From positions 832,001-896,000 of the forward strand of contig OZ224045.1 in the NCBI GenBank assembly GCA_963665325.3: a stretch of DNA of 64,000 nucleotides. The letters run 5' to 3'. Shown one piece after another: positions 1-64,000 of the stretch. Under the pieces are notes generated by a model. The model was not told the origin of the DNA. It saw only the letters and a list, made by a program, of their open reading frames with translations, and ran no database searches. This DNA is from Alphaproteobacteria bacterium (GTDB lineage Bacteria; Pseudomonadota; Alphaproteobacteria; Bin95). The number at the start of each line of letters is the position of its first letter. The first letter of the stretch is position 1. The position numbers and the translations under genes were made by a program.

Positions 1-1
1 C

Positions 2-796
2 TGGCAGAAGAAGTGGCACCTGCGCGCCAACTACTTCCAGGGTTTCGAAGGCGAAATCGACACCCGCCACACGACTTTCCTGCACCGCTTCACCGATTTC
101 TCGACGCTCTCGGCCGGTCTGGCGGCGGCGCACGGCAACTGGCAGCAGGACGGCATGCCGTCCATCCACATCCGCCCGACGGATTACGGCTTCTACTACG
201 GCTCCCAGCGCGATACGGCGGACAGCCTGTTCAACTGGCGCATCACGCAGTGGATCCTGCCGAGCAACTCGATCATCCCGCACCCGAAATACCCGATCTC
301 CTCGCGCGCCTATATCCCGATCGACGACGAGAACAGCTTCGTCTTCGGCACCTCCTATAATCCGGAAGCGCCGATGACGCAGGAAGACCGCGACTATCTG
401 GAAACCGGCCTCGGCGCCGCGCCCCGCACGCTGCCGGGCGGCTTCACGCCCGAGGTCAACCGCGACAACGGCTATATGCAGGACCGGGCCTCGCAGCGGG
501 CCGGCAACGCAACCGGCATTCCCGGCGTCAACAACCAGGACCGCGCCATCGTCGAGAGCATGGGGTCCGTCGTTGACCGCGAGAACGAGCATCTCGGCGC
601 CTCGGACGCCGCGATCATCGCGGCCCGGCGCCGGCTGCTCAAGCTCGCCCGCGACCTCGTCGACGGCAAGGAGCCCCTCCTGCCGCACAGCCCGGCGATG
701 TTCGGCGTGCGCGCCATCGACGTGACGGCGCCGAACCCGGAACTCGACGCCGTGGTGGAACTCTACAGCGACAGGCTCCGCCTCCCGACTGCCTGA
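2..796 (+). CDS. Rieske aromatic-ring oxygenase alpha subunit (phthalate dioxygenase/LigX-like), C-terminal part; 5' end outside window
   Basis: Frame is open from base 2: WHLRANYFQGFEGEIDTRHTTFLH (mononuclear Fe motif ExxxDxxHxxxLH), then NQDRAIVESMG and EHLGASDAAII. Confidence 0.85.
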   Translation, partial: WQKKWHLRANYFQGFEGEIDTRHTTFLHRFTDFSTLSAGLAAAHGNWQQDGMPSIHIRPTDYGFYYGSQRDTADSLFNWRITQWILPSNSIIPHPKYPISSRAYIPIDDENSFVFGTSYNPEAPMTQEDRDYLETGLGAAPRTLPGGFTPEVNRDNGYMQDRASQRAGNATGIPGVNNQDRAIVESMGSVVDRENEHLGASDAAIIAARRRLLKLARDLVDGKEPLLPHSPAMFGVRAIDVTAPNPELDAVVELYSDRLRLPTA

Positions 797-852
797 CGCC
801 CCGGGCCTGCGGAGGAGGATAGCGCCGCCTGTTCCTGTTTTTTTGATAGATA

Positions 853-867
853 TTTCTTGATATGTTC
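853..867 (+). promoter_or_regulatory. Candidate alphaproteobacterial LexA (SOS) box overlapping a -35 element
   Basis: TTTC-ttgatat-GTTC is one mismatch from GTTC-N7-GTTC. It overlaps TTGATA (857-862), with TATTAT at 879-884 just before the ATG at 891. Confidence 0.55.
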
Positions 868-890
868 TATTTCCTCGATATTATTCCCGC

Positions 891-1949
891 ATGCAGACGG
901 TTCGGAAAGGACGGGGAGCGGCGAGCAACCGGAGCGGGCGCTATGAGCGCGAGCGGCCGGAGGCGTTCGACGACGGCTGGGGAACGGCTGACGAGACGCC
1001 GCCGCCGCTGCGCACCAGCGTGGTCGAGGAGGCGCCGCGCAGCATCGTCTCGAAAAACGACTCTCCGGACCTCGGCTTCGACAGGTCGGTCAATCCCTAT
1101 CGGGGTTGCGAGCACGGCTGCATCTATTGCTATGCGAGGCCGACCCATGCCTGGCTCGGACTGTCGCCGGGGCTCGATTTCGAGAGCCGGCTGTTCGCCA
1201 AGCCGACCGCGCCCGAACTACTGGAGAAGGAACTGGCGCGGCCGGACTATCGCTGCCAGGTGCTCGCCATCGGCACCAACACCGACGCCTACCAGCCCAT
1301 CGAGAGAGGCTATGAAGTGATGCGCGGCCTGCTGGAAGTGCTTGCCCGCTGCCGCCATCCGGTCTCGATCACGACGAAGTCCGCCCTCGTGCTGCGCGAC
1401 CGGGATCTGCTGGCGGACATGGCGCGCGAGAACCTCGCCCATGTCACCATGTCGATCACCACGCTCGACCGGCGCCTCGCGCGCAGCATGGAGCCGCGTG
1501 CATCCGCGCCGGGGCGGCGGTTGGAAGCGGTGACCGGGTTGCGGGACGCCGGCGTGCCGGTCTCGGTCAATTTCGCGCCAATCATCCCGGCGCTGAACGA
1601 TCATGAGATGGAGGCGGTGCTGGAAGCCGCTCGGAAAGCGGGGGCGTGCGGCGCCGGCTACACGCTGCTCCGCCTGCCGATGGAGATTGCGGACCTGTTC
1701 CGGGAGTGGCTGGAGGCCCATGCGCCCGACCGGGCGGCGCGGGTGCTCTCCCGTGTGCGCGACATGCGCGGCGGGCCGCTCTACAAGAGCGCCTTCCATG
1801 TGCGCATGAAGGGCGAAGGCGCCTATGCGGAGATGATCTCGAAGCGGTTTGCGATCGCCTGCCGCCGGCTGGGCCTTGAGCGCGGCTACGGGGTGCTGGA
1901 CGAAACCCGTTTCCGCCCGCCCGGCGGACAATTGCGGCTCGATCTCTGA
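891..1949 (+). CDS. PA0069/Rv2578c-family radical SAM protein (spore photoproduct lyase-like, putative DNA repair)
   Basis: NPYRGCEHGCIYCYARPTH (CxxxCxxC), GTNTDAYQPIE, ITTKS, C-terminal GGQLRL. Confidence 0.9.
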   Translation: MQTVRKGRGAASNRSGRYERERPEAFDDGWGTADETPPPLRTSVVEEAPRSIVSKNDSPDLGFDRSVNPYRGCEHGCIYCYARPTHAWLGLSPGLDFESRLFAKPTAPELLEKELARPDYRCQVLAIGTNTDAYQPIERGYEVMRGLLEVLARCRHPVSITTKSALVLRDRDLLADMARENLAHVTMSITTLDRRLARSMEPRASAPGRRLEAVTGLRDAGVPVSVNFAPIIPALNDHEMEAVLEAARKAGACGAGYTLLRLPMEIADLFREWLEAHAPDRAARVLSRVRDMRGGPLYKSAFHVRMKGEGAYAEMISKRFAIACRRLGLERGYGVLDETRFRPPGGQLRLDL

Positions 1950-1950
1950 T

Positions 1951-3683
<1,733 letters not shown>

Positions 3684-3722
3684 TCCCGAAGCACCGAAGC
3701 GGCGGAAAAGGAGCCCGACAGG

Positions 3723-4739
3723 ATGGCAAGCGACAATGCGGACTGGCTGGCGCTGACGGAAGAGGAAGCGCTGGAGCCGGACCTGCCGATCTGCGACCCG
3801 CACCACCATCTCTGGGACGCGCGCCCGGATTTCGTCCAACCGCGCTACCTGCTCGACGAGTTCCTGGAAGACCTCGCCAGCGGCCACAATGTCGTCAGCA
3901 CCGTGTTCATCGAGTGCGGCGCGATGTTCCGCGCCGACGGGCCGGAAGAAATGCGCCCGGTCGGCGAGACCGAGTTCGTGAACGGCATAGCGGCCATGTC
4001 GGCCTCCGGCGGCTACGGTCCGACCCGGATTGCTGCCGGCATCGTCGGCACGGCCTATCTCGACCGGGGCGACAGCGCGGCGGCCGTGCTCGATGCGCAG
4101 ATCGAGGCAGGGCGCGGCCGGTTCCGAGGCATCCGGCAGGGCGTGACCTGGCACGAAAGCGGGCAAGTGCCCAACCACCGCACAGAGCCGCCGCCGGGCC
4201 TGTACGACAGCGCCGGCTTCCGCGCCGGCCTTGCCCATCTTGCGCCGAGGGAACTAACCTTCGAGCTCTGGTGCTACCACACGCAGCTCGAGGAGGCGGC
4301 GCGGCTGGTCCGCGACTTCCCCGACCAGACCTTCATCCTCGATCATTTCGGCGGGCCCATCGGCATCGGCCCCTATGCCGGGCGCGCCGACGAGGTGTTC
4401 GGCCATTGGCGGGAGGCCGTGGCGCCCGTCGCCGCCTGCCCGAATGTCATGGCCAAGCTCGGGGGGCTCGCGATGGAGGTCAACGGCTTCGGTTGGCACG
4501 ACCAGTCGAGGCCGCCGACCAGCCAGGAACTGATGGACGGCTCGCGGCGCTACTACGAGGCGACCCTGGAGCTGTTCGGCACGGAGCGTTGCCTGTTCGA
4601 GTCGAACTTCCCGGTCGAGAAGGTGAGCTGCAGTTACACGGTGCTCTGGAACGCCTTCAAGCGCCTGACCGCCGGCTACTCGGCGGACGAAAAGGCCGCG
4701 CTCTACCACGACAACGCCGCGCGCACCTACCGGTTGTGA
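3723..4739 (+). CDS. Amidohydrolase family protein (Amidohydro_2)
   Basis: ICDPHHHLWD, ILDHFGGP, CLFESNFPVEK. Confidence 0.9.
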   Translation: MASDNADWLALTEEEALEPDLPICDPHHHLWDARPDFVQPRYLLDEFLEDLASGHNVVSTVFIECGAMFRADGPEEMRPVGETEFVNGIAAMSASGGYGPTRIAAGIVGTAYLDRGDSAAAVLDAQIEAGRGRFRGIRQGVTWHESGQVPNHRTEPPPGLYDSAGFRAGLAHLAPRELTFELWCYHTQLEEAARLVRDFPDQTFILDHFGGPIGIGPYAGRADEVFGHWREAVAPVAACPNVMAKLGGLAMEVNGFGWHDQSRPPTSQELMDGSRRYYEATLELFGTERCLFESNFPVEKVSCSYTVLWNAFKRLTAGYSADEKAALYHDNAARTYRL

Positions 4740-4752
4740 CGGCGCAGTGCCC

Positions 4753-6003
4753 TCATCGCACCCGGACGAGGCGGGCGGCGTAGAAGCCGTCCATGCCGCC
4801 CTGCCCGGACAGCATGGAAGGCAGGGTGCGCAGCGCGCCGTCGGGCGCCGCGGCTTCCGGCAGGGCCGGAAAGGCAACCGGCTCCAGCGCGAAGTCGGAC
4901 CGTTCGGCGAGGAAGGCGGCGATCCTCTCGGGGCCTTCCTCCGGTTCCAGCGAGCAACAGGCATAGACCAGCCGCCCTCCAGGCGCCGTGGCGCGGGCTG
5001 CATTGGCGAGGAGGCGGTCCTGGAGTTCGATCAGCCCGTCCAACCGGCGTCCGGCGCGGCGGTGCAGGATGTCGGGATGCCGGCGGATCGTGCCGGTGGC
5101 GCTGCAGGGCGCATCCAGCAGCACGGCCGGATACAGGTCGTCGGGACGCCAGTCGGCGGCGTCGGCTTCGATCCACTCCGCTTCGAGGCCGAGGCGGGCA
5201 AGGTTGACGCGCGCCGCGTCCAGCCGCTGCGGCGCGCGGTCCACAGCGGTCACCCGCGCGCCGGCGGCCGCGAGCTGCGCGGTCTTGCCGCCGGGCGCGG
5301 CGCAGAGGTCGAGCACGCGCTCGCCGGCGACCGGGCCCAGCATCCGCGCCGGCAGGGCGGCCGCCATATCCTGCACCCACCAGCCGCCGTCCTCATATCC
5401 GGGCATCCGACCGATGGCCCCCGGCCGCGCGATCCGCAGCGAGCCGGTCGGCATGGTCTCGCCCTCCGGTAGCGGGCCCGGCGCCTCCGGGCGGCGGAGG
5501 GTGAGGTCAAGCGGCGCCTCCCTCAGATGCGCCTCGGCGATGGCGCGAGCGGCGGCTTCGCCGTAAGCCGCCTCCCAACCCGCCAACAGGCGCGGCGGCG
5601 TGTTCAGCCGGGCGGCGTCCTGTCCTTCGACCAGAGCCTGTCCCTCTCGCGCCGAGCGCCGCAGCACGGCGTTGACCAGGCCTTTCATGTGCGTATCCGC
5701 CAGGCCGACGGCGGTATCGACGGCGGCGTGGGCCGGCACGTCCTCGAATAGAAGCTGCGTCATGCCGAGCATCAGCAGCAGCCGGGTCCGTTCCGCGCGG
5801 CGGGGCAGGGGCCGCGAGAGGAAGCGGTCCAGAAGCGCGTCGATCTGGCCCGCCCGGCGCAAGGTCGTCGCGGCGAGGCGGCGCGCGAAGGCGCGCACCT
5901 CCGGGCTTTCCCTGTCCGGCCCGGCGTCTTCCAGCCGGCCGCCTTCCAGCAGGACGGCGGCGAGCAGGTCGATGGCTAGCGCGCGGGCTGCGCCGCCGGT
6001 CAC
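4753..6003 (-). CDS. rsmB: RsmB/NOP-family 16S rRNA m5C methyltransferase (Sun/Fmu)
   Basis: NusB-like N-terminus (GLVNAVLRR), [37 protein letters not shown]. Confidence 0.88.
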
Positions 6004-6926
6004 CCCCAGGGCCCTTTGCGGCGCGGTCCCTGCATCCAGGAGGCGCCGGTCGGCGCACCGCCTGCCTGGCCGGCAGGGCGCGGTCGCTGCGCACGAGCCA
6101 TCTCTCTCAGGGCTCGCACCCGGTTCGCCGTTGAGGGATGGGTGGAGAACAGCTTGTCCGCCCTGTGCGCATGTAGCGGGTTCACGATGAAGAGGTGGGC
6201 CGTGGCGGGATTGCGCTCGGCCGCATGGTTGTCGATGCGGGCCGCGCCCCGTTCCAGGCGCTCGAGCGCCGAGGCGAGCGCCAGCGGGTCGCCGCAGATT
6301 TCCGCCCCCAGCCGGTCGGCCTCGTATTCGCGCGCCCGGCTGATCGCCATTTGCACCAGCATGGCGGCCATGGGCGCCAGAATCGCGATGAGGATGGCAC
6401 CCGCGAAGCCGAGGGGATTGTTACGCCCGCCGCCGAAGAAGAGGCCAAAATTCGCCAGCATCGACGCGGCGCCGGCAACGGTCGCGGTGATCGTCATGAT
6501 GAGCGTGTCGCGGTTCTTCACATGTGCGAGTTCGTGCGCCATCACGCCTTCGACTTCTTTGGGCGAGAGGGTGTGCAAGAGGCCGGTCGTGGCGGCGACG
6601 GCGGCGTTTTCCGGGTTGCGCCCGGTGGCGAAGGCATTGGGCTGGTCGTTGCGGACGATATAGACGCGCGGCATCGGCAGGTCCGCCCGCTTCGCGAGGC
6701 GCTCGACCATGGCGCAGAGTTCCGGCTCGCGCCGCCGGTCTGCCTCTTCGGCGCCGTACATGGACAGCAGCACCCGATCGGAGTTCCACCAGGAGAAGGC
6801 GTTCATTCCAAGCGCGAAGACGAACGCCAGCCCCATCCCGACCGGGCCGCCCAGCATGTAGCCGACGGCGAGGAACAGTCCGGTCAGGCCGGCGAGCAGG
6901 ATGGCGGTGCGGGCAAAGTTCGGCAT
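6000..6926 (-). CDS. htpX: Zinc metalloprotease HtpX
   Basis: [42 protein letters not shown]. Confidence 0.95.
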
Positions 6927-6979
6927 GGGCGCGGCGGCTCGGATTGGCAATGGGGATCAGCATGCCATATGTAGGCGTC

Positions 6980-7138
6980 ATGTCGCGCAAATCACGCCCC
7001 GATGAACTGAAGACGCCCGCCGCGCCGCGCCGGCCACCGCGGGATGCCGCCGGTGCGGACAGGCCGGAGAAACCCGAAAGGCCCGACCCGACGCGCTACG
7101 GCGATTGGGAGATCGACGGCCGCTGCATCGACTTTTGA
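6980..7138 (+). CDS. DUF1674 / SDHAF4-like small protein
   Basis: C-terminal [18 protein letters not shown] signature. Confidence 0.9.
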   Translation: MSRKSRPDELKTPAAPRRPPRDAAGADRPEKPERPDPTRYGDWEIDGRCIDF

Positions 7139-8109
7139 CCCCGCTCTGGCGGGCTTGGCTTACCGTCCCGGAGAACCGGACGGCGGCTGCGGAGCGCGTG
7201 TTCGACGGTTGGGCCGATGCCGTCTCGGTCTTCGAGCTCGTATCTGGCGACCGGCCGGGACCCGGCAGCGAAATGCGAGGCCCGGGCTGGGCCGACGAGC
7301 TCTGGCTGGCGAGGGTCTGCGTGGTGGAGGGCATTGCCGCCGAACCGCCGGATGCGGACGAACTATCGCGCCGCGCAGCCGGGGAGGGACTGCCGGCGCC
7401 CGAAACCGCGCCGCTCGCCGAACGCGACTGGGCGGCGGAGAGTCAGGCGGGCCTGCCGGTGCGACGCATCGGGCGCATCGCAGTCGGCGACCCCGACAAG
7501 ACCCTGCCGCCGGCGCCGGTGCGCCTCTTCATTGCCGCGGCGACCGCCTTCGGCACGGGCGCACACCCGACCACGGAGGCGTGCCTTGCCGCGCTCGACC
7601 GGCTCCGGAGCCGGTCGGGGCCCGGCATGCGGCCACGTGCCGTGCTGGACCTCGGCACCGGCACCGGCGTCCTCGCCTTCGCAGCCGCGCGCCTCTGGCC
7701 CGGTATTCGGGTGGCGGCGAGCGATATCGACCCCGCCGCCGCCGCCTTGTTCGCCCGCAACGCCCGCTCCAACGGTTTGCGCCTTCGCGCAGTGCAGGCG
7801 GACGGGCCGGCGCATCCCGCGCTGCGCGGTGCCGCGCCCTACGACCTGGTCCTTGCCAATCTCCTCTACCGGCCTCTCATGCGACTTGCGCCGGAGATCG
7901 CCCGGCTTGCCGCGCCCGGCGGCCTTGTCGTGCTGTCGGGCATTCTCGAGCGCCAGGAACTGCCGCTGCGCCTCGCACTGCGCCGCCAGGGTCTGCGTTT
8001 CCGCCGTTCCCGCCGCCTCGAGGGCTGGTCCACGGTCGAGGCGGTGCGTCCCTGGCGCCGGCTGCCGCAGCATCGGAACGGTTGCCGTTCGCGGCCGTTC
8101 CGCATATAA
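7135..8109 (+). CDS. prmA: Ribosomal protein L11 methyltransferase
   Basis: [35 protein letters not shown]; TTG start overlaps the upstream TGA. Confidence 0.85.
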
Positions 8110-8149
8110 CTCCTGCGAATATCATCCAATTCCGCAGCGAGTGAAGCCC

Positions 8150-8527
8150 ATGGCGCGCGTCACCGTCGAGGACTGCGTCCTCAAGATTCCGAACCGTTTC
8201 GATCTGGTCATGCTGGCGGCGCAGCGCTCGCGCGACATTTCCGAAGGCGCGGAGATCACACTGGACCGCGACAGGGACAAGAATCCTGTGGTGTCGCTCA
8301 GGGAGATCGCGGAGGAGACCGTCGAGCTCGACGAGCTTGAGGAAGGCCAGATCCGCAGGCTTCTGCGCCACCGCGAGGAAGAGGAAGAGCCGGGCGATGC
8401 GCTCGACATGCTGCCGGCCCCGGATCTCCCCGACAGGCCCGCCGCAGGCGAGGATCTCGACATCAACTCGCTCATGCGCGAGGTGGCCCAGCAGGATGGT
8501 GAGCTTCAGCCCCGCGACAGCGGCTAG
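8150..8527 (+). CDS. rpoZ: RNA polymerase omega subunit
   Basis: [33 protein letters not shown]. Confidence 0.97.
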
Positions 8528-8596
8528 GAAGCCACATGCCGGGGCGCTGCGGCACTTCCTGCCGCCGAGCGCGGTAAGCGCGTCCGGGTTCGCCAG

Positions 8597-10744
8597 ATGA
8601 TTCGGCAGTACGAACTGATCGAACGCATCAGGGCGTACAACCCCGATGCCGACGAACTGCTGATCAATCGCGCCTACGTCTATGCGATGGTCCAGCACGG
8701 CAACCAGGTCCGTGCGTCGGGCGACCCCTATTTCTCGCATCCGCTGGAAGTCGCGGGGATTCTGGCCGACATCAGGCTCGATAGCGCCTCGATCATCACC
8801 GCCCTGCTGCATGATACCGTCGAGGACACCGACGCCACGCTGGGCGATATCCGCCGGATGTTCGGCAGCGAGGTCGCCCGCCTTGTGGACGGCGTCACCA
8901 AGCTGTCCAGGATCGAATCGCAGTCCACGCGCACCCGTCAGGCCGAGAACCTGCGCAAGCTGGTGCTCGCAATGTCGCAGGATATCCGGGTGCTGCTGGT
9001 CAAGCTTGCCGACCGGCTGCACAACATGCGGACCCTGACCTTCGTCACCGGAGAAGATAAGCGGCGGCGGATCGCAGCCGAGACGCTCGACATCTATGTG
9101 CCGCTTGCCGAGCGGATCGGGATGCAGCACTGGAAGGAGGATCTGGAGGACCGTGCCTTCGCCGTGCTCCAGCCGGAGGCGCGCAGGAATATCGTGCAGC
9201 GGCTCGAACTCCTCGACCGGGAACGGGGCGACCAGGTCGGCAAGATCATCGGGGCGCTGTCGCAGGTGCTCGACGACGCCGGCCTCGAGTCCGAGGTCAC
9301 CGGGCGGCGCAAGCGCCCGCATTCGATCCACACCAAGATGCAGCGCAAGGACGTGTCGCTGGAGCAGGTGTCGGACATCATGGCCTTCCGCATCGTCGTG
9401 GACTCGGAGATGCGGTGCTACGAGGCGCTCGGCCATTTGCATGCCGCCTACCGCGCGGTGCCGGAGCAGTTCAAGGACTACCTCTCGAACCCGAAGGAAA
9501 ACGGCTACCGCTCCCTGCATACGGTGTTGATCGGTCCCGACGGGCATCGGATCGAAGTTCAGATCCGCGACCGCGAGATGCACGAATTCGCCGAAAACGG
9601 CGCCGCCGCCCACTGGCTCTACAAGCAGGAAGGCGGAGGCGTGGACGGGCGCCAATATGAATGGGTGCAGCAGTTTCTCGACATCCTCGAAAGCGCGTCG
9701 AGCCCCGAGGAATTCCTGTCGCACACCAAGATGCAGCTGTTCCCCGACCAGGTGTTCTGCTTCACCCCGAAGGGCGACCTGAAGGCTTTGCCGGCCGGCG
9801 CGACGCTGGTCGATTTCGCCTATGCGATCCATTCCGAGGTCGGCGACCGTTGCGCCGGCGGCCGGGTCAACGGCCGGCAGATGCCGCTGCGCACGGAGCT
9901 GCACAACGGGGACAGGGTGGAGATCGTCACGGCGAAGAGCCTGCGCGTCACGCCGGAATGGGACCGGTTCGTCGTCACCGGCAGGGCGAAGGCGCGTGTC
10001 CGCCGGCATGTGCGGCTGCGCCGGCGCGAAGAGTTCATCAAGCTCGGCCGGCAGCTTCTCGATGCCGAAATGCGCGAAGCGGGGCATGTATGGCGCGATC
10101 GTCAGCTTGCGCCCGTCGCGGTCGGGCGCGAACTAGACTCGCCGGAGGACCTGCTGGCCGCGATCGGCGACGGGCGCATCGCGGCGCGGGAGGTTGTCCG
10201 GGCGCTGTATCCTGAAGCGCCGCTCGATGCCGATACCGAGACGGTGGTCTCCATCGAGCGCGCCCGGCGTCGGCGCGGGGAACGGCCCAGACCGCTGCTG
10301 ATCCGGGGCGTGATCCCCGGCCTTGCCACGCATTTCGCCCGCTGCTGCCACCCGATCCCCGGCGACCGGATCGTCGGGATCATCACTACCGGCAAGGGCG
10401 TGACCGTCCATACCGACGAATGCCTGACCTTGGAGAGCTTCTCGCATACGCCGGAACGCTGGATCGAGCTGGACTGGGAAGACGAACCGGAGCAGGAGCG
10501 GCCGGGCCATGTCGGGCGGATGCGCCTGACGGCCGCCAACAAGCCCGGCACGCTCGCCCATGTGGCCTCTCTGATCGCGGGCAACCAGGCGAACATCTCG
10601 AACCTGAAATTCGTTAACCGGCAGCCGGACTTCTTCGACATACTGATCGACGTCGAGGTCAACGACACACGGCATCTGAACGAGATCATGGCTGCGCTCA
10701 GCGCCCGGCCGGAGATCGCCTCGGTTAAGCGGGCGAAGCGCTAA
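8597..10744 (+). CDS. spoT: Bifunctional (p)ppGpp synthetase/hydrolase (Rsh)
   Basis: HD domain ([20 protein letters not shown]), synthetase ([13 protein letters not shown]), TGS (DFAYAIHS), CC and ACT domains. Confidence 0.96.
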
Positions 10745-10749
10745 CCGGC

Positions 10750-11331
10750 GTGGCAATCCTGGGGCGCAAGAGGCGGCAGGGGCTATCGTCCCGGATCGGA
10801 GGCCTGGTATGGCCGTCCGGCGGCTGGCGGCGCGCGTCGCGGTATCTCACCATGCGCCTCAGCCGCCTCCCGGGCTCGCCCTACTCGCTGGCGGCCGGGT
10901 TTTCCTGGGGCGTGTTCACGTCGTTCCTGCCCTTCCCGGGTCTGCATTTCGTCATGGCCGCGATATTTGCGCTCGCCACCCGCTCGAATGTGCTCGCCGC
11001 CGCCATCGGCACGATCGTTGGCAATCCCTGGACTTTTCCCTTCATCTGGGTCGGCACTTACAAACTCGGCGCATGGCTCGGCTTCGGTGCGGAGGGCGTC
11101 AATTTCGCCGTTACCTGGGGGCGGGCCTTCCAGGCCGGTATCGACGGGCGGTTCGCCACGTTCCTGGAAACGGCGCAACCCCTGCTGCTGGCGATGACTG
11201 TCGGCGGCGCTGTGCTGGGTGCGGTCGCCTGGGGGACGTTCTTCATAATGCTGGCGCCGCTCGTGCGTGCCTATCAGCGGCGTCGCCGCGGTCGAATCGC
11301 GCGCGGGCGCGCAGGGGATGCGGAAGCATGA
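10750..11331 (+). CDS. DUF2062 domain membrane protein
   Basis: [31 protein letters not shown]; usual position between spoT and pdxJ. Confidence 0.85.
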
Positions 11332-12056
11332 CAAACCGGCTGAGACTCGGCGTGAACGTCGATCATGTCGCAACCGTCCGCAATGCTCGCGGAACCGCCT
11401 ATCCGGACCCGGTGCGGGCGGCCCGGCTGGCCTGCGAAGCCGGTGCCGACGGGATCACCGCGCATCTGCGCGAGGATCGCCGCCATATCCGCGACGAGGA
11501 TATGCACCGGCTGAAAGAGGTGCTTTCCGTGCCGCTCAACTTCGAGATGGCGCCGACCGACGCCATGGTGGAGATTGCTTCGGCCGTCGCGCCTCACGCA
11601 GTTTGCCTCGTGCCGGAGCGGCGCGAGGAACTGACGACCGAGGGTGGCCTCGACGCGGCGGGTCTCGGCCGCGCCCTGGGTTCCAGGGTCGAGGCCCTGG
11701 CGGCCGCGGGTATCCGGGTGTCGCTGTTCATCGAGCCGGCCCCGGAACAGCTTCAAGCGGCGGTCGCGCTCGGCGCGCCCGTGGTCGAATTGCACACCGG
11801 TCGCTATTGCGAACTGACGGGGCGGGAGCGGCAGGCCGAACTGGAGCGCATCTGCGCCGCGGCGGCGCTAGCGTCTGAGCTGGGCCTCGAATGCCATGCC
11901 GGCCACGGGCTGACCTACGACAATGTGGGCCCCATCGCGGCGATCGGGACGGTGGCGGAACTCAATATCGGCCATTTCCTGGTCGGCGAGGCCATCTTTG
12001 TGGGCTTCGTCGAGGCGGTGCGGCGGATGCGGGCGGCGATGGACCGCTCGCGATGA
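11328..12056 (+). CDS. pdxJ: Pyridoxine 5'-phosphate synthase
   Basis: [37 protein letters not shown]. Confidence 0.97.
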
Positions 12057-12472
12057 TTGTCGGGCTCGGCAGCGACCTGATCGACATCACCCGGATCGAA
12101 CGCACGCTGGAGCGTTTCGGCGAGCGCTTCACCCTGCGCGTGTTCACCGAGGCCGAACGGCGGCGGTCTGACCGCCGGCACCTGCGTGCAGCAAGCTATG
12201 CGCGGCGCTTCGCCGCCAAGGAAGCCTGTTCCAAGGCGCTTGGGACCGGGCTCCGCCAGGGCGTCTACTGGCGCGACATGGGCGTGGTCAACCTGCCGGG
12301 TGGGCGCCCGACGCTCAGCCTGACCGGCGGCGCTGCCAGGCGCCTCGCCAGCCTCTTGCCGCCCGGCACGCGTCCGCGCATCGATCTCACCATCACCGAC
12401 GAGCCGCCGCTGGCCCATGCCCTGGTCATCATCACCGCAGTGCCGGAAGATGCGGCGAATGGCTGCGGTTGA
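12053..12472 (+). CDS. acpS: Holo-ACP synthase
   Basis: [24 protein letters not shown]. Confidence 0.96.
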
Positions 12473-12511
12473 CAGCCGGCCGCCCGGCGGCGTTCTATCC
12501 AGCCCGTATCC

Positions 12512-13282
12512 GTGCCGGCGGCAAACCGGCATTTCCCGTTTCAGGTCGCTGATCCCGTGAAAGAAACCGTCAAGACTATCGTCTATGCCGGTCTGATCGC
12601 GCTTGGCATCCGCAGCTTCCTCTTCGAGCCTTTCACGATCCCTTCCGGTTCGATGCTGCAGACCCTGCTGATCGGCGATTTTCTGTTCGTCTCGAAATAT
12701 TCCTACGGCTACAGCCGCTACTCGCTCCCCTTCGGCCTGCCGATCCTTCCGGGGCCGGGGCGGCTGTTCGGCGAAGGGCCGGAGCGCGGCGATGTGGCTG
12801 TGTTCAAGAACCCCGTCGCGCCGAAGATCGATTTCGTAAAACGCGTCGTCGGCCTGCCGGGCGATACCGTCCAGGTGCGCAGCGGACGCCTGTTCATCAA
12901 CGGCACGCCGGTGGCGCGCGGGCGCCTCGGGCCGACGAGCTACCGCGACAAGTACGGCATCGTGAAAAAGGCGATCAGCTACCGCGAGACACTGCCCAAC
13001 GGCCGGTCATACGAGATTCTGGAGGAAAGCGACTCCGGCCCGGCGGACAACACCCCGGTCTTCAAGGTGCCGGACGGGCACTATTTCGCCATGGGTGACA
13101 ACCGCGACAACTCCACCGACAGCCGCTTCCTCAACCATGTAGGCTACATTCCGGCGGAGAATTTTGTCGGGCGGGCGGAAATCCTGTTCTTCTCCCTCGA
13201 TCACGACACCAGCTTCTGGGAGTTCTGGAGATATCCGAGCGGCGTTCGCTGGGAGCGCATTTTCGACGCGATAGGCCCGTGA
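12512..13282 (+). CDS. lepB: Signal peptidase I (start may be the GTG at 12557)
   Basis: FTIPSGSM, DFVKRVVGLPGD, MGDNRDNSTDSR. Confidence 0.95.
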   Translation: MPAANRHFPFQVADPVKETVKTIVYAGLIALGIRSFLFEPFTIPSGSMLQTLLIGDFLFVSKYSYGYSRYSLPFGLPILPGPGRLFGEGPERGDVAVFKNPVAPKIDFVKRVVGLPGDTVQVRSGRLFINGTPVARGRLGPTSYRDKYGIVKKAISYRETLPNGRSYEILEESDSGPADNTPVFKVPDGHYFAMGDNRDNSTDSRFLNHVGYIPAENFVGRAEILFFSLDHDTSFWEFWRYPSGVRWERIFDAIGP

Positions 13283-13941
13283 ACGCACGGTTCCGCGCAG
13301 CGCTAGGCCATGATTTCGCGGACCCCCGCCTGCTCCGGCAGGCGCTGACACACCCGAGCGCGCCGGGACGCGAGGACAATACGTTCGAGCGGCTGGAATT
13401 CCTGGGCGACCGGGTGCTGGGCCTTGTCGTGGCGGAGATGCTGCTCGAACGCTTCCCGGATGTCGATGAGGGCGGGGTCGGGCGCCGGCTGTCGCTTCTG
13501 GTGAGCCGGGAGGCGCTGATCGAGGTGGCCGCGGCGACGGGCCTTGACGAGGCGCTCGCACGGGCGCAGGACCCCGGAGCTGCAGGCGGGCGGATGGCCG
13601 CGACAGCAGCGGCCGACGCTTGCGAGGCGGTGATTGCGGCGCTGTTCCTCGACGGCGGACTCGACGCTGCGCGGCAGTTCATTGGCCGCCACTGGCAGGC
13701 GCTTGTCGAACGCCATGCCGAGGTGGAGCGCGATGCGCGCAGCCGTCTGCAGGAGTGGAGCCACGCGCGCGCGCTCGGCCAGCCGGTCTATACGGTCCGC
13801 GCCAGCCGCGGGCCCGCGCACCGGCCCGAGTTCGAGGTCGAGGCGGCACTGGCCAACGGCAAGAGCGCAAGAGGTTCGGGCGGGTCCAAGCGCGCCGCGG
13901 CCGCGGCCGCCGCCGCGGCCCTGCTCGAACGGTTGGAATGA
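13279..13941 (+). CDS. rnc: Ribonuclease III
   Basis: ALTHPS, ERLEFLGDRVL, dsRBD (LQEW..GPAHRPEF). Confidence 0.96.
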   Translation: MNARFRAALGHDFADPRLLRQALTHPSAPGREDNTFERLEFLGDRVLGLVVAEMLLERFPDVDEGGVGRRLSLLVSREALIEVAAATGLDEALARAQDPGAAGGRMAATAAADACEAVIAALFLDGGLDAARQFIGRHWQALVERHAEVERDARSRLQEWSHARALGQPVYTVRASRGPAHRPEFEVEAALANGKSARGSGGSKRAAAAAAAAALLERLE

Positions 13942-14834
13942 CCGCGCGCCGGGCCGGCTTCGTCGCCCTGCTGGGCGCGCCCAATGCCGGCAAGTCCACC
14001 CTGCTTAACCGCCTGGTCGGCGCCAAGGTTTCCATTGTCACGCCCAAGGCGCAGACCACGCGCTCGCGCATGCTCGGCATCCGCATCCACGGCCCCGCCC
14101 AGGTCATCTTCGTGGACACGCCCGGCATCTTCGAGCCGCGCCGCCGGCTCGAACGCGCAATGGTGCGCCGCGCCTGGCGCGCTGCCGGCGATGCCGACAT
14201 CACCGTACTGCTGATCGATGCCGCGCGCCGGCCGGGCTCCCGCGAGGACGGGATCGTCGCCGGCCTCAAGGCGGGCGGCAGGCAGGCGGTGCTGGCGCTC
14301 AACAAGATCGACCTCCTCGCCCGCGAACGGCTGCTGGCGCGCGCCGACCGGCTCTTCCGGACGGACTGCTTCAGCGATGTGTTCATGGTCTCGGCGCTGA
14401 CCGGCGACGGCGTGGACGACCTGCTGGACCATCTCTCGGCGCGCCTGCCGGAAGGCCCCTGGCTCTATCCCGAGGACGACCTTTCCGATGCGCCGCTGCG
14501 CTTCCTCGCCGCCGAGATCACGCGGGAAAAGCTGTTCCTGCGCCTGCATGACGAGATTCCCTACGACGTTGCGACCGAGACGGCCGGCTGGGAGGAGTTC
14601 GACAATGGCGGCGTGCGCATCGACCAGACCGTCTATGTGCGTCGGACGAGCCAGCGCGCCATCGTGCTCGGCAAGGGCGGCGCGCGCATCAAAGCCATTC
14701 GCGAGGCGGCGCAGCAGGAACTGGCCGAGGCGCTCGACCGGCCGGTGCATCTGTTCCTGACCGTGCGCGTGCGCGAAGGCTGGCCCGAAGACCCCGAACG
14801 CTTCCGCGGCCTCGGGCTCGACTACAATGTGTGA
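13938..14834 (+). CDS. era: GTPase Era
   Basis: GAPNAGKSTL, QTTR, DTPG, NKID, KH domain (VLGKGGARIK). Confidence 0.97.
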   Translation: MTARRAGFVALLGAPNAGKSTLLNRLVGAKVSIVTPKAQTTRSRMLGIRIHGPAQVIFVDTPGIFEPRRRLERAMVRRAWRAAGDADITVLLIDAARRPGSREDGIVAGLKAGGRQAVLALNKIDLLARERLLARADRLFRTDCFSDVFMVSALTGDGVDDLLDHLSARLPEGPWLYPEDDLSDAPLRFLAAEITREKLFLRLHDEIPYDVATETAGWEEFDNGGVRIDQTVYVRRTSQRAIVLGKGGARIKAIREAAQQELAEALDRPVHLFLTVRVREGWPEDPERFRGLGLDYNV

Positions 14835-14865
14835 GGGGCAGCGGACGGCCGAACGCCGCTACCGC

Positions 14866-15122
14866 TTCAACCCGCCCGAATGGATCGAATTGCTGGAGGA
14901 GCCGGCCCCGTCCCCCGCAGCGCGGGCGCAGCGCAACAACTCCGCAAGCGCACCCTGACGAACCTCCACAACGCCCACCCCCAATGGCTCGCCGACACGC
15001 ATGAAGTACTGGACGCTGCCGTGGCGACCGCCTACGGCTGGGACGCGGGGATTGGGGAGGAGGAAGCGCTGGGGGCGTTGCTGGAGATGAATCGAAAGGC
15101 TATCCTCCGAAGAGAACCTTAG
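14866..15122 (+). pseudogene. Remnant C-terminal tail of an MmeI/YeeA-like (type IIG/IIL) restriction-modification methyltransferase
   Basis: FNPPEWIE in one frame, then PVPR..LRKRTLTNLHNAHPQWLADTHEVLDAAVATAYGW in another; this matches the characteristic tail of the family and the rest of the gene is absent. Confidence 0.75.
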
Positions 15123-15194
15123 AAGAACATATACGCCTTCCAGAACGCGACGAACCGCTTGCGGTCTTCACAACCACCAAGAGGCTTTCCTACC

Positions 15195-15821
15195 ATGGAA
15201 CCTTTGAAATCGGTTGGAAATCTTCACGAAACTATGGCCCTTTTTGTGCCCGGACTTGTTATCTTGTTCGTGCGTTCGCAATTCGTAACAGATCGCAAGC
15301 TATCTCATTCAACGATGATCTTAAGCTACCTAACGATTTCCCTTGTATATTACGCTATTGCTTTCCCGTTCCTCGAACTGTTCCGGTCGTTATACGAAGT
15401 TAAAGATCACAAGATTCTAGTTTGGCTTGCGTTGGTATTTTTCGGGCCCGTATTGCTTGGCCTCTTGCTTGGAATCAATGTCCAGAAAAACCTGTTGCAC
15501 CGGCTACTCCAGTGGTGCGGCCTTAACCCAGTTCACTCGATCCCAACCGCATGGGATTGGAAATTCGGCAATATGACCGAACAATGGGTTCTCGTTACCC
15601 TCAAGGATGATACTCAATTTCGCGGTTTCTGTGGGCAAGGGTCTTTCATATCGTCCGATCCGACAGAGCGTGACATTTATGTCGAACAGATTTATGGTAT
15701 CGACAATGAGGACAACTGGTCCTCGCCCGGCTTGAAGGGGGTTCTCATCGCGCCCGGCGAGATCAAGACGATAGAATTCTGGCCCTACGAACCGCAAGAG
15801 GATATCAATGAGCAAAGCTGA
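15195..15821 (+). CDS. DUF6338-like membrane protein
   Basis: AT-rich ORF with about 3 TM segments (LFVPG..), then PTAWDWKF, WVLVTLKD, SFISSDPTERDIYVE, GVLI..EIKTIEF. Confidence 0.75.
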   Translation: MEPLKSVGNLHETMALFVPGLVILFVRSQFVTDRKLSHSTMILSYLTISLVYYAIAFPFLELFRSLYEVKDHKILVWLALVFFGPVLLGLLLGINVQKNLLHRLLQWCGLNPVHSIPTAWDWKFGNMTEQWVLVTLKDDTQFRGFCGQGSFISSDPTERDIYVEQIYGIDNEDNWSSPGLKGVLIAPGEIKTIEFWPYEPQEDINEQS

Positions 15822-15999
15822 TAAGCCGGTGAAGCCGCCACCGCCCCCAATCCAAAATCGGGGTTACCAGCCTGTAGCCGCTACGGACGGCTACAGGCCG
15901 CGCCCACAGGGCGGACACCAGCCCACCGCCAGTCAAGGCGCACCTGCCAAGCCGCCCTCCAACCCGCCGAACCAGGGGACTTCCGGCACGAAGGAGTAA
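15808..15999 (+). CDS. Small Pro/Gly/Gln-rich peptide with three G(Y/H)xP motifs
   Basis: GAGGA RBS, start overlaps the end of the DUF6338-like gene; RGYQP, DGYRP, GGHQP, NPPNQGTSG. Confidence 0.65.
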   Translation: MSKADKPVKPPPPPIQNRGYQPVAATDGYRPRPQGGHQPTASQGAPAKPPSNPPNQGTSGTKE

Positions 16000-16056
16000 C
16001 CGCATCCTCGCCGTTGCAACGCTTTCGTGGATTCATCCGATTGGTTCCAGCGCCTC

Positions 16057-16317
16057 TTATGGCCCGCCTCTCCGCCAGCCGGCTCGATTACAGCGCAGGA
16101 TGCAGGTTTCGACGAAGGCGAGCTTGCCCTTCACTTCCGCCAGTCCCTGCTTGAGAGCCTGCAGCCCCGCGTCGAAGCCGCCCAGCCGACCGTCGATGCG
16201 CTTCTCGATGCCGTCGAGGCGTTGCCCGAAGTCCCGGCACGGCGATGCAGTTATGCCAATGATCGGCGCGGCCAGGACGACGGCTGCGCCAAGGGTCGCA
16301 ACGGCAACCGGGTCCAT
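16057..16317 (-). CDS. Small protein with N-terminal hydrophobic helix and coiled coil; possibly decayed
   Basis: MDPVAVATLGAAVVLAAPIIGI followed by heptad-like RLDGIEKRIDGRL..LQALKQGLAEVKGKL. Confidence 0.55.
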   Translation of the reverse strand: MDPVAVATLGAAVVLAAPIIGITASPCRDFGQRLDGIEKRIDGRLGGFDAGLQALKQGLAEVKGKLAFVETCILRCNRAGWRRGGP

Positions 16318-16474
16318 GGCGGCGCGAACTCCGAACGGCCTTGCCGCCGGCGCGGTTCCGGCGCAGGCGGGAGCATGCACGATAGGAAGCCCGTCGCGCG
16401 CCGTCCGTGCCGGCGGCTATTCCGCCGGGTCCGCAGCTTGGTTCCTGAAATAAGATTATTTTCATACAAAAGTG

Positions 16475-16903
16475 TTGACTCCGGGACCGCCTTGCCTATA
16501 TAGGCCGTGACGAAGCGGCATCTGCGGGCCGCATCCGTTCGCGCCGGCGCGAAAATAAAGTCCCTGAGAAACTGACGGGAGACGTGCGCCCTGCGTCCGG
16601 GCTCGCGCGCGCAGGCGCAATCAGGCGCGCAAACCGCGCCGGCGCCAACGCGCCCGCCTGCGCACGCCCGCGATACGCGCGAAAAAGGGTTCCGCCGCCG
16701 GGAGGCGGGGAACGGGAAGGAGGAACGATGCAGGAGAGACCGGGCATGGCAAGGCAGGCGGCGCCCGGACCATGACAAAACATGACATTTCATGACGACC
16801 CCGGGTTCCCTGGCGGCAGGAACGGGAGAGGAATGAAGGATCGATGCAGGCAAGACAAAATAGGAATATCAATGGAACATGACCAAACATGACATTTCAT
16901 GAC
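16475..16903 (+). repeat. Dispersed structured element, copy 1 (promoter, multi-hairpin leader, RBS, mini-ORF, CATGAC x3; last module duplicated)
   Basis: Shares blocks CCCTGAGAAAC, ACGGGAGA, GCGCAATCAGG, AACCGCGCCGGCGCCAACG, CGCGATACGCGCGAAA, AGGAGGA-N3-ATG and the CATGAC repeats, in order, with the reverse complement of 27901-28579. Confidence 0.85.
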
Positions 16904-16977
16904 ATCCTCGGCGTCCGCTCCGGGAGGCGGTGGAACGCGGTCATGGCCTCATCGGCTCCGGGCCATGAACGGCGGCG

Positions 16978-19074
16978 TCAGTCCTTCCTGTCGCCGAGAA
17001 GGCCCTTCAGGCCGCGGCCGATATCCTTCACGGCGCCCTTCAGCTTGTCCCGCAATTGCCGAACCGCCTGTTCGGGCGATGCAGGGCCCGGTTGCGCCGC
17101 CGCGCCGGGTTTCGGCGGGGCGGTCGCGATCTCCAGGCACTCATTGCCCTCGCCGCCGAGCTCGCCCAGCCCCACGACTGCGGCCGGCGGGAACAGCGCG
17201 ATCCCGACGAGGCCGCCGAGCTTCTTCAGTGCCGCGCCGGCTTCGGGCCGGAATTTCGGGTTGGCGAAGGCGCCCCGGATACGGACCGGCACCGAGATAT
17301 TGAGGGTCGCGGATTTCGCGCGGGGCTCGACGGTGAGGTCGAGTGTCTCCGTCGCGAGGTTTGCCGTCCCCTTCGCGGCGACGGTCGAATATTCGGTGTC
17401 GATTAGAACCGCCCGGCTCGCCGCCCGCCCGTTCTCGATGCCGATGGAGGCGACGGCGCAGTTGACGACCGTCCATTGCTTCCGGCCTGAGAACAGCGTG
17501 CCGAGGACGGCGCTGGCGCCGCCGACCGCCGCATCGAACGCCTCCGTCTTCAGGCGGCCGCTGCCGCCCACGAGCCGGATGTCGCCGTCGAGGCCGGCCA
17601 TGAGCGCGGCGACGGACCCGCCGGAGCCCGCAAGATCGACGCTGGCCCTGGCCTTCCCTTCGAACAGGTCCGTCACGCCGGCCTCCTCCAGCAATCGGCC
17701 GAGGTCGAGTTCCGGAGCCCGGGCCGCAAGGCGGAGGCGCGGCGCCGCGCGCCGCGTATCGAGGTGGAGTTCGCCGTCCACCCGGCTTCCCGCCACAGTC
17801 GCCGAGAACGGTCTTACGGAAAGCGCGCCGTCTTCCAGGCTTATGCGGGCCTGCACCGCGCCGACCGGGACCGGATATCCGGCCAGCCTTTCGACGCTCA
17901 GCGTCAGGTCGAGATCGGCGGCCTTGAGGCCCTCCAGCGGAAGCGGGTCGTCGGGAAACACCCGGTCCTGCCTCACGTTCTTCGGCTTTGCGTCCTTGCC
18001 CGCGGCGGTCGGGCGATCGCTCGCGGCGGCCTTCGACCGCAGCCCGGCAACGTCGATCCCGGTCGACGCCAGCGTGCCGCTCACGCGCGGCCGCGGCCCC
18101 GACAGGACGAGGTCGATCCGGCCGGAAAGGTCGCTGGCGCCGAGCGCGCCCTTCAGATCCTCGAACCGGAACCTGTCGGCGCCGCCCTCGATGCGGGCGT
18201 CGAAGGCGACCGGCCCGAGCTCCGGCAGCCCCGGCCCTGCAAGCGGTGCGAGCGAGGACAGGTCCGCGCCGCGAACCGCCGCCCGGAGGTCCAGGCCCCC
18301 GGCTTTGCCGGGTTCGGCCACCGCGCCGGACAGCCGCGCCTCGAAGCCGAACGCCTTCGCATCGAGCACGAGTTCCAGCGGCCGTCCCGAAGCGATGGCC
18401 GCCAGGGAGCCGACAGTGCCCGAGGCCGAGAACGGGGCCCCGTTCCAGGCGCCGAAGGCATCGATTTCCAGCGGGGCGCCGAAGGACCCCGCCCGCGCCG
18501 ACACCCGCTCGAGTTCGAAGCGCATCTCCTCGCCGCTCCGTGCATCCCTGTAGATCAGGCGCCCCCGGCGGATTTCCACATGATTGAAGATCGGGACCGA
18601 TGGCGGCCCGCCGCCCGTCTCGTCCTTCCGTCCAGCCTCCTCTCCGGAGCGGGCGGGCGCGCCGGACCGGTCGTCCGGAGGCGGCCCGTTCCGCCAGTTG
18701 GACAGGCCGTCGGCATTGGTTTCGAGCAGGATGTCGGGTTCGACCAGGATGAGCCGGGTCACGCGGATATCGCCCGCAAGCAGCGGCAGCAATTCGACCT
18801 CCGCCTCGGCTCGTTCGAGCGCGATCATGGCCGGGCGCGAGCCCCAGTCGGCATTGGCGACGGCGACCTGCTCAACGGTGACGGCGGGCGTGAGCGAGAT
18901 CGACAGGTCGATATCGCCGCCGATGGCGAGGTCGCGGCCGGTCGCCTCGCGAAATTCCGCGGCGATCTCCTCGCGGTAGCTGTTGACGTCGATGGAATAG
19001 AGAACCGCTGCCGCGGCCGCGACGAGGACTGCGACCGCCAGCGCGGCCCATTTCAGCAGGCTGGCGACGCGCAT
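16978..19074 (-). CDS. AsmA family protein
   Basis: N-terminal TM anchor, ATGRDLAIGGDI, VANADWGS, LETNADGLSNW, VNCAVA, VPVRIRG. Confidence 0.9.
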   Translation of the reverse strand: MRVASLLKWAALAVAVLVAAAAAVLYSIDVNSYREEIAAEFREATGRDLAIGGDIDLSISLTPAVTVEQVAVANADWGSRPAMIALERAEAEVELLPLLAGDIRVTRLILVEPDILLETNADGLSNWRNGPPPDDRSGAPARSGEEAGRKDETGGGPPSVPIFNHVEIRRGRLIYRDARSGEEMRFELERVSARAGSFGAPLEIDAFGAWNGAPFSASGTVGSLAAIASGRPLELVLDAKAFGFEARLSGAVAEPGKAGGLDLRAAVRGADLSSLAPLAGPGLPELGPVAFDARIEGGADRFRFEDLKGALGASDLSGRIDLVLSGPRPRVSGTLASTGIDVAGLRSKAAASDRPTAAGKDAKPKNVRQDRVFPDDPLPLEGLKAADLDLTLSVERLAGYPVPVGAVQARISLEDGALSVRPFSATVAGSRVDGELHLDTRRAAPRLRLAARAPELDLGRLLEEAGVTDLFEGKARASVDLAGSGGSVAALMAGLDGDIRLVGGSGRLKTEAFDAAVGGASAVLGTLFSGRKQWTVVNCAVASIGIENGRAASRAVLIDTEYSTVAAKGTANLATETLDLTVEPRAKSATLNISVPVRIRGAFANPKFRPEAGAALKKLGGLVGIALFPPAAVVGLGELGGEGNECLEIATAPPKPGAAAQPGPASPEQAVRQLRDKLKGAVKDIGRGLKGLLGDRKD

Positions 19075-19092
19075 GCCGGGCTCAGAAGGTCG

Positions 19093-20265
19093 TCACGTCC
19101 CCCCGCCCCCGTTCTCCGGCGCATCGGGCGCGAAGGCGAGCGCGCCCTGCCAGCTATCGACATAGCCGCTCCATTCGACCTCCTCTGGCAGCTCGGCCAC
19201 ATCGAGCGCGTCGCGCGCATCCAGCATCACGGCATATTCGTCGAGGAACGCCTTGCCGCCGCTCAGCATGCGCGACAGCGCCTTGGGGTGGGGGCCGTGC
19301 GCGAAGCCGCAGGGGTGGAGGGTCATCATGCCGGCGTCGATGCCGTCGCGGCTGAAGAAGCCGCCTGAATGGAAGAACATCACCTCGTCAAAATCGTCAT
19401 TATTGTGGAAGAACGGCACCTTGAGCGCCTCGGGGTCGGATTCCGCGGGGCGGGGCGCGAAGGTGCAGACGACGAAGCGGTCGGCGACGAAGGTGGTGTG
19501 GGCCGAGGGCGGCAGGTGGTAGCGGTGGCTCATCAGCGGCCGGATCTCGCGCACATTGAGCTTGGCAACGGAAAGGTCGCCGTGCCAGCCGACGGCATCC
19601 AGCGGGTTGAAGGGGAAGGTCGCGCAGCTGATCGCGCCTCGCCGCTTGATTCGCACCTGCCAGCTGCCCGGCCCCTGCTGGGCGCGGAAGGCATCGTCGA
19701 TGCGCGGCAGGATGAGCGCCGCCGGGTCGAACACCGCATGGCGGCCCACCATGCCCTTCTCGGGCAGCCGGTAGAAGCCGCCCGTCGCCTCGATCAGCAG
19801 CGCCTCGACCGGCCCGTCGGCATCGAGCCGCCACATCGTGCCGCGCGGGATGACGACATAATCGCCCTGTTCCACCGGCAGGCGTCCGTAATCGCAGTAG
19901 AAGTCGCCGCTGCCGCGGTGCAGGAAGAGCAGGTCGTCGCCGTCGCCGTTGCGGACCAGATGGTCCATCCGCCCCTCGGCGCGCCAGAAGCGGTAATCGA
20001 CATGGGCGTTGTGCAGCACCCGCCGGGCCTCCCAGGGAGAGGCGGCGACGGGAAGCTTGTTGAGGTCGAAGGCGCGGGGGCGGAGCGGCCCTTCCCAGCC
20101 GGTCCACGCGGTCGGCGGGTTGCGGTGGTACATGTGCGCCGCCGGGCCGAAGAAGCCCTCGCGGCCGAGCTCGCGCTCGAACCGTCCGTCCGGCAGTTGG
20201 ACATGCGCCCGCCGGTTGGTCTCGCCCTCGCTGTGGGGAAAGGAAATCCAGGTGCCGCTTGCCAT
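19093..20265 (-). CDS. hmgA: Homogentisate 1,2-dioxygenase
   Basis: GREGFFG, RNGDGDDL, GDYVVIPRG, DAVGWHG, PFFHNNDDFDEV, HGPHP. Confidence 0.9.
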   Translation of the reverse strand: MASGTWISFPHSEGETNRRAHVQLPDGRFERELGREGFFGPAAHMYHRNPPTAWTGWEGPLRPRAFDLNKLPVAASPWEARRVLHNAHVDYRFWRAEGRMDHLVRNGDGDDLLFLHRGSGDFYCDYGRLPVEQGDYVVIPRGTMWRLDADGPVEALLIEATGGFYRLPEKGMVGRHAVFDPAALILPRIDDAFRAQQGPGSWQVRIKRRGAISCATFPFNPLDAVGWHGDLSVAKLNVREIRPLMSHRYHLPPSAHTTFVADRFVVCTFAPRPAESDPEALKVPFFHNNDDFDEVMFFHSGGFFSRDGIDAGMMTLHPCGFAHGPHPKALSRMLSGGKAFLDEYAVMLDARDALDVAELPEEVEWSGYVDSWQGALAFAPDAPENGGGGT

Positions 20266-20395
20266 AGCCCGGCCCTCCGCCGCTGTCCTTGCCGGCCGCC
20301 AGCATAGCGCGGCCGCGGGGGCATGGAAGGCGCAGGCGTTTCCGTTCCCGCCGGAAACGCCCTAGACTGGCGGGCGGTCGAGGAGGCGTGCGCCC

Positions 20396-21889
20396 ATGTC
20401 GCTCACGATGCCGGCGCCCGAGGCGGCGATCCTGGAGAACCGCGACCGGCTCATCTGCCGGCTGCGCGCGATCCTGCCCGAAGAGAGCGTGATCGCCGAG
20501 GAGACGGCGATGCGCGCCTATGAGTGCGACGCGCTCACCATGTACCGCCAGCTTCCGCTCGTCGTCGCCCTGCCGGAAACGGTGCCGCAGGTGCAGGAGA
20601 TCATGGCTGTCGCCGCCGAGATGAATGTGAAGGTGGTGCCGCGCGGAGCCGGCACCTCGCTTTCCGGCGGCTCGCTGCCGCTCGGAGACGGCATCCTGCT
20701 CGCCATGGGCAAGTTCAACCGTATCCTGGAGATCGACTACGAGAACCGCTCGGCCCGCGTGCAGCCGGGCGTGGCCAATCTCGCGATCAGCGATGCAGTG
20801 GCCGAGCGCGGCTTCTACTACGCGCCCGACCCCTCCTCGCAGATCGCCTGCTCCATCGGCGGCAATGTCGGCGAGAACTCCGGTGGCGTGCACTGCCTGA
20901 AATACGGCCTTACCACCAACAACATACTAGGCCTCGAAATCGTGCTGATGGGCGGCGAGATCGTCCATCTTGGCGGCAAGCACCTCGATTCCGAGGGCTA
21001 CGACCTGATGGGTCTGATGACCGGTTCGGAAGGCCTGCTCGGCGTCGTCACCGAAGTGACGGTGCGCCTGCTGCGCAAGCCGGAGATCGCGCGCGGCCTG
21101 CTGCTGGCATTTCCCACGGTGGAGGCGGGCGCGACCTGCGTGGCGGACATCATCGCGGCGGGCATCATCCCCGGCGGGCTGGAGATGATGGACGGCCCTG
21201 CGATCCGCGCGACGGAGGACTTCCAGCCCTGCGGCTACCCGACGGAGGCCGCCTCGCTGCTGATCTGCGAACTCGACGGCGAGGCCTCCGAGGTGGACCA
21301 TCTGGTCGAACGGGTGTCGGAAATCGCGCGGGCGGTCGGCGCGACGACGATCCGCGCTTCCGAGAGCGAGGAGGAGCGGCTCCGCTTCTGGGCCGGGCGC
21401 AAGAACTCCTTCCCGGCCGTCGGCGCCATCGGGCCGGACTATCTCTGCATGGACGGCACCATCCCGCGCGGCAGACTGGCGGAAGTGCTGGCCGGCATGT
21501 CAGAGCTTGCCGAAAAGCACGGCCTGCGGGTCGCCAATGTGTTCCATGCCGGCGACGGCAACCTGCACCCGCTGATCCTCTACGACGCCAACCGGCCGGG
21601 CGATATCGAGACGGCGGAGGCCTTCGGCGCCGACATCCTGAAGCTCTGCGTCGCCGTCGGCGGGGTGCTGACCGGCGAGCACGGCGTCGGCGTCGAGAAG
21701 CGCGACCTCATGGGCACGATGTTCACCGAGGCCGACCTCGACCAGCAGCAGCGGGTCAAATGCGCCTTCGACCCCGAACACCGGCTCAACCCGGGCAAGG
21801 TCTTCCCGACCTTGCGGCGCTGCGCCGAGCTCGGGCGGATGCATGTCCGGGGCGGCGCGCTGCCTTTCCCGGACCTGCCGCGCTTCTGA
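20396..21889 (+). CDS. glcD: Glycolate oxidase subunit GlcD
   Basis: PRGAGTSLSGG, APDPSSQIACSIGGN, HAGDGNLHP, GEHGVG. Confidence 0.93.
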   Translation: MSLTMPAPEAAILENRDRLICRLRAILPEESVIAEETAMRAYECDALTMYRQLPLVVALPETVPQVQEIMAVAAEMNVKVVPRGAGTSLSGGSLPLGDGILLAMGKFNRILEIDYENRSARVQPGVANLAISDAVAERGFYYAPDPSSQIACSIGGNVGENSGGVHCLKYGLTTNNILGLEIVLMGGEIVHLGGKHLDSEGYDLMGLMTGSEGLLGVVTEVTVRLLRKPEIARGLLLAFPTVEAGATCVADIIAAGIIPGGLEMMDGPAIRATEDFQPCGYPTEAASLLICELDGEASEVDHLVERVSEIARAVGATTIRASESEEERLRFWAGRKNSFPAVGAIGPDYLCMDGTIPRGRLAEVLAGMSELAEKHGLRVANVFHAGDGNLHPLILYDANRPGDIETAEAFGADILKLCVAVGGVLTGEHGVGVEKRDLMGTMFTEADLDQQQRVKCAFDPEHRLNPGKVFPTLRRCAELGRMHVRGGALPFPDLPRF

Positions 21890-21913
21890 GGCCGGCGGCC
21901 GGGCCCGACCGCG

Positions 21914-23074
21914 ATGGATGTGCTGGCGCCACGGGACGAGGCGGATCTCGAGGATGCGATCGCGGCGGCGGTCGCCGAGGGCTCGGCGCTCGCGGTCGAG
22001 GGCGAGGGCAGCAAGCGCGGCTTCGGCCATGCCGTCGAGGCCCGCCGCCGGCTCTCCACCGCGGCGATGCGCGGCGTCTCGCTCTACGAGCCGGCCGAAC
22101 TGGTGCTGACCGCCGGCGCCGGCACGCCGCTTCGCGAAATCCAGGGCCTGCTCGACCAGCAGGGCCAGCAGCTTGCCTTCGAACCGCCGGATTACGGCCT
22201 CATCCTCGGCGGTCCGGCGGGCCGGGGTACGATCGGCGGCGCGATCGCGATCAACGCCTCCGGGCCGCGCCGCATCAAGGCGGGCGCGGCGCGCGACCAC
22301 CTGCTCGGCTTCCGTGCCGTCAGCGGGCGGGGAGAGCCGTTCAAGTCCGGCGGGCGGGTGATGAAGAACGTCACCGGCTACGACCTCTGCAAGCTGATGG
22401 CCGGTTCGCACGGCACGCTCGGCGTCATGAGCGAGATGACCGTCAAGGTGCTCCCGAAGCCGGAAACCGAGGAGACGGTGGTCTTCGCCGGCCTCGACGA
22501 CGCGGCGGCGGTGGCGCTGATGACCGCGGCGTCGGGCCAGCCGGCGGAGGTCTCCGGCTTCGCCCACCTGCCGGAAGAGGGCGGGCGCACGGGGCTCAGG
22601 CTGGAGGGGCCGGCGGTCTCCGTCGCCTCCCGTCGCGAGGCCCTGCTCGGACATTTCGGCGGCGAGGCCGAGGTGCTGGAGGAGGCCGCCTCGCGGGCCT
22701 TTTGGGAAGCCGTGCGCGATGTGCGCCCGCTGGCGGGGCGGGGAGAGCAGCTCTGGCGGCTGTCCGTGGCCCCGGCTGACGGCGCGGCGACCGTGGCCCG
22801 GCTCGCGGAACGCGGCGTGCCGATTGCGGGCCGGCTCTATGACTGGGCGGGCGGCCTCGTCTGGCTGGCGGTTGAGGCCGGCCGCCACGGAAGCGCGATC
22901 CGGGAGGGGCTTGCCGGCCATGCCACATGCATCCGGGCGCCCGATGAGGTCCGTGCGGCCGACCCGGTCTTCCACCCGCAGCCGCCGGCGCTGGCGGCGC
23001 TCTCGCGGCGGGTGAAGGATAGTTTCGACCCGAAGCGCGTGCTCAATCCGGGCCGCATGGGCGAGGGCCTCTGA
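21914..23074 (+). CDS. glcE: Glycolate oxidase FAD-binding subunit GlcE
   Basis: YEPAELVL, GPRRIKAGAARD, GGRVMKNVTGYD, FDPKRVLNPG. Confidence 0.93.
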   Translation: MDVLAPRDEADLEDAIAAAVAEGSALAVEGEGSKRGFGHAVEARRRLSTAAMRGVSLYEPAELVLTAGAGTPLREIQGLLDQQGQQLAFEPPDYGLILGGPAGRGTIGGAIAINASGPRRIKAGAARDHLLGFRAVSGRGEPFKSGGRVMKNVTGYDLCKLMAGSHGTLGVMSEMTVKVLPKPETEETVVFAGLDDAAAVALMTAASGQPAEVSGFAHLPEEGGRTGLRLEGPAVSVASRREALLGHFGGEAEVLEEAASRAFWEAVRDVRPLAGRGEQLWRLSVAPADGAATVARLAERGVPIAGRLYDWAGGLVWLAVEAGRHGSAIREGLAGHATCIRAPDEVRAADPVFHPQPPALAALSRRVKDSFDPKRVLNPGRMGEGL

Positions 23075-24354
23075 TGCAGACGAATTTCAGCCTGGCCCAG
23101 CTTGCCGATCCCGATGTCGCGGCATCCGAGCAGATCCTCAGGCGCTGCGTGCATTGCGGCTTCTGCACCGCTACCTGCCCGACCTTCAAGCTGCTCGGCG
23201 ACGAGCTCGACAGCCCGCGCGGGCGCATCCACCTCATCAAGGAGATGCTGGAGAACGACCGCCCGGCCGATGCGCGCACCGTGCGCCATATCGACCGCTG
23301 CCTCTCCTGCCTCTCCTGCATGACGACCTGCCCGTCCAGCGTCCACTACATGCACCTGGTGGACCATGCGCGCGCGCATATCGAGGAGACCTTCGCGCGC
23401 CCGCTGCCGGAACGCTGGCTGCGCCGCCTGCTGGCCCTTGTGCTGCCGCGCCCGGCGCTGTTCCGCGCGGCCCTGCTGGGCGCGATGGCGGTCCGGCCCT
23501 TTGCGCGCTTCCTGCCGGGCAGGCTCGCCGCGATGGCCGCGATGGCGCCCGCGCGCCTGCCCTCGCCCTCGCCCGTGGACCGGCCACAGACCTTCCCGGC
23601 CGAGGGGGAGCGGCGGATGCGCGTGGCCCTGCTGACTGGCTGCGCCCAGACCGTGCTCGACCCCGCCATCAACGAGGCGACGGTGCGCCTGCTGACCCGC
23701 ATGGGCGCGGAGGTCGTCGTGGCCGAGGGTGCCGGCTGCTGCGGGGCGCTCGTCCACCATATGGGGCAGGCCGATGCGGGCAAGACCGCGGCGGCCGCGA
23801 ATGTTCGCGCCTGGATGCGCGCCCGGCCGGACCGCATCGTCGTCAATGCTTCGGGCTGCGGCACGCAGGTGAAGGACTATGGCTACATGCTGCGCGGCGA
23901 CAGGGCGCTTGCGGAGAATGCGGCCTGGGTCTCGGCGCGCACCCGCGACCTGACGGAAGTGCTGGACGAACTGGGCTTTGCGGAACGCGCAGCGGACGGC
24001 GCGGCCCCGCGCCTGCGCGTTGCCTACCACTCCGCCTGCTCGATGCAGCACGGCCAGAAGATCACGAGCCTCCCAATGCGCCTGCTGGAGGCCGCTGGCT
24101 TCGAGCCGCTTTCCGTGCCCGAAGGCCATATCTGCTGCGGGTCCGCCGGCACCTATAACCTGCTGCAACCGGAACTCGCCGCCCGCCTCCGCGACCGCAA
24201 GGCCGCGCACATCGAGAGCACGAGCCCGGACGCCGTGGCGGCGGGCAATATCGGCTGCATGGTCCAGATCGCTGGCGCCACAAACCTCCCCGTCCTGCAC
24301 ACAGCCCAACTTCTCGACTGGGCCACGGGCGGGCCGCGGCCGGCGGGGGTGTGA
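23074..24354 (+). CDS. glcF: Glycolate oxidase iron-sulfur subunit GlcF
   Basis: CVHCGFCTATCP, CLSCLSCMTTCP, CCG domains. Confidence 0.95.
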   Translation: MQTNFSLAQLADPDVAASEQILRRCVHCGFCTATCPTFKLLGDELDSPRGRIHLIKEMLENDRPADARTVRHIDRCLSCLSCMTTCPSSVHYMHLVDHARAHIEETFARPLPERWLRRLLALVLPRPALFRAALLGAMAVRPFARFLPGRLAAMAAMAPARLPSPSPVDRPQTFPAEGERRMRVALLTGCAQTVLDPAINEATVRLLTRMGAEVVVAEGAGCCGALVHHMGQADAGKTAAAANVRAWMRARPDRIVVNASGCGTQVKDYGYMLRGDRALAENAAWVSARTRDLTEVLDELGFAERAADGAAPRLRVAYHSACSMQHGQKITSLPMRLLEAAGFEPLSVPEGHICCGSAGTYNLLQPELAARLRDRKAAHIESTSPDAVAAGNIGCMVQIAGATNLPVLHTAQLLDWATGGPRPAGV

Positions 24355-24364
24355 GGGCTGAAGC

Positions 24365-25500
24365 CTACCGCGCCTCCAGGATCTCCAGCATGTCGCGCGC
24401 GCACCAGACGCGGTTGCGCTTCGCCGGGCCGGCGGGCTGGACGATGCCCGCCTCCTCCAGCCGGTCGAGGGCGCGGCGCGCGGTCGTGTAGGCGATGCCG
24501 AGCCGTTCCGAGAGGCCGCCCGCGGTCCAGAACGGGTGGCGCAGGAACAGCGGCAGCATGTCGTTCGCACGCCCGGACGCGGCCTCCCGCCAGCGTTCCA
24601 GCAGGGCCGCGATAGCCTCGATGCGCGCCACCGCGTCCTCCGCCTGGATGCGCACGCCCCGGAGGAAATATTCGACCCACTCCTCCACTCGCCTCTTTCG
24701 GTCACGGCGAGGAGGTGGCCGTAATAGGCATCGCGCGTGCTCTCGAACCATGCGCTCAGGCACAGCAGCGGCGCGGGCAGGACTCCGCGCGTCGCCAGCA
24801 GCAGGTCGATGAGCAGCCGGCCGGTGCGGCCGTTGCCGTCGAGGAAGGGATGGATGGCCTCGAACTGGGCATGCGCAAGCGCGGCATGGACCAGCGGCGG
24901 CAAGGTGTCGTCGTGGAGGAAGCGCTCCCAGGCGTCGAGGCACTTCATCAGCGCCTCGGGCGGCGGCGGCACATATGTGGCATCCGCCGGCGTGCTGCCG
25001 GGCGGGCCGATCCAGTTCCGGACACGCCTGAATTCCCCGGGCATGGCGCTGTCGCCGCGCACGCCGCGCATCAGGCGTTCGTGGAGTTCCCGGACGAGGC
25101 GCAGCGAAAGCGGCAGCGTCTCGAGGCGCGCGAGCCCGTATTCCATCGCGGCGACGCAGTTGGCGACCTCGTGCAGGTCGTCGGGGTCCGGTGCGGGCGC
25201 GGCGCCGGTCTCGGCTGCGAGTAGTTGCGCGAGCGTCGTCCGCGTGCCCTCGATCCGGCTCGACAGCACGGCCTCCCGTCGAAGGAAGAGGGCGGCAATG
25301 AGGTCCGCATGCGGCAGCCGCCGGCACTCTCCGGCCAGCCGGCCGACCGCGCGGTCCGCGTCCGAGAGCGCGGCGACGAGCGCGTTGTCCCAGGCGCGCG
25401 GCGGCGGCAGCGGGGCCGGTAGGAACGCGCGGACGCCGTCCGGTCCTACGACGGTGCGGCCATGCGGGCGCCTCTCGGGCCGGGTCGTTGGCATGGCCAT
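24365..25500 (-). pseudogene. Fic family protein (class II, with C-terminal HTH), frameshifted near 24685
   Basis: SSRIEG and HPFLDGNGRTGR lie in one frame; EEWVEYFLRGV and the HTH tail lie in another; one missing G (GAGTGG^AGGAGTGG) restores GEWEEWVEY. Confidence 0.85.
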
Positions 25501-25680
25501 ACCGCCGCCTCATTAAGAAAATGACAATTATCTCAGCTATCTTAGCGTAATTGCCTTGAAGTGAAAATCTCTGCAGCCTTTGTTTGCGGTGGCGAATCCA
25601 AAAGCAAAGCAGTTTTATCGAAACATGAATAGAACGAAAATAACATTGTCCGGCGCGCCGTCCTGGCCCGGAAGGGCCGC

Positions 25681-26037
25681 TCAGCCGGAATACCAGACGG
25701 AGTAGGCATTCGGCGCGAGCACGAAGGGGATGTGGTAGCGCCCGTCCGGGTCCGGCATCTCCAGGCGCATGACGACTTCGCGGATGAAGCGCGGGCCCCG
25801 GGGCGGCGGCGTCATCGCCGAGAAATACGCCCCGACATCCAGCACCATTTCATAGACGGCACCGGGTTTCAGGTCCTGCGGGTCGATCTCTTTCGTGAGC
25901 CGCCCGCCCTCGTCCGTCGCCTGCCGGAACAGTTCGGTGCGGCGGCCGTCGGCGTCGATGCGCGTGAGCGTGACGGGGATGCCGCCCGCATGGGTGCCGT
26001 CCACCGAGTTCAGCGTGTGTGTGGAGAGCGTGGCCAT
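25681..26037 (-). CDS. uraH: 5-hydroxyisourate hydrolase (transthyretin-like)
   Basis: LSTHTL, TDEGGR, YHIPFVLAPNAYS, C-terminal WYSG (canonical YRGS, so divergent). Confidence 0.8.
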   Translation of the reverse strand: MATLSTHTLNSVDGTHAGGIPVTLTRIDADGRRTELFRQATDEGGRLTKEIDPQDLKPGAVYEMVLDVGAYFSAMTPPPRGPRFIREVVMRLEMPDPDGRYHIPFVLAPNAYSVWYSG

Positions 26038-26040
26038 CGG

Positions 26041-27771
26041 CTACTCGATCGACGCCTTGTCGCGCCTGTCGGTGGTGGCGAGCACGATCGGGCTGATCAC
26101 GCCCTTCGCCTTGACGTTCAGGCAGGCGGGCTTGCCGCTGGCGAGCGCGCGTTCCAGCGCCGGGCCGAGCTGCTCGCGCGTCTCTACCAGTTCGCCGTGG
26201 CCGCCCATCCCCTCGAAGATGCCGTGGAACGGGATGTCGCGGAAATCCGTGGCGAAGTGGGTGCCGCTCTCGAAGAGCCGTTCCTGTTGCTGGGAGATGC
26301 AGTCGAGGCCGCCATTGTTGTCGATCACGACCACGATGGGGCAGTCCTCCTGGAACGCCGCCTCGATGCTGAGGCCGCCCGAAAGGAAGGCGCCGTCGCC
26401 GCTGATCAGCACGACATTGCTGTCGGGATGCGTGTTCTTCGCCGAGAGCGCGAGCGACACGCCGACGCCGAGCAGCGAATAGGACCCCGGATGCAGGACG
26501 CCGGCGAGCTTCTGGCCTTCCCACCCCGCGACATTCACCGCGATCTCCGACCAGAAGTGGGTGTTGCCGCCGTCGAAGACCAGCCAGTCCTTCTCTTTCA
26601 TGGTGCGGTTGACGTCGATGGCGAGCTGCAGCGGGTGCATCTTCTCGCCCCTGGCCGCTCCCGCCTCATTGTCGGCGTCGAGGTCCGCCAGCGTCTCTTC
26701 GACCCATTCGCCGCGCTTGACGCGGTTGAGCGCGAACCAGGCCTCGTCGAACGGGGCGAGCGTCATCAGGCTGTCGAAGAAGGCGCCCGGATCGCTGAGC
26801 AACACCTCATCGGCCGCCCGGTTCAGCTCCAGCTCTTCATGGCTGCCGTTCACGCAGACCAGTTCGCAGCTTTCCGGAAACATCGGCGGGTTGCCGAAAT
26901 TCATCTGGTTGTCCAGGCGCCCGCCGACCATGACCGCCACATCGCAGTTTTCCGCGGCGAAACAATAGGGCGGATACTGGTGCCGGTCCGCGAGCCCCAT
27001 ATAGGCCTCGCTCTCCTCGCCCAGCAATTTCTGGTGATAGGGCACATTGAAGACCGGGATGTTGAGGGCCCGCCCGGCTTCTTCCAGCTTCTCCTCGTTG
27101 CCCGACCACCACACGCCATGTCCGCCGATGAGGATCGGCCGGCGCGCCCCGGCAAGCCGCTTCATCAACGGATCGAGGTCGCGCGGATCGGGCCAGGCCC
27201 GCGGAACCGGTCGGCCGGCGCGGGAAAAGGGCCGCTCGTCCCGCCCGGCATCCTCGTCCACCGAGGAGAACATGATGTCGACCGGCAGGCTGAGATGAAC
27301 CGGACCCGGATAGCCGCTTGTCGCGATCTTCCAGGCGCGGTCCACGAACTCGCCGATCCGCGTGCCGTCGGTGATGCTTGCGGAATATTTGGTGAGCGGC
27401 CCGGCGATGGCGACATCGTCGATTTCCTTGAAGCCGCCCGCGCCCTGCCGCTTCAAAGTGCTGGAGCCGGTGATGAAGATGACCGGCGAGCGTTCGCCCC
27501 AGGCTTCCATGATCGCGGGCACCGCATTGGCGAAGCCCTCCGGCCCCACCAGGCAGACGGCCGGCTTGCGGGTGATGCGCGTGTGCCCGTCCGCCAGGTG
27601 CCCGGCGACCTGCTCGTGAGGGCAGTTCACCACCCGCATCTGGCATTCCATGAAGCCTTCGAGCGCGGGGTTGCAGAACCCGCCGGCGAGCGTGAAGACA
27701 TGCTCCACCCCCTTCTCGTGAAGCGCGCGCGCCAGAACATTGCCGCCCCGGAGGCGTCTGGTTTCGGTCAT
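26041..27771 (-). CDS. Thiamine pyrophosphate-binding enzyme (acetolactate synthase / 2-hydroxyacyl-CoA lyase family)
   Basis: HEQVAGHLADG, GPVHLSLPVD, SGDGAF..VVIDNN TPP motif. Confidence 0.85.
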   Translation of the reverse strand: MTETRRLRGGNVLARALHEKGVEHVFTLAGGFCNPALEGFMECQMRVVNCPHEQVAGHLADGHTRITRKPAVCLVGPEGFANAVPAIMEAWGERSPVIFITGSSTLKRQGAGGFKEIDDVAIAGPLTKYSASITDGTRIGEFVDRAWKIATSGYPGPVHLSLPVDIMFSSVDEDAGRDERPFSRAGRPVPRAWPDPRDLDPLMKRLAGARRPILIGGHGVWWSGNEEKLEEAGRALNIPVFNVPYHQKLLGEESEAYMGLADRHQYPPYCFAAENCDVAVMVGGRLDNQMNFGNPPMFPESCELVCVNGSHEELELNRAADEVLLSDPGAFFDSLMTLAPFDEAWFALNRVKRGEWVEETLADLDADNEAGAARGEKMHPLQLAIDVNRTMKEKDWLVFDGGNTHFWSEIAVNVAGWEGQKLAGVLHPGSYSLLGVGVSLALSAKNTHPDSNVVLISGDGAFLSGGLSIEAAFQEDCPIVVVIDNNGGLDCISQQQERLFESGTHFATDFRDIPFHGIFEGMGGHGELVETREQLGPALERALASGKPACLNVKAKGVISPIVLATTDRRDKASIE

Positions 27772-28024
27772 CCGACGATCCCCATACCGATCAAGGGCGC
27801 AGTATAGCCGGCCCGTAGAGAAGCGGGAGATACGCGCCGGGGCGGCGTTCCGGTCCGGCAATGCAAGGCAGGCCGGCCCGGGGGCCCACTCCAGCGGGGT
27901 GTCATGAAGTGTCATGTTTTGTCATGAGGCCCGCCGGAAATGTCATGCTTTGTCATGCGGTCCGCCGCGCAAGCGGGGGAGGCGGAAATGAGGTGCGGAA
28001 AGGACGGGCCGGCTCCATGGAAAA

Positions 28025-28060
28025 CCCCTCTCCCGATTGCGGGAGAGGATGGGAGAGGGC
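28025..28060. repeat. REP-like palindrome
   Basis: CCTCTCCCG-attg-CGGGAGAGG-atGGGAGAGGG; related copies at 28217-28249 and, degenerate, at about 34995-35017. Confidence 0.65.
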
Positions 28061-28098
28061 CTCACGGCGTGACGGGTCTTTGCCGGGCTTCGCCCGCC

Positions 28099-28195
28099 GC
28101 CGCACTGAACGCGGTGGACGATACGAATAGCGGCGTTGGCACGGCCGCGCTGAACGCGGCGGACGATGCGAATGGCGGCGTTGGCGCCGCCGCGC
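28099..28195. repeat. 45-bp tandem duplication (two imperfect copies plus a partial third)
   Basis: gccgcactgaacgcggtggacgatacgaatagcggcgttggcacg / gccgcgctgaacgcggcggacgatgcgaatggcggcgttggcgcc. Confidence 0.9.
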
Positions 28196-28216
28196 TTCCG
28201 CTGGCGCGGAAGCGGA

Positions 28217-28249
28217 CCCCCACCCGACCTCCCCCGCGAGCGGGGGAGG
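28217..28249. repeat. REP-like palindrome, opposite orientation to 28025-28060
   Basis: CCCCCACCCGA-CCTCCCCCGC-ga-GCGGGGGAGG. Confidence 0.65.
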
Positions 28250-28683
28250 CGGAAAGAGGGGCAGACGGCTCGCTGGCGGACAGCGTCCGGGACGACGACA
28301 GGGGCGTATTGCTTCATCGGTCCTCCTCCTTGTCCTTCCCGCCGCCGTCCTGCCTGCGGCGGGTCCCTGTTTCGCGCGTATCGCGCGCGGGCGGGGGCGC
28401 CCGTTGGCGCCGGCGCGGTTCGCGCACCTGATTGCGCGCGCGAGGCGACGGACGCACCTCTCCCGTGCGTTTCTCAGGGGGTTTTCGAAAATGACGCCGC
28501 CCGGCCGCACGACGCCGGAGAAGCGGCTCCGGATACCGCTTCTTCCGGCTTCATACTAGCATATTTTCCCTGATGTCAAGCAATTTTGCGAACAAAAAGT
28601 AAAAACACCAGAAATTTTTCAACTCGCAAAGGCGCTCAATCGACGACTCACACCAGCGGTCGTCGATCGGAACCTGTGCCGAC

Positions 28684-28811
28684 TGCCTCCGGACCGCGGT
28701 CAGAAGCGGTCGAACAGGGCTTGCAGCTCTTCGGGGTCGCGGGTGCGGACGGGGCCGAGCATGACGAGGACCCACGCCTTCCGGACGGTCTGGTTGTCGG
28801 CGAGTACCGTG
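28684..28811 (-). pseudogene. Diverged duplicate of the asparaginase 3' end (30434-30561)
   Basis: Colinear and ungapped at an offset of 1750 bp; encodes TVLADNQTVRKAWVLVMLGPVRTRDPEELQALFDRF* versus TVLADNLTVQKARILLMLGLARTKDPEELQAMFERF*. Confidence 0.9.
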
Positions 28812-29078
28812 TGCCGTCCAATCTGCCAAACGAATAGGGCACCTCGACGCATGGGAAGCGCTCCAGTGGGCCGAGTTTACCTTTCTCCAACCCCAACTGG
28901 CGAGCTAGGACCGTCGCACACCGGCGACCCGTCGGTCTTGTAGAGACTATCCGACGAGGTATCCATTGAGACACTTTCCTCCTCATCACCCACAGACATA
29001 ATTCTCCAATCAGAATCTCCGCTACGCCGCAAGGGACTCCCGGCGCCTGCATCGTGTCTATGTCCACTCTCCATTGTT

Positions 29079-30269
29079 TCACTCGACCAGTGGCTCCTCA
29101 TCATAGGGGCAGTAATCTTCCGGTTCAAAGACGTCGATCTCGCCGAGATCAATGTAATAATCTTTAGTGCTGACCTCGACATCTACAAGCGTGATATCTT
29201 CTCTTCCGGTACCTTGGCCTTGGACATCGATCACGATGATCACCTCGGTATCTATGTCTTCTCTAACCTCAATCGTCCGTCCTCCCATAGGTATCGACTC
29301 TTTATCAACTCCGTCCCAAAACGAAAAGTTTACTTCAACTGGTATTTTCACAATTAATACTAACGGCAAGCTTACAACCAGTCCAAGCTCTTCCCCATTC
29401 TCTCGGGGCTCTACTTCGATAATGTCTATCTCATCTTCAAGTGGCAAAGCAACGCTCTCAAGCTCTCCCGCCCAAGCATACAATTCGCATCCGCCCATGG
29501 ACGGAGTGGCATTTGCGTCGAATTCTATGACCTCCACCTTGCTGGTCAAATGCGACATTAAATCCGAGGTTCCATCGACTTCCCCCTCCAACCAATCAAA
29601 AACAGATCTCCTTAAAATCGGCGGCGCATTAGCCACAAGAGCAAGCGCCCGTTCGATGTTCGGCACCAGATAAAGTCGCTCTGAGTTCTTACAAAAAGCA
29701 CTCCAATCACCATCCTTCGAGACAACTAAGATACCGATGTCATGATCCGTCGCCGTTCGTTCTAGTGCGTTGAGAGCGAGTGCATCTGGAAATTCTGTCT
29801 TCTTCTTGCCGGCCCCGAATGGTGCTCGCTTGGCAAAGTAATCTTCGAAAAGCGTCGCGGTATCTACAAGCTCTCTATCGTTCAATATCTCGCATCCTGT
29901 ATCTTTTACGTATACGCTAAATTGCTCCTGCGCCGCTTGGGTTGGATTACGGCCCTTGGTTATCTTGTCCAAGAGTTGATCTCTAGTAGGGTCCTTAGTT
30001 TCAAATACATGAAGCGCTTGACCAATTGCCTTTTTTGCCGACCTCAACGCTTGCGAAGCAGCGTCGTCGAGGTGCCCAATTACTTCTCTAGCGACAGTGT
30101 CAGCCAGCATAAAGCGGAATCCATGACCGCTTAGACGAGCGAGAGATCGAAGCGTTACCGAGTTAAGGTGTAGCTGCTTTTCATCAAATATGTTCGTATC
30201 TATCGTAAGGGCATTAACCTCGCCTGCGGAAAGTGCCGCGCGGAGTCCATCGTCATCAAGTATTGGCAT
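29079..30269 (-). CDS. PIN-domain protein (DUF4935/PIN-like), AT-rich, probably acquired horizontally
   Basis: TIDTNIFD, VAREV, PFG..KKTEFPDALAL, VVSKDGDW acidic tetrad; long acidic C-terminal domain. Confidence 0.8.
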   Translation of the reverse strand: MPILDDDGLRAALSAGEVNALTIDTNIFDEKQLHLNSVTLRSLARLSGHGFRFMLADTVAREVIGHLDDAASQALRSAKKAIGQALHVFETKDPTRDQLLDKITKGRNPTQAAQEQFSVYVKDTGCEILNDRELVDTATLFEDYFAKRAPFGAGKKKTEFPDALALNALERTATDHDIGILVVSKDGDWSAFCKNSERLYLVPNIERALALVANAPPILRRSVFDWLEGEVDGTSDLMSHLTSKVEVIEFDANATPSMGGCELYAWAGELESVALPLEDEIDIIEVEPRENGEELGLVVSLPLVLIVKIPVEVNFSFWDGVDKESIPMGGRTIEVREDIDTEVIIVIDVQGQGTGREDITLVDVEVSTKDYYIDLGEIDVFEPEDYCPYDEEPLVE

Positions 30270-30449
30270 GTGAGTGGCTCACCGCTTGAAGTTTAGCCGG
30301 CAATCAAGATGCAGAGGTCATCCGAAGACAACCTAAGCTAAACGTTTTCGGCCACCGGGTGACTGTCGACTAATTCAGTCATCCTCGTTCGGATGTTTGG
30401 GCTTAACGATTTGGCGCTTCCGGCCCAAGACGATGCCTCCGGACCGCCC

Positions 30450-31445
30450 TCAGAAGCGCTCGAACATTGCCTGCAGCTCTTCGGGGTCCTTTGTGCGGGC
30501 GAGGCCGAGCATGAGGAGGATGCGGGCCTTCTGGACGGTCAGGTTGTCGGCCAGCACCGTGCCCTTGGGCCGGCGGTGCTCCAGCGGCACGAGGCGTCCG
30601 GCGCCGGCGCGCGTGCCCATGACGAAGGTGACGCCGCGCGCCATCACCTCTTCCATCACCTCATGTTCCTCGGGCGTCGGGTTGCCGGGGGCGAGCGCCG
30701 CCATGACGATGCCCTCCGCGCCGATATCCGCCATCGCCCGCAGGATCGCGCCGTCCGAGCCGCCATAGGAATAGGCGATCTCGACGCGCGGGAAGCGCGC
30801 CGGCAGGCCGAGTTCGCGCGCGGCCGCCGGCGCATGGACCCGCACCGGCCGGCGGTAGATCGCGATCCGGTCCTCGTCGGCATGGCCGAGCACGCCGAAA
30901 TCGGGCGCCTTGAAGGTCTGCGCGCGGCCGCTGTGCGTCTTGGTGACCTCGCGCGCGGCGTGGATTTCGTCGTTGAGCAGGGTCAGAACGCCCATGCCGC
31001 GCGCTTCCGGCGCGCCGGCGACGCGCACCGCGTTCAGGAGGTTGAGGAAGGCGTCGGTCGAGAGCCCCGAGGCCGGGCGCTGCGCGCCCACCAGCACGAT
31101 CGTCTTTTCCGTCTCGACCGTGAGATTGAGGAAATAGGCGGTCTCCTCCAGAGTCGCGGTGCCATGCGTGATGGCGATGCCGTCCACTTCCGGGCGCGCG
31201 GCGGTCTCGTGGACGACGGCGAGCAGGTCCGGCCAGACGGCCGGGCCCATCGCGGTCGACGGGATGGCGCGGAACGGCACCGGTACGACGTCCGCAACCC
31301 GGTCGAGCTCCGGCACCTTGGCGATCAGGTCCCCGACCTCCATCACCGTGGCGTGGTCCACATAGGTGGCGAGTTCGAGGCTGTGGTGCCCCAGGGAGGA
31401 GATCGTGCCGCCGGTGCCGATCACCGCGACGGTCGGGCGCGCCAT
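30450..31445 (-). CDS. Asparaginase family protein
   Basis: VIGTGGTIS, ITHGTATLEETAY, VGAQRP, AREVTKT, DNLTVQKARILL. Confidence 0.92.
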   Translation of the reverse strand: MARPTVAVIGTGGTISSLGHHSLELATYVDHATVMEVGDLIAKVPELDRVADVVPVPFRAIPSTAMGPAVWPDLLAVVHETAARPEVDGIAITHGTATLEETAYFLNLTVETEKTIVLVGAQRPASGLSTDAFLNLLNAVRVAGAPEARGMGVLTLLNDEIHAAREVTKTHSGRAQTFKAPDFGVLGHADEDRIAIYRRPVRVHAPAAARELGLPARFPRVEIAYSYGGSDGAILRAMADIGAEGIVMAALAPGNPTPEEHEVMEEVMARGVTFVMGTRAGAGRLVPLEHRRPKGTVLADNLTVQKARILLMLGLARTKDPEELQAMFERF

Positions 31446-31466
31446 GTGCTTGTCTCCCCTGTCAGA

Positions 31467-34136
<2,670 letters not shown>

Positions 34137-34267
34137 GATGCGAAAGCCTCCAGATTGCCGAAATCCACGCAGGCCGGGGTTTACACCCGAACGCGGCCGA
34201 GGCAAAGGGTCGGGGGCAAAGCCGGATCGAGTGAGACGCGTTTGCTGACGGTGCATCCTGTTGTCGA

Positions 34268-34285
34268 TATAGCAAACATGCTATA
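34268..34285. promoter_or_regulatory. Palindromic operator upstream of the higBA-like pair
   Basis: TATAGCA-aaca-TGCTATA, 11 bp before the toxin ATG. Confidence 0.7.
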
Positions 34286-34296
34286 GATGCGGCGCC

Positions 34297-34623
34297 ATGG
34301 AATGGACCGTGGAAACCCTCAACGAGACCGTGGACGACGAGCTGCGCGCGTTGCCCGCCGACATGCGCGCGCGATTCGTCCGGATCTGCCGGTTGATTTC
34401 TGCCGTCGGCCTCGAGCGCCTGGGTGCGCCGCGTGTCAGACATCTCACCGGACCGCTCTGGGAAATGCGAATGACCGGCCGGGACGGGATATCGCGGGCA
34501 CTCTATGTCACGGTTCGGGACAGACGGGTGGTGGTCGTGCGGGTATTCGTGAAGAAGACCCAACGAACACCGGGCCGGGAGATTGCATTGGCGCTGCGGC
34601 GCGCCAGGGAGATATTGGAATGA
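34297..34623 (+). CDS. RelE/HigB-family (Gp49-like) toxin
   Basis: PRVRHLTGPLWEMR, RALY, FVKKTQRTP..EIALA. Confidence 0.9.
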   Translation: MEWTVETLNETVDDELRALPADMRARFVRICRLISAVGLERLGAPRVRHLTGPLWEMRMTGRDGISRALYVTVRDRRVVVVRVFVKKTQRTPGREIALALRRAREILE

Positions 34624-34913
34624 CCAAGGTATCGGAACTCCACCGGGAGTGGAGCGCGGACCCGGAATACCGGGAAGCGTATGAGCGTCTCGGCCCGGAG
34701 TTTGCGTTGGCGCGCACGCTCATCGAGGCCCGCCGGGATGCAGGCCTGACCCAGGCCCAATTGGCCGATCGCATGGAAACGACGCAATCCGTTGTGGCCC
34801 GCCTTGAGAGCGGGCGCATCAACCCGTCCACCCGGACGCTGGAGAAGGTCGCCTTAGCCACGGGTACGCGGCTGCGAATCAGTTTCGAGCGGACAAAGAT
34901 GCAATCCGGCTGA
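34620..34913 (+). CDS. HigA-like XRE HTH antitoxin
   Basis: ARRDAGLTQAQLADRMETTQSVVARLESG; ATGA overlap with the toxin. Confidence 0.9.
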   Translation: MTKVSELHREWSADPEYREAYERLGPEFALARTLIEARRDAGLTQAQLADRMETTQSVVARLESGRINPSTRTLEKVALATGTRLRISFERTKMQSG

Positions 34914-35061
34914 CGGAGGAGGAGCTTGTCATGGCACCGATCGGGCGCTCGGTTGTCCCGGACGAATAGACAGGCGCTCCGTTCAAGCCATCCACCCTCC
35001 CGCATTTGCGGCAGAGGCGGCGAATTGCTATCTCCCTTGGGCATCGGGGGGAGCGAAGCTC

Positions 35062-36285
35062 TTGCGCATTGAAGTCATCTGCACCGGCGACGAGGTGCTG
35101 ACCGGCAAGACCGTCAACACCAATTTCAGCCGCTTGAGCCGGCGGCTGACGGAACTCGGCATGCCGGTGGTGCGCGAAACCACGGTGGGCGACGACCGGG
35201 CGGAGTTGCGCGCCGCCTTCGACACCGCCGCCGGGCGGGCCGACGCGGTGATCGTGAATGGCGGGCTCGGGCCGACCGTGGACGATCTCAGCCAGGAAGT
35301 GGCGGCGGAAGCGGCGGGCGTGGCCCTCGGCCTCCGGCCCGAATGGCTGGCGAACATCCAGGCCTTCTACCGCCGCCGCAACCGCGAGATGCCGCCCAAC
35401 AACCGCAAGCAGGCCATGCTGCCGGAGGGCGCCGAACTCATCGACAACCCCGTCGGCACGGCCTGCGGCTTCGCGCTCGACATCGGCGCAGCGCGGTTCT
35501 TCTTCACCCCCGGCGTGCCCTCGGAACTCGACGTGATGGCCGAGCAGCAGCTGATCCCCCGCCTGCGCGCGATGAGCGGCATCGACGCCGTGATCCATCT
35601 CAAGCGCTTCCATTCCTTCGGCATCGGCGAGTCCCGCGCCGACCATATGCTTGCCGGGATCGAGGCGATGGACGCGCACGGCAGGGTCAAGCTCGGTTTC
35701 CAGTCGCACTACCCGCAACTGGAGACGAAGCTTGCCGTCGCCGCGCCCACGACAGAGGCGGCGGCGGCGCTGCTGGAGCCCATCGGGGCGGAGGTCCGCG
35801 CGCGCCTCGGAAATTTCATCGTCGCGGAGGACGACGGCACCCTGGAGGGCGATGTGCTGGCCCGCCTTCGGGCGTCGGGCGGTTCGCTGAGCGCGGTGGA
35901 GACCGGCTCCCACGGAATTCTGGGCGCGCGCCTTGCGGCCGCCGACGAGGAGGGCGGCGTGTTCCTGCGGGCGTCTTCGGGCAACGCCACGGCCGCCGTG
36001 GCGCGGCCGCTGGGCCTCGCGGTCGACGCCTCGCCGATGGAGCTCGCCGAAGGGGTGCGCCGGGCGGACGGGGTGACGCACGGGCTGGCCGCTGCCGTCA
36101 ATGCCGGGACCGGAGAGGTGCATATCGCGCTCGCCGGGCCGGATGGCGGCTTCGAGCGCCGCGCTCTCATGATCGGCGGCCCGAGGCGGGCGCGGGACGG
36201 CGGCGTGGAACTTGCGCTTGACTGCCTGCGGCGGAGCCTCGCCGGCGCGCCGGTGGACCAGAAGATCGATTTCGAGAAGGCCTGA
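35062..36285 (+). CDS. CinA-like protein (COG1058 molybdopterin-binding N-domain, degenerate PncC-like C-domain)
   Basis: GDEVLTGKTVNTN, VGDD, GGLGPTVDD, NPVGTACG, PGVPSE. Confidence 0.85.
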   Translation: MRIEVICTGDEVLTGKTVNTNFSRLSRRLTELGMPVVRETTVGDDRAELRAAFDTAAGRADAVIVNGGLGPTVDDLSQEVAAEAAGVALGLRPEWLANIQAFYRRRNREMPPNNRKQAMLPEGAELIDNPVGTACGFALDIGAARFFFTPGVPSELDVMAEQQLIPRLRAMSGIDAVIHLKRFHSFGIGESRADHMLAGIEAMDAHGRVKLGFQSHYPQLETKLAVAAPTTEAAAALLEPIGAEVRARLGNFIVAEDDGTLEGDVLARLRASGGSLSAVETGSHGILGARLAAADEEGGVFLRASSGNATAAVARPLGLAVDASPMELAEGVRRADGVTHGLAAAVNAGTGEVHIALAGPDGGFERRALMIGGPRRARDGGVELALDCLRRSLAGAPVDQKIDFEKA

Positions 36286-36327
36286 GGGCGGGTCCGGCGC
36301 GCGCCGGGCCCCGGGGGAGCGACATCC

Positions 36328-37044
36328 ATGAGCCTCGTGCTGTTTCTTCACGGCGAGCATTTCATTGCCATGGGCCAGCCGTTCCTCGACCGGCTGGGTG
36401 CGGGCCGCGAGCTCCATGCGCCGCTCTATCCGGGCTATGACGGCGCGCCGCCGGACCCGGACTTCCGCAGCGTGGACGACCTCGCCTACCGCTATCTGGA
36501 CCTGCTGGAGGAGCTGGACGCGCGCGACGCCACCATCGTCGGCTGCTCGCTCGGCGGGTGGGTGGCGCTGGAAATGGCGGTGCGCGACCGCTCGCGCATC
36601 GGGCGCATCGCGCTGCTCGCCCCGGTCGGGGTCAAGCTCTCGGGGCGCGAGGAGCGGGACTTCGCCGACCTGCCCTTCATGCGGGAAGCCGAGGCGGCGC
36701 GGACGCTCTTCCACGATCCCGCCCGCTGGGCGCCCGACCATGCCACGCTCGACGAGGCGGCGGTCGAGGCCATTGCGCTGGAGCGCCAGTGGACGGCCTG
36801 GTACGGCTGGAAGCCCTATATGCACAATCCCGTGCTGGCGAAATGGCTGCACCGGGCGGCCGTGCCGACGCTCCTGCTCTGGGGCGAGAGCGACGGTTTC
36901 GCCGCGCCGGACTACGGGCGCAGGCTGGCGGCGCGGCTGCCGGACGCCCGGTTCGAGACGATCCCGGACGCCGGCCACTACCCCCATATCGAACGGGCCG
37001 ATGAGACCGCCGATGCGGTCCTGGCATTCCTGGAGAACGCATGA
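36328..37044 (+). CDS. Alpha/beta hydrolase
   Basis: LFLHG, VGCSLGG nucleophile elbow, WGESD, AGHYPH. Confidence 0.88.
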   Translation: MSLVLFLHGEHFIAMGQPFLDRLGAGRELHAPLYPGYDGAPPDPDFRSVDDLAYRYLDLLEELDARDATIVGCSLGGWVALEMAVRDRSRIGRIALLAPVGVKLSGREERDFADLPFMREAEAARTLFHDPARWAPDHATLDEAAVEAIALERQWTAWYGWKPYMHNPVLAKWLHRAAVPTLLLWGESDGFAAPDYGRRLAARLPDARFETIPDAGHYPHIERADETADAVLAFLENA

Positions 37045-38198
37045 TGCAGGTCTGGCATTTCAGCGAAATGGCCTACCACCCCGGCTGGGAATCGCTGCCG
37101 GACGGCCTGCGCAATGTGATCCCGAGCCGGGTCTACGACCCGGAGGTCGGCGCGGACCTCTACCATCGCTATCTGGACGAATGGGCGCTCTGCGACCGGC
37201 TCGGCCTCAACATCATGGTGAACGAGCACCATGCGACGGCGACCTGCACCACCTCGGTGTGCACCATCCCGATGGCGATCCTGGCGCGCGAGACCGAGAA
37301 GGCGCGGCTGCTCTGCCTCGGCATGCCGATCGGCAACCGCATGGACGCCGTCCGCGTGGCCGAGGAATACGCCATGCTGGACGTCATCAGCCGCGGGCGG
37401 GTCGAGATGGGCTTCGTGAAGGGGGCGCCCTTCGAGATCAACCCCGCCAACTCCAATCCGGCGGAGCTGGAGGAGCGCTTCTGGGAGGCGCACGACCTGA
37501 TCGTCAAGGCGATGACCACCCATGACGGCCCCTTCAACTGGGAAGGACGGCACTACCACTACCGGGAGGTGAATGTCTGGCCGCGCCCCTGGCAGCAGCC
37601 GCATCCGCCGATCTGGATGACGGTGGCGAGCCCCGGCTCGGCCCAGCGCGTCGCCCGCAAGGGCTATGTCATCGCGGCGCTGAACACGGGCTATGTCCAC
37701 ACGCCGGTCGTTTACGGAGCCTATCGGGAGAGCGCGGCAGAAGCGGGCTTCGACCCCGGGCCGGACCGCTTCGCCTATCTCTGCATTATCGGCGTCGGCG
37801 AGACGGAGGCCGAGGGCAAGCGGCGCGCCCACCAGATCCTCGACTACAGCCGGACGACGCCGCGTGTGCAGCCGCAGTTCTTCTACCCGCCGGGCTATTC
37901 GCCGGCGGCGCGGATGTCGGGCCTGATCCGCAGCGGCTCGGAGCTTCGCATCCAGCGGCGCGACGGCTCCGACTTCCCGATGCAGGACGGCACGGTGGAG
38001 GACTTCATGGCCGCCGGCGTCGCCTTCGCCGGCACGCCCGCGCAGGTGGTCGAGCAGGTGGAGGAGTTCGCCGCGGCCGTCGGCGGCTTCGAGCACCTGC
38101 TGATGATGGGGCAGGGCGGCTTCCTCAGCCACGAGGACACGGTCGCCAACCTCACCCTCTTCTCCGAGGAGGCGCTGCCGGCGATCGGCCGGATGTAG
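37041..38198 (+). CDS. LLM-class flavin-dependent monooxygenase
   Basis: VNEHH, RVAEEYAMLDVISRGR, PRPWQQPHPPIW, GTPAQV. Confidence 0.92.
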   Translation: MMQVWHFSEMAYHPGWESLPDGLRNVIPSRVYDPEVGADLYHRYLDEWALCDRLGLNIMVNEHHATATCTTSVCTIPMAILARETEKARLLCLGMPIGNRMDAVRVAEEYAMLDVISRGRVEMGFVKGAPFEINPANSNPAELEERFWEAHDLIVKAMTTHDGPFNWEGRHYHYREVNVWPRPWQQPHPPIWMTVASPGSAQRVARKGYVIAALNTGYVHTPVVYGAYRESAAEAGFDPGPDRFAYLCIIGVGETEAEGKRRAHQILDYSRTTPRVQPQFFYPPGYSPAARMSGLIRSGSELRIQRRDGSDFPMQDGTVEDFMAAGVAFAGTPAQVVEQVEEFAAAVGGFEHLLMMGQGGFLSHEDTVANLTLFSEEALPAIGRM

Positions 38199-38220
38199 CC
38201 GGACGCGAACGGGACGGCGC

Positions 38221-38249
38221 TTGACGGGAAAGGGGCGCCATTCCATAAG
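38221..38249 (+). promoter_or_regulatory. Putative RpoD promoter of the riboswitch-metZ unit
   Basis: TTGACG-N17-CATAAG. Confidence 0.5.
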
Positions 38250-38276
38250 GACACCGATGTCGGCTCCGTGCCGGCT

Positions 38277-38326
38277 CCGCGGGATTTGATCGGGCAGCTT
38301 GCATCCGCGTTACCAAGTGCTAAAGC
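38277..38326 (+). ncRNA. SAM-II (SAM-alpha) riboswitch
   Basis: CGCGG-GATTTG..GCTTGCA-TCCGCG-TTACCAAGT-GCTAAAG matches the SAM-II pattern; lies upstream of metZ and is followed by hairpin CCACGGGA..TTCCGTGG. Confidence 0.85.
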
Positions 38327-38379
38327 GCCACGGGAGGTATTTCCGTGGGCCCGCCAACCGGCAACCCAGGGAGATGGCC

Positions 38380-39597
38380 ATGTCCCGATTGCCCGATTCG
38401 CTCCATGCGGACACAACCGCCGTCCATGGCGGCATCCAGCGCAGCCAGTTCGAGGAAACCGCCGAGGCGCTCTATCTGACCTCGGGCTATGTCTACGGTT
38501 CGGCCGAGGAGGCAGCCGAAGCCTTCGACGGTGTCCGGGACCGCTACATCTACAGCCGCTACGGCAACCCCACGGTGCAGATGTTCATCGACCGGCTCTC
38601 GGCCATCGAGGGTGCGGAGGCGGGCGCGGCAACGGCGAGCGGCATGTCGGCGGTGTTCACCGCGCTGCTCGGCCTGCTGCGGAAGGGCGACCGGCTGGTG
38701 GCTTCGCGCGCGCTCTTCGGCTCCTGCGCCCATATCTGCACCAATATCCTGCCGCGCTACGGCATCGAGACGGAGCTGATCGACGGCAACGACCTGGCGG
38801 CCTGGGAGCGCGCGTTGTCGCAGCCGACCGAGGCGGTGTTTCTGGAAACGCCGACCAATCCGCAACTCGACATCATCGACCTTCGGGCCGTCTCGGAACT
38901 GGCGCACGCCGCCGGGGCGCAGGTCGTCATCGACAACGTCTTCGCCACGCCGCTGTTGCAGAAGCCGCTGGAGCTCGGCGCGGATGTCGTGGTGTACTCG
39001 GCCACCAAGCATATCGACGGCCAGGGGCGCTGCCTCGGCGGGGCGATCCTCGGGACAAGGAAGTTCTGCGACGAGGACCTCCAGCCCTTCATCCGCCACA
39101 CCGGCCCCAGCATGAGCCCGTTCAACGCCTGGGTGCTGCTGAAGGGGCTGGAAACGCTGGCGATCCGCGTCGAGCGCCAGTGCCGGACGGCGATGGAGGT
39201 CGCGCGCTGGCTGGAAGGTCGCGCCGGGATCGCGCGGGTCATCTACCCCTTCCTCGACTCCCACCCGCAGGCGGCTCTGGCGCGCCGCCAGATGAAGGAC
39301 GGCGGCACGGTCGCGACCTTCGAGATCGAGGGCGGCCGGGCGGAGGCCTTCGCGCTGCTGAACGCGCTCCGGTTGGTCCCGATCTCCAACAATCTGGGCG
39401 ACGCCAAGAGCATCGTCACCCACCCGGCCTCGACGACCCACCACCGCATCGGGGCGGAAGCGCGCGCCGCAGTCGGCATCGGCGAGGACATGATCCGCCT
39501 GTCGCTCGGCCTCGAACATGGCGGCGACCTGATCCGCGACCTGGACCGCGCCATCGCCGCGGCCGGGCTGGGTCTGGGCTGCCGTCAGCCTTCCTGA
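38380..39597 (+). CDS. metZ: O-succinylhomoserine sulfhydrylase
   Basis: RSQFEETAEALYLTSG, YSRYGNPT, YSATKHIDGQGR, NNLGDAKS. Confidence 0.93.
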   Translation: MSRLPDSLHADTTAVHGGIQRSQFEETAEALYLTSGYVYGSAEEAAEAFDGVRDRYIYSRYGNPTVQMFIDRLSAIEGAEAGAATASGMSAVFTALLGLLRKGDRLVASRALFGSCAHICTNILPRYGIETELIDGNDLAAWERALSQPTEAVFLETPTNPQLDIIDLRAVSELAHAAGAQVVIDNVFATPLLQKPLELGADVVVYSATKHIDGQGRCLGGAILGTRKFCDEDLQPFIRHTGPSMSPFNAWVLLKGLETLAIRVERQCRTAMEVARWLEGRAGIARVIYPFLDSHPQAALARRQMKDGGTVATFEIEGGRAEAFALLNALRLVPISNNLGDAKSIVTHPASTTHHRIGAEARAAVGIGEDMIRLSLGLEHGGDLIRDLDRAIAAAGLGLGCRQPS

Positions 39598-40613
39598 CGC
39601 GCTCTTACGGCCTCGCCCGCGTCCCAGGCGTCGATATGGCGGAGCAGGAGCGGAGAGAGCGCGAAGGAAATCCGGTCGGGCGGGAGCGTGTGGGCAAGGA
39701 CGCCGTCCGCTGCCAGCGCCGCCGCCAGACCCTTCGCATCCGGGCGCTCCAGCACGACATGGGCCCCGCGCCGGGCGGGTGGCAGCGGATCGTCCTCGCC
39801 CAGTGCGCCCAGGAAAAGTGCGGCAAGCGTGCGCGCCTTCCAGCCGGCCGCCGCGATATCGATGCCCGCGAACATGTCGAGCGCGCCGTCCAGCGCGGCG
39901 AGCGCCAGCGCGGAAGGCTCCGGCACTGCCTCCAGGGCCGCGCCGAGTTCGCCGGTCGCATGGATCCAGGCGGGGGCGCCGGGTCCGCCGCCAAGGAAAC
40001 CGCAGCCCCGCCCGACCGCCGCTTCGACGCCGGACGGCTCCAGCGCCGCCGGCAATGCACCCGCCGTTTCGGAGACGTCGAAGGCTGCGAGCGCACCGGC
40101 CTCGCGGGCCTGTGCGGCGAGGGCCGCCATGTCCCGAAGCGCGCCCGTCGCCGGATCGAGATGGCGCAGCAGCAGCAGCGCATCCCGGTTGAGTTGCGCC
40201 TCGGGGGCTTCGGTCTCCGTGACGGTCAGGCCTTTCGCCCCGAGCCGTGCCAGCAGGGCGGCGAACTCGCCGGGTAGCGCCAGCACGCGGTTGCGGCCGG
40301 CGGCGCAGGCCGCATCGGCCAGCGCTTCGATCGCATCGTCCGCAGTGGCGGCAAAGCCCAGCAATTCGGACCGGGTCCCCAGCAGCGGCGCCAGCTTCTC
40401 GGCCGTCGCCTCTGCCAGATGCCGGCCGTTCGTGAAGTCTGCGCCCCAATCGACGCGCAGGAAGCCGTCGAGCCGCGCCCGAACCCCGCGGGTGAGCGGC
40501 CCGAGGCGGTCGCTGTCGAAGCGAAGCGTCCCGGCAGGCACCAGGAACTCCTCGCGCAAATAGGCGAGCGGATCGCCGTCATCCAGCGTGACGCAGTCCT
40601 CGCGCGTCGTCAT
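39585..40613 (-). CDS. Kynureninase-like protein lacking the PLP lysine
   Basis: MTTREDC..LD..DPLA..REEF, GFLGGGPGAPAW, RRGAHV, LLLRHIDAWDA follow KynU, but GCGYKYL is replaced by GRGCGFL. Confidence 0.7.
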   Translation of the reverse strand: MTTREDCVTLDDGDPLAYLREEFLVPAGTLRFDSDRLGPLTRGVRARLDGFLRVDWGADFTNGRHLAEATAEKLAPLLGTRSELLGFAATADDAIEALADAACAAGRNRVLALPGEFAALLARLGAKGLTVTETEAPEAQLNRDALLLLRHLDPATGALRDMAALAAQAREAGALAAFDVSETAGALPAALEPSGVEAAVGRGCGFLGGGPGAPAWIHATGELGAALEAVPEPSALALAALDGALDMFAGIDIAAAGWKARTLAALFLGALGEDDPLPPARRGAHVVLERPDAKGLAAALAADGVLAHTLPPDRISFALSPLLLRHIDAWDAGEAVRARQEG

Positions 40614-41419
40614 GGCGCCCCGAACAGCAAATCGGCCGCGCGCCGGGCCATGCCTGCATTGTCGTGGCCTATTCCGGGGGCGGTGTGCAGCTCCCAGGCG
40701 AAGGGCGCCGGCAGCAGGCGCGCCATGTCCCGGCCGGCAGCATAGAAATAGTGGCCGCGCGCGTAGCGGTGCGGCCCCTGCGCCATCGCCTCGGGCGACT
40801 TCAGCAGCATCGGTGCGTCCGTCACGGTGTCGTTCTCGCCGAGCAGCACGGTCAGCCGGACCGAGAAGGCGGCGGCGAGCGCCTCGTCACCCATCCGGAA
40901 GCCGGTCAGGCCGTAGGGATAGCGCTCCTCTTCGCGCGGCACCGTATAGGCGCCGGCATTGGCCGCGACCGCGGCCTCGACGCGGGCCTCCGGGGCGAAC
41001 AGCGCCATGCGGTGCACGAATTGCCCGCCGGCGGAATGGCCGTAAAGGTAGTAACGCTCCGCCTCCGCGCCGCTCCAGGCGCAGGCAGCGTCGAATGCGC
41101 TCTCGACGACGGCGAAGCTCCAGTCCGCCTCCGGCAGGAAGGTGCGCCGGTCGGGCGTGCGCATATTGCAGACTTCGTATTCGCGCGGGCCGGGAAACTG
41201 CTCGCGGTCGAACTCGGGCGCCGCGACCAGAAAACCGTAGCGCTCGGCGTGCTCCGCCCAGACATCGCGGTAGTCGGCGGCATTGCGCCGGTAGCCGTGC
41301 AGCACGATGAGCACCGGGTCCGAGGGCTGCCAGGCCGCCGGCCGCCAGAGATGGGTGCGGACGGCGACATCTCCCTCGGTCGGACGGCGGTGCGGAACGG
41401 TGATCTCCGCTGCGCTCAC
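40610..41419 (-). CDS. Alpha/beta hydrolase
   Basis: VLHGYRRNA, YGHSAGGQFVHR, ANAGAY, QGPHR, PGIGH. Confidence 0.85.
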   Translation of the reverse strand: MSAAEITVPHRRPTEGDVAVRTHLWRPAAWQPSDPVLIVLHGYRRNAADYRDVWAEHAERYGFLVAAPEFDREQFPGPREYEVCNMRTPDRRTFLPEADWSFAVVESAFDAACAWSGAEAERYYLYGHSAGGQFVHRMALFAPEARVEAAVAANAGAYTVPREEERYPYGLTGFRMGDEALAAAFSVRLTVLLGENDTVTDAPMLLKSPEAMAQGPHRYARGHYFYAAGRDMARLLPAPFAWELHTAPGIGHDNAGMARRAADLLFGAP

Positions 41420-42249
41420 CGCCTCGCCTCGGTCATGTCCGTGCCGGAATAGACCGCGCCCAGCATGCGCTGCATGGCTGTCGTGTGGGCCGCGCAGGCC
41501 GCCGCGTCGAGGTCGGCTTCAGGGCGCGGCTCATGCTCGAAATGCCCATGGCGGTCCACACCGCGCACGAGCGTCGCGGAATCGTCGAGCTTTATCTGGC
41601 GGACATAGGTCGGGATATAGCGGACCGCGAGGCCGATACGCCGGTCGGGCACCCGGTTCGGCTTCGAGCTGTGCACGAGGCGGATATGGTGAAGCGAGAA
41701 CTCGCCCGCCCGGAGCGGCGCATCGACGGCAAGCGCATCGTCCACTTCCATCTCGATTTCCTGGCCGCGCGTCAGCAGGTTGTCCTCGGCGAAGCTGTCG
41801 CTGTGGGCAATCTGGTCGAACTTGTGCGAACCCGGCAGGAAGCGCATCGGGCCGCTCTCCAGCGGCGCGTCTGACAGCGCCACCCAGGCGGTGACGACAT
41901 CGTGGGGATCGAGCCCCCAATAGGTCGAGTCCTGGTGCCAGGAGACGAACGCCGGGTCGCTCGCTTCCTTGATGAAGAAATTGGTCGTCCAGCAGAGCAG
42001 GTCCGGTCCCAGCAGGTCCTCCACGGCGTCGAGGACGCGCGGATGGTGCACGATCTCGTCCGCCCAGCGGAACAGCAGGTGGACCTTGTGGCGCATGTTG
42101 GAATGGATGACGTCGCCGGTCCCGGCCTCATAGGCCTCCAGTCCGTCGCGGTAGCGGCGCGCCTCGGCTGCGGAAAAGGCGCGCAGCGGAAACAGGTAGC
42201 CGTCGCGCTCATAGGCCTCTCTCTGGGCCTCGGTCAGCATCTTGCCCAT
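41416..42249 (-). CDS. Phytanoyl-CoA dioxygenase (PhyH) family Fe/2OG oxygenase
   Basis: WHQDSTYW (HxD), LVHSS..N..RR. Confidence 0.92.
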   Translation of the reverse strand: MGKMLTEAQREAYERDGYLFPLRAFSAAEARRYRDGLEAYEAGTGDVIHSNMRHKVHLLFRWADEIVHHPRVLDAVEDLLGPDLLCWTTNFFIKEASDPAFVSWHQDSTYWGLDPHDVVTAWVALSDAPLESGPMRFLPGSHKFDQIAHSDSFAEDNLLTRGQEIEMEVDDALAVDAPLRAGEFSLHHIRLVHSSKPNRVPDRRIGLAVRYIPTYVRQIKLDDSATLVRGVDRHGHFEHEPRPEADLDAAACAAHTTAMQRMLGAVYSGTDMTEARR

Positions 42250-42273
42250 CGGTCTTTCCTTGCTACTGGCGGC

Positions 42274-42774
42274 TCAGGTTCCGGTAAGACGCGGCGTAAC
42301 CGGGCGCCAGGCGCGCCCGCCCGGCGGGCAGTCAGCCGTCCCGGAAATTGCCCAGCCGCGCCATGTAACGCTGTGGTCGAGGCCGGCGCCGCGAACCCAG
42401 GAGAGCTCGAATCCGGGGCAGTCCGCCGGCCCGTCGGCGGAATCGACCGTCACAAGAAAGGCGTCCTCCGGCACTTCCGGCAGCGTGTGGAGGCCGTCGA
42501 ACAGGTTGCGCGACCAGTCGATGATGTCCGCCTGCCACTCGCCGAAGCCGCCGCCGCCGGCGCCGCGATAGTTCGCCCGGTCGAAGAATTCGGTGCCCGG
42601 CACGGTATGCACCGCGAGCCAGGGCGCCGGCCCGCCGTCCACCGCGCGGAAACGTTGCGAGGCCTCGAAACCCGGCAGGGTCAGCAAAGAGGCGAGCTTC
42701 GGCCCGCTATACCATTCCGACCATGCCGCCTCGCGCGACGGGTCCCTGAAGCCGCATTCCACCATGTAAAGCAT
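42274..42774 (-). CDS. Hypothetical protein (EthD/DUF4286-like dimeric alpha-beta barrel N-domain)
   Basis: EAAWSEWY..LLTLPGFEASQRF; co-oriented with the phyH-like gene. Confidence 0.6.
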   Translation of the reverse strand: MLYMVECGFRDPSREAAWSEWYSGPKLASLLTLPGFEASQRFRAVDGGPAPWLAVHTVPGTEFFDRANYRGAGGGGFGEWQADIIDWSRNLFDGLHTLPEVPEDAFLVTVDSADGPADCPGFELSWVRGAGLDHSVTWRGWAISGTADCPPGGRAWRPVTPRLTGT

Positions 42775-42817
42775 GGGATGGAGTATAGAAGCGGGCAGCT
42801 GGGAGCGGAAGCGGGCC

Positions 42818-43390
42818 ATGGCCGAAGCCGGGATGAGCTGGAGCGACTATTACGCCAAGACGCGGAACCATCCGCCGCGGCCGACCTTGCTGGAGGCGCT
42901 TGCAAGGTTCGGCGGACGGACGGGGCTCGCGGTCGATCTCGGCATCGGCAGCGGGCGCGATGCGACGGTGCTGCTGGCGCGGGGCTGGCGGGTGGTAGGC
43001 ATAGACGCCGAGCCGGCGGTTCTGGCGCTGCCGCGCCATCCCCGGCTGACGATAAGGCGGGAGCCGTTCGAGACCGCCGAACTGCCGGCGGCGGACCTCG
43101 TGAACGCCAGCTTCTGCCTGCCGTTCTGCCACCCGGATGCCTTCCCTGCCTTCTGGGGCCGCATCGCGGCGGCCCTCGGGCCGGGCGGCCGCTTCGCCGG
43201 CCATTTCTTCGGCCCGCGCGACGGCTGGGCCGGCGACCCCAGCATCACCCACATCCCGGAAGAGGAACTGCGCGCCCTCCTCGCCCCCTTCGACCTCGAA
43301 CGTTTCGACGAAGAGGAAGACGACGCCGAAACCCCGCGCGGTGTCATGAAGCACTGGCACATCTTCCACGTCGTGGCGCGGAAGCGGTGA
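42818..43390 (+). CDS. Class I SAM-dependent methyltransferase (TehB-like)
   Basis: AVDLGIGSGRD, VNASFCLPFC, KHWHIFHVVARK. Confidence 0.85.
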   Translation: MAEAGMSWSDYYAKTRNHPPRPTLLEALARFGGRTGLAVDLGIGSGRDATVLLARGWRVVGIDAEPAVLALPRHPRLTIRREPFETAELPAADLVNASFCLPFCHPDAFPAFWGRIAAALGPGGRFAGHFFGPRDGWAGDPSITHIPEEELRALLAPFDLERFDEEEDDAETPRGVMKHWHIFHVVARKR

Positions 43391-43400
43391 ATGGAGCGCC

Positions 43401-44135
43401 CTAAACCGTCTCCGCGATGAGCACGATGCCGGAGAGGCAGAGGAGGGCGGTTACGATGCGCTGGAACAGCAGCGCGTCGATGCGGCGGTAGAGGCGGGCG
43501 CCGGTCCAGGCGGCTGCCAACGCGACCGGCAGGCAGAGCGCGGCGGCTTCGAGCGCGGCCGTGTCCATTGCGCCCGACACCGCCATTGCCGCGGCGGCGA
43601 GCGCCAGCACCACGAGGTTGAACGGCTGATAGACGGCGCGCTGAACGTCCGCGCTGCCGCCCCTGAGGCGGAGCCAGATCACCGGCAGAGGCCCGGACAG
43701 CCCCGCAAAGCCGCCGAGTACGCCGCCGCCGAGCCCGACCGCAGCGTCGGCCGCGCGCGAGGGCGGGGGTCTGGGCAACCGGGCCATCATCGACAGCAGG
43801 GTGTAGGCCACCAGCAGCAGCCCGACGGCAAGCTTGAGCGCCTCGGGCGAGGCGACGGCGAGCACCGCCACACCCAGCGGCACGCCCAGGACGCCGCCAA
43901 TGAGGTAAGGCCCGGCGCGGCGCCGGTCGAAGGCGTGGCGCACGAAGAGCGACGCCACCGCCTGCCCGCCGATGGAGACAAGCGCCACCAGCGGCGGCAC
44001 CGTGCCCGGCTCGAGCGCATGGAACCAGACGCCGGCCGCCACGAGCCCGGTGCCGAAGCCGGCGAGGCCCGTGACGAACCCGCCGGCCAGCGCCCCCAGA
44101 AGCAGAAAAGTCAGCGTCGCGCCGTCAAACTCCAT
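43401..44135 (-). CDS. Sulfite exporter TauE/SafE family membrane protein
   Basis: AGGFVTGLAGFGTGL, GGVLGGFAGLSGP, multiple TM segments. Confidence 0.88.
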   Translation of the reverse strand: MEFDGATLTFLLLGALAGGFVTGLAGFGTGLVAAGVWFHALEPGTVPPLVALVSIGGQAVASLFVRHAFDRRRAGPYLIGGVLGVPLGVAVLAVASPEALKLAVGLLLVAYTLLSMMARLPRPPPSRAADAAVGLGGGVLGGFAGLSGPLPVIWLRLRGGSADVQRAVYQPFNLVVLALAAAAMAVSGAMDTAALEAAALCLPVALAAAWTGARLYRRIDALLFQRIVTALLCLSGIVLIAETV

Positions 44136-44175
44136 GACGGCGCGCCGGCGGAGATGCGGACACGGGCGACCGGCT

Positions 44176-45375
44176 TCAGACGAGCATCGCCATCGCGCTG
44201 GCAATGCGCCGGCCGGCCTCTTGCAGCCGGTCGAGCGGCGCCGCGTAGCTCACCCGGACGTGCGGCGAGAGCCCGTAGGACGCGCCCTGCACGACCGCGA
44301 CATGCGCCTCCTCGACCAGATAGTCCGTGACCGCCGTGTCGTCGTCGAGCCGTTTGCCGGAAGGCGTGCGGCAGCCAATGGCCGAGGCGACCGAGGGATA
44401 GACATACATCGCCCCTTCCGGCGCGTGGCAGGGCAGGCCCGCCTCGTTCAACGCGGCGACCATGAGATCGCGGCGCTCGCGCATGATCTGCCGGCGCTCT
44501 TCGACGATGTCCTTCGGCCCGTCCAGCGCCGCCAGCGCCGCATGCTGCCCGACCGCATTGGGGCAAGAGACGAGCTGGCCCTGGAGCTTCCCCATTTCCC
44601 GGACGATATCGCGCGGGCCGCCGGCAAAGCCCACCCGGAAGCCGGTCATCGAATAGGCCTTGGAGACGCCGTTGATGGTGAGTGTGCGCGGGAACAACTC
44701 CGGGGCCACATTGGCCATCGTGGCAAGCGGGGCGTCCGTGTAGAGCAGGTGCTCGTAGATGTCGTCCGCCATCACATGCACATGGGGGTGGCGCGCCAGC
44801 ACTTCGGCAAGTGCTGTGAGGTCGTTCGCGGAATAGGCGGCGCCCGAGGGGTTGGAGGGCGAGTTGAGCGAGAGCCACTTCGTCTTAGGGCCGATGGTGG
44901 CTTCCAGGTCCTCCGGAAGCAGGCGAAAGCCGTTCTGCTGCGGGCAGGAAACCGGCACCGGCACCCCGCCGGCCAGCCGCACAAGGTCCTCGTATGCGCC
45001 CCAGAAGGGCGTCGGCAGGATCACCTCGTCGCCGGGGCCGAGCGTCGCTAGGAAGGCGCAGGAAATCGCCGCCTTGGCCCCCGTCGTCGCCAGCACCTCG
45101 TCGGCCGCGTATTCGAGGCCGTTCTCGCGGCTGAATTTGCGCCGGATCGCCTCCTTGAACTCGGGGATGCCGTCGCGGTTGGTATAGCCGACGACACCCG
45201 CCGCCATCGCCTTCTCGGCTGCCGCGCGCACATGGTCCGGCGGCGGGAAATCGGGCTGCCCGATGGTGAGGTTGATGACGTCGATGCCGTCCGCTGCCAT
45301 GGCGCGGGCGCGCATTGAGGCATTCTGGCTGGCGGAGGCCTTGAAGCGGCGCATCCTGGGCGCAATGATCGACAT
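44176..45375 (-). CDS. Class I/II PLP aminotransferase (aspartate aminotransferase-like)
   Basis: GQPDF, NSPSNPSG, DDIYE, NGVSKAYSMTGFRVG. Confidence 0.93.
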   Translation of the reverse strand: MSIIAPRMRRFKASASQNASMRARAMAADGIDVINLTIGQPDFPPPDHVRAAAEKAMAAGVVGYTNRDGIPEFKEAIRRKFSRENGLEYAADEVLATTGAKAAISCAFLATLGPGDEVILPTPFWGAYEDLVRLAGGVPVPVSCPQQNGFRLLPEDLEATIGPKTKWLSLNSPSNPSGAAYSANDLTALAEVLARHPHVHVMADDIYEHLLYTDAPLATMANVAPELFPRTLTINGVSKAYSMTGFRVGFAGGPRDIVREMGKLQGQLVSCPNAVGQHAALAALDGPKDIVEERRQIMRERRDLMVAALNEAGLPCHAPEGAMYVYPSVASAIGCRTPSGKRLDDDTAVTDYLVEEAHVAVVQGASYGLSPHVRVSYAAPLDRLQEAGRRIASAMAMLV

Positions 45376-45443
45376 GGGGAAACCTGTCCCTCCCTGGGCC
45401 TCGCGACGGCGCGGGGTTATAGCACCGAAAGGAGCGCCGCCCC

Positions 45444-46412
45444 ATGGCGAGCAACACCCCGCGCAGAATCACCGTCGCCGCAGCCCAGATGGGGCCCATC
45501 GCCCGCGCCGAGCCGCGCAGCCGGGTAGTCGGGCGGCTCGTGGAGATGATGCGGGACGCGCACGGCCGGGGCGCGGGGCTGGTCGTGTTTCCCGAACTCG
45601 CGCTGACGTCCTTCTTCCCGCGCTGGTTCATGGAGGATCCCGCGGAGCTGGACGCCTTCTACGAAGCGGAGATGCCGGGGCCGGAGACGCAGCCGCTGTT
45701 CGACACGGCGGCCGAACTCGGCGTCGGCTTCTATCTCGGCTATGCGGAACTCATCCGCGGAGGCGGGCACGAACGGCGCTTCAACACCGCGATCCTCGTG
45801 GACCGGCAGGGGCACATCGTCGGCAAGTATCGCAAGGTCCATCTGCCGGGCCACAGCGAATACGACCCGAAACGCCCCTGGCAGCATCTGGAGAAGCGCT
45901 ATTTCGAGGTGGGCGACCTCGGCTTCCCGGTCTGGCGGACGATGGGCGGCGTGATGGGCATGGCGCTCTGCAACGACCGCCGCTGGCCGGAGACATTCCG
46001 CGTGATGGGCATGAAGGGCGTCGAGCTGGTGATGCTCGGCTACAACACGCCGGCCGCCAACTCGCTCGGGCCGGAGCCGCACCATGTGCGCATGCTGCAC
46101 AACCATCTATCGATGCAGGCCGGCGCCTACCAGAACGGTTGCTGGGTGGTCGGCGTCGCCAAGGCCGGCCACGAGGAAGGCTGCGACCTGATGGGCGGAA
46201 GCTGCATTATCGCGCCGTCGGGCGAGATTGTGGCCCAGGCGCACACGCTGGAGGACGAGGTGGTCGCCTATGAATGCGACCTGGAGGAAGGCCGCTTCAA
46301 CAAGGAGACGATCTTCAACTTCGCCGCCCACCGGCGCCCGGAGCATTACGGCATCATCACCGCCCAGACGGGCGCGACCGAGCCCGGCGGGGAGGAAGGC
46401 GCCTCGCTGTAG
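45444..46412 (+). CDS. N-carbamoyl-D-amino acid hydrolase (nitrilase superfamily)
   Basis: FPELALT, KYRKVHLPGH, QHLEKRYF, LCNDRRWPE (E-K-C triad). Confidence 0.92.
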   Translation: MASNTPRRITVAAAQMGPIARAEPRSRVVGRLVEMMRDAHGRGAGLVVFPELALTSFFPRWFMEDPAELDAFYEAEMPGPETQPLFDTAAELGVGFYLGYAELIRGGGHERRFNTAILVDRQGHIVGKYRKVHLPGHSEYDPKRPWQHLEKRYFEVGDLGFPVWRTMGGVMGMALCNDRRWPETFRVMGMKGVELVMLGYNTPAANSLGPEPHHVRMLHNHLSMQAGAYQNGCWVVGVAKAGHEEGCDLMGGSCIIAPSGEIVAQAHTLEDEVVAYECDLEEGRFNKETIFNFAAHRRPEHYGIITAQTGATEPGGEEGASL

Positions 46413-46428
46413 CGGCAGAAGCCGGGCC

Positions 46429-47151
46429 ATGCGCGAGACCGAGCTGTATCCGCCCCTGAAGGCGTTTCTCGAAGCGCAGGGCTATGCAGTCAAGGGCGAG
46501 GTCGACGGGTGCGATATTGCAGCGGTGCGCGGAGGCGAGCCGCCCGTCATCGTCGAGATGAAGACCCGGTTCTCGCTGTCGCTGGTTCTTCAGGGCATTC
46601 AGCGGCAGGGTCTTTCCGACCGGGTCTATCTCGCCGTGCCGCCGTTCTCCGGCCGCACGCCCCGCCAGCGCGAGGCGCTCGCGCTCTGCCGCCGGCTGGG
46701 CCTGGGCCTGCTCGCGGTGCGTCCCGAACCCGAACCGGCGGTGGAAGCGCTGCTGGATCCCGCCCCCTATCGCCCGCGCCTGCAAAAGCGCGCGGCCGAA
46801 CGGCTGCTGCGGGAGTTCCAGCGGCGCGTCGGCGACCCCAATGCGGGCGGCTCGACCCGGCGCAAGCTGATGACCGCATACCGGCAGGACGCCTTGCGCT
46901 GCGCCGCCTGCCTGCAGCGCAACGGCCCGACGAAAGCGGCGACGGTCGCCGAGGCTGCAGGCGTGCCCCGGGCCAGGGCGATCATGTATGCCGACCACTA
47001 TGGTTGGTTCGAGCGGCCGGGCGGCGCACCTGCCGGCATCTATGCGCTGACGCCCAAAGGGGCCGATGCGCTCCGCGACCACGCGGACGTTCTGGCCCTG
47101 CTCGAGATCAGCGGGTCCGATGTCCCTGAAGCCGGCCCTCATCGTCGATGA
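46429..47151 (+). CDS. DUF2161 family putative PD-(D/E)xK protein
   Basis: MRETELYPPLK..VKGEVDGCD, IVEMK, GDPNAGG, MTAYRQDAL, YGWFER. Confidence 0.85.
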   Translation: MRETELYPPLKAFLEAQGYAVKGEVDGCDIAAVRGGEPPVIVEMKTRFSLSLVLQGIQRQGLSDRVYLAVPPFSGRTPRQREALALCRRLGLGLLAVRPEPEPAVEALLDPAPYRPRLQKRAAERLLREFQRRVGDPNAGGSTRRKLMTAYRQDALRCAACLQRNGPTKAATVAEAAGVPRARAIMYADHYGWFERPGGAPAGIYALTPKGADALRDHADVLALLEISGSDVPEAGPHRR

Positions 47152-47620
47152 GGACGATGCGCGCCGGCGGGTCGTCTCCCCAGCGCCACATCACCAGGTT
47201 GAGATCGCCGCCGCTGGCCCCGGCGGCGAAGCTTCGGACCTGCATGCCCACATATTCCGCTGCGATCAACCGGTCGGCCAGGGCCTGCGATGCGGGGAGC
47301 GTGCCGGCGAGCATCTCCGCTTCCCAGGAGGGGCATGCCAGGTCGGACTCCAACACGCCCAGCGACCGGTAATCTTCCTCGTCCGTCGCGTCGAAGAGGG
47401 GCTCGGCATCCACCTCGTAGGCGCAGAGCGTCAGCGGCTGCATGGGCCGACCCAGCGGCTCGGCCTCGCGTATGGCGGTCAGCGGCGCCAGCGAGGTGTA
47501 GAGCGCCGGAACGCCGCGCCGGTTGAAACGACCGCCGTGACGCCTTGCGCCTTCGCCGGAGAGCGGCGCCCAGGACCATTGCGGATTGTGCGCCCGGTAA
47601 ACCGGGCCCCGGAAACGCAT
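47108..47620 (-). CDS. RES-domain toxin (NAD+ phosphorylase family)
   Basis: VYRAH, SGEGA..GGRFNR, ALYTS..AIRE, VRSFA, NLV. Confidence 0.9.
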   Translation of the reverse strand: MRFRGPVYRAHNPQWSWAPLSGEGARRHGGRFNRRGVPALYTSLAPLTAIREAEPLGRPMQPLTLCAYEVDAEPLFDATDEEDYRSLGVLESDLACPSWEAEMLAGTLPASQALADRLIAAEYVGMQVRSFAAGASGGDLNLVMWRWGDDPPARIVLIDDEGRLQGHRTR

Positions 47621-47635
47621 CAGGCGCAGGCGGAG

Positions 47636-47986
47636 TCAGGCATAGCCGCCCGCCATGATCCGGTCGAGATAGGCATGCACCCGGTCGGCCTTGCCCTCGC
47701 GCACCAGCAGGTCGGGCGTGGCTCCGCCGAACCCCGGCAGAGGCTCGGCGCGAAACCAGGCATAGGCTGCGAGCAGCGATCCAGTCGCAGCTTCGACACG
47801 ATTCAGGATCTCCAGCATCTGGCGCAACCGGGTCTGCGTCTTGCGCGCCCGGACCCGCGAGGCGCGCGAGAACGCATCCTTGCCGAGCCCCAGCGTGCCG
47901 GCGATCTCGGACCGGGTGGTCCGCAGCGCATCCGCGACAAGCGCCGGGGAAAACGCCCGGTCTTCCATGAATTCGTGAAACTGCAC
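47636..47986 (-). CDS. Xre/MbcA/ParS antitoxin
   Basis: AYAWFRAEPLPGFGGATPDLLV..G..V; directly upstream of the RES gene. Confidence 0.88.
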   Translation of the reverse strand: MQFHEFMEDRAFSPALVADALRTTRSEIAGTLGLGKDAFSRASRVRARKTQTRLRQMLEILNRVEAATGSLLAAYAWFRAEPLPGFGGATPDLLVREGKADRVHAYLDRIMAGGYA

Positions 47987-48065
47987 TGTCGAACCTCGGA
48001 TTCCTTGACGCATTATAGCGACATAAGACCTGTTATTCCAACATGCAGACGAGGTGGGAGTGGCG

Positions 48066-48782
48066 TCAGCGCTCCGGGCCAATGGGCTCGCGACCGTAGC
48101 GGTGCAAACCCGGGCCTTCGGTCCTGAGCCAGCGTTCGGCGGTGTCGGTTTCCGGGCAGAAGCGGCGGCAGAGGCTCCAGAAGCGGGGGCTGTGGTTCAT
48201 TTCGCGGAGATGGGCAACCTCATGCGCGGCCAGATAATCGAGCACGAAGGGCGGGGCCATGACCGCGCGCCAGGAAAAGTTGAGCCGGCCGGCGGCGCTG
48301 GCGCTGCCCCAGCGCGTCTTCTGGTCCCGGATGGCGATGCCGCGCGGCTCGACGCCGAGCGAAGCGGCGTGGCGGGCGACGGCTTCCTCGAAGGCGCGCC
48401 GCGCTTCGTGCCGCAGCCAGGCTTCCACCAGCCGGGCGCATCCGGCCGGGCTCGCCAGCAGGATGCGGTCGTCTTCGAGCCTGAGCGGGTCCCGTAGCGC
48501 TGGATCGAGGCGGATCAGACGCGGTCTGCCGCGAAACGGGACCGTTTCGCCGGGTTCGAACGGCACCAGGGCGGGCGCGTCCCGCAACCGGCCCGCCACC
48601 CAGTCGCCGCGGCTCCGGAGGAACGCGAGGCCCGTCGCCTCGCTCGCGCCCGGCGGCAAGGTCAGCCGCACCTCGCCGCCCCGGATGCTGAGCGAGATGC
48701 GCCGCGCGCGCGGGTTGCGCCGGACGGCGACCCGCAACGCGCGCCCGCCGACCCGGACCTCTCTATAGCGCCCAGTCGACAA
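48066..48782 (-). CDS. YgjP/SprT-like (DUF45, M48) zinc metallopeptidase-like protein
   Basis: [35 protein letters not shown]. Confidence 0.9.
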
Positions 48783-49203
48783 TATGGCGTTCCAGGTCTT
48801 CCTGTTCGGTTCCGATCTCGTCCTCGGAAATCACCTTGCCGCGCACCGACATCTGGGCCAGGTGCACGGTTTCCGGGTCTCCCGAGACCAGCGGGTGCCA
48901 CCAGTAGAGGTCCTTGCCCTCATGCAGCAGGCGGTAGGCGCAGCTCGACGGCATCCAGGCGATCTCGGCGACATTGCGCGGCGAGAGCTGGATGCAATCC
49001 GGCACGCGGGTCTTGCGGTTGGGGTAGTCGGAGCAGCGGCAGCTTTCGGTGTCGAGCAGCCGGCAGGCGACGCAGGTCGGCTCGATCTCGCCCGTATCCG
49101 CCCATTCGATCTTGAGCAGGCAGCATTTGCCGCAGCCGTCGCAGAGCGACTCCCACTCTTCCGGCGTCATCTCGTCGAGCCGCTTCTCCTGCCAGAAGCT
49201 CAT
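48763..49203 (-). CDS. YcgN-family cysteine cluster protein
   Basis: [31 protein letters not shown]. Confidence 0.93.
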
Positions 49204-49598
49204 GGCCGCCGTCGGTCCCGCCTGTTGCCCGGTTCTTCCTGGCGTTCATTGCCGGTGAGGCCGAGCGCCCACATTGCGGCCAGCACACCGCCCTTCGCCA
49301 CCGGCAGCAGCACGGCGATCAGCGCGAGTGCCAGCAGCGGCCAGACCGTCGCCTGCAGCCAGAGCGCCGGCGCCCAGGCCTGCTCGGCAAACAGGATGAG
49401 CGGTACGACGACATGGCCCGCAACCAGAAGGGCGATATAGGGCGGGAAGTCGTCGGCCCGGATATGCCCGAGCGCCTCGCCGCAGCCGGCGCAGGCCGCC
49501 ACGGGACGCAGATAGCCGGCGAACAGCGCGCCCCGGCCGCAGGCGGGGCACCGCCGGCGGATACCGTTGCCCAGGGCAGGTCCGAGCGCGCGCGCCAT
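49200..49598 (-). CDS. DUF983 domain membrane protein
   Basis: [31 protein letters not shown]. Confidence 0.88.
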
Positions 49599-49751
49599 AC
49601 CCGGCAAACTGGCCCCGTCGGCACTGCGGGTCAAGCGGTGCTTACGGTGGCACAAGCAGGCGGTCGGACGGCCTGCTCCAGCCAGTTCGCCCGGTTCGCG
49701 GCAAGCCAAGTGGAACGGTCGATAGACTGGCGCCATTCGCGGCCGGCGGGC

Positions 49752-50000
49752 CTACTTCAGCCGCCCCCGGACGAGCACGCCGACGATGGTTTCCTCGCCC
49801 AGGGACCGGCAGGCCTCCAGGCGCTGAAGGCCTTCGACCAGCACCAGGCGCTCGCCGTCCTGGCGTAACAGGACCGGCGTGCGCTGGCCCTCTTCCAGCA
49901 TGCTCTCGGCGATCGCCTCGACGGCTGCGGGATCGAGGGTGCGGCGGCGCCTTACCGGAATGTAGATATCGGCGATTCTGAAGACCTGATCTTTCAGCAT
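49752..50000 (-). CDS. Small stand-alone ParB N-terminal-domain protein
   Basis: VEAIAESM..GQRTPV, LVEGLQRLEA. Confidence 0.8.
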   Translation of the reverse strand: MLKDQVFRIADIYIPVRRRRTLDPAAVEAIAESMLEEGQRTPVLLRQDGERLVLVEGLQRLEACRSLGEETIVGVLVRGRLK

Positions 50001-50155
50001 GTCCAAGCCTCTCACGGGCTGGCGCCCCGGGGAAGCGGGAATTCCGCCCGCCTCCGCTATGGATAAGCGGTCCCCGCCGCTCTGTGGAGGCCCGGCATGA
50101 CGGGAGCGCGATCGGACGCGCCGCACGAAACGACACGGACTTCAGAAATGATGCG

Positions 50156-51016
50156 CTATCCGGCGCCCGTCCGCTCGGCAATGGCGACGATGCGGTGCAT
50201 CTCGCGCAGCACCGGCTTCTCGATGAGCTTGCCGTCGATCACCACGAGGCCCGTGTCGGCGGCTTCAAACCCGGCGATAATGCGCCGCGCCCGGGCGATC
50301 CGCTCCGGCGAGGGCGTGAACACTGCGTTGAGCGCCGCGATCTGCCGGGGATGCACCGCGCCCTTGCCCGAAAAGCCCAGATCCCGCGCCTGGATAGCGG
50401 CCCGCTCCATGCCGTCCGGGTCCTCAAGGTCCAGATAGGGCACGTCGATCGCGTCCAGCCCGGCGCTGGCGGCGGCGTGGACGACCCGCGAGCGGGCATA
50501 GAGCAGCGGCTCCCACGCATTCTCGCAGCGCAGTTCGGCTGCCATGTCCACGCCGCCGAAGAACAGGGCGTCGATGCGCGGGCTGCAATGGGCGATGTCA
50601 TAGGCTGCCTCGAGCCCGGCATTGGTCTCGATGATGACGTGCAGGCGGGTTTCGTGGCCGCGCTCGGTCAGCAGGTCGTCGAGCAGCACCACCTCGTCCG
50701 GCGAGCGCACCTTGGGCATCATAAGCCCGGGCGGAGGCGTGTCGGCATCCAGAACGGCCTGCACATCCGCCATGCCGAAGGCCTCGCGCAGCGAGTTGAT
50801 GCGGACGATCCGCTCGATGCCGTCATCGGCCTGCGGGTTCTCGAAGAGCTTCATCGCATTGGCGCGCGCGGCGGGCTTGTCCCTGGGCGCAATCCCGTCC
50901 TCGAGCTCGACGCAGACGATATCCGCCCCGGTCGCGAGCGCCTTCGGATACATCTCGGGGCGCAAGCCCGGCGTAAAGATGAACGACCGGCGGGGGCAGA
51001 CGTTTCGTTCGGGCAT
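50156..51016 (-). CDS. CitE/malyl-CoA lyase family CoA-ester lyase
   Basis: RRSFIFTPG, ELEDG, VRIN, MPKV, IET, GKGAVHPRQI. Confidence 0.9.
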   Translation of the reverse strand: MPERNVCPRRSFIFTPGLRPEMYPKALATGADIVCVELEDGIAPRDKPAARANAMKLFENPQADDGIERIVRINSLREAFGMADVQAVLDADTPPPGLMMPKVRSPDEVVLLDDLLTERGHETRLHVIIETNAGLEAAYDIAHCSPRIDALFFGGVDMAAELRCENAWEPLLYARSRVVHAAASAGLDAIDVPYLDLEDPDGMERAAIQARDLGFSGKGAVHPRQIAALNAVFTPSPERIARARRIIAGFEAADTGLVVIDGKLIEKPVLREMHRIVAIAERTGAG

Positions 51017-51088
51017 GGGGGAAATCTTCTCTATCGGTCGGACCGGCGTAGCAGTCGCCCCGCCTGACCGGCTTGTCAATCGCCCGCT

Positions 51089-51874
51089 TCAGCACATGGC
51101 CTGGAAGGCTCTTCGGTACTCTCCGGGTTCGAGAACGCTCGCGCCGGAGAGCCGCAGCGCTTTGCGCGCGGGCGCGAGCGTCGGGTCTGACAGGGCCGCG
51201 AACAGCCCTTCGCGCAGCTTGCGGACTTCGCCGTCGGATGTCGCGGCGCCGGTCACATATGGCAGGCCCGGCGCTGTCCGCGAGGTCGTCAGGATGCGGG
51301 TGCCTTGCAATTCCCCGCCGAGCCAGTTGGACAACAGTGCGTAGGTAACGCAATCGACCGCACAGGCATCCGCCTCTCCTGCCGCCACGCTGCGGATACT
51401 GGCGCGGTGGGACCCAATCGCCGCGACCTCCCCGAAGAAGGACCGCACATCCTCGCCCGCGGGCAGCAGGTGCCGCCAGACATGGTAGCCGGAGTAGGAA
51501 TCCTCGCCGTTCACGGCCAGCCGGGCGCCGCGCAAGTCATGGACGTTCTCGGCCGGGTCGGCGTCGCGGACGACGACATGCGCAGCATAGCGGGGACCGT
51601 CGCAGCCGGGCGCACCGTAGTGGGGCGTCGCGACAAGCCTTACGTCCGTCGCCAGGCTGTGCACCAGGGGATAGCCGCAGGTCTGGCCGAACAGGAAGCC
51701 GGGCGCGCGCCATTGCCGGTAGCGGTCCTCCGGCCAGGTCAGCAACTCAGGGACGCCGGAAACGCCCTGCGCCCGCAGATGGCCGGCCAAACCGGACCAC
51801 CAGCGCTGCACGGCCGGGCGGAACTCGACTTCGGCATACATCGGCAGGCCGGCGTGACGCATGGCGGCCGTCAT
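51089..51874 (-). CDS. PhnD/SsuA-like substrate-binding protein
   Basis: LPMY, GQTCGYP, AVNGEDSYSG, GSHRAS..VA.GEAD..AVDCVT, PGLPYVT. Confidence 0.8.
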   Translation of the reverse strand: MTAAMRHAGLPMYAEVEFRPAVQRWWSGLAGHLRAQGVSGVPELLTWPEDRYRQWRAPGFLFGQTCGYPLVHSLATDVRLVATPHYGAPGCDGPRYAAHVVVRDADPAENVHDLRGARLAVNGEDSYSGYHVWRHLLPAGEDVRSFFGEVAAIGSHRASIRSVAAGEADACAVDCVTYALLSNWLGGELQGTRILTTSRTAPGLPYVTGAATSDGEVRKLREGLFAALSDPTLAPARKALRLSGASVLEPGEYRRAFQAMC

Positions 51875-52728
51875 CCGCCGCCGCCCGAACCGTTCCGCAA
51901 TCGCGCCAGGAACGACGCGAGCTCGACCGGCTGCACGACGGCGGCGCGAATGAGATCGTCGAAATGCCGGTTCAGCACCGCGATATGCTCGGTCGTGTTG
52001 AACACCAGGTAGAACTGGCCGACATAGAGCGCGGCCCGCTGGTGGCCGAAGATCGTGTAGGGCGCCGAATAGTGCGTCAGGCCGTCGAAGAGATACATGC
52101 GCAGGCCGGGATAGAGCTCGTCCACGACCTCGGCAAGCCGGTCCAGCTGCCGCTGCCGCGCAGGAGCAGCCAGTGTGCGCCATATCCCGCCTCCGCTGGC
52201 GAGGGCCTCCAGCGCCTGCCGGGACAGGCAGATTTCCATGTCCGTCTCCGGCAGCCGGATATGCTCCAGCTTGTCGCGGGAGGCGCTGATGGCGCGGTCC
52301 GGCCCCCTGGTCCGGAAATAGCGGTATTCGTGGTGGAACACCTCTTCGGTCTTGGCGATATCCGGTATCGTGGTCGGCACGTAGCGCATCTTGTATCCGG
52401 CCGCTTCCTCGAACCAGCGCACCAGCATCTCGTCCACCGGCGTCTGCGAGCTCTCGGCGATCTGTAGCGACTCGTGAAGAATGTCGGCTCCCAGCCTTTG
52501 CACATGACTGAGCCCGAGCAGCCAGTCGAGGCTGACCCGAAGTTCCGTCGCGATGGCCGCGACCGTGTCGGCGCGCGGCAGCCGGTCCATGTCGTCGGAG
52601 AGAAGCTGGGCCAGGGTGGAGCGGTCGATGCCGGCCCGGCGCGCGAGCGCCGAACGGGACAATCCCGACTGCGCCAGCATTTCGGTCAGGCGCAGGCGGA
52701 ACAGGCGCGAGACTTCCCTTCTGTCCAT
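51871..52728 (-). CDS. XRE-family HTH transcriptional regulator
   Basis: GLSRSALARRAGIDRSTLAQLL, VSLDWLLG, long C-terminal domain. Confidence 0.88.
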   Translation of the reverse strand: MDRREVSRLFRLRLTEMLAQSGLSRSALARRAGIDRSTLAQLLSDDMDRLPRADTVAAIATELRVSLDWLLGLSHVQRLGADILHESLQIAESSQTPVDEMLVRWFEEAAGYKMRYVPTTIPDIAKTEEVFHHEYRYFRTRGPDRAISASRDKLEHIRLPETDMEICLSRQALEALASGGGIWRTLAAPARQRQLDRLAEVVDELYPGLRMYLFDGLTHYSAPYTIFGHQRAALYVGQFYLVFNTTEHIAVLNRHFDDLIRAAVVQPVELASFLARLRNGSGGGG

Positions 52729-52903
52729 AGAGCCACCGTCGCAGAATCTGTGGGTTTTATGATCAGTCTGTAGAGAAATATCAACATATGTTTGAATTTG
52801 CTGCGCTACGCGACAATGCGTTGCAATTCCCTCATTGCCGGCCCGGGTTCCGGCTGCCTGCAATGGCCGCCTCAGGACATGGCGGCAAGGGGATCCGGTT
52901 TCG

Positions 52904-53869
52904 ATGGCTTGCAAGGGGCGCGGAAATCGGAATCGGGCTGCGCCGTCGCGGCACGGTGGGGAATGGCCGACCTGGGTCGTCGCGGGCGCCATCTACGGCG
53001 GATGGCTCCTGCTCACCTTCCATGCGGCGGCGCTGCCCTGGTGGCTGCTGTTGCCCGCCGGGGCCTTCATCGTCTGCTGGCACGGTTCGCTGCAGCACGA
53101 GGCGGTGCATGGACATCCGACGCGGTCGCCGAACGTCAACCTCGCGCTTGCCTGGCTGCCGCTCGGCCTGTGGATGCCCTACGAGATCTACCGCGACACC
53201 CACCTGCGCCACCATGCCTGCCCGGCCCTGACTGACCCGCTTGAGGACACCGAGTCAAATTTCGTCCGGGAGCGCGACTGGAACAGCATGAGTCGAACCC
53301 GCCGTCTGCTGCTCCGGTTCAACCAGACGCTGTCCGGCCGTCTGGCGCTGGGTCCGACGCTCGCCGCGCTTGCGCTGTGGCGGGCGGAGCTGGGGCGGGT
53401 CCGTTCCGGCGATCTAGCCAATGGCGGCGTCTGGCTGCGCCACGCGCTCGGCGCGGGTCTGGTCCTCGGCTGGGTCGTCCTCGTCTGCGAACTGTCCGTC
53501 GGCGCCTATGTCGCTCTGTTCGCCTATCCGGGCCTGTCGCTGACCCTGCTGCGATCCTACGCCGAACATCATCCCGCCGCCGGGAAGAGCGGGCGGACCG
53601 CCATCGTGCTGGGCGGACCGCTCAGCCGGCTCCTCTACCTCAACAACAACCTCCATGTCGTGCATCACAGCCGCCCGGACCTGCCCTGGCACGCCATCCC
53701 GGCGGCGTTCTCCGCGCGGCGCGGGGACTACACGGCAGAGGCGGGCGGCCTAGTCTATGCAGGCTACCCGACGCTGTTGCGCCGTTTCCTGTTCCGCGCC
53801 CGGCGCCACCCGGTCCACCCCGACCACCGGCTCGCGGATATTCGAGGGTCGCGGCCCGTCACCCTTTAG
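52904..53869 (+). CDS. Fatty acid desaturase-family membrane di-iron enzyme
   Basis: EWPT, QHEAVHGHP, HLRHH, RSYAEH, NNNLHVVHH His boxes. Confidence 0.88.
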   Translation: MACKGRGNRNRAAPSRHGGEWPTWVVAGAIYGGWLLLTFHAAALPWWLLLPAGAFIVCWHGSLQHEAVHGHPTRSPNVNLALAWLPLGLWMPYEIYRDTHLRHHACPALTDPLEDTESNFVRERDWNSMSRTRRLLLRFNQTLSGRLALGPTLAALALWRAELGRVRSGDLANGGVWLRHALGAGLVLGWVVLVCELSVGAYVALFAYPGLSLTLLRSYAEHHPAAGKSGRTAIVLGGPLSRLLYLNNNLHVVHHSRPDLPWHAIPAAFSARRGDYTAEAGGLVYAGYPTLLRRFLFRARRHPVHPDHRLADIRGSRPVTL

Positions 53870-54470
53870 CCGGGCGGAATTGCCGGCTTGCGGGGCTTTC
53901 GGGCCAGGCGACGAGGCCGCCGTCTGCGACGCGCTCGTGCCCGTACACGAGCCAGGGATCGTCCACCGTGCCGATGACGGCATCGACGCGGAACCTTCCG
54001 GGGTGCCGTTCGGCAAGCTCAAGGGCGGTGAGGCCGCTGTCCCAGGCGCCGTCGAGCAGGCCCTCGGCAACCCGCATAATCGAGCTTGCAGGCACATGCT
54101 CCGGCAAGGCGGAGATATCGGCATAGCCGCTTGTGGCCGGTTGCAGGGCGAGCGTCCTCGGCCGGGCAATTTCGGCGCGCGTGAGGATGCCCAATTCCCT
54201 GCTCGGCGAAATGAAGCAATCGACGATATGGATGCCGTGGTCGAAATGCGCCCTGGATACGATTTCAGCGCAGTCGGGGTGGACGGCGACCTGGACCATG
54301 AAATCGGCCTCGCCGCCGGCCATCGCCGCCAGGCCGTCGAAGAAATCGTCGATCAGGAGGACCTGCGCGTCATCGAGGCCGTGGAACGCCAGATAGTTGC
54401 GGGTGACGAGATCGTGGTTGGTCCCGGCCGGCCCGAGTGTGACGAAGCGCGGGCTGCTTCTGCGGCCCAT
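53859..54470 (-). CDS. Stand-alone prephenate dehydratase-fold protein (BacA/AerD-like)
   Basis: TLGPAGTNH N-terminal motif, about 200 aa, no ACT domain, D.GLT and W.VYG near the C-terminus. Confidence 0.5.
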   Translation of the reverse strand: MGRRSSPRFVTLGPAGTNHDLVTRNYLAFHGLDDAQVLLIDDFFDGLAAMAGGEADFMVQVAVHPDCAEIVSRAHFDHGIHIVDCFISPSRELGILTRAEIARPRTLALQPATSGYADISALPEHVPASSIMRVAEGLLDGAWDSGLTALELAERHPGRFRVDAVIGTVDDPWLVYGHERVADGGLVAWPESPASRQFRPAKG

Positions 54471-54474
54471 CGTG

Positions 54475-55383
54475 CTACGTCCTGCTGAGGGTCGCCGCGC
54501 CCGCAGCGGCCGAGTGGCGCCGGGGGCCGAAGAGGGCGGCCGCGGCCACGACCGCGCCCGAGACGGCGGCGATGCAGCCGGCGGCGTTCAGCGACCAGGA
54601 CGCGCCGAACAGTGCCGGGGCGAAGCCGGCGAGACCGTAGCCGGCAACGGCCGAACCGATGCCCAGCGCCATGCTCAGCAGGATCTGGGTGCGGTAGTCG
54701 TCGGTCATCAGGCGCGCGGCTGCGGGCGGGCAGATCAGCATGGCGATCACCAGGATCGAGCCGACGGCCTCGAAGGAGGCGATGGACGCCGCCGCCACGA
54801 ACAGCACCACGCCCAGATGGACGAGGCCGGGGCGGAAGCCGAGCGCGGCGGCGAAAGCGGGATCGAACACGGCGAGCCTGATCTCCTTCGCCAGCAGCAG
54901 CACTGCCGCGGCCGCCACGGCGAAGACGCCGGCGAGCGTCCAGACCTCGCGCGGCAGCGCCCCTATGTCCGGCGCGTCGAGCCAGAGGATGTCTTCCAGC
55001 TGGCCGTAGAGCACGCAGTCGGCGTCGATATGCAGGTTTCGCCCGGCGGCCTGCTCCAGCATGAACACGCCGGCTGCGAACATGACCGTGAAGACCGCGC
55101 CCATCGCGGCGCCCGGCTCGATGCGCCCGAGGCGGCGAACGAGCTGGATCGCGCCTGCAGCGACCAGCGCGGCGGCAAGCGCCCCCGCCAGCATCGCCGG
55201 AGACGCAAGCGCGCCGGCCAGCAGGAAACCACCGACGATGCCCGGCAGCACGGCATGGGCGATGGCGTCGCCGAGCAGGCTTTCGCGCCTGAGCACAAGG
55301 AAATTGCCTAGCAGCGCGCACAGGCCGGAGGCGAGGCCGGCCGCCAGCAAGGCCGGGAAATCGACTTGCCAGAAGAGACTCAC
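54475..55383 (-). CDS. Mn/Zn/Fe ABC transporter permease (TroD-like)
   Basis: LVLRRESLLGDAIAHAVLPG, FDPAFA, VGSILVIAMLICPPAAA. Confidence 0.92.
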   Translation of the reverse strand: MSLFWQVDFPALLAAGLASGLCALLGNFLVLRRESLLGDAIAHAVLPGIVGGFLLAGALASPAMLAGALAAALVAAGAIQLVRRLGRIEPGAAMGAVFTVMFAAGVFMLEQAAGRNLHIDADCVLYGQLEDILWLDAPDIGALPREVWTLAGVFAVAAAAVLLLAKEIRLAVFDPAFAAALGFRPGLVHLGVVLFVAAASIASFEAVGSILVIAMLICPPAAARLMTDDYRTQILLSMALGIGSAVAGYGLAGFAPALFGASWSLNAAGCIAAVSGAVVAAAALFGPRRHSAAAGAATLSRT

Positions 55384-56528
55384 CGGTTCCGTCTCCCCAA
55401 TTGCGCGAGCGCTTCGGGCGGTAGCGGGTCGATACCCCAGGCGAGGCCTGCGGGCAGTGCGTCCGGCGATTCGGCAAGGCACCGGTCCCAGAGTTCGAGC
55501 CGGGCGACCGCCGCCGCGCCCCTCGCCGTGGGCCGGCCGCCGCGCCGCCAGCCGACGAGCGCCGCGCCGGGATAGCCGCGCCCGGCCTGCAAGGCCCTCG
55601 CGGCCCGCAACCGCCAGCCTGCCGCGCCGCGCCGGAAGGTTTCCGCAAAGACGCCGCGCCGGGGCGCCGCCAGCAGGCTCGCCGCGAACACGGCGCCCAG
55701 CGCCAGCACGATGGAGGCGCCGGTCGGCGCGCGCGGCCAGACCGCCGAGGCAGCCGCGCCCAGGAATGCGCCGCCCGCCCCGAAGGCGACCGACAGCCAG
55801 AAAATGCCCCTGAGCCGCTCGGACCAGAACCGCGCCGCGACCGCCGGCAGGATCAGGAGCGCCACCACCAGGACAAGTCCCACCGTCTGGAGGCCGAGCA
55901 CGGTGACCAGCACGCCGAGCCCGAGCAGCGCCGCATCCAGCCTTGCGACCGGCCAGCCACGGGCGCGGGCGTGGTCCTCGTCGAAACACAAGAGGCCGAA
56001 CGGGCGGAAGAGCGCCAGCAACACTGCGAGCGCTGCCAGCGCCGCGATGCCGAGCCCCACCGCTTCGGACGCCGAAAGCGCCGCAGCCTGCCCCAGGATA
56101 AAGCTCTCGAGGCCGCCCTGGCTGCCCTGCGGCAGGGTCTGGACCCAGGACAGCAGCACGATGCCGATGGCGTAGGAGACGCTGAGCGTAATGGCGATGG
56201 CGGCGTCGGGGGCGAGGCGGGTGCTGCGGGTCAGCGCCTCCGCCGCCGCCATGCCGAGCATGCCGGTGGCCGCCGCCCCGGCGAGCAGCACGGGGAGCGA
56301 ACGCCCTTCGGCGCCCAGAAGGCCGGCGGCGACGAAGGCCAGAACGATGCCCGGAAGAGTGGCGTGCCCCACGGCATCGGCCGCCATCGCCCGCGCGCGC
56401 AGGAAAAGGAAGGCGCCGACTCCGCCGGCCGCGGCGCCCAGCGCCGCCGCGCCGGCCATGACCACGCCCGTATTGTAGCCCGCCCGGAAGGTCAGGACCT
56501 CGAGCGGCCCGACTTCCGCGCCGGTCAT
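55380..56528 (-). CDS. Mn/Zn/Fe ABC transporter permease (TroC-like, with degenerate DtxR-like tail)
   Basis: DAVGHATLPG, FDEDHA, VGLVLVVALLILPAVAARFW. Confidence 0.92.
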   Translation of the reverse strand: MTGAEVGPLEVLTFRAGYNTGVVMAGAAALGAAAGGVGAFLFLRARAMAADAVGHATLPGIVLAFVAAGLLGAEGRSLPVLLAGAAATGMLGMAAAEALTRSTRLAPDAAIAITLSVSYAIGIVLLSWVQTLPQGSQGGLESFILGQAAALSASEAVGLGIAALAALAVLLALFRPFGLLCFDEDHARARGWPVARLDAALLGLGVLVTVLGLQTVGLVLVVALLILPAVAARFWSERLRGIFWLSVAFGAGGAFLGAAASAVWPRAPTGASIVLALGAVFAASLLAAPRRGVFAETFRRGAAGWRLRAARALQAGRGYPGAALVGWRRGGRPTARGAAAVARLELWDRCLAESPDALPAGLAWGIDPLPPEALAQLGRRNR

Positions 56529-57283
56529 TCCGCCGCCAGCGCGCGCGGCTTCAGTCCCGAAGCGTCATAGGCGCGCCGGAGCGTGTCTTCGGCCAGCGCC
56601 TCGGCGGGGGGGCCGCTGGCCATGACGACGGCGTTCAGCACGGTCGCATGGTCGAAATAGGCGGCGACGGTGCGCAAATCGTGGTGGATGCAGACGATAT
56701 GCCGGCCCTCGCCTTCGAGTTCGCCCAGCACATCGAGGATGGCGGCTTCCGAGGCGGTGTCGATGCCGGAGAACGGCTCGTCCAGCAGCAGCAGTTCGGC
56801 CTCCTGCGCGAGCGCGCGGGCCAGGAAGACGCGCTGCTGCTGGCCGCCGGACAGCCGCCCGATCTGGCGATGGCGGTAGTCGCCGAGCCCGACCCGGTCG
56901 AGCGCTGCATCCGCGGCGTTCACCTCGCGCCGGCGGAGGCGGCGGAACCATCCGACCCGGCCGTAAAGCCCCATGGCGGCCACATCGCGGGCGGACACCG
57001 GGAAGTCCCAATCGACGCTGCTGCGCTGCGGCATATAGGCGATGCGCCGGCGGACCCGCGCAACCGGCTCGCCCAGCAGCCGCACCTGGCCCGTCAGCAC
57101 GGGCGCCAGGCCGAGCGCCGCCTTGAAGAGGGTGGACTTGCCCGCGCCGTTCGGCCCCACCACTGCCGCCAGGCCCTGTGTCGGCAACCGGAGATCGACA
57201 TTCCAGAGCACGGGCCGCCCGCCCCAGGCAACCGTGAGCCCGTTGGCCTCGAAGGGCGAGACGGCCGGGGCGTCAGCGGTCAT
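56525..57283 (-). CDS. Mn/Zn/Fe ABC transporter ATPase (TroB-like)
   Basis: GPNGAGKST, VDWDFP, LSGGQQQR, LLLDEP, HHDL. Confidence 0.95.
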   Translation of the reverse strand: MTADAPAVSPFEANGLTVAWGGRPVLWNVDLRLPTQGLAAVVGPNGAGKSTLFKAALGLAPVLTGQVRLLGEPVARVRRRIAYMPQRSSVDWDFPVSARDVAAMGLYGRVGWFRRLRRREVNAADAALDRVGLGDYRHRQIGRLSGGQQQRVFLARALAQEAELLLLDEPFSGIDTASEAAILDVLGELEGEGRHIVCIHHDLRTVAAYFDHATVLNAVVMASGPPAEALAEDTLRRAYDASGLKPRALAAE

Positions 57284-58184
57284 GGGCTGCAAGCTTTCCC
57301 AGCATCCCGCGCGCTGGCGCCCGGCCGCCGAGCGCGCGCGCGATGGTGGTGACATTGTGGTCGATCATGCCGACATAGGTCCCTTCGTAGGTGCCCGCCG
57401 GCCCCATCGCGTCCGAGAACAGCCGGCCGCCAACTGCCACCCGGTGCCCGCGCGCCGCCGCACCCTCGACAATGGCGCGGACATTGCGGTCGGAGACGGT
57501 CGATTCGACGAAGACCGCCGGAAGCCTGCGTGTGACGACTGTTTCGACCGCTGCTTCGATAGCCCGGAGGCCGGCTTCGGACTCGGTGTTGACCCCCTGG
57601 ATGCCGACTACTTCAAGTCCGTAGCGGCGGCCGAAATAGGCAAAGGCATCGTGCGCGGTTACGAGCACACGCGCCTCGGGCGGAATGCTCCCGATAGAGG
57701 CGCGCGCATAGGCGTCGAGGCGCGCGAAGCCCTCCGGCGCCGGCAGGCCGAGCCGGTTCGCAGCATTAGCCAGCGCCTCGGCCCAGAGTGCGGGGTCCAT
57801 CCAGAGGTGCGGGTCGGCTGCGCCCGCATAGCCGGAAGCGACCGACAGGCGTTCGGCCTCGGGCACTGCCTCGCAAACGGCAGTGGCGGGCTTGCCGGAC
57901 GCGGCCAGGCGCTCGAAAGCATCCAGCATCTTCCCTTCGAGGCCGAGGCCGCAATAGAGGATATGCGGGGCGCCGATCAGCCGGGCGATATCGGTGCGCG
58001 TCAGCTTGTAGAGATGCGGGTCCACGCCGGATCCCATCAGGCTCTCCACGCCCAGCGGCTCCGCAATCATGGCGATCGTGGCGACCGGCCCTCGGTCGAT
58101 GGCCGCAGAAACGGGCGGCGCGGCAAGGACCGGCAGGGCGAGGAGAAGGGCCATAAGCCTTCGCATAGCAGCGCTAATTGGCAT
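57273..58184 (-). CDS. Mn/Zn/Fe ABC substrate-binding protein (TroA-like; start may be 58166)
   Basis: Signal peptide, GVDPHLY, DPHLWMD, TAHDAFAYF, LFSDAMG. Confidence 0.93.
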   Translation of the reverse strand: MPISAAMRRLMALLLALPVLAAPPVSAAIDRGPVATIAMIAEPLGVESLMGSGVDPHLYKLTRTDIARLIGAPHILYCGLGLEGKMLDAFERLAASGKPATAVCEAVPEAERLSVASGYAGAADPHLWMDPALWAEALANAANRLGLPAPEGFARLDAYARASIGSIPPEARVLVTAHDAFAYFGRRYGLEVVGIQGVNTESEAGLRAIEAAVETVVTRRLPAVFVESTVSDRNVRAIVEGAAARGHRVAVGGRLFSDAMGPAGTYEGTYVGMIDHNVTTIARALGGRAPARGMLGKLAAHDR

Positions 58185-58241
58185 GGATAAGCCCCGGCGG
58201 CAATCTCCCGCCCCGACATAAAGGTGAATGTAAGGCAGAAA

Positions 58242-58261
58242 AATAAAGCCTCGGCTGTATT
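58242..58261. promoter_or_regulatory. Candidate MntR/DtxR-type operator
   Basis: Imperfect palindrome AATAaAGCC-tc-GGCTgTATT upstream of the metal ABC operon. Confidence 0.5.
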
Positions 58262-58320
58262 CTTGCGTTCATCGGCGGCGAAGGGCATGGTGCGCCCCGC
58301 CCGAGATAGAGAGAAACCCG

Positions 58321-59331
58321 ATGACCGAGAACCGCCAGATCGTCCTGAAGAGCCGGCCCGTCGGCCTGCCGACGCCGGAGAATTTCGCACTTGAGAGCGC
58401 GGCCATGCCGGTCGCCGGCGATGGCGAGATGCTCGTCCGCACGCTCTGGATGTCCGTGGACCCGTATATCCGCGGTCGGATCAGCGACCGGAAGAGCTAT
58501 GCGCCGCCCTTCCAGATCGGGGAGCCGCTGGACGGCTATTTCGTCGGGCGCGTGGAAGAGTCGAAGGGCGGGCGCTTTCCGGCCGGGACGCATGTGTTCG
58601 GCACCGGCGGCGGCTGGCGCGACTACCACGCCGCGGACGGCAAGGCGCTCCGGACCGTCGATCCGGACATCGCTCCGCTCCAGGCCAATATCGGCGTGCT
58701 CGGGATGCCTGGCCAGACCGCTTATGTCGGTCTGCTCGACATCGGCCAGCCGAAGGCGGGGGAAACCGTGTTCGTCTCCGCGGCCTCGGGCGCGGTCGGT
58801 GCGGTCGTCTGCCAGATCGCGAAGCTGAAGGGCTGCCGGGTCGTCGGCTCGGCCGGCTCGGACGAGAAATGCGCCTGGCTTCGCGACGAGGCCGGGGTGG
58901 ATGCGGCGATCAATTACAAGACCTGCGGGGACCTGGAGGCCGCGGTCGCGGCGGCGTGCCCGGACGGCATCGACGTCTATTTCGAGAATGTCGGCGGCGA
59001 GCATCTCCAGGCCGCGCTCTCGCAGATGAACTTCTTCGGCCGCATCGTCGCCTGCGGCATGATCGCGGGCTACAACGACAGCAAGCCGAGGCCGGGCCCG
59101 AACAATCTGTTCCTCGTCGTCGGGCGGCGCATCCGCATGCAGGGCTTCATCGTCTCCGACCACCGCGAGCGCAGCGACGCCTTCATCGAGGATGTCGGCG
59201 GCTGGATCCGCGACGGCAGGCTGCGCTGGCGCGAGACGGTGGTGGAAGGCCTCGAAGCCGCCCCGGGCGCCTTCATCGGCCTCTTCCACGGCGACAATTT
59301 CGGCAAGATGTGCGTGAAGGTGGCGGAGTAG
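58321..59331 (+). CDS. NADP-dependent oxidoreductase (CurA/PTGR1-like MDR)
   Basis: SVDPYIRG, GMPGQTAY, VSAASGAVG, YFENVGG, GDNFGK. Confidence 0.92.
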   Translation: MTENRQIVLKSRPVGLPTPENFALESAAMPVAGDGEMLVRTLWMSVDPYIRGRISDRKSYAPPFQIGEPLDGYFVGRVEESKGGRFPAGTHVFGTGGGWRDYHAADGKALRTVDPDIAPLQANIGVLGMPGQTAYVGLLDIGQPKAGETVFVSAASGAVGAVVCQIAKLKGCRVVGSAGSDEKCAWLRDEAGVDAAINYKTCGDLEAAVAAACPDGIDVYFENVGGEHLQAALSQMNFFGRIVACGMIAGYNDSKPRPGPNNLFLVVGRRIRMQGFIVSDHRERSDAFIEDVGGWIRDGRLRWRETVVEGLEAAPGAFIGLFHGDNFGKMCVKVAE

Positions 59332-59343
59332 GCCGGGCCGGCG

Positions 59344-60138
59344 ATGCAGGACCGTTACGCGGGCGATGTCGGGGACTTCGGTAAATTCGGCCTTCTCCGT
59401 GCTCTTTGCGGGACGGATTTCCGACTCGGCGTGCTTTGGTATCGCAATGACCGCGATCCGCCGGGCGAGGATGGAAGACACATCGGCTATCTGGACAAGA
59501 TCGAGGAGTACGGGAATTGCGACGCCCCGCTCTTCGAGCTCATGCGGAAGGTAGTGGGCGAAAAGCGTTCGATAGACATAATCGAGTCCATCGGCGTACT
59601 CCCCGAGACTACCGAGTACCATTCGACGAGGTTCGAGGAAACCGGGCGCCGGAATTCCTGGATCGCGGACGGCCTGAAGAAAGTGGCCGGATGCGATCTG
59701 GTGTTCGCGGACCCCGACAACGGCCTCGAAGTAGGCAGCGTACTCTCCGATGACCCGGAAGCCGTCAAATATGCCTTCTATGCCGATCTCGTTCCCGTCT
59801 GGAAACGCGGGCAGAGTCTGATCGTATATCAACACGGGAACAGAAATAAGCTTGTCGAGCGGCAAATCGAGGAGCGCCTCAGGGCCTTGCGCAAGAGATT
59901 CTGCAACCCGCCGCCTTGCTTCATCGCCCTTCGGTATCGCCGCGGCACGGCCAGAATGTTCTTTATACTGGCGCAGCCGAAGCACAGGGACCGTATCGCG
60001 AACCGGTGCCGCAACTTCATGGCGTCCCCCTGGGGCAGGAAAGGACATTTCACCTGGCCGGACGCTATGCGCGGAACGGCAATCGAAACATGCGCTGCGA
60101 GCGGACAGGATAGGGCGCGGCAGGGAGGCACGGTATGA
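59344..60138 (+). CDS. Hypothetical protein with methyltransferase-like motifs (RlmJ-like)
   Basis: MQDRYAGDVGDFGKFGLLR, DLVFADPDNG, SLIVYQH; codon usage differs from neighbouring genes. Confidence 0.65.
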   Translation: MQDRYAGDVGDFGKFGLLRALCGTDFRLGVLWYRNDRDPPGEDGRHIGYLDKIEEYGNCDAPLFELMRKVVGEKRSIDIIESIGVLPETTEYHSTRFEETGRRNSWIADGLKKVAGCDLVFADPDNGLEVGSVLSDDPEAVKYAFYADLVPVWKRGQSLIVYQHGNRNKLVERQIEERLRALRKRFCNPPPCFIALRYRRGTARMFFILAQPKHRDRIANRCRNFMASPWGRKGHFTWPDAMRGTAIETCAASGQDRARQGGTV

Positions 60139-60373
60139 ACAGGCGGTTGACCGCGATTGTCGAACGGCGGGATGGCAACGGTTATGTTGCCCTGTGCGCG
60201 GACGCGGATATCGCCAGCTAGGGAATACCGTGCCCGAGGCGCGGGACGCTCCGGCGGAAGCCCTGACCCTGTTCTTCCAAACCGCCGACGCCGGGAAAAT
60301 CCGGCGTGCCCCGCCCGGAATTCGAGTGGCGACCGGGGAGGCGGCCGTGCAGGATGCGGGCGAAGTATGGTAA
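60135..60373 (+). pseudogene. HicB-family antitoxin pseudogene
   Basis: MNRRLTAIVERRDGNGYVALCADADIAS* then, one frame over, GNTVPEAR..EALTLFFQTA; the canonical ASQG is broken by a TAG and a 1-nt loss. Confidence 0.75.
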
Positions 60374-60412
60374 GGAATGCAATACGGCGCAGACGAAAGA
60401 GGTAGCGAAGCG

Positions 60413-60637
60413 ATGCTTGCAGTCAGGTTGCCGGCCGATGTGGAAGCGCGACTCGATTCGTTGGCGAAGGCAACGGGTCGAACCAAGTCCTTTTATGCCC
60501 GTCAGGCGATCTTGCAGCATCTGGACGACCTTGAAGACCTTTATATCGCCGAACAACGGCTGCGCGACTATCGCGACGGCAAGGAAGACACGGTGCCGCT
60601 GGATGAGGTGATGCGGCGCCATGGTATGGCAGATTGA
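60413..60637 (+). CDS. RelB-like ribbon-helix-helix antitoxin
   Basis: MLAVRLP..EARLDSLAKATGRTKSFYARQAI..DLEDLYIAE. Confidence 0.9.
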   Translation: MLAVRLPADVEARLDSLAKATGRTKSFYARQAILQHLDDLEDLYIAEQRLRDYRDGKEDTVPLDEVMRRHGMAD

Positions 60638-60896
60638 GTTTCTCAGGTCTGCCGAACGCGATCTGAACAGGCTGGATCGACCTGTCAGGCGACGCATTCT
60701 CTCTTTCCTGCATGGCCGCCTCGGGGCGACGGACAATCCGCGAAGCTTAGGCGCAGCGCTCAGGGGCTCCGAGATGGGGGAGCTTTGGCGCTACCGCGTG
60801 GGCGATTGGCGCATAGTCGCCCAGATTGAGGACAACACCATGCGGATTCTTGTCGTGCGGATCGACCATCGTCGAGACGTCTATCGTTTGCTCTGA
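60621..60896 (+). CDS. RelE/StbE-family toxin
   Basis: NPRSLG.AL.G, LWRYRVGDWRI, IDHRRDVYR. Confidence 0.92.
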   Translation: MVWQIEFLRSAERDLNRLDRPVRRRILSFLHGRLGATDNPRSLGAALRGSEMGELWRYRVGDWRIVAQIEDNTMRILVVRIDHRRDVYRLL

Positions 60897-60953
60897 GACT
60901 TTCTTCGACAGCATCCCGTCCCGCTGCTACCGTTTGCGGGGAGGACCGAAGCG

Positions 60954-61982
60954 TTGAAAACCGTCTATACCCCGGCGCATGAGCGCCATCGGCCGCCGAC
61001 CATCCTGACGCGCGGCGTGGAAGTTCCGCATTGGGAAGTGGCCGAGCGGGCGGAGCGGCTGCTGGCGGCTGCCGCGGCGGCCGGGCATGAGGTCGTCGAA
61101 CCGGCGGACTACGGGCGCGCGCCGCGGGCCGCTGTCCACGACCCGGGCTATCTCGCCTTCCTGGAGAATGCGTGGATCCGCTGGCAGAAGCTCCCCGATC
61201 CGACGCCGGCAGTGCAGCCCTACGCCCATCCGGGCCGCCACATGCACGGGCAGCCGAGCGGCATCGAGGGCCAGGCGGGCTACTACATGGCGACCGGCAG
61301 CGCGCCCATTGTCGAAGGCACCTGGGAGGCCGCGATCGCCGCCGCCCATGCCGCGACCCATGCCGCGCGCCTGGTGCTGGACGGCGAGGACGCCGCCTAC
61401 GCGCTCTGCCGTCCGCCCGGCCACCACGCCTTCTCCGACCTTGGCGGCGGCTTCTGCTACCTGAACAACATCGCCATTGCCGCCGAATATATGCGCCGCG
61501 AACGGGGCCGCGTCGCGGTGCTCGATTTCGACGTGCATCACGGCAACGGCACGCAGGGCATCTTCTGGCGCCGGCGCGATGTGCTGTTCGTTTCGCTGCA
61601 TGGCGATCCGGCCGACTACTTCCCCTTCTTCGCCGGCTATGCGAACGAGATCGGCGGGGGCGACGGGCGCGGCTACAACCTCAACCTGCCGCAGCCGCCG
61701 GGCACGGGCGACGCCGCCTTCCTCGATGCGCTGGGCACCGCGCTGGAGGCGGTCCGGCATTTCGCGCCGGAGGCCCTGCTCGTCTCCGTCGGTTTCGATG
61801 CCTTCGAGGCCGATCCCATCGGCGTGCTGAAGATCACGACGCCCGGCTTCGGCGAGATCGGCCGGCGGATCGGCGGGCTCGGCCTGCCGACCGTGCTGGT
61901 GCAGGAGGGCGGCTACAATATCGAGGCGCTCGGCGCCAACCTCTCCGCCTTCCTCGGCGGGTTCACGGGCGGGCGCGGGTGA
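60954..61982 (+). CDS. Histone deacetylase family protein (acetylpolyamine amidohydrolase-like)
   Basis: RPPGHHA, GGFCYLNN, DFDVHHGNGTQ, QEGGY. Confidence 0.92.
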   Translation: MKTVYTPAHERHRPPTILTRGVEVPHWEVAERAERLLAAAAAAGHEVVEPADYGRAPRAAVHDPGYLAFLENAWIRWQKLPDPTPAVQPYAHPGRHMHGQPSGIEGQAGYYMATGSAPIVEGTWEAAIAAAHAATHAARLVLDGEDAAYALCRPPGHHAFSDLGGGFCYLNNIAIAAEYMRRERGRVAVLDFDVHHGNGTQGIFWRRRDVLFVSLHGDPADYFPFFAGYANEIGGGDGRGYNLNLPQPPGTGDAAFLDALGTALEAVRHFAPEALLVSVGFDAFEADPIGVLKITTPGFGEIGRRIGGLGLPTVLVQEGGYNIEALGANLSAFLGGFTGGRG

Positions 61983-62004
61983 AGGGCGGGGCCCGCCGCC
62001 GGCC

Positions 62005-63558
62005 TTGACCGACGAGAGCGTCGAGACCCTCTACGCCCGGTTCGGGCCCGCTTACCGGTGGCTCGCGACCTTCACCGGCATGACGGCCTCCTTCACCATG
62101 GTGCTGACCGGCACGGTGGTGGCGGTCGCGGTGCCCGACGTGATGGGCGCCTACGGCGTCGGGCAGGACCGGGCGCAGCTGCTGACCACGGGCTTCATCG
62201 TCGCCATGACGGCGAGCCAGCTGCTGAACGCCTGGTTCGTCGCGCGCTTCGGCCAGCGGCACACCTTCCTCATCGTCATCGCGCTGTTCTTCGCCGGCGG
62301 GCTGATGGCCGCGCTCGGGCCGACGCTCGACTTCATCATCGTCGGGCGGGTGGTCCAGGGCTTCGCCTCGGGCGTGGTCCAGCCGCTGGTGATGGTCACC
62401 GTCTTCCAGGTGTTCCCCGCCAACCGGCGCGGCATGGCCATGGGCATCTACACGATGGCGCTGGCGATGGCGCTCGGCGTCGGGCCGGTCGTCGGCGGCG
62501 TCACCATCGACCTGCTCTCCTGGCGGCATATCTTCGTCATCACGCTGCCCTTCGTCGCCGTCTCCTTCTTCCTGGGCATGGTGTTTATGCCGCAGGTCCG
62601 CCCGCGCGGGCCCTTCCCGCGTTTCGACTGGTCGGGCTACGCGCTGCTCTGCGTGGCGCTGTTCTGCCTGATGTCCGTGCTCTCCACCGGGCTCCGGGTC
62701 GGCTGGACCTCGGACACGATCCTGTTCCAGACGGCGCTCGGCGCGGCCTGCGGGGTGCTGTTCCTGGTCTCGCAGATGCGCGTCGACGCCTCGCTGCTGG
62801 ACCTCTCGCTCTTGCGCAACAAGGCGTTCGCCTCGGCCGTGTGCATCGCGATCGTGTTCGGCGCCGGCAATTTCGCCACCAGCTACGCCATCCCCGTGTT
62901 CGGCCAGCTGGTGCAGAACCAGACGGCGACCGAAGCCGGCCTGCTGCTGCTGCCGGCGAGCCTGCTGGTCGTGGCGATGCTGCCGCTGACGGGCCGCGCG
63001 TCGGACATCGTGCCGACCTGGATCCCGGTCATGGGCGGGCTGCTCTGCTTCGCCGCCGGCGCGGCGCTGCTGTCCGTTGCGGACGCGAACACGCCCTACT
63101 GGTCGCTCGTCCTGTTCGCCGGCATCAGCCGCTTCGGCATGGCCTGGATCAACCCGGCGCTGATGACGGCCGCGCTCTCCGCCCTGCCGCAGGACCGGCT
63201 CAACCAGGCGGGCGGCGCGATCAACTTCTTCCGCCAGCTCGGCGGCGGCACCGGCACGGGGGTGATCGTGCTGGTGCTGGAATCGCGCATGCTGGTCTAT
63301 GCCGAGGCGCTGGCGGTGACGCAGACGCCCGATAACGCCGCCTCGCGCGATCTGCTCCAGGGCCTCGGCATGCTGCTGGACCGGGCCGGGCTGCCGGAGG
63401 CGGAGACGAGGCATGCGGCGCTCGACTGGCTGGGCCAGGCCGTCTATGCGCAGGCCACCGCCTTCAGCTTCCAGGACGGCTTCCTCGTGCTCGCCATGCT
63501 GTTCGTGCTGGCGCTCGTCCCGGCCTGGGCGCTCGCCCGCGTCAACCGCTTCCGGTAA
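62005..63558 (+). CDS. MFS transporter, DHA2 (EmrB/QacA) family
   Basis: About 14 TM segments, GRVVQG, GPVVGG, WRHIF, RFDWSG, RQLGG. Confidence 0.9.
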   Translation: MTDESVETLYARFGPAYRWLATFTGMTASFTMVLTGTVVAVAVPDVMGAYGVGQDRAQLLTTGFIVAMTASQLLNAWFVARFGQRHTFLIVIALFFAGGLMAALGPTLDFIIVGRVVQGFASGVVQPLVMVTVFQVFPANRRGMAMGIYTMALAMALGVGPVVGGVTIDLLSWRHIFVITLPFVAVSFFLGMVFMPQVRPRGPFPRFDWSGYALLCVALFCLMSVLSTGLRVGWTSDTILFQTALGAACGVLFLVSQMRVDASLLDLSLLRNKAFASAVCIAIVFGAGNFATSYAIPVFGQLVQNQTATEAGLLLLPASLLVVAMLPLTGRASDIVPTWIPVMGGLLCFAAGAALLSVADANTPYWSLVLFAGISRFGMAWINPALMTAALSALPQDRLNQAGGAINFFRQLGGGTGTGVIVLVLESRMLVYAEALAVTQTPDNAASRDLLQGLGMLLDRAGLPEAETRHAALDWLGQAVYAQATAFSFQDGFLVLAMLFVLALVPAWALARVNRFR

Positions 63559-63589
63559 AAGCGGAACTCCCGAAGACCGGGAGAGGGGC

Positions 63590-64000
63590 GTGCCCAGTTC
63601 AGCGGATCTGATTGCCCGGCGGCTGGCGGCGGCCGGCTGCCGCCATGCCTTCGGCATTCCGGGCGGCGAGGTGCTTGCCCTCATGGACGCGCTCGACCGG
63701 GCCGGCATCCGGGTCGTGCTCGCCCGGCACGAGACCTGCGCGGGCTTCATGGGCGAGGGCGTCCACCACCGCGACGGCGCGCCTGCGATCCTGGTCGTCA
63801 CCATCGGCCCGGGCCTCGCCAACGCGGTGAACGTCATCGCCAATGCCTGGCAGGACCGCGTGCCGATGGTGGTGCTGACGGGCTGCGTCTCCACCTCCGA
63901 GCAACATGGCTACACCCACCAGGTGCTCGACCATGCGAGGCTGGTGGAGCCCATCGCCAAGGCGGCGTTCCGCGTCGAGGACGGCATGGCGGCCATGCTC
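63590..64000 (+). CDS. Thiamine pyrophosphate-binding protein, N-terminal part (runs off the window)
   Basis: GTG start; ADLIARRL..GCRHAFGIPGGEVL, RHETCAGFM, TIGPGLAN, THQVLD. Confidence 0.88.
   Translation, partial: MPSSADLIARRLAAAGCRHAFGIPGGEVLALMDALDRAGIRVVLARHETCAGFMGEGVHHRDGAPAILVVTIGPGLANAVNVIANAWQDRVPMVVLTGCVSTSEQHGYTHQVLDHARLVEPIAKAAFRVEDGMAAML

Follow-up and report, generated by a model that had tools for sequence, protein, structure and literature searches.

The window analyzed here, by which we mean the full 64,000-nt stretch of an alphaproteobacterial genome (GCA_963665325.3 OZ224045.1:832001-896000), contains two non-coding stretches, copy 1 (16440-16760, plus strand) and copy 2 (28290-28610, minus strand), with the glcDEF genes, which are served by neither, located between them. 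Copy 1 is convergent with an AsmA-like gene and faces its 3′-end (16978-19074, minus strand), while copy 2 is found upstream of the gene for a TPP-dependent enzyme. The two stretches align with 78% column identity, and in a BLAST search of the whole genome copy 1 matches copy 2 at E 2.3e-29. The initial annotation had described an ordered series of blocks common to the two inverted stretches, and these blocks are present in the alignment. It had also noted that the terminal hairpins differ, copy 1 having CCGCC/GGCGG and copy 2 CCCGCCGC/GCGGCGGG, and that AGGAGGA-N-ATG occurs in both, which is what we find. The stretch is non-coding as it had proposed, with no conserved protein frame, and belongs to no family in Rfam: the whole window gave 0 matches at gathering scores, and at permissive thresholds the best hits around the two copies (E 0.98-5.6) were far below gathering and at chance level. 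A low-GC patch (29001-30300; 48.5% vs. ~68%) with a gene for a PIN_12-domain protein (29079-30269, minus strand) sits just upstream of the copy 2 locus and is probably foreign DNA. A second patch of lower GC content (15001-16000; 53%), containing a DUF6338 gene (15159-15821), adjoins the copy 1 locus.

On the plus strand, copy 1 begins with an AT-rich module (16438-16474), which the family alignment and its information profile identify as the 5′ conserved block of the family, conservation across copies beginning ~40 nt upstream of the -35. It is followed by a promoter-like signal (16475-16502) consisting of TTGACT (16475-16480), a 16-nt spacer and TATATA (16497-16502), and then by a 5′ hairpin (GAAGCGGC / GCCGCATC; 16512-16535) and a second hairpin (CGCGCCGGCGCG; 16540-16551), which are helices 1 and 3 of the covariation count described below; an alternative pairing of the second hairpin with 16635-16650 is possible. 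The GC-rich core (16562-16689), defined by column conservation, is the part on which our covariance model R1 was built, and includes a near-invariant block (16615-16646; column conservation 0.9-1.0) and the sequence CGCGATACGCGCG..AGGG (16668-16689). Next comes the terminal GC hairpin CCGCC..GGCGG (16692-16708), with no T-run after it on the plus strand, and a purine-rich SD-like stretch with a 15-codon frame (16717-16775; ATG at 16728, stop at 16773-16775). Three CATGAC units in 10-nt phase (16771-16796) precede a duplicated 3′ module with the right end (16797-16930), in which a second CATGAC array is found (16878-16903). The double 3′ module is also present in a paralog (C1:270668-270893) and in a copy from congener G002 (L015, 84.5% over 414 nt). 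When the terminal hairpin at 16692-16708 is read on the minus strand, where it is followed by AACCCTTTTT, it scores as an intrinsic terminator; as this hairpin lies ~270 nt past the convergent AsmA-like gene, the copy 1 unit may double as the terminator of that gene.

Copy 2 has the same parts on the minus strand. Its AT-rich module and promoter-like signal (28553-28640) comprise TTGACA (28579-28574), a 15-nt spacer and TG-n-TAGTAT (28558-28553), and are followed, within 28338-28546, by the 5′ hairpin (28546-28517), the core with the invariant block (28437-28406) and CGCGATACGCGCG..AGGG (28389-28365), and the terminal hairpin (28363-28338); this copy corresponds to the nhmmer hit C1:860548-860337 and the R1 hit C1:860365-860461. 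The variable 3′ module (27880-28337) contains nested small repeats, CATGAC arrays (27957-27901) and the right end with GGAGTGGGCCCC; one of the nested repeats and one tandem unit are missing from its counterpart in congener G011. In the orthologous-locus comparison the whole block from 27782 to 28699 is missing from congeners G010 and G006. The longest ORF of the TPP enzyme (26041-27915, minus strand) starts at an ATG of the CATGAC array, and comparison with G010 and G006 places the true start 48 codons downstream, at the ATG 27771-27769. The suggestion that each copy supplies its own ribosome binding site to a gene does not survive inspection of either copy. In copy 1, the ATG at 16728 opens the 15-codon frame, which closes in the first CATGAC unit of the array and shows no sign of translation, and the next real gene (16978-19074) is on the opposite strand. 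In copy 2, the ATG at 28317 opens a 124-codon frame that runs through the nested small repeats, is not called by our codon-usage gene caller, and lies inside the block missing from the two congeners.

The element had been described as present twice, which turns out to be a large underestimate. Iterated nhmmer searches, run to convergence, gave 69 hits at E<=1e-5, of which 62 are full length, in the window's own genome (G000; 5.58 Mb, 5 contigs), and R1, built from the cores of 76 copies of several genomes, gave 67; in the BLAST search with copy 1 the best 40 of 145 candidate matches were scored. The search of relatives that the initial annotation had recommended was equally productive. The order-wide scan with R1 covered 16 congeners and 20 genomes from two sister genera, and detected 18 to >100 copies in 13 of the 16 congeners, zero in the other three, and none in the 20 sister-genus genomes, while BLAST gave copies in 14 of the 16 congeners. 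An exact-pattern scan of ~186,000 species genomes matched at least 99 stretches, and among the matches listed all titles but one were 'MAG: Alphaproteobacteria bacterium'. The invariant-block pattern had no exact match in the IMG/VR viral contigs, and BLAST with copy 1 found nothing among the PLSDB plasmids. Among 22 public runs listed for the window there is no RNA run; the DNA runs that contain it include sponge metagenomes, and the host genus is apparently sponge-associated. In four public DNA runs contigs break in the repeat and read depth spikes over the core, and no usable empty-site joint was obtained from them. The copies in the genome have a median pairwise identity of 76.7%, with a median of 86.3% to the nearest paralog. 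As no pair reaches 95%, most copies, and with them the family, are old by this sequence-based measure.

The unit is directional, with an estimated size of 406-1414 nt (median ~515). From 5′ to 3′ it consists of the AT-rich block from ~40 nt upstream of the -35, then GGCTTGAC, 15-16 nt and TG-n-TAnnAT, a hairpin GGAAGCGGC...GCCGCTTCC at the expected transcript start, a short GC hairpin with an A-run, and the GC-rich core, in which a ~32-nt block is 90-100% conserved in every copy and is followed by CGCGATACGCGCG-AAAcAGGG. After the core come the terminal GC hairpin and a purine/GGA-rich variable module that falls into sub-groups, in some of which tandem 47-nt sub-repeats or other small repeats are nested. 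The 3′ part contains 2-4 CATGAC(A) units spaced exactly 10 nt, and the right end lies ~25-50 nt past this array, often with GGAGTGGGCCCC within it. Conservation of the core block is 0.9-1.0 in 63 copies, against the 77% median pairwise identity, and a block this close to invariant in copies that are otherwise only ~77% alike is not compatible with neutral decay. Its complement was found elsewhere in the genome only as short GC-rich, chance-level matches and as the halves of split elements. Small ORFs starting MPKT... (~41 aa) follow the SD-like stretch in roughly 10 of 31 copies, with a frame that is broken in many; that they are coding is possible, though unsupported. Two kinds of nested repeat can be described, a tandem one of ~47 nt (GGCGGCG.CAACGCCGCCAT.CG.A..GT.CGCCGCGTTC.GCGC; ~30 BLAST hits genome-wide) and a palindromic one of ~45 nt (CCTCC...CGCGGGGGAGG). 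Both occur in the window at 28140-28270 (minus strand) and in many other units, and one of each is what the orthologous G011 copy lacks.

The CATGAC array is closely tied to the core. Exact CATGAC-N4-CATGAC pairs are found 157 times in the genome, 132 of them within 1.5 kb downstream of a core and on the same strand, and 62 of the 69 cores have such a same-strand downstream array. Since 10 equals 1 modulo 3, the array places both TGA and ATG in all three frames. Thus, every frame internal to the unit ends in ...HD(K/R/E)T*, and ORF callers extend downstream genes back to a start of the type 'MT.HD', an artefactual extension seen not only in the TPP-enzyme gene. Several other genes of the same genome carry it.

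The promoter-like blocks singled out by the initial annotation are real and conserved across the family. Across the 62 full-length copies, no columns in the 5′ 100 nt are better kept than TTG and TA..AT, so that, by the criterion of sequence conservation, each unit would contain a -35/-10 pair that reads outwards. A scan for E. coli-type promoters gave 0 sites in either window copy; the low scores are explained by the 15-16-nt spacer and, in copy 1, by TATATA. We take this spacing together with the TG extension to suit alphaproteobacterial housekeeping promoters. The signal is preserved to the same degree in the 43 copies followed by a co-oriented gene (-35, 4.44 of 5; -10, 3.44 of 4) and in the 19 without one (-35, 4.37 of 5; -10, 3.26 of 4), which argues that selection is not only on expression of the neighbor. 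Neither window copy has a terminator on the sense strand after its terminal hairpin or its array, and we accordingly rejected a family of trans-acting sRNA genes, for which an intrinsic-terminator 3′-end on that strand was looked for in these copies.

For the analysis of RNA structure, pieces predicted block by block with RNAalifold on an 81-sequence MAFFT alignment were assembled into one structure. Cells changed on both sides of a pair numbered 119, compared to 40.2 +/- 8.4 in shuffled alignments (0 of 500 reached 119), and were concentrated in helices 1 and 3. In the 5′ hairpin (helix 1) 5 of 10 pairs had changes on both sides and 88% of cells pair; in the second hairpin (helix 3) this applied to 4 of 5 pairs. 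All cells (100%) of the GGCGCG/CGCGCC helix pair, 33 of them as U.G, a variant that suits the sense strand. No covariation was seen in the other core helices, which are either invariant or mismatched, and because the core is near-invariant as primary sequence it gives no covariation evidence either way. Folding of the whole alignment with RNAalifold was weak (-16.4 kcal/mol, covariation term -0.8, 1 of 18 pairs double-changed), the HMM-column alignment gave GC-driven helices with no covariation in the core, and a naive all-pairs covariation screen was dominated by noise. The earlier proposal that stems persist while linkers diverge thus holds for the first two hairpins and fails elsewhere, and selection on structure, which it took to act on the RNA or ssDNA, is borne out by compensatory changes in the 5′ hairpins and not in the core, which is conserved as primary sequence. 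Of the checks that it called for, the one for covariation among copies was positive in the two 5′ hairpins, and the Rfam search gave no match. A possible switch in which CCCUGA pairs with either UCAGG or CAGGG finds no backing: only the CC/GG part is kept, with no covariation, and the two pairings form in 59.5% and 60.0% of cells, which shuffled alignments do as well.

Genes were called with our own codon-usage caller, whose calls cover 84-89% of each contig and place all 69 hits in intergenic positions. In 49 copies the gene downstream has the orientation of the unit, and 20 have no co-oriented gene. Units between tandem genes share the direction of the genes in 33 cases and oppose it in 6, and a further 16 copies are found in divergent and 14 in convergent gaps. 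The genes downstream are unrelated to one another, which had been remarked for the two window copies and holds across all 67-69.

The unit is variably present at orthologous loci. At the H+-PPase locus, 4 nt separate the upstream stop codon from the conserved leader in congener G016, compared to ~530 nt in the window's genome, where the block starts ~45 nt before the AT-rich module and ends 29 nt after the final CATGAC. At the TPP-enzyme locus the distance from the upstream stop to the TPP start is 37 nt in G010 and G006 and ~900 nt in the window's genome and G011; these last two, when aligned, share ~96% identity as far as about column 690 (95.7% in the flanks), and what distinguishes them is a single nested small repeat and a single tandem unit. 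At the asmA-like locus, where five congeners offered 590 nt or more of downstream flank, G015 alone has a core. The genes at loci where relatives lack the element are 90-96% identical. These empty sites in relatives indicate that the unit is, or was, mobile, as far as comparison of sequences can tell; in principle the differences could also be precise deletions. The idea of a non-autonomous mobile element, offered by the initial annotation as an alternative, was thus close to the mark for a sequence that is high-copy, genus-restricted, intergenic and absent from its sites in relatives. No target-site duplication was found at the H+-PPase or TPP junctions, the two loci compared, and the two window copies have no terminal inverted repeats, only internal GC-rich inverted pairs. 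The left end is not enriched for CATGAC or GTCATG (5 and 7 of 66 copies, vs. a 5-6% background), and the window flanks show no synteny with the best cross-genome core matches. As to the recombinase, RT and nuclease genes for which the copies were to be checked, none of the copies has a neighboring recombinase that belongs to the unit, and the lone RT of the genome is far from any copy. The Y1/RAYT transposase (PF01797) had 0 matches in this 100%-complete genome, with control genomes positive. No copy carries a transposase, and the only cargo ORFs encode a terminase small subunit (TerS)-like helix-turn-helix (HTH) protein and another protein of ~150-190 aa.

The first of these cargo genes, an ORF of 326 aa, is found in five copies in the window's genome between the core and the CATGAC array, directly upstream of the latter; other units carry the different, ~150-190-aa protein. 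Its first 80 residues match a Terminase_2-type HTH (E 4.7e-12) and the PHROG terminase small subunit (8e-14), and the AF2 model of the protein (mean pLDDT 59) is confident only at the N-terminal HTH, the rest being predicted as helical or disordered. The TerS-like gene is multi-copy (5-17 matches) in 12 of the 16 congeners, and missing from the three family-less congeners and from G009, which has 46 copies of the unit. The five full paralogs in the window's genome share 92-93% amino acid identity, compared to 78-84% with the copies of G011 and G005, from which we infer that they were amplified or homogenized after the species split. The protein database holds 332 relatives, all of the same length class, and two of the relative clusters are named 'terminase small subunit [Alphaproteobacteria bacterium]'. 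At the locus of one TerS-carrying copy, the right flank is a fragment of another transposase, and in G011 a right-end fragment is found at that site.

Other mobile DNA has repeatedly entered the units. An IS110-family IS of 1687 bp with a 463-aa DEDD transposase is present twice in the genome (C1:1706328-1708014 and C1:1919577-1921261), and 2 of 2 copies lie within CATGACA arrays, each in a different unit, where they run antisense to the unit between flanking CATGACA sequences. A different IS110-family gene (C4:1062903) is located within 2 kb of another unit, so that 3 of 8 IS110-family genes adjoin units. These copies are separate insertions into the array, not parts of the unit, and we therefore rejected a relation to IS110 bridge RNA or IS200/605 omega RNA, for which no copy adjoins a recombinase of its own and no Rfam hit was obtained. 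An integrase island, encoding a tyrosine integrase with an Arm-type N-terminus, has entered two different units (C1:777140-817134 and C4:14298) at the identical point (GCGATAC|) of the CGCGATA|CGCGCG core hairpin. One of these split units, in the stretch C1:777140-817134 that ends ~15 kb before the window, has its 3′ half ~40 kb downstream, at C1:817134. Beside the unit at the lepA locus there is a sequence of ~800 bp (L153 3005-3801; G000 C1:1400504-1401300), presumably another IS, of which at least 11 copies with 86-93% identity are found in G016.

Taken together, we consider it probable, though well short of certain, that both stretches are copies of a genus-restricted, directional, modular and currently or recently mobile intergenic repeat with its own housekeeping-type promoter. 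Transcription would proceed rightwards from the promoter of each copy and give a GC-rich RNA led by a stabilizing 5′ stem-loop. With no terminator on the sense strand it would run out of the unit, which could in this way act as a portable promoter with a long 5′ leader for the downstream gene, and the phased array would close any frame opened inside the unit before the neighboring gene is reached. A role as portable promoter cannot account for the whole function, given the 20 of 69 copies with no co-oriented gene ahead of them. We suggest that selection maintains the invariant core once a copy has inserted, most likely in the role of a recognition surface, in RNA or DNA, for a protein of the host or the element, and that the youngest copies are those with the 326-aa TerS-like HTH ORF, which may represent the autonomous form. 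A stronger version, in which the repeat is a directional mobile transcription unit of an undescribed class whose core, as RNA or folded ssDNA, is the active or recognized part in mobilization, with the TerS copies autonomous and the CATGAC array as end signal, seems to us distinctly unlikely.

The near-invariance of the core, compared to ~77% identity elsewhere, argues for post-insertion selection at every copy, and could also mean that mobility was only an ancient spread and that the units are now a host-domesticated RNA regulon, the transcripts being kept as cis leaders that a single RNA-binding protein recognizes in common, or else as sponge or trans-acting RNAs, with the invariant block and the GGA-rich/CAUGAC tail as the protein-binding parts. 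This fits with a promoter that is kept equally where no downstream gene can profit, with U.G variants that suit the sense strand, and with the age of a family in which no pair is at least 95% identical. We nevertheless hold it to be unlikely, if worth keeping in mind, as no sense-strand terminator defines a 3′-end for the RNA, the core does not covary, nothing else in the genome is convincingly complementary to the invariant block, and three congeners manage without any copy of the family; furthermore, block-wise gain and loss between close species suits a selfish element better than an essential regulon. Selection on the core and arrays could instead act on duplex DNA, the transcript being incidental, with the TerS-like HTH protein (at a packaging or transduction start) or a nucleoid or regulatory protein as candidate binders. 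The 10-bp phase of the CATGAC arrays is one helical turn, as is typical of arrays of DNA-binding sites, a multi-copy TerS-like ORF lies directly upstream of the array in five copies, and recombinases do use sequences of the unit, the IS110-family element CATGACA and the integrase island CGCGATA|CGCGCG in two copies. On the other hand, the 5′ hairpins, with their compensatory changes and U.G rather than A.C variants, speak for a sense molecule in single-stranded form, G009 keeps its 46 copies without any TerS-like gene, no link between the family and capsid genes was found, and the core pattern is missing from IMG/VR viral contigs, as is any match from PLSDB plasmids, so that we regard this explanation as rather improbable.

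Both window copies are near glycolate/glyoxylate-type genes (glcDEF and the TPP enzyme) and consist of ordered conserved blocks upstream of a start codon, and the initial annotation had accordingly considered a riboswitch-like or gene-specific cis-regulatory leader common to two operons. Copy number and genomic context refute this, and we give it next to no credence: the 67-69 copies adjoin unrelated genes, 20 of 69 lack a co-oriented downstream gene and copy 1 itself points at the 3′-end of a gene that converges on it, the corresponding loci of relatives are without the element despite 90-96% identity of the genes there, the switch pairings are not conserved, and there is no match to an Rfam family. 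A riboswitch was rejected on the grounds of copy number, alternative pairings and the absence of a sense-strand terminator from the two window copies. The unit is thus neither a riboswitch nor specific to the nearby glycolate or TPP-enzyme genes.

If the repeat is what we propose, ~0.6% of the genome would consist of self-promoted units in one genus of uncultured Alphaproteobacteria, handing a promoter and a long leader to any gene that they land before and thereby providing a natural rewiring of transcription. The build would be unusual for a bacterial repeat, with an invariant center in place of invariant ends, no inverted ends and no target duplication, and with an optional DNA-binding cargo gene and a 3′ array of stops and starts in three frames. 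We point out that the family also breaks short-read assemblies, creates false N-terminal extensions of downstream genes, and offers insertion sites to an IS110-family element and to an integrase island. In this last respect it is not alone. REP/REPIN sequences are targets of IS110-family elements, and tRNA and tmRNA genes are attachment sites for integrases. The unit resembles both in offering conserved, multi-copy, structured intergenic sites that are safe for site-specific recombinases. REPs are palindromes of 20-40 nt that are mobilized by RAYT transposases. The unit described here differs in its size of 0.4-1.4 kb, its promoter-like signal and a genome with no Y1/RAYT gene; with PF01797 absent and units of 406-1414 nt, not short palindromes, we rejected an assignment to REP/REPIN.

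Closer parallels are found among promoter-bearing MITEs, a known kind of element that includes Correia of Neisseria, MITEAba12, BrickBuilt, QMITE1 and SonMITE_1 (PMC10969869; PMC3575422). Such MITEs are described as high-copy, non-coding and mostly intergenic, a few hundred bp long, with sigma70-like promoters and structured transcripts, and able to alter the expression of neighboring genes (PMC10969869; PMC3575422). On that description the unit is alike in being a high-copy intergenic repeat with a promoter-like signal and a structured transcript, here predicted, and like classical MITEs it is a small non-coding sequence that occurs between genes in many copies and whose insertions are polymorphic among relatives. 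It does not have classical MITE ends, neither terminal inverted repeats (window copies) nor target duplication (two loci) being found. It also differs from Correia and the other MITEs in being strictly directional, with a near-invariant central core instead of conserved ends, and in that some units carry the 326-aa ORF and a related autonomous IS was not found. The BOX elements of Streptococcus pneumoniae have a mosaic boxA-boxB(n)-boxC structure, with larger copies that contain ORFs and with clustering with other repeats, in the account given by one source (PMC10969869). As far as that account goes, the unit is like BOX and BIMEs in having conserved 5′ and 3′ modules, a variable middle with tandem sub-repeats, and nested small repeats. 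It has no sequence relation to BOX, and is set apart by its promoter-like signal at a fixed place and its 10-nt-phased hexamer array; to our knowledge, BOX has neither a fixed conserved promoter nor such an array. Putative mobile promoters (Nijveen, Matus-Garcia, van Passel) are described as near-identical promoter regions before non-homologous genes, defined as a set at at least 92% identity over 50 bp and mobilized by an unknown mechanism (PMC3575422). To the extent of that description, the reuse of a promoter region upstream of non-homologous genes is common to both, while the units described here are more diverged (median 77%), much longer, and have defined modules and boundaries. In conclusion, the repeat represents a new family of a known general kind, the promoter-carrying interspersed repeats of bacteria.

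What the first reader, a model, noticed from the sequence alone, without database searches (positions are those of the whole stretch)
16771..16903. CATGAC hexamers at 10-bp period end every module and give stops in all three frames
Seen: CATGAC-aaaa-CATGAC-attt-CATGAC at 16771-16796, again at 16878-16903, and inverted at 27901-27926, with a doublet at 27942-27957. The 10-bp spacing is about one helical turn, so the sites lie on one DNA face like iterons or recombinase/repressor arrays. It also puts TGA in all three frames (16773, 16783, 16793). All three RBS-led ORFs of the element stop on a TGA inside this motif (16728-16775, 16844-16882, 28317-27943). Inference: a protein-binding or recombination site that also caps whatever sequence lies between the leader and the repeat.
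Basis: partly seen in the sequence, partly recalled or inferred. Interest (0 to 1): 0.75.

Follow-up and report, generated by a model that had tools for sequence, protein, structure and literature searches.

The report
Repeat ending scattered phage-packaging gene cassettes
The three-fold CATGAC repeat is the conserved right end of about 70 small scattered DNA cassettes whose complete copies carry phage-packaging-type (small terminase-like) genes, and it is likely a protein-binding site that would mark host DNA for packaging by the bacterium's own tamed phage particle, with the stop codons being only a by-product.

Summary
The genome has 58 CATGAC triples at 10-bp period (0.0007 expected). 59 of 65 leader cores have a doublet within 1.3 kb downstream on the same strand, and similarity between copies ends about 5-15 nt after the last unit.

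The stops are a by-product: TGA-to-TAA changes were 0 of 227 units, and the RBS-led frame is open no more often than control frames.

Five cassettes encode an intact SF6-type small terminase (dN/dS 0.05 in that domain). Others encode a homologue of the gene just before the large terminase of a single-copy, podophage-like host cluster. That gene is missing from the cluster in 12 of 12 array-bearing genomes checked and is kept in array-free G014. In viral contigs, 5 of 12 such triples lie beside terminase genes (control 5 of 80).

Best reading (0.45): a pac-like terminase-binding site. Binding, cutting and the means of spread are untested, and this genome's large terminase is interrupted. The scan noted this family before, here and in other genomes. 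I found nothing on it in print.

The parts
16438..16502 (+). Copy A left end: AT-rich tract and sigma70-like -35 (TTGACT, 16475-16480) and -10 region. The built-in promoter scan did not call it.
16503..16727 (+). Copy A GC-rich leader with the conserved core (16617-16645), the GCGATACGCGCG motif and an RBS
16728..16775 (+). 15-aa RBS-led ORF with no sign of selection; stops in unit 1 of the first array
16771..16796 (+). CATGAC triple, array 1 of copy A
16844..16882 (+). 12-aa RBS-led ORF of the second module
16878..16904 (+). CATGAC triple, array 2; right end of copy A, convergent with the 3' end of an AsmA-family gene (16978-19074, -)
28550..28600 (-). Copy B left end: TTGTTC, AT-rich tract, -35 TTGACA (28579-28574) and -10 region
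28318..28549 (-). Copy B leader with the conserved core (about 28434-28407) and RBS
27943..28317 (-). 124-aa RBS-led ORF with no Pfam match; variable middle containing hairpin repeats
27942..27957 (-). CATGAC doublet
27901..27926 (-). CATGAC triple; right end of copy B
27881..27893 (-). TGGAGTGGGCCCC, the same word as the ends of a roughly 1.25-kb IS in this genome; follows the array in about 13 cassettes

Best explanation
The CATGACA array is the right end of a family of about 70 scattered promoter-leader-gene-array cassettes, and it is likely the site where cassette-encoded small-terminase-like proteins bind, which would start packaging of host DNA into the bacterium's own podophage-like, gene-transfer-agent-like particle. 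Shown: the anatomy, the linkage of array to leader, the array's end position, two kinds of cargo gene, and the loss of one of them from the host particle cluster. Inferred: (1) the pre-TerL gene is a small terminase, from its position, size and helical-hairpin shape; (2) a ring of helix-turn-helix domains reads the three phased heptamers on one DNA face; (3) the large terminase is recruited and cuts nearby; (4) gene-less copies such as the two in this window work in cis with protein supplied in trans. How cassettes reach new sites is not explained.
For: Linkage and end position. Five intact 326-aa cassette ORFs match Terminase_2 (E 2e-12) and phrog_51. The top fold hits are SF6 small terminase (3ZQQ, 4ZC3, 2CMP; probability 1.0, E 0.01-0.06), and dN/dS is 0.054 over residues 1-110 among the five paralogues. 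A single-copy cluster with portal, capsid, tail tube, large terminase and GTA holin lies at C4:512.6-525.7 kb; its TerL was found in 14 of 16 other genus genomes. The gene just before TerL in array-free G014 is 49-50% identical to the second cassette ORF (E about 1e-12). That gene is missing at the cluster in 12 of 12 array-bearing genomes checked, and present in G014 and in 6 of 6 outside genomes. Of 23 non-cluster copies, 20 follow the leader, 15 have a downstream array and none lies next to TerL. All 14 array-bearing genomes have at least one cargo type, and the 3 array-free ones have no cassette copy. In viral contigs, 5 of 12 CATGACA triples lie within 1.5 kb of TerL or TerS, against 5 of 80 control loci (p=0.003); one, with AAA/TTA spacers, lies 230 nt upstream of a phrog_51 TerS. 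The SPP1 pac site has direct repeats beside the promoters and terS start (PMC4737164, passages).
Against: No binding or cutting was shown. The SF6 DNA-binding domain binds its pac repeats with little specificity (PMC4737164), whereas this heptamer is nearly invariant. RcGTA TerS lacks a DNA-binding domain and no GTA pac sites are known (PMC6854486, passages); the pre-TerL protein also has no HTH and matched no structure. In this genome TerL is split by a DDE transposase after about codon 37. Array-free G003 also lacks the pre-TerL gene. The array lies at the 3' end of terS, not at its start as in SPP1. Doublets alone show no terminase enrichment (3 of 80 vs 5 of 80). The viral test is small, and triples and controls were detected differently (PHROGs vs six local queries and two profiles). 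Genus members are not independent. Packaging does not by itself explain copy gain.
Confidence: 0.45

Rival explanations
1. The array is the end-binding (arm-type or transposase) site of a non-autonomous mobile element moved in trans by an integrase or transposase encoded elsewhere; the terminase-like genes are cargo.
For: The array is exactly the right end. Copies sit at many unrelated intergenic sites, a different cassette type occupies the asmA site in G015, and one clean empty site was found. 7 of 21 mapped G011 cassettes lie at synteny breaks, against 1 of 31 grid controls (p=0.005). An IS-end-like word follows about 13 arrays, and one viral triple sits at an integrase 3' end.
Against: No target duplication and no inverted or second array at the left end. 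No pair of copies in the genome is more than 93% identical. Against intergenic controls the break excess is not significant (3 of 23; p=0.16). Many G000 'empty' sites hold decayed remnants. It does not explain why both cargo types are terminase-related.
Confidence: 0.25
2. The array binds a host regulator of the OmpR/PhoB type, or the cassette's own HTH protein as an autoregulatory or roadblock site, with no role in packaging.
For: The reverse complement TGTCATG resembles the TGTCAT half-site in E. coli pho boxes (PMC9934606, table passages). The cassette protein has an HTH, and SPP1-type TerS is proposed to act as a transcription switch.
Against: The pho boxes seen have an 11-bp period; here 157 doublets are at 10 bp and 1 at 11 bp. 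The distance from the cassette promoter varies from about 0.3 to 1.3 kb. The downstream gene is convergent in 22 of 61 cases and the neighbours are functionally unrelated. Three genomes of the same genus have no arrays.
Confidence: 0.17
3. The array is selected as an all-frame stop that insulates neighbours from translation started at the cassette RBS.
For: 47 of 55 RBS-led ORFs end in or at the array, and 10 mod 3 = 1 gives stops in all frames.
Against: TGA>TAA occurs in 0 of 227 units, while the non-stop C is invariant. Control frames are equally open. In full-length terS copies one frame would suffice.
Confidence: 0.05
4. The array is a neutral slippage repeat carried along in a decaying repeat family.
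For: Unit number varies from 1 to 9, and similar 10-bp microsatellite-like arrays occur in unrelated genomes.
Against: The heptamer is kept while the spacers differ between units and the surrounding copies have diverged to about 70-90% identity. The same word is held across 14 genomes.
Confidence: 0.04

Closest known systems
SPP1/SF6 small terminase (Pfam Terminase_2; PDB 3ZQQ, 4ZC3, 2CMP) and its pac site
   Same: Same HTH and oligomerisation fold at the protein N-terminus; direct repeats and promoters beside the terS gene.
   Different: No phage context, multicopy, with a long acidic/basic tail. The repeats lie at the gene's 3' end, and most copies have no gene. SF6 binding is reported as shape-based rather than repeat-specific.
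Gene transfer agents (RcGTA g1 TerS; PMC6854486, passages read)
   Same: Single-copy, vertically kept head-tail cluster with a small, all-helical gene just upstream of TerL and a GTA holin.
   Different: The cluster here is podophage-like, not RcGTA-type. The pre-TerL gene has moved into many cassettes. Known GTAs are described as lacking pac sites. Particle production was not tested.
PICI/SaPI TerS redirecting helper-phage packaging; pseudo-pac and lateral transduction (recalled; transduction modes also in PMC12946183, passages)
   Same: An element-encoded TerS with its own site would use another element's TerL and capsid.
   Different: No integrase, replication genes or att sites in the cassette; about 70 dispersed copies of 0.4-1.4 kb instead of one island.
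MITEs and other non-autonomous IS derivatives; putative mobile promoters (recalled; named in earlier scan notes, not read here)
   Same: Many short, intergenic, gene-less derivatives of a longer coding element.
   Different: No terminal inverted repeats, no target duplication seen, and the long form encodes no transposase.
PhoB/OmpR-family direct-repeat boxes
   Same: Similar half-site (TGTCAT) in direct repeats.
   Different: 10-bp rather than 11-bp period, three units, and confined to cassette ends.

Membership tests
Phage TerS-pac module (SPP1/SF6 type) | Terminase_2 HTH small subunit | tested here: met
   (5 full-length cassettes; not the two window copies)
Phage TerS-pac module (SPP1/SF6 type) | terS adjacent to terL in a phage genome | tested here: not met
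   All 5 Terminase_2 hits are in cassettes; the two TerL genes found lie elsewhere
Phage TerS-pac module (SPP1/SF6 type) | TerS binds and TerL cuts at the site | not testable with these tools
   needs binding and cleavage assays
Gene transfer agent | Single-copy conserved head-tail cluster without replication or integration genes | tested here: met
   (no such genes among the ORFs listed or scanned)
Gene transfer agent | terS directly upstream of terL | tested here: not met
   absent in 12 of 12 array-bearing genomes checked; present in G014 and 6 outside genomes
Gene transfer agent | Particles that package host DNA | not testable with these tools
   virome contigs cover the whole stretch but cannot show ends or exclude cellular DNA
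PICI / phage satellite | Own integrase, replication genes and att sites | tested here: not met
MITE / IS derivative | Terminal inverted repeats and target-site duplication | tested here: not met
   (one clean empty site only)
MITE / IS derivative | Cognate transposase elsewhere in the genome | tested here: inconclusive
   an IS-end-like word follows about 13 arrays; no systematic search was made
PhoB pho box | 11-bp period upstream of regulated genes | tested here: not met
Alphaproteobacterial LexA (SOS) box (consensus recalled) | GTTC-N7-GTTC at the cassette promoter | tested here: not met
   1 of 61 cassettes (promoter anchoring imperfect)
Known structured RNA | Rfam match or covariation in the leader | tested here: inconclusive
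   no Rfam hit; the core hairpin is invariant without two-sided changes; mean z -2.6 against mononucleotide shuffles

The most novel reading that the evidence does not exclude
A sponge-associated alphaproteobacterial genus has moved the small terminase out of its tamed phage-particle cluster into dozens of self-promoting cassettes, and added a second, DNA-reading terminase. Each cassette ends in a phased pac array, so gene transfer starts at about 70 programmed chromosomal sites: a sequence-directed gene transfer agent, or a new class of selfish element that parasitises one.
Probability: 0.35. Interest if true: 0.9.

Novelty: categorically new. Interest (0 to 1): 0.72.

Why it matters
GTAs are defined by random packaging without start sites (PMC6854486). 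Dispersed pac-like arrays with relocated small terminases would overturn that for one lineage. They would also give a direct test of how terminases choose DNA and of whether selfish elements can bias GTA transfer. Even if packaging is wrong, this is an abundant repeat family (9-171 arrays per genome) with no transposase, which an integrative island uses as its attachment site and which tends to lie at rearrangement breakpoints.

Tried and rejected
Stops as the selected feature: rejected.

Known RNA or tRNA: no Rfam hit; ARAGORN found nothing at either copy.

RcGTA-type (HK97) capsid or Terminase_3 in the genome: none found (weak portal remnant). The Terminase_6 hit belongs to a Mu-like prophage.

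Fold search of the pre-TerL protein: no significant hit in BFVD or PDB. The wide structural search and the complex prediction (TerL with the cassette protein) were not available, so TerL binding is open.

Exact insertion boundaries: relatives are too diverged or rearranged, and at site B the 'empty' genomes may be deletions.

Sequencing runs (contigs only): relatives share copy A, and no joint gave a clean empty allele. A few small RNA-library contigs touch cassettes but cannot show transcription.

The promoter scan called no site at copy A; the promoter reading rests on alignment.

Literature: 8 searches listed no paper describing such cassettes. Only listings were seen except for passages of PMC12946183, PMC9254644 (describes RcGTA-type clusters, not this one), PMC6854486, PMC4737164 and PMC9934606. 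No supplements were read, and subscription journals are not searched.

Full report
OBSERVATION. The arrays, the three-frame TGA and the three ORF ends are exactly as described. In the 5.58-Mb genome there are 157 exact doublets at 10-bp period, against 0-6 at periods 6-9 and 11-19, and 58 triples; 0.0007 triples are expected. No other word exceeds 3 triples at periods 9-12. The unit is CATGACA, with AAA-like then TTT-like spacers.

THE ELEMENT. The two window leaders match 70 loci. Of 65 loci with a recognisable core, 59 have an exact doublet within 1.3 kb downstream; 1 has one upstream and 0 on the other strand. Of 84 doublet clusters, 60 have a core upstream. Ten of the other 24 are one identical word in an IS21-like element, and several others are cassettes split by insertions. 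Each copy reads AT-rich tract, -35/-10-like hexamers, GC-rich leader, RBS, variable middle, array. Similarity between copies ends about 5-15 nt past the last unit in most close pairs, and no pair exceeds 93% identity. By a crude gene caller, the 61 cassettes examined lie between genes, with the downstream gene convergent in 22. Triples occur in 13 of 16 other genomes of the genus (9-171 each) and in 0 of 24 other relatives.

STOPS ARE A BY-PRODUCT. 47 of 55 RBS-led ORFs end in or at the array. But GC-rich middles are open anyway: 43 of 51 in frame, 41 of 51 in frame +2, and 118 of 153 reverse frames (p=0.8 and 0.33). Starts fall evenly in the three phases. Among 227 units, 41 carry one change, none of them TGA>TAA and none at the first C (anchoring on exact units biases towards conservation). 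Selection is on the word, not the stop.

CARGO 1. Five cassettes of about 1.35 kb carry an intact 326-aa ORF ending in the array. Its N-terminus matches Terminase_2 and phrog_51 and folds like SF6 small terminase (E 0.01-0.06, probability 1.0). dN/dS is 0.054 for residues 1-110 and 0.32 for the rest. These are the only Terminase_2 hits in the genome. Multicopy homologues occur in 12 of 16 other genus genomes. Of 20 loci examined, 14 showed the leader core and 13 of those an array.

CARGO 2 AND THE HOST CLUSTER. Following a lead from earlier scan note e1-9892877, I looked for a particle cluster. One lies at C4:512.6-525.7 kb, with an S24 repressor, T7-type portal, capsid, tail tube, large terminase and GTA holin. 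Its TerL is single-copy in 14 of 16 other genus genomes and was found in 6 of 24 outside genomes. In array-free G014, a 93-aa gene overlaps the TerL start and is 49-50% identical to the second cassette ORF. It is predicted to be a helical hairpin without an HTH, like RcGTA TerS (PMC6854486, passages); no fold match was found. At the cluster this gene is absent in 12 of 12 array-bearing genomes checked (G002 and G007 could not be checked), present in G014 and 6 of 6 outside genomes (picked by position; they built the profile), and absent in array-free G003. Elsewhere it is found in 12 of the 13 other array-bearing genomes, up to 19 matches each. Of 23 such loci, 20 follow the leader, 15 have an array (3 misses are contig ends) and none is next to TerL. 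dN/dS is 0.42 for its N-terminal part across genomes. Against current function, this genome's TerL is split by a DDE transposase.

PHAGES USE THE SAME WORD. Twelve viral contigs hold the exact triple. Five lie within 1.5 kb of TerL or TerS (two are related). One ends an HTH gene weakly matching TerS, one ends an integrase, one is an inverted pair near a ParB gene, three appear to be giant-virus contigs (two by GVMAG name, one by its 256-kb size) and one is unassigned. The control (13-bp doublets) gave 5 of 80 (p=0.003; 4 of 11 vs 3 of 78 after merging relatives, p=0.004), but 10-bp doublets gave only 3 of 80. This is suggestive: small, and detected by unequal methods.

MOBILITY. At the asmA site most relatives are empty, while G015 has a cargo-2 cassette and G006 has arrays. 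At site B only G011 of 6 relatives shares the cassette. Of 32 G011 cassettes, 14 are colinear with this genome (mostly filled, one cleanly empty without a target duplication), 7 lie at synteny breaks and 11 could not be mapped. Controls: 1 break in 31 grid positions (p=0.005) and 3 in 23 intergenic gaps (p=0.16). Several G000 counterparts hold decayed remnants, so gain and loss cannot be separated. No mobilising enzyme was identified.

MECHANISM. I commit to a pac-like binding site for cassette-encoded small terminases serving the host particle in trans (0.45). Two unrelated terminase-linked genes in one cassette, the complementary loss from the cluster, and the phage association are hard to explain otherwise. 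Binding, cutting and particle production are inferred. The main objections are the reported sequence-independence of SF6 TerS (PMC4737164, passages), the broken TerL here, G003, and the unexplained spread. Rivals: end site for a recombinase acting in trans (0.25), regulator or autoregulatory site (0.17), stop insulator (0.05), neutral repeat (0.04).

COMPARISON AND NOVELTY. It works like a TerS-pac module or a satellite TerS but fails membership of phage modules, PICIs, MITEs and pho boxes (see tests). Eight literature searches listed no description. The scan's own notes record this family in this and other genomes; they are not independent support.

Noticed in passing
G000 C1:777,139 and 817,130; also C4 about 14,300 and C3 about 1,325,290 (L009, L010): A 40-kb island with tandem tyrosine-integrase-like genes is inserted inside the cassette leader, duplicating ACACGCGATAC; a second copy appears split over two contig ends.
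   Followed up: partly
L089:1781-3595 (G000 C4): A DDE transposase interrupts the particle cluster's large terminase after about codon 37.
   Followed up: yes
L563-L571 (G033, another family): A sister family of multicopy orphan terS-like genes with a similar promoter word, no CATGAC array in the copy read in full, a 10-bp-period GGAA triple inside the ORF in about 5 of 9 loci, and GAAC-N7-GAAC (LexA-like, recalled) upstream of two copies.
   Followed up: partly
window 27881-27893 and about 12 other cassettes: The IS-end word TGGAGTGGGCCCC follows the array; real IS ends sit there in 2 cassettes, so the element end may attract or derive from this IS.
   Followed up: partly
L103, L106, L108, L109: In intact clusters the pre-TerL stop overlaps the TerL start as ATGA (CATGAC in two genomes), a possible origin of the repeat unit; speculative.
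   Followed up: no
G000 C1:462-498 kb: Mu-like prophage with its own large terminase.
   Followed up: no
window 28648-30269: A PIN_12-domain gene lies between the asparaginase gene and a duplicated 3' piece of it, just upstream of copy B.
   Followed up: no
G000 C2 (196 kb): This contig has no cassette, where about 2 would be expected.
   Followed up: no
window 40501-40593 (-): ARAGORN calls an unassignable tRNA-like sequence.
   Followed up: no
L166, L183, L188 (Dyadobacter), L184 (Thermococcus MAG): Long degenerate 10-bp-period ATGACA arrays, some in inverted blocks, in unrelated taxa.
   Followed up: no
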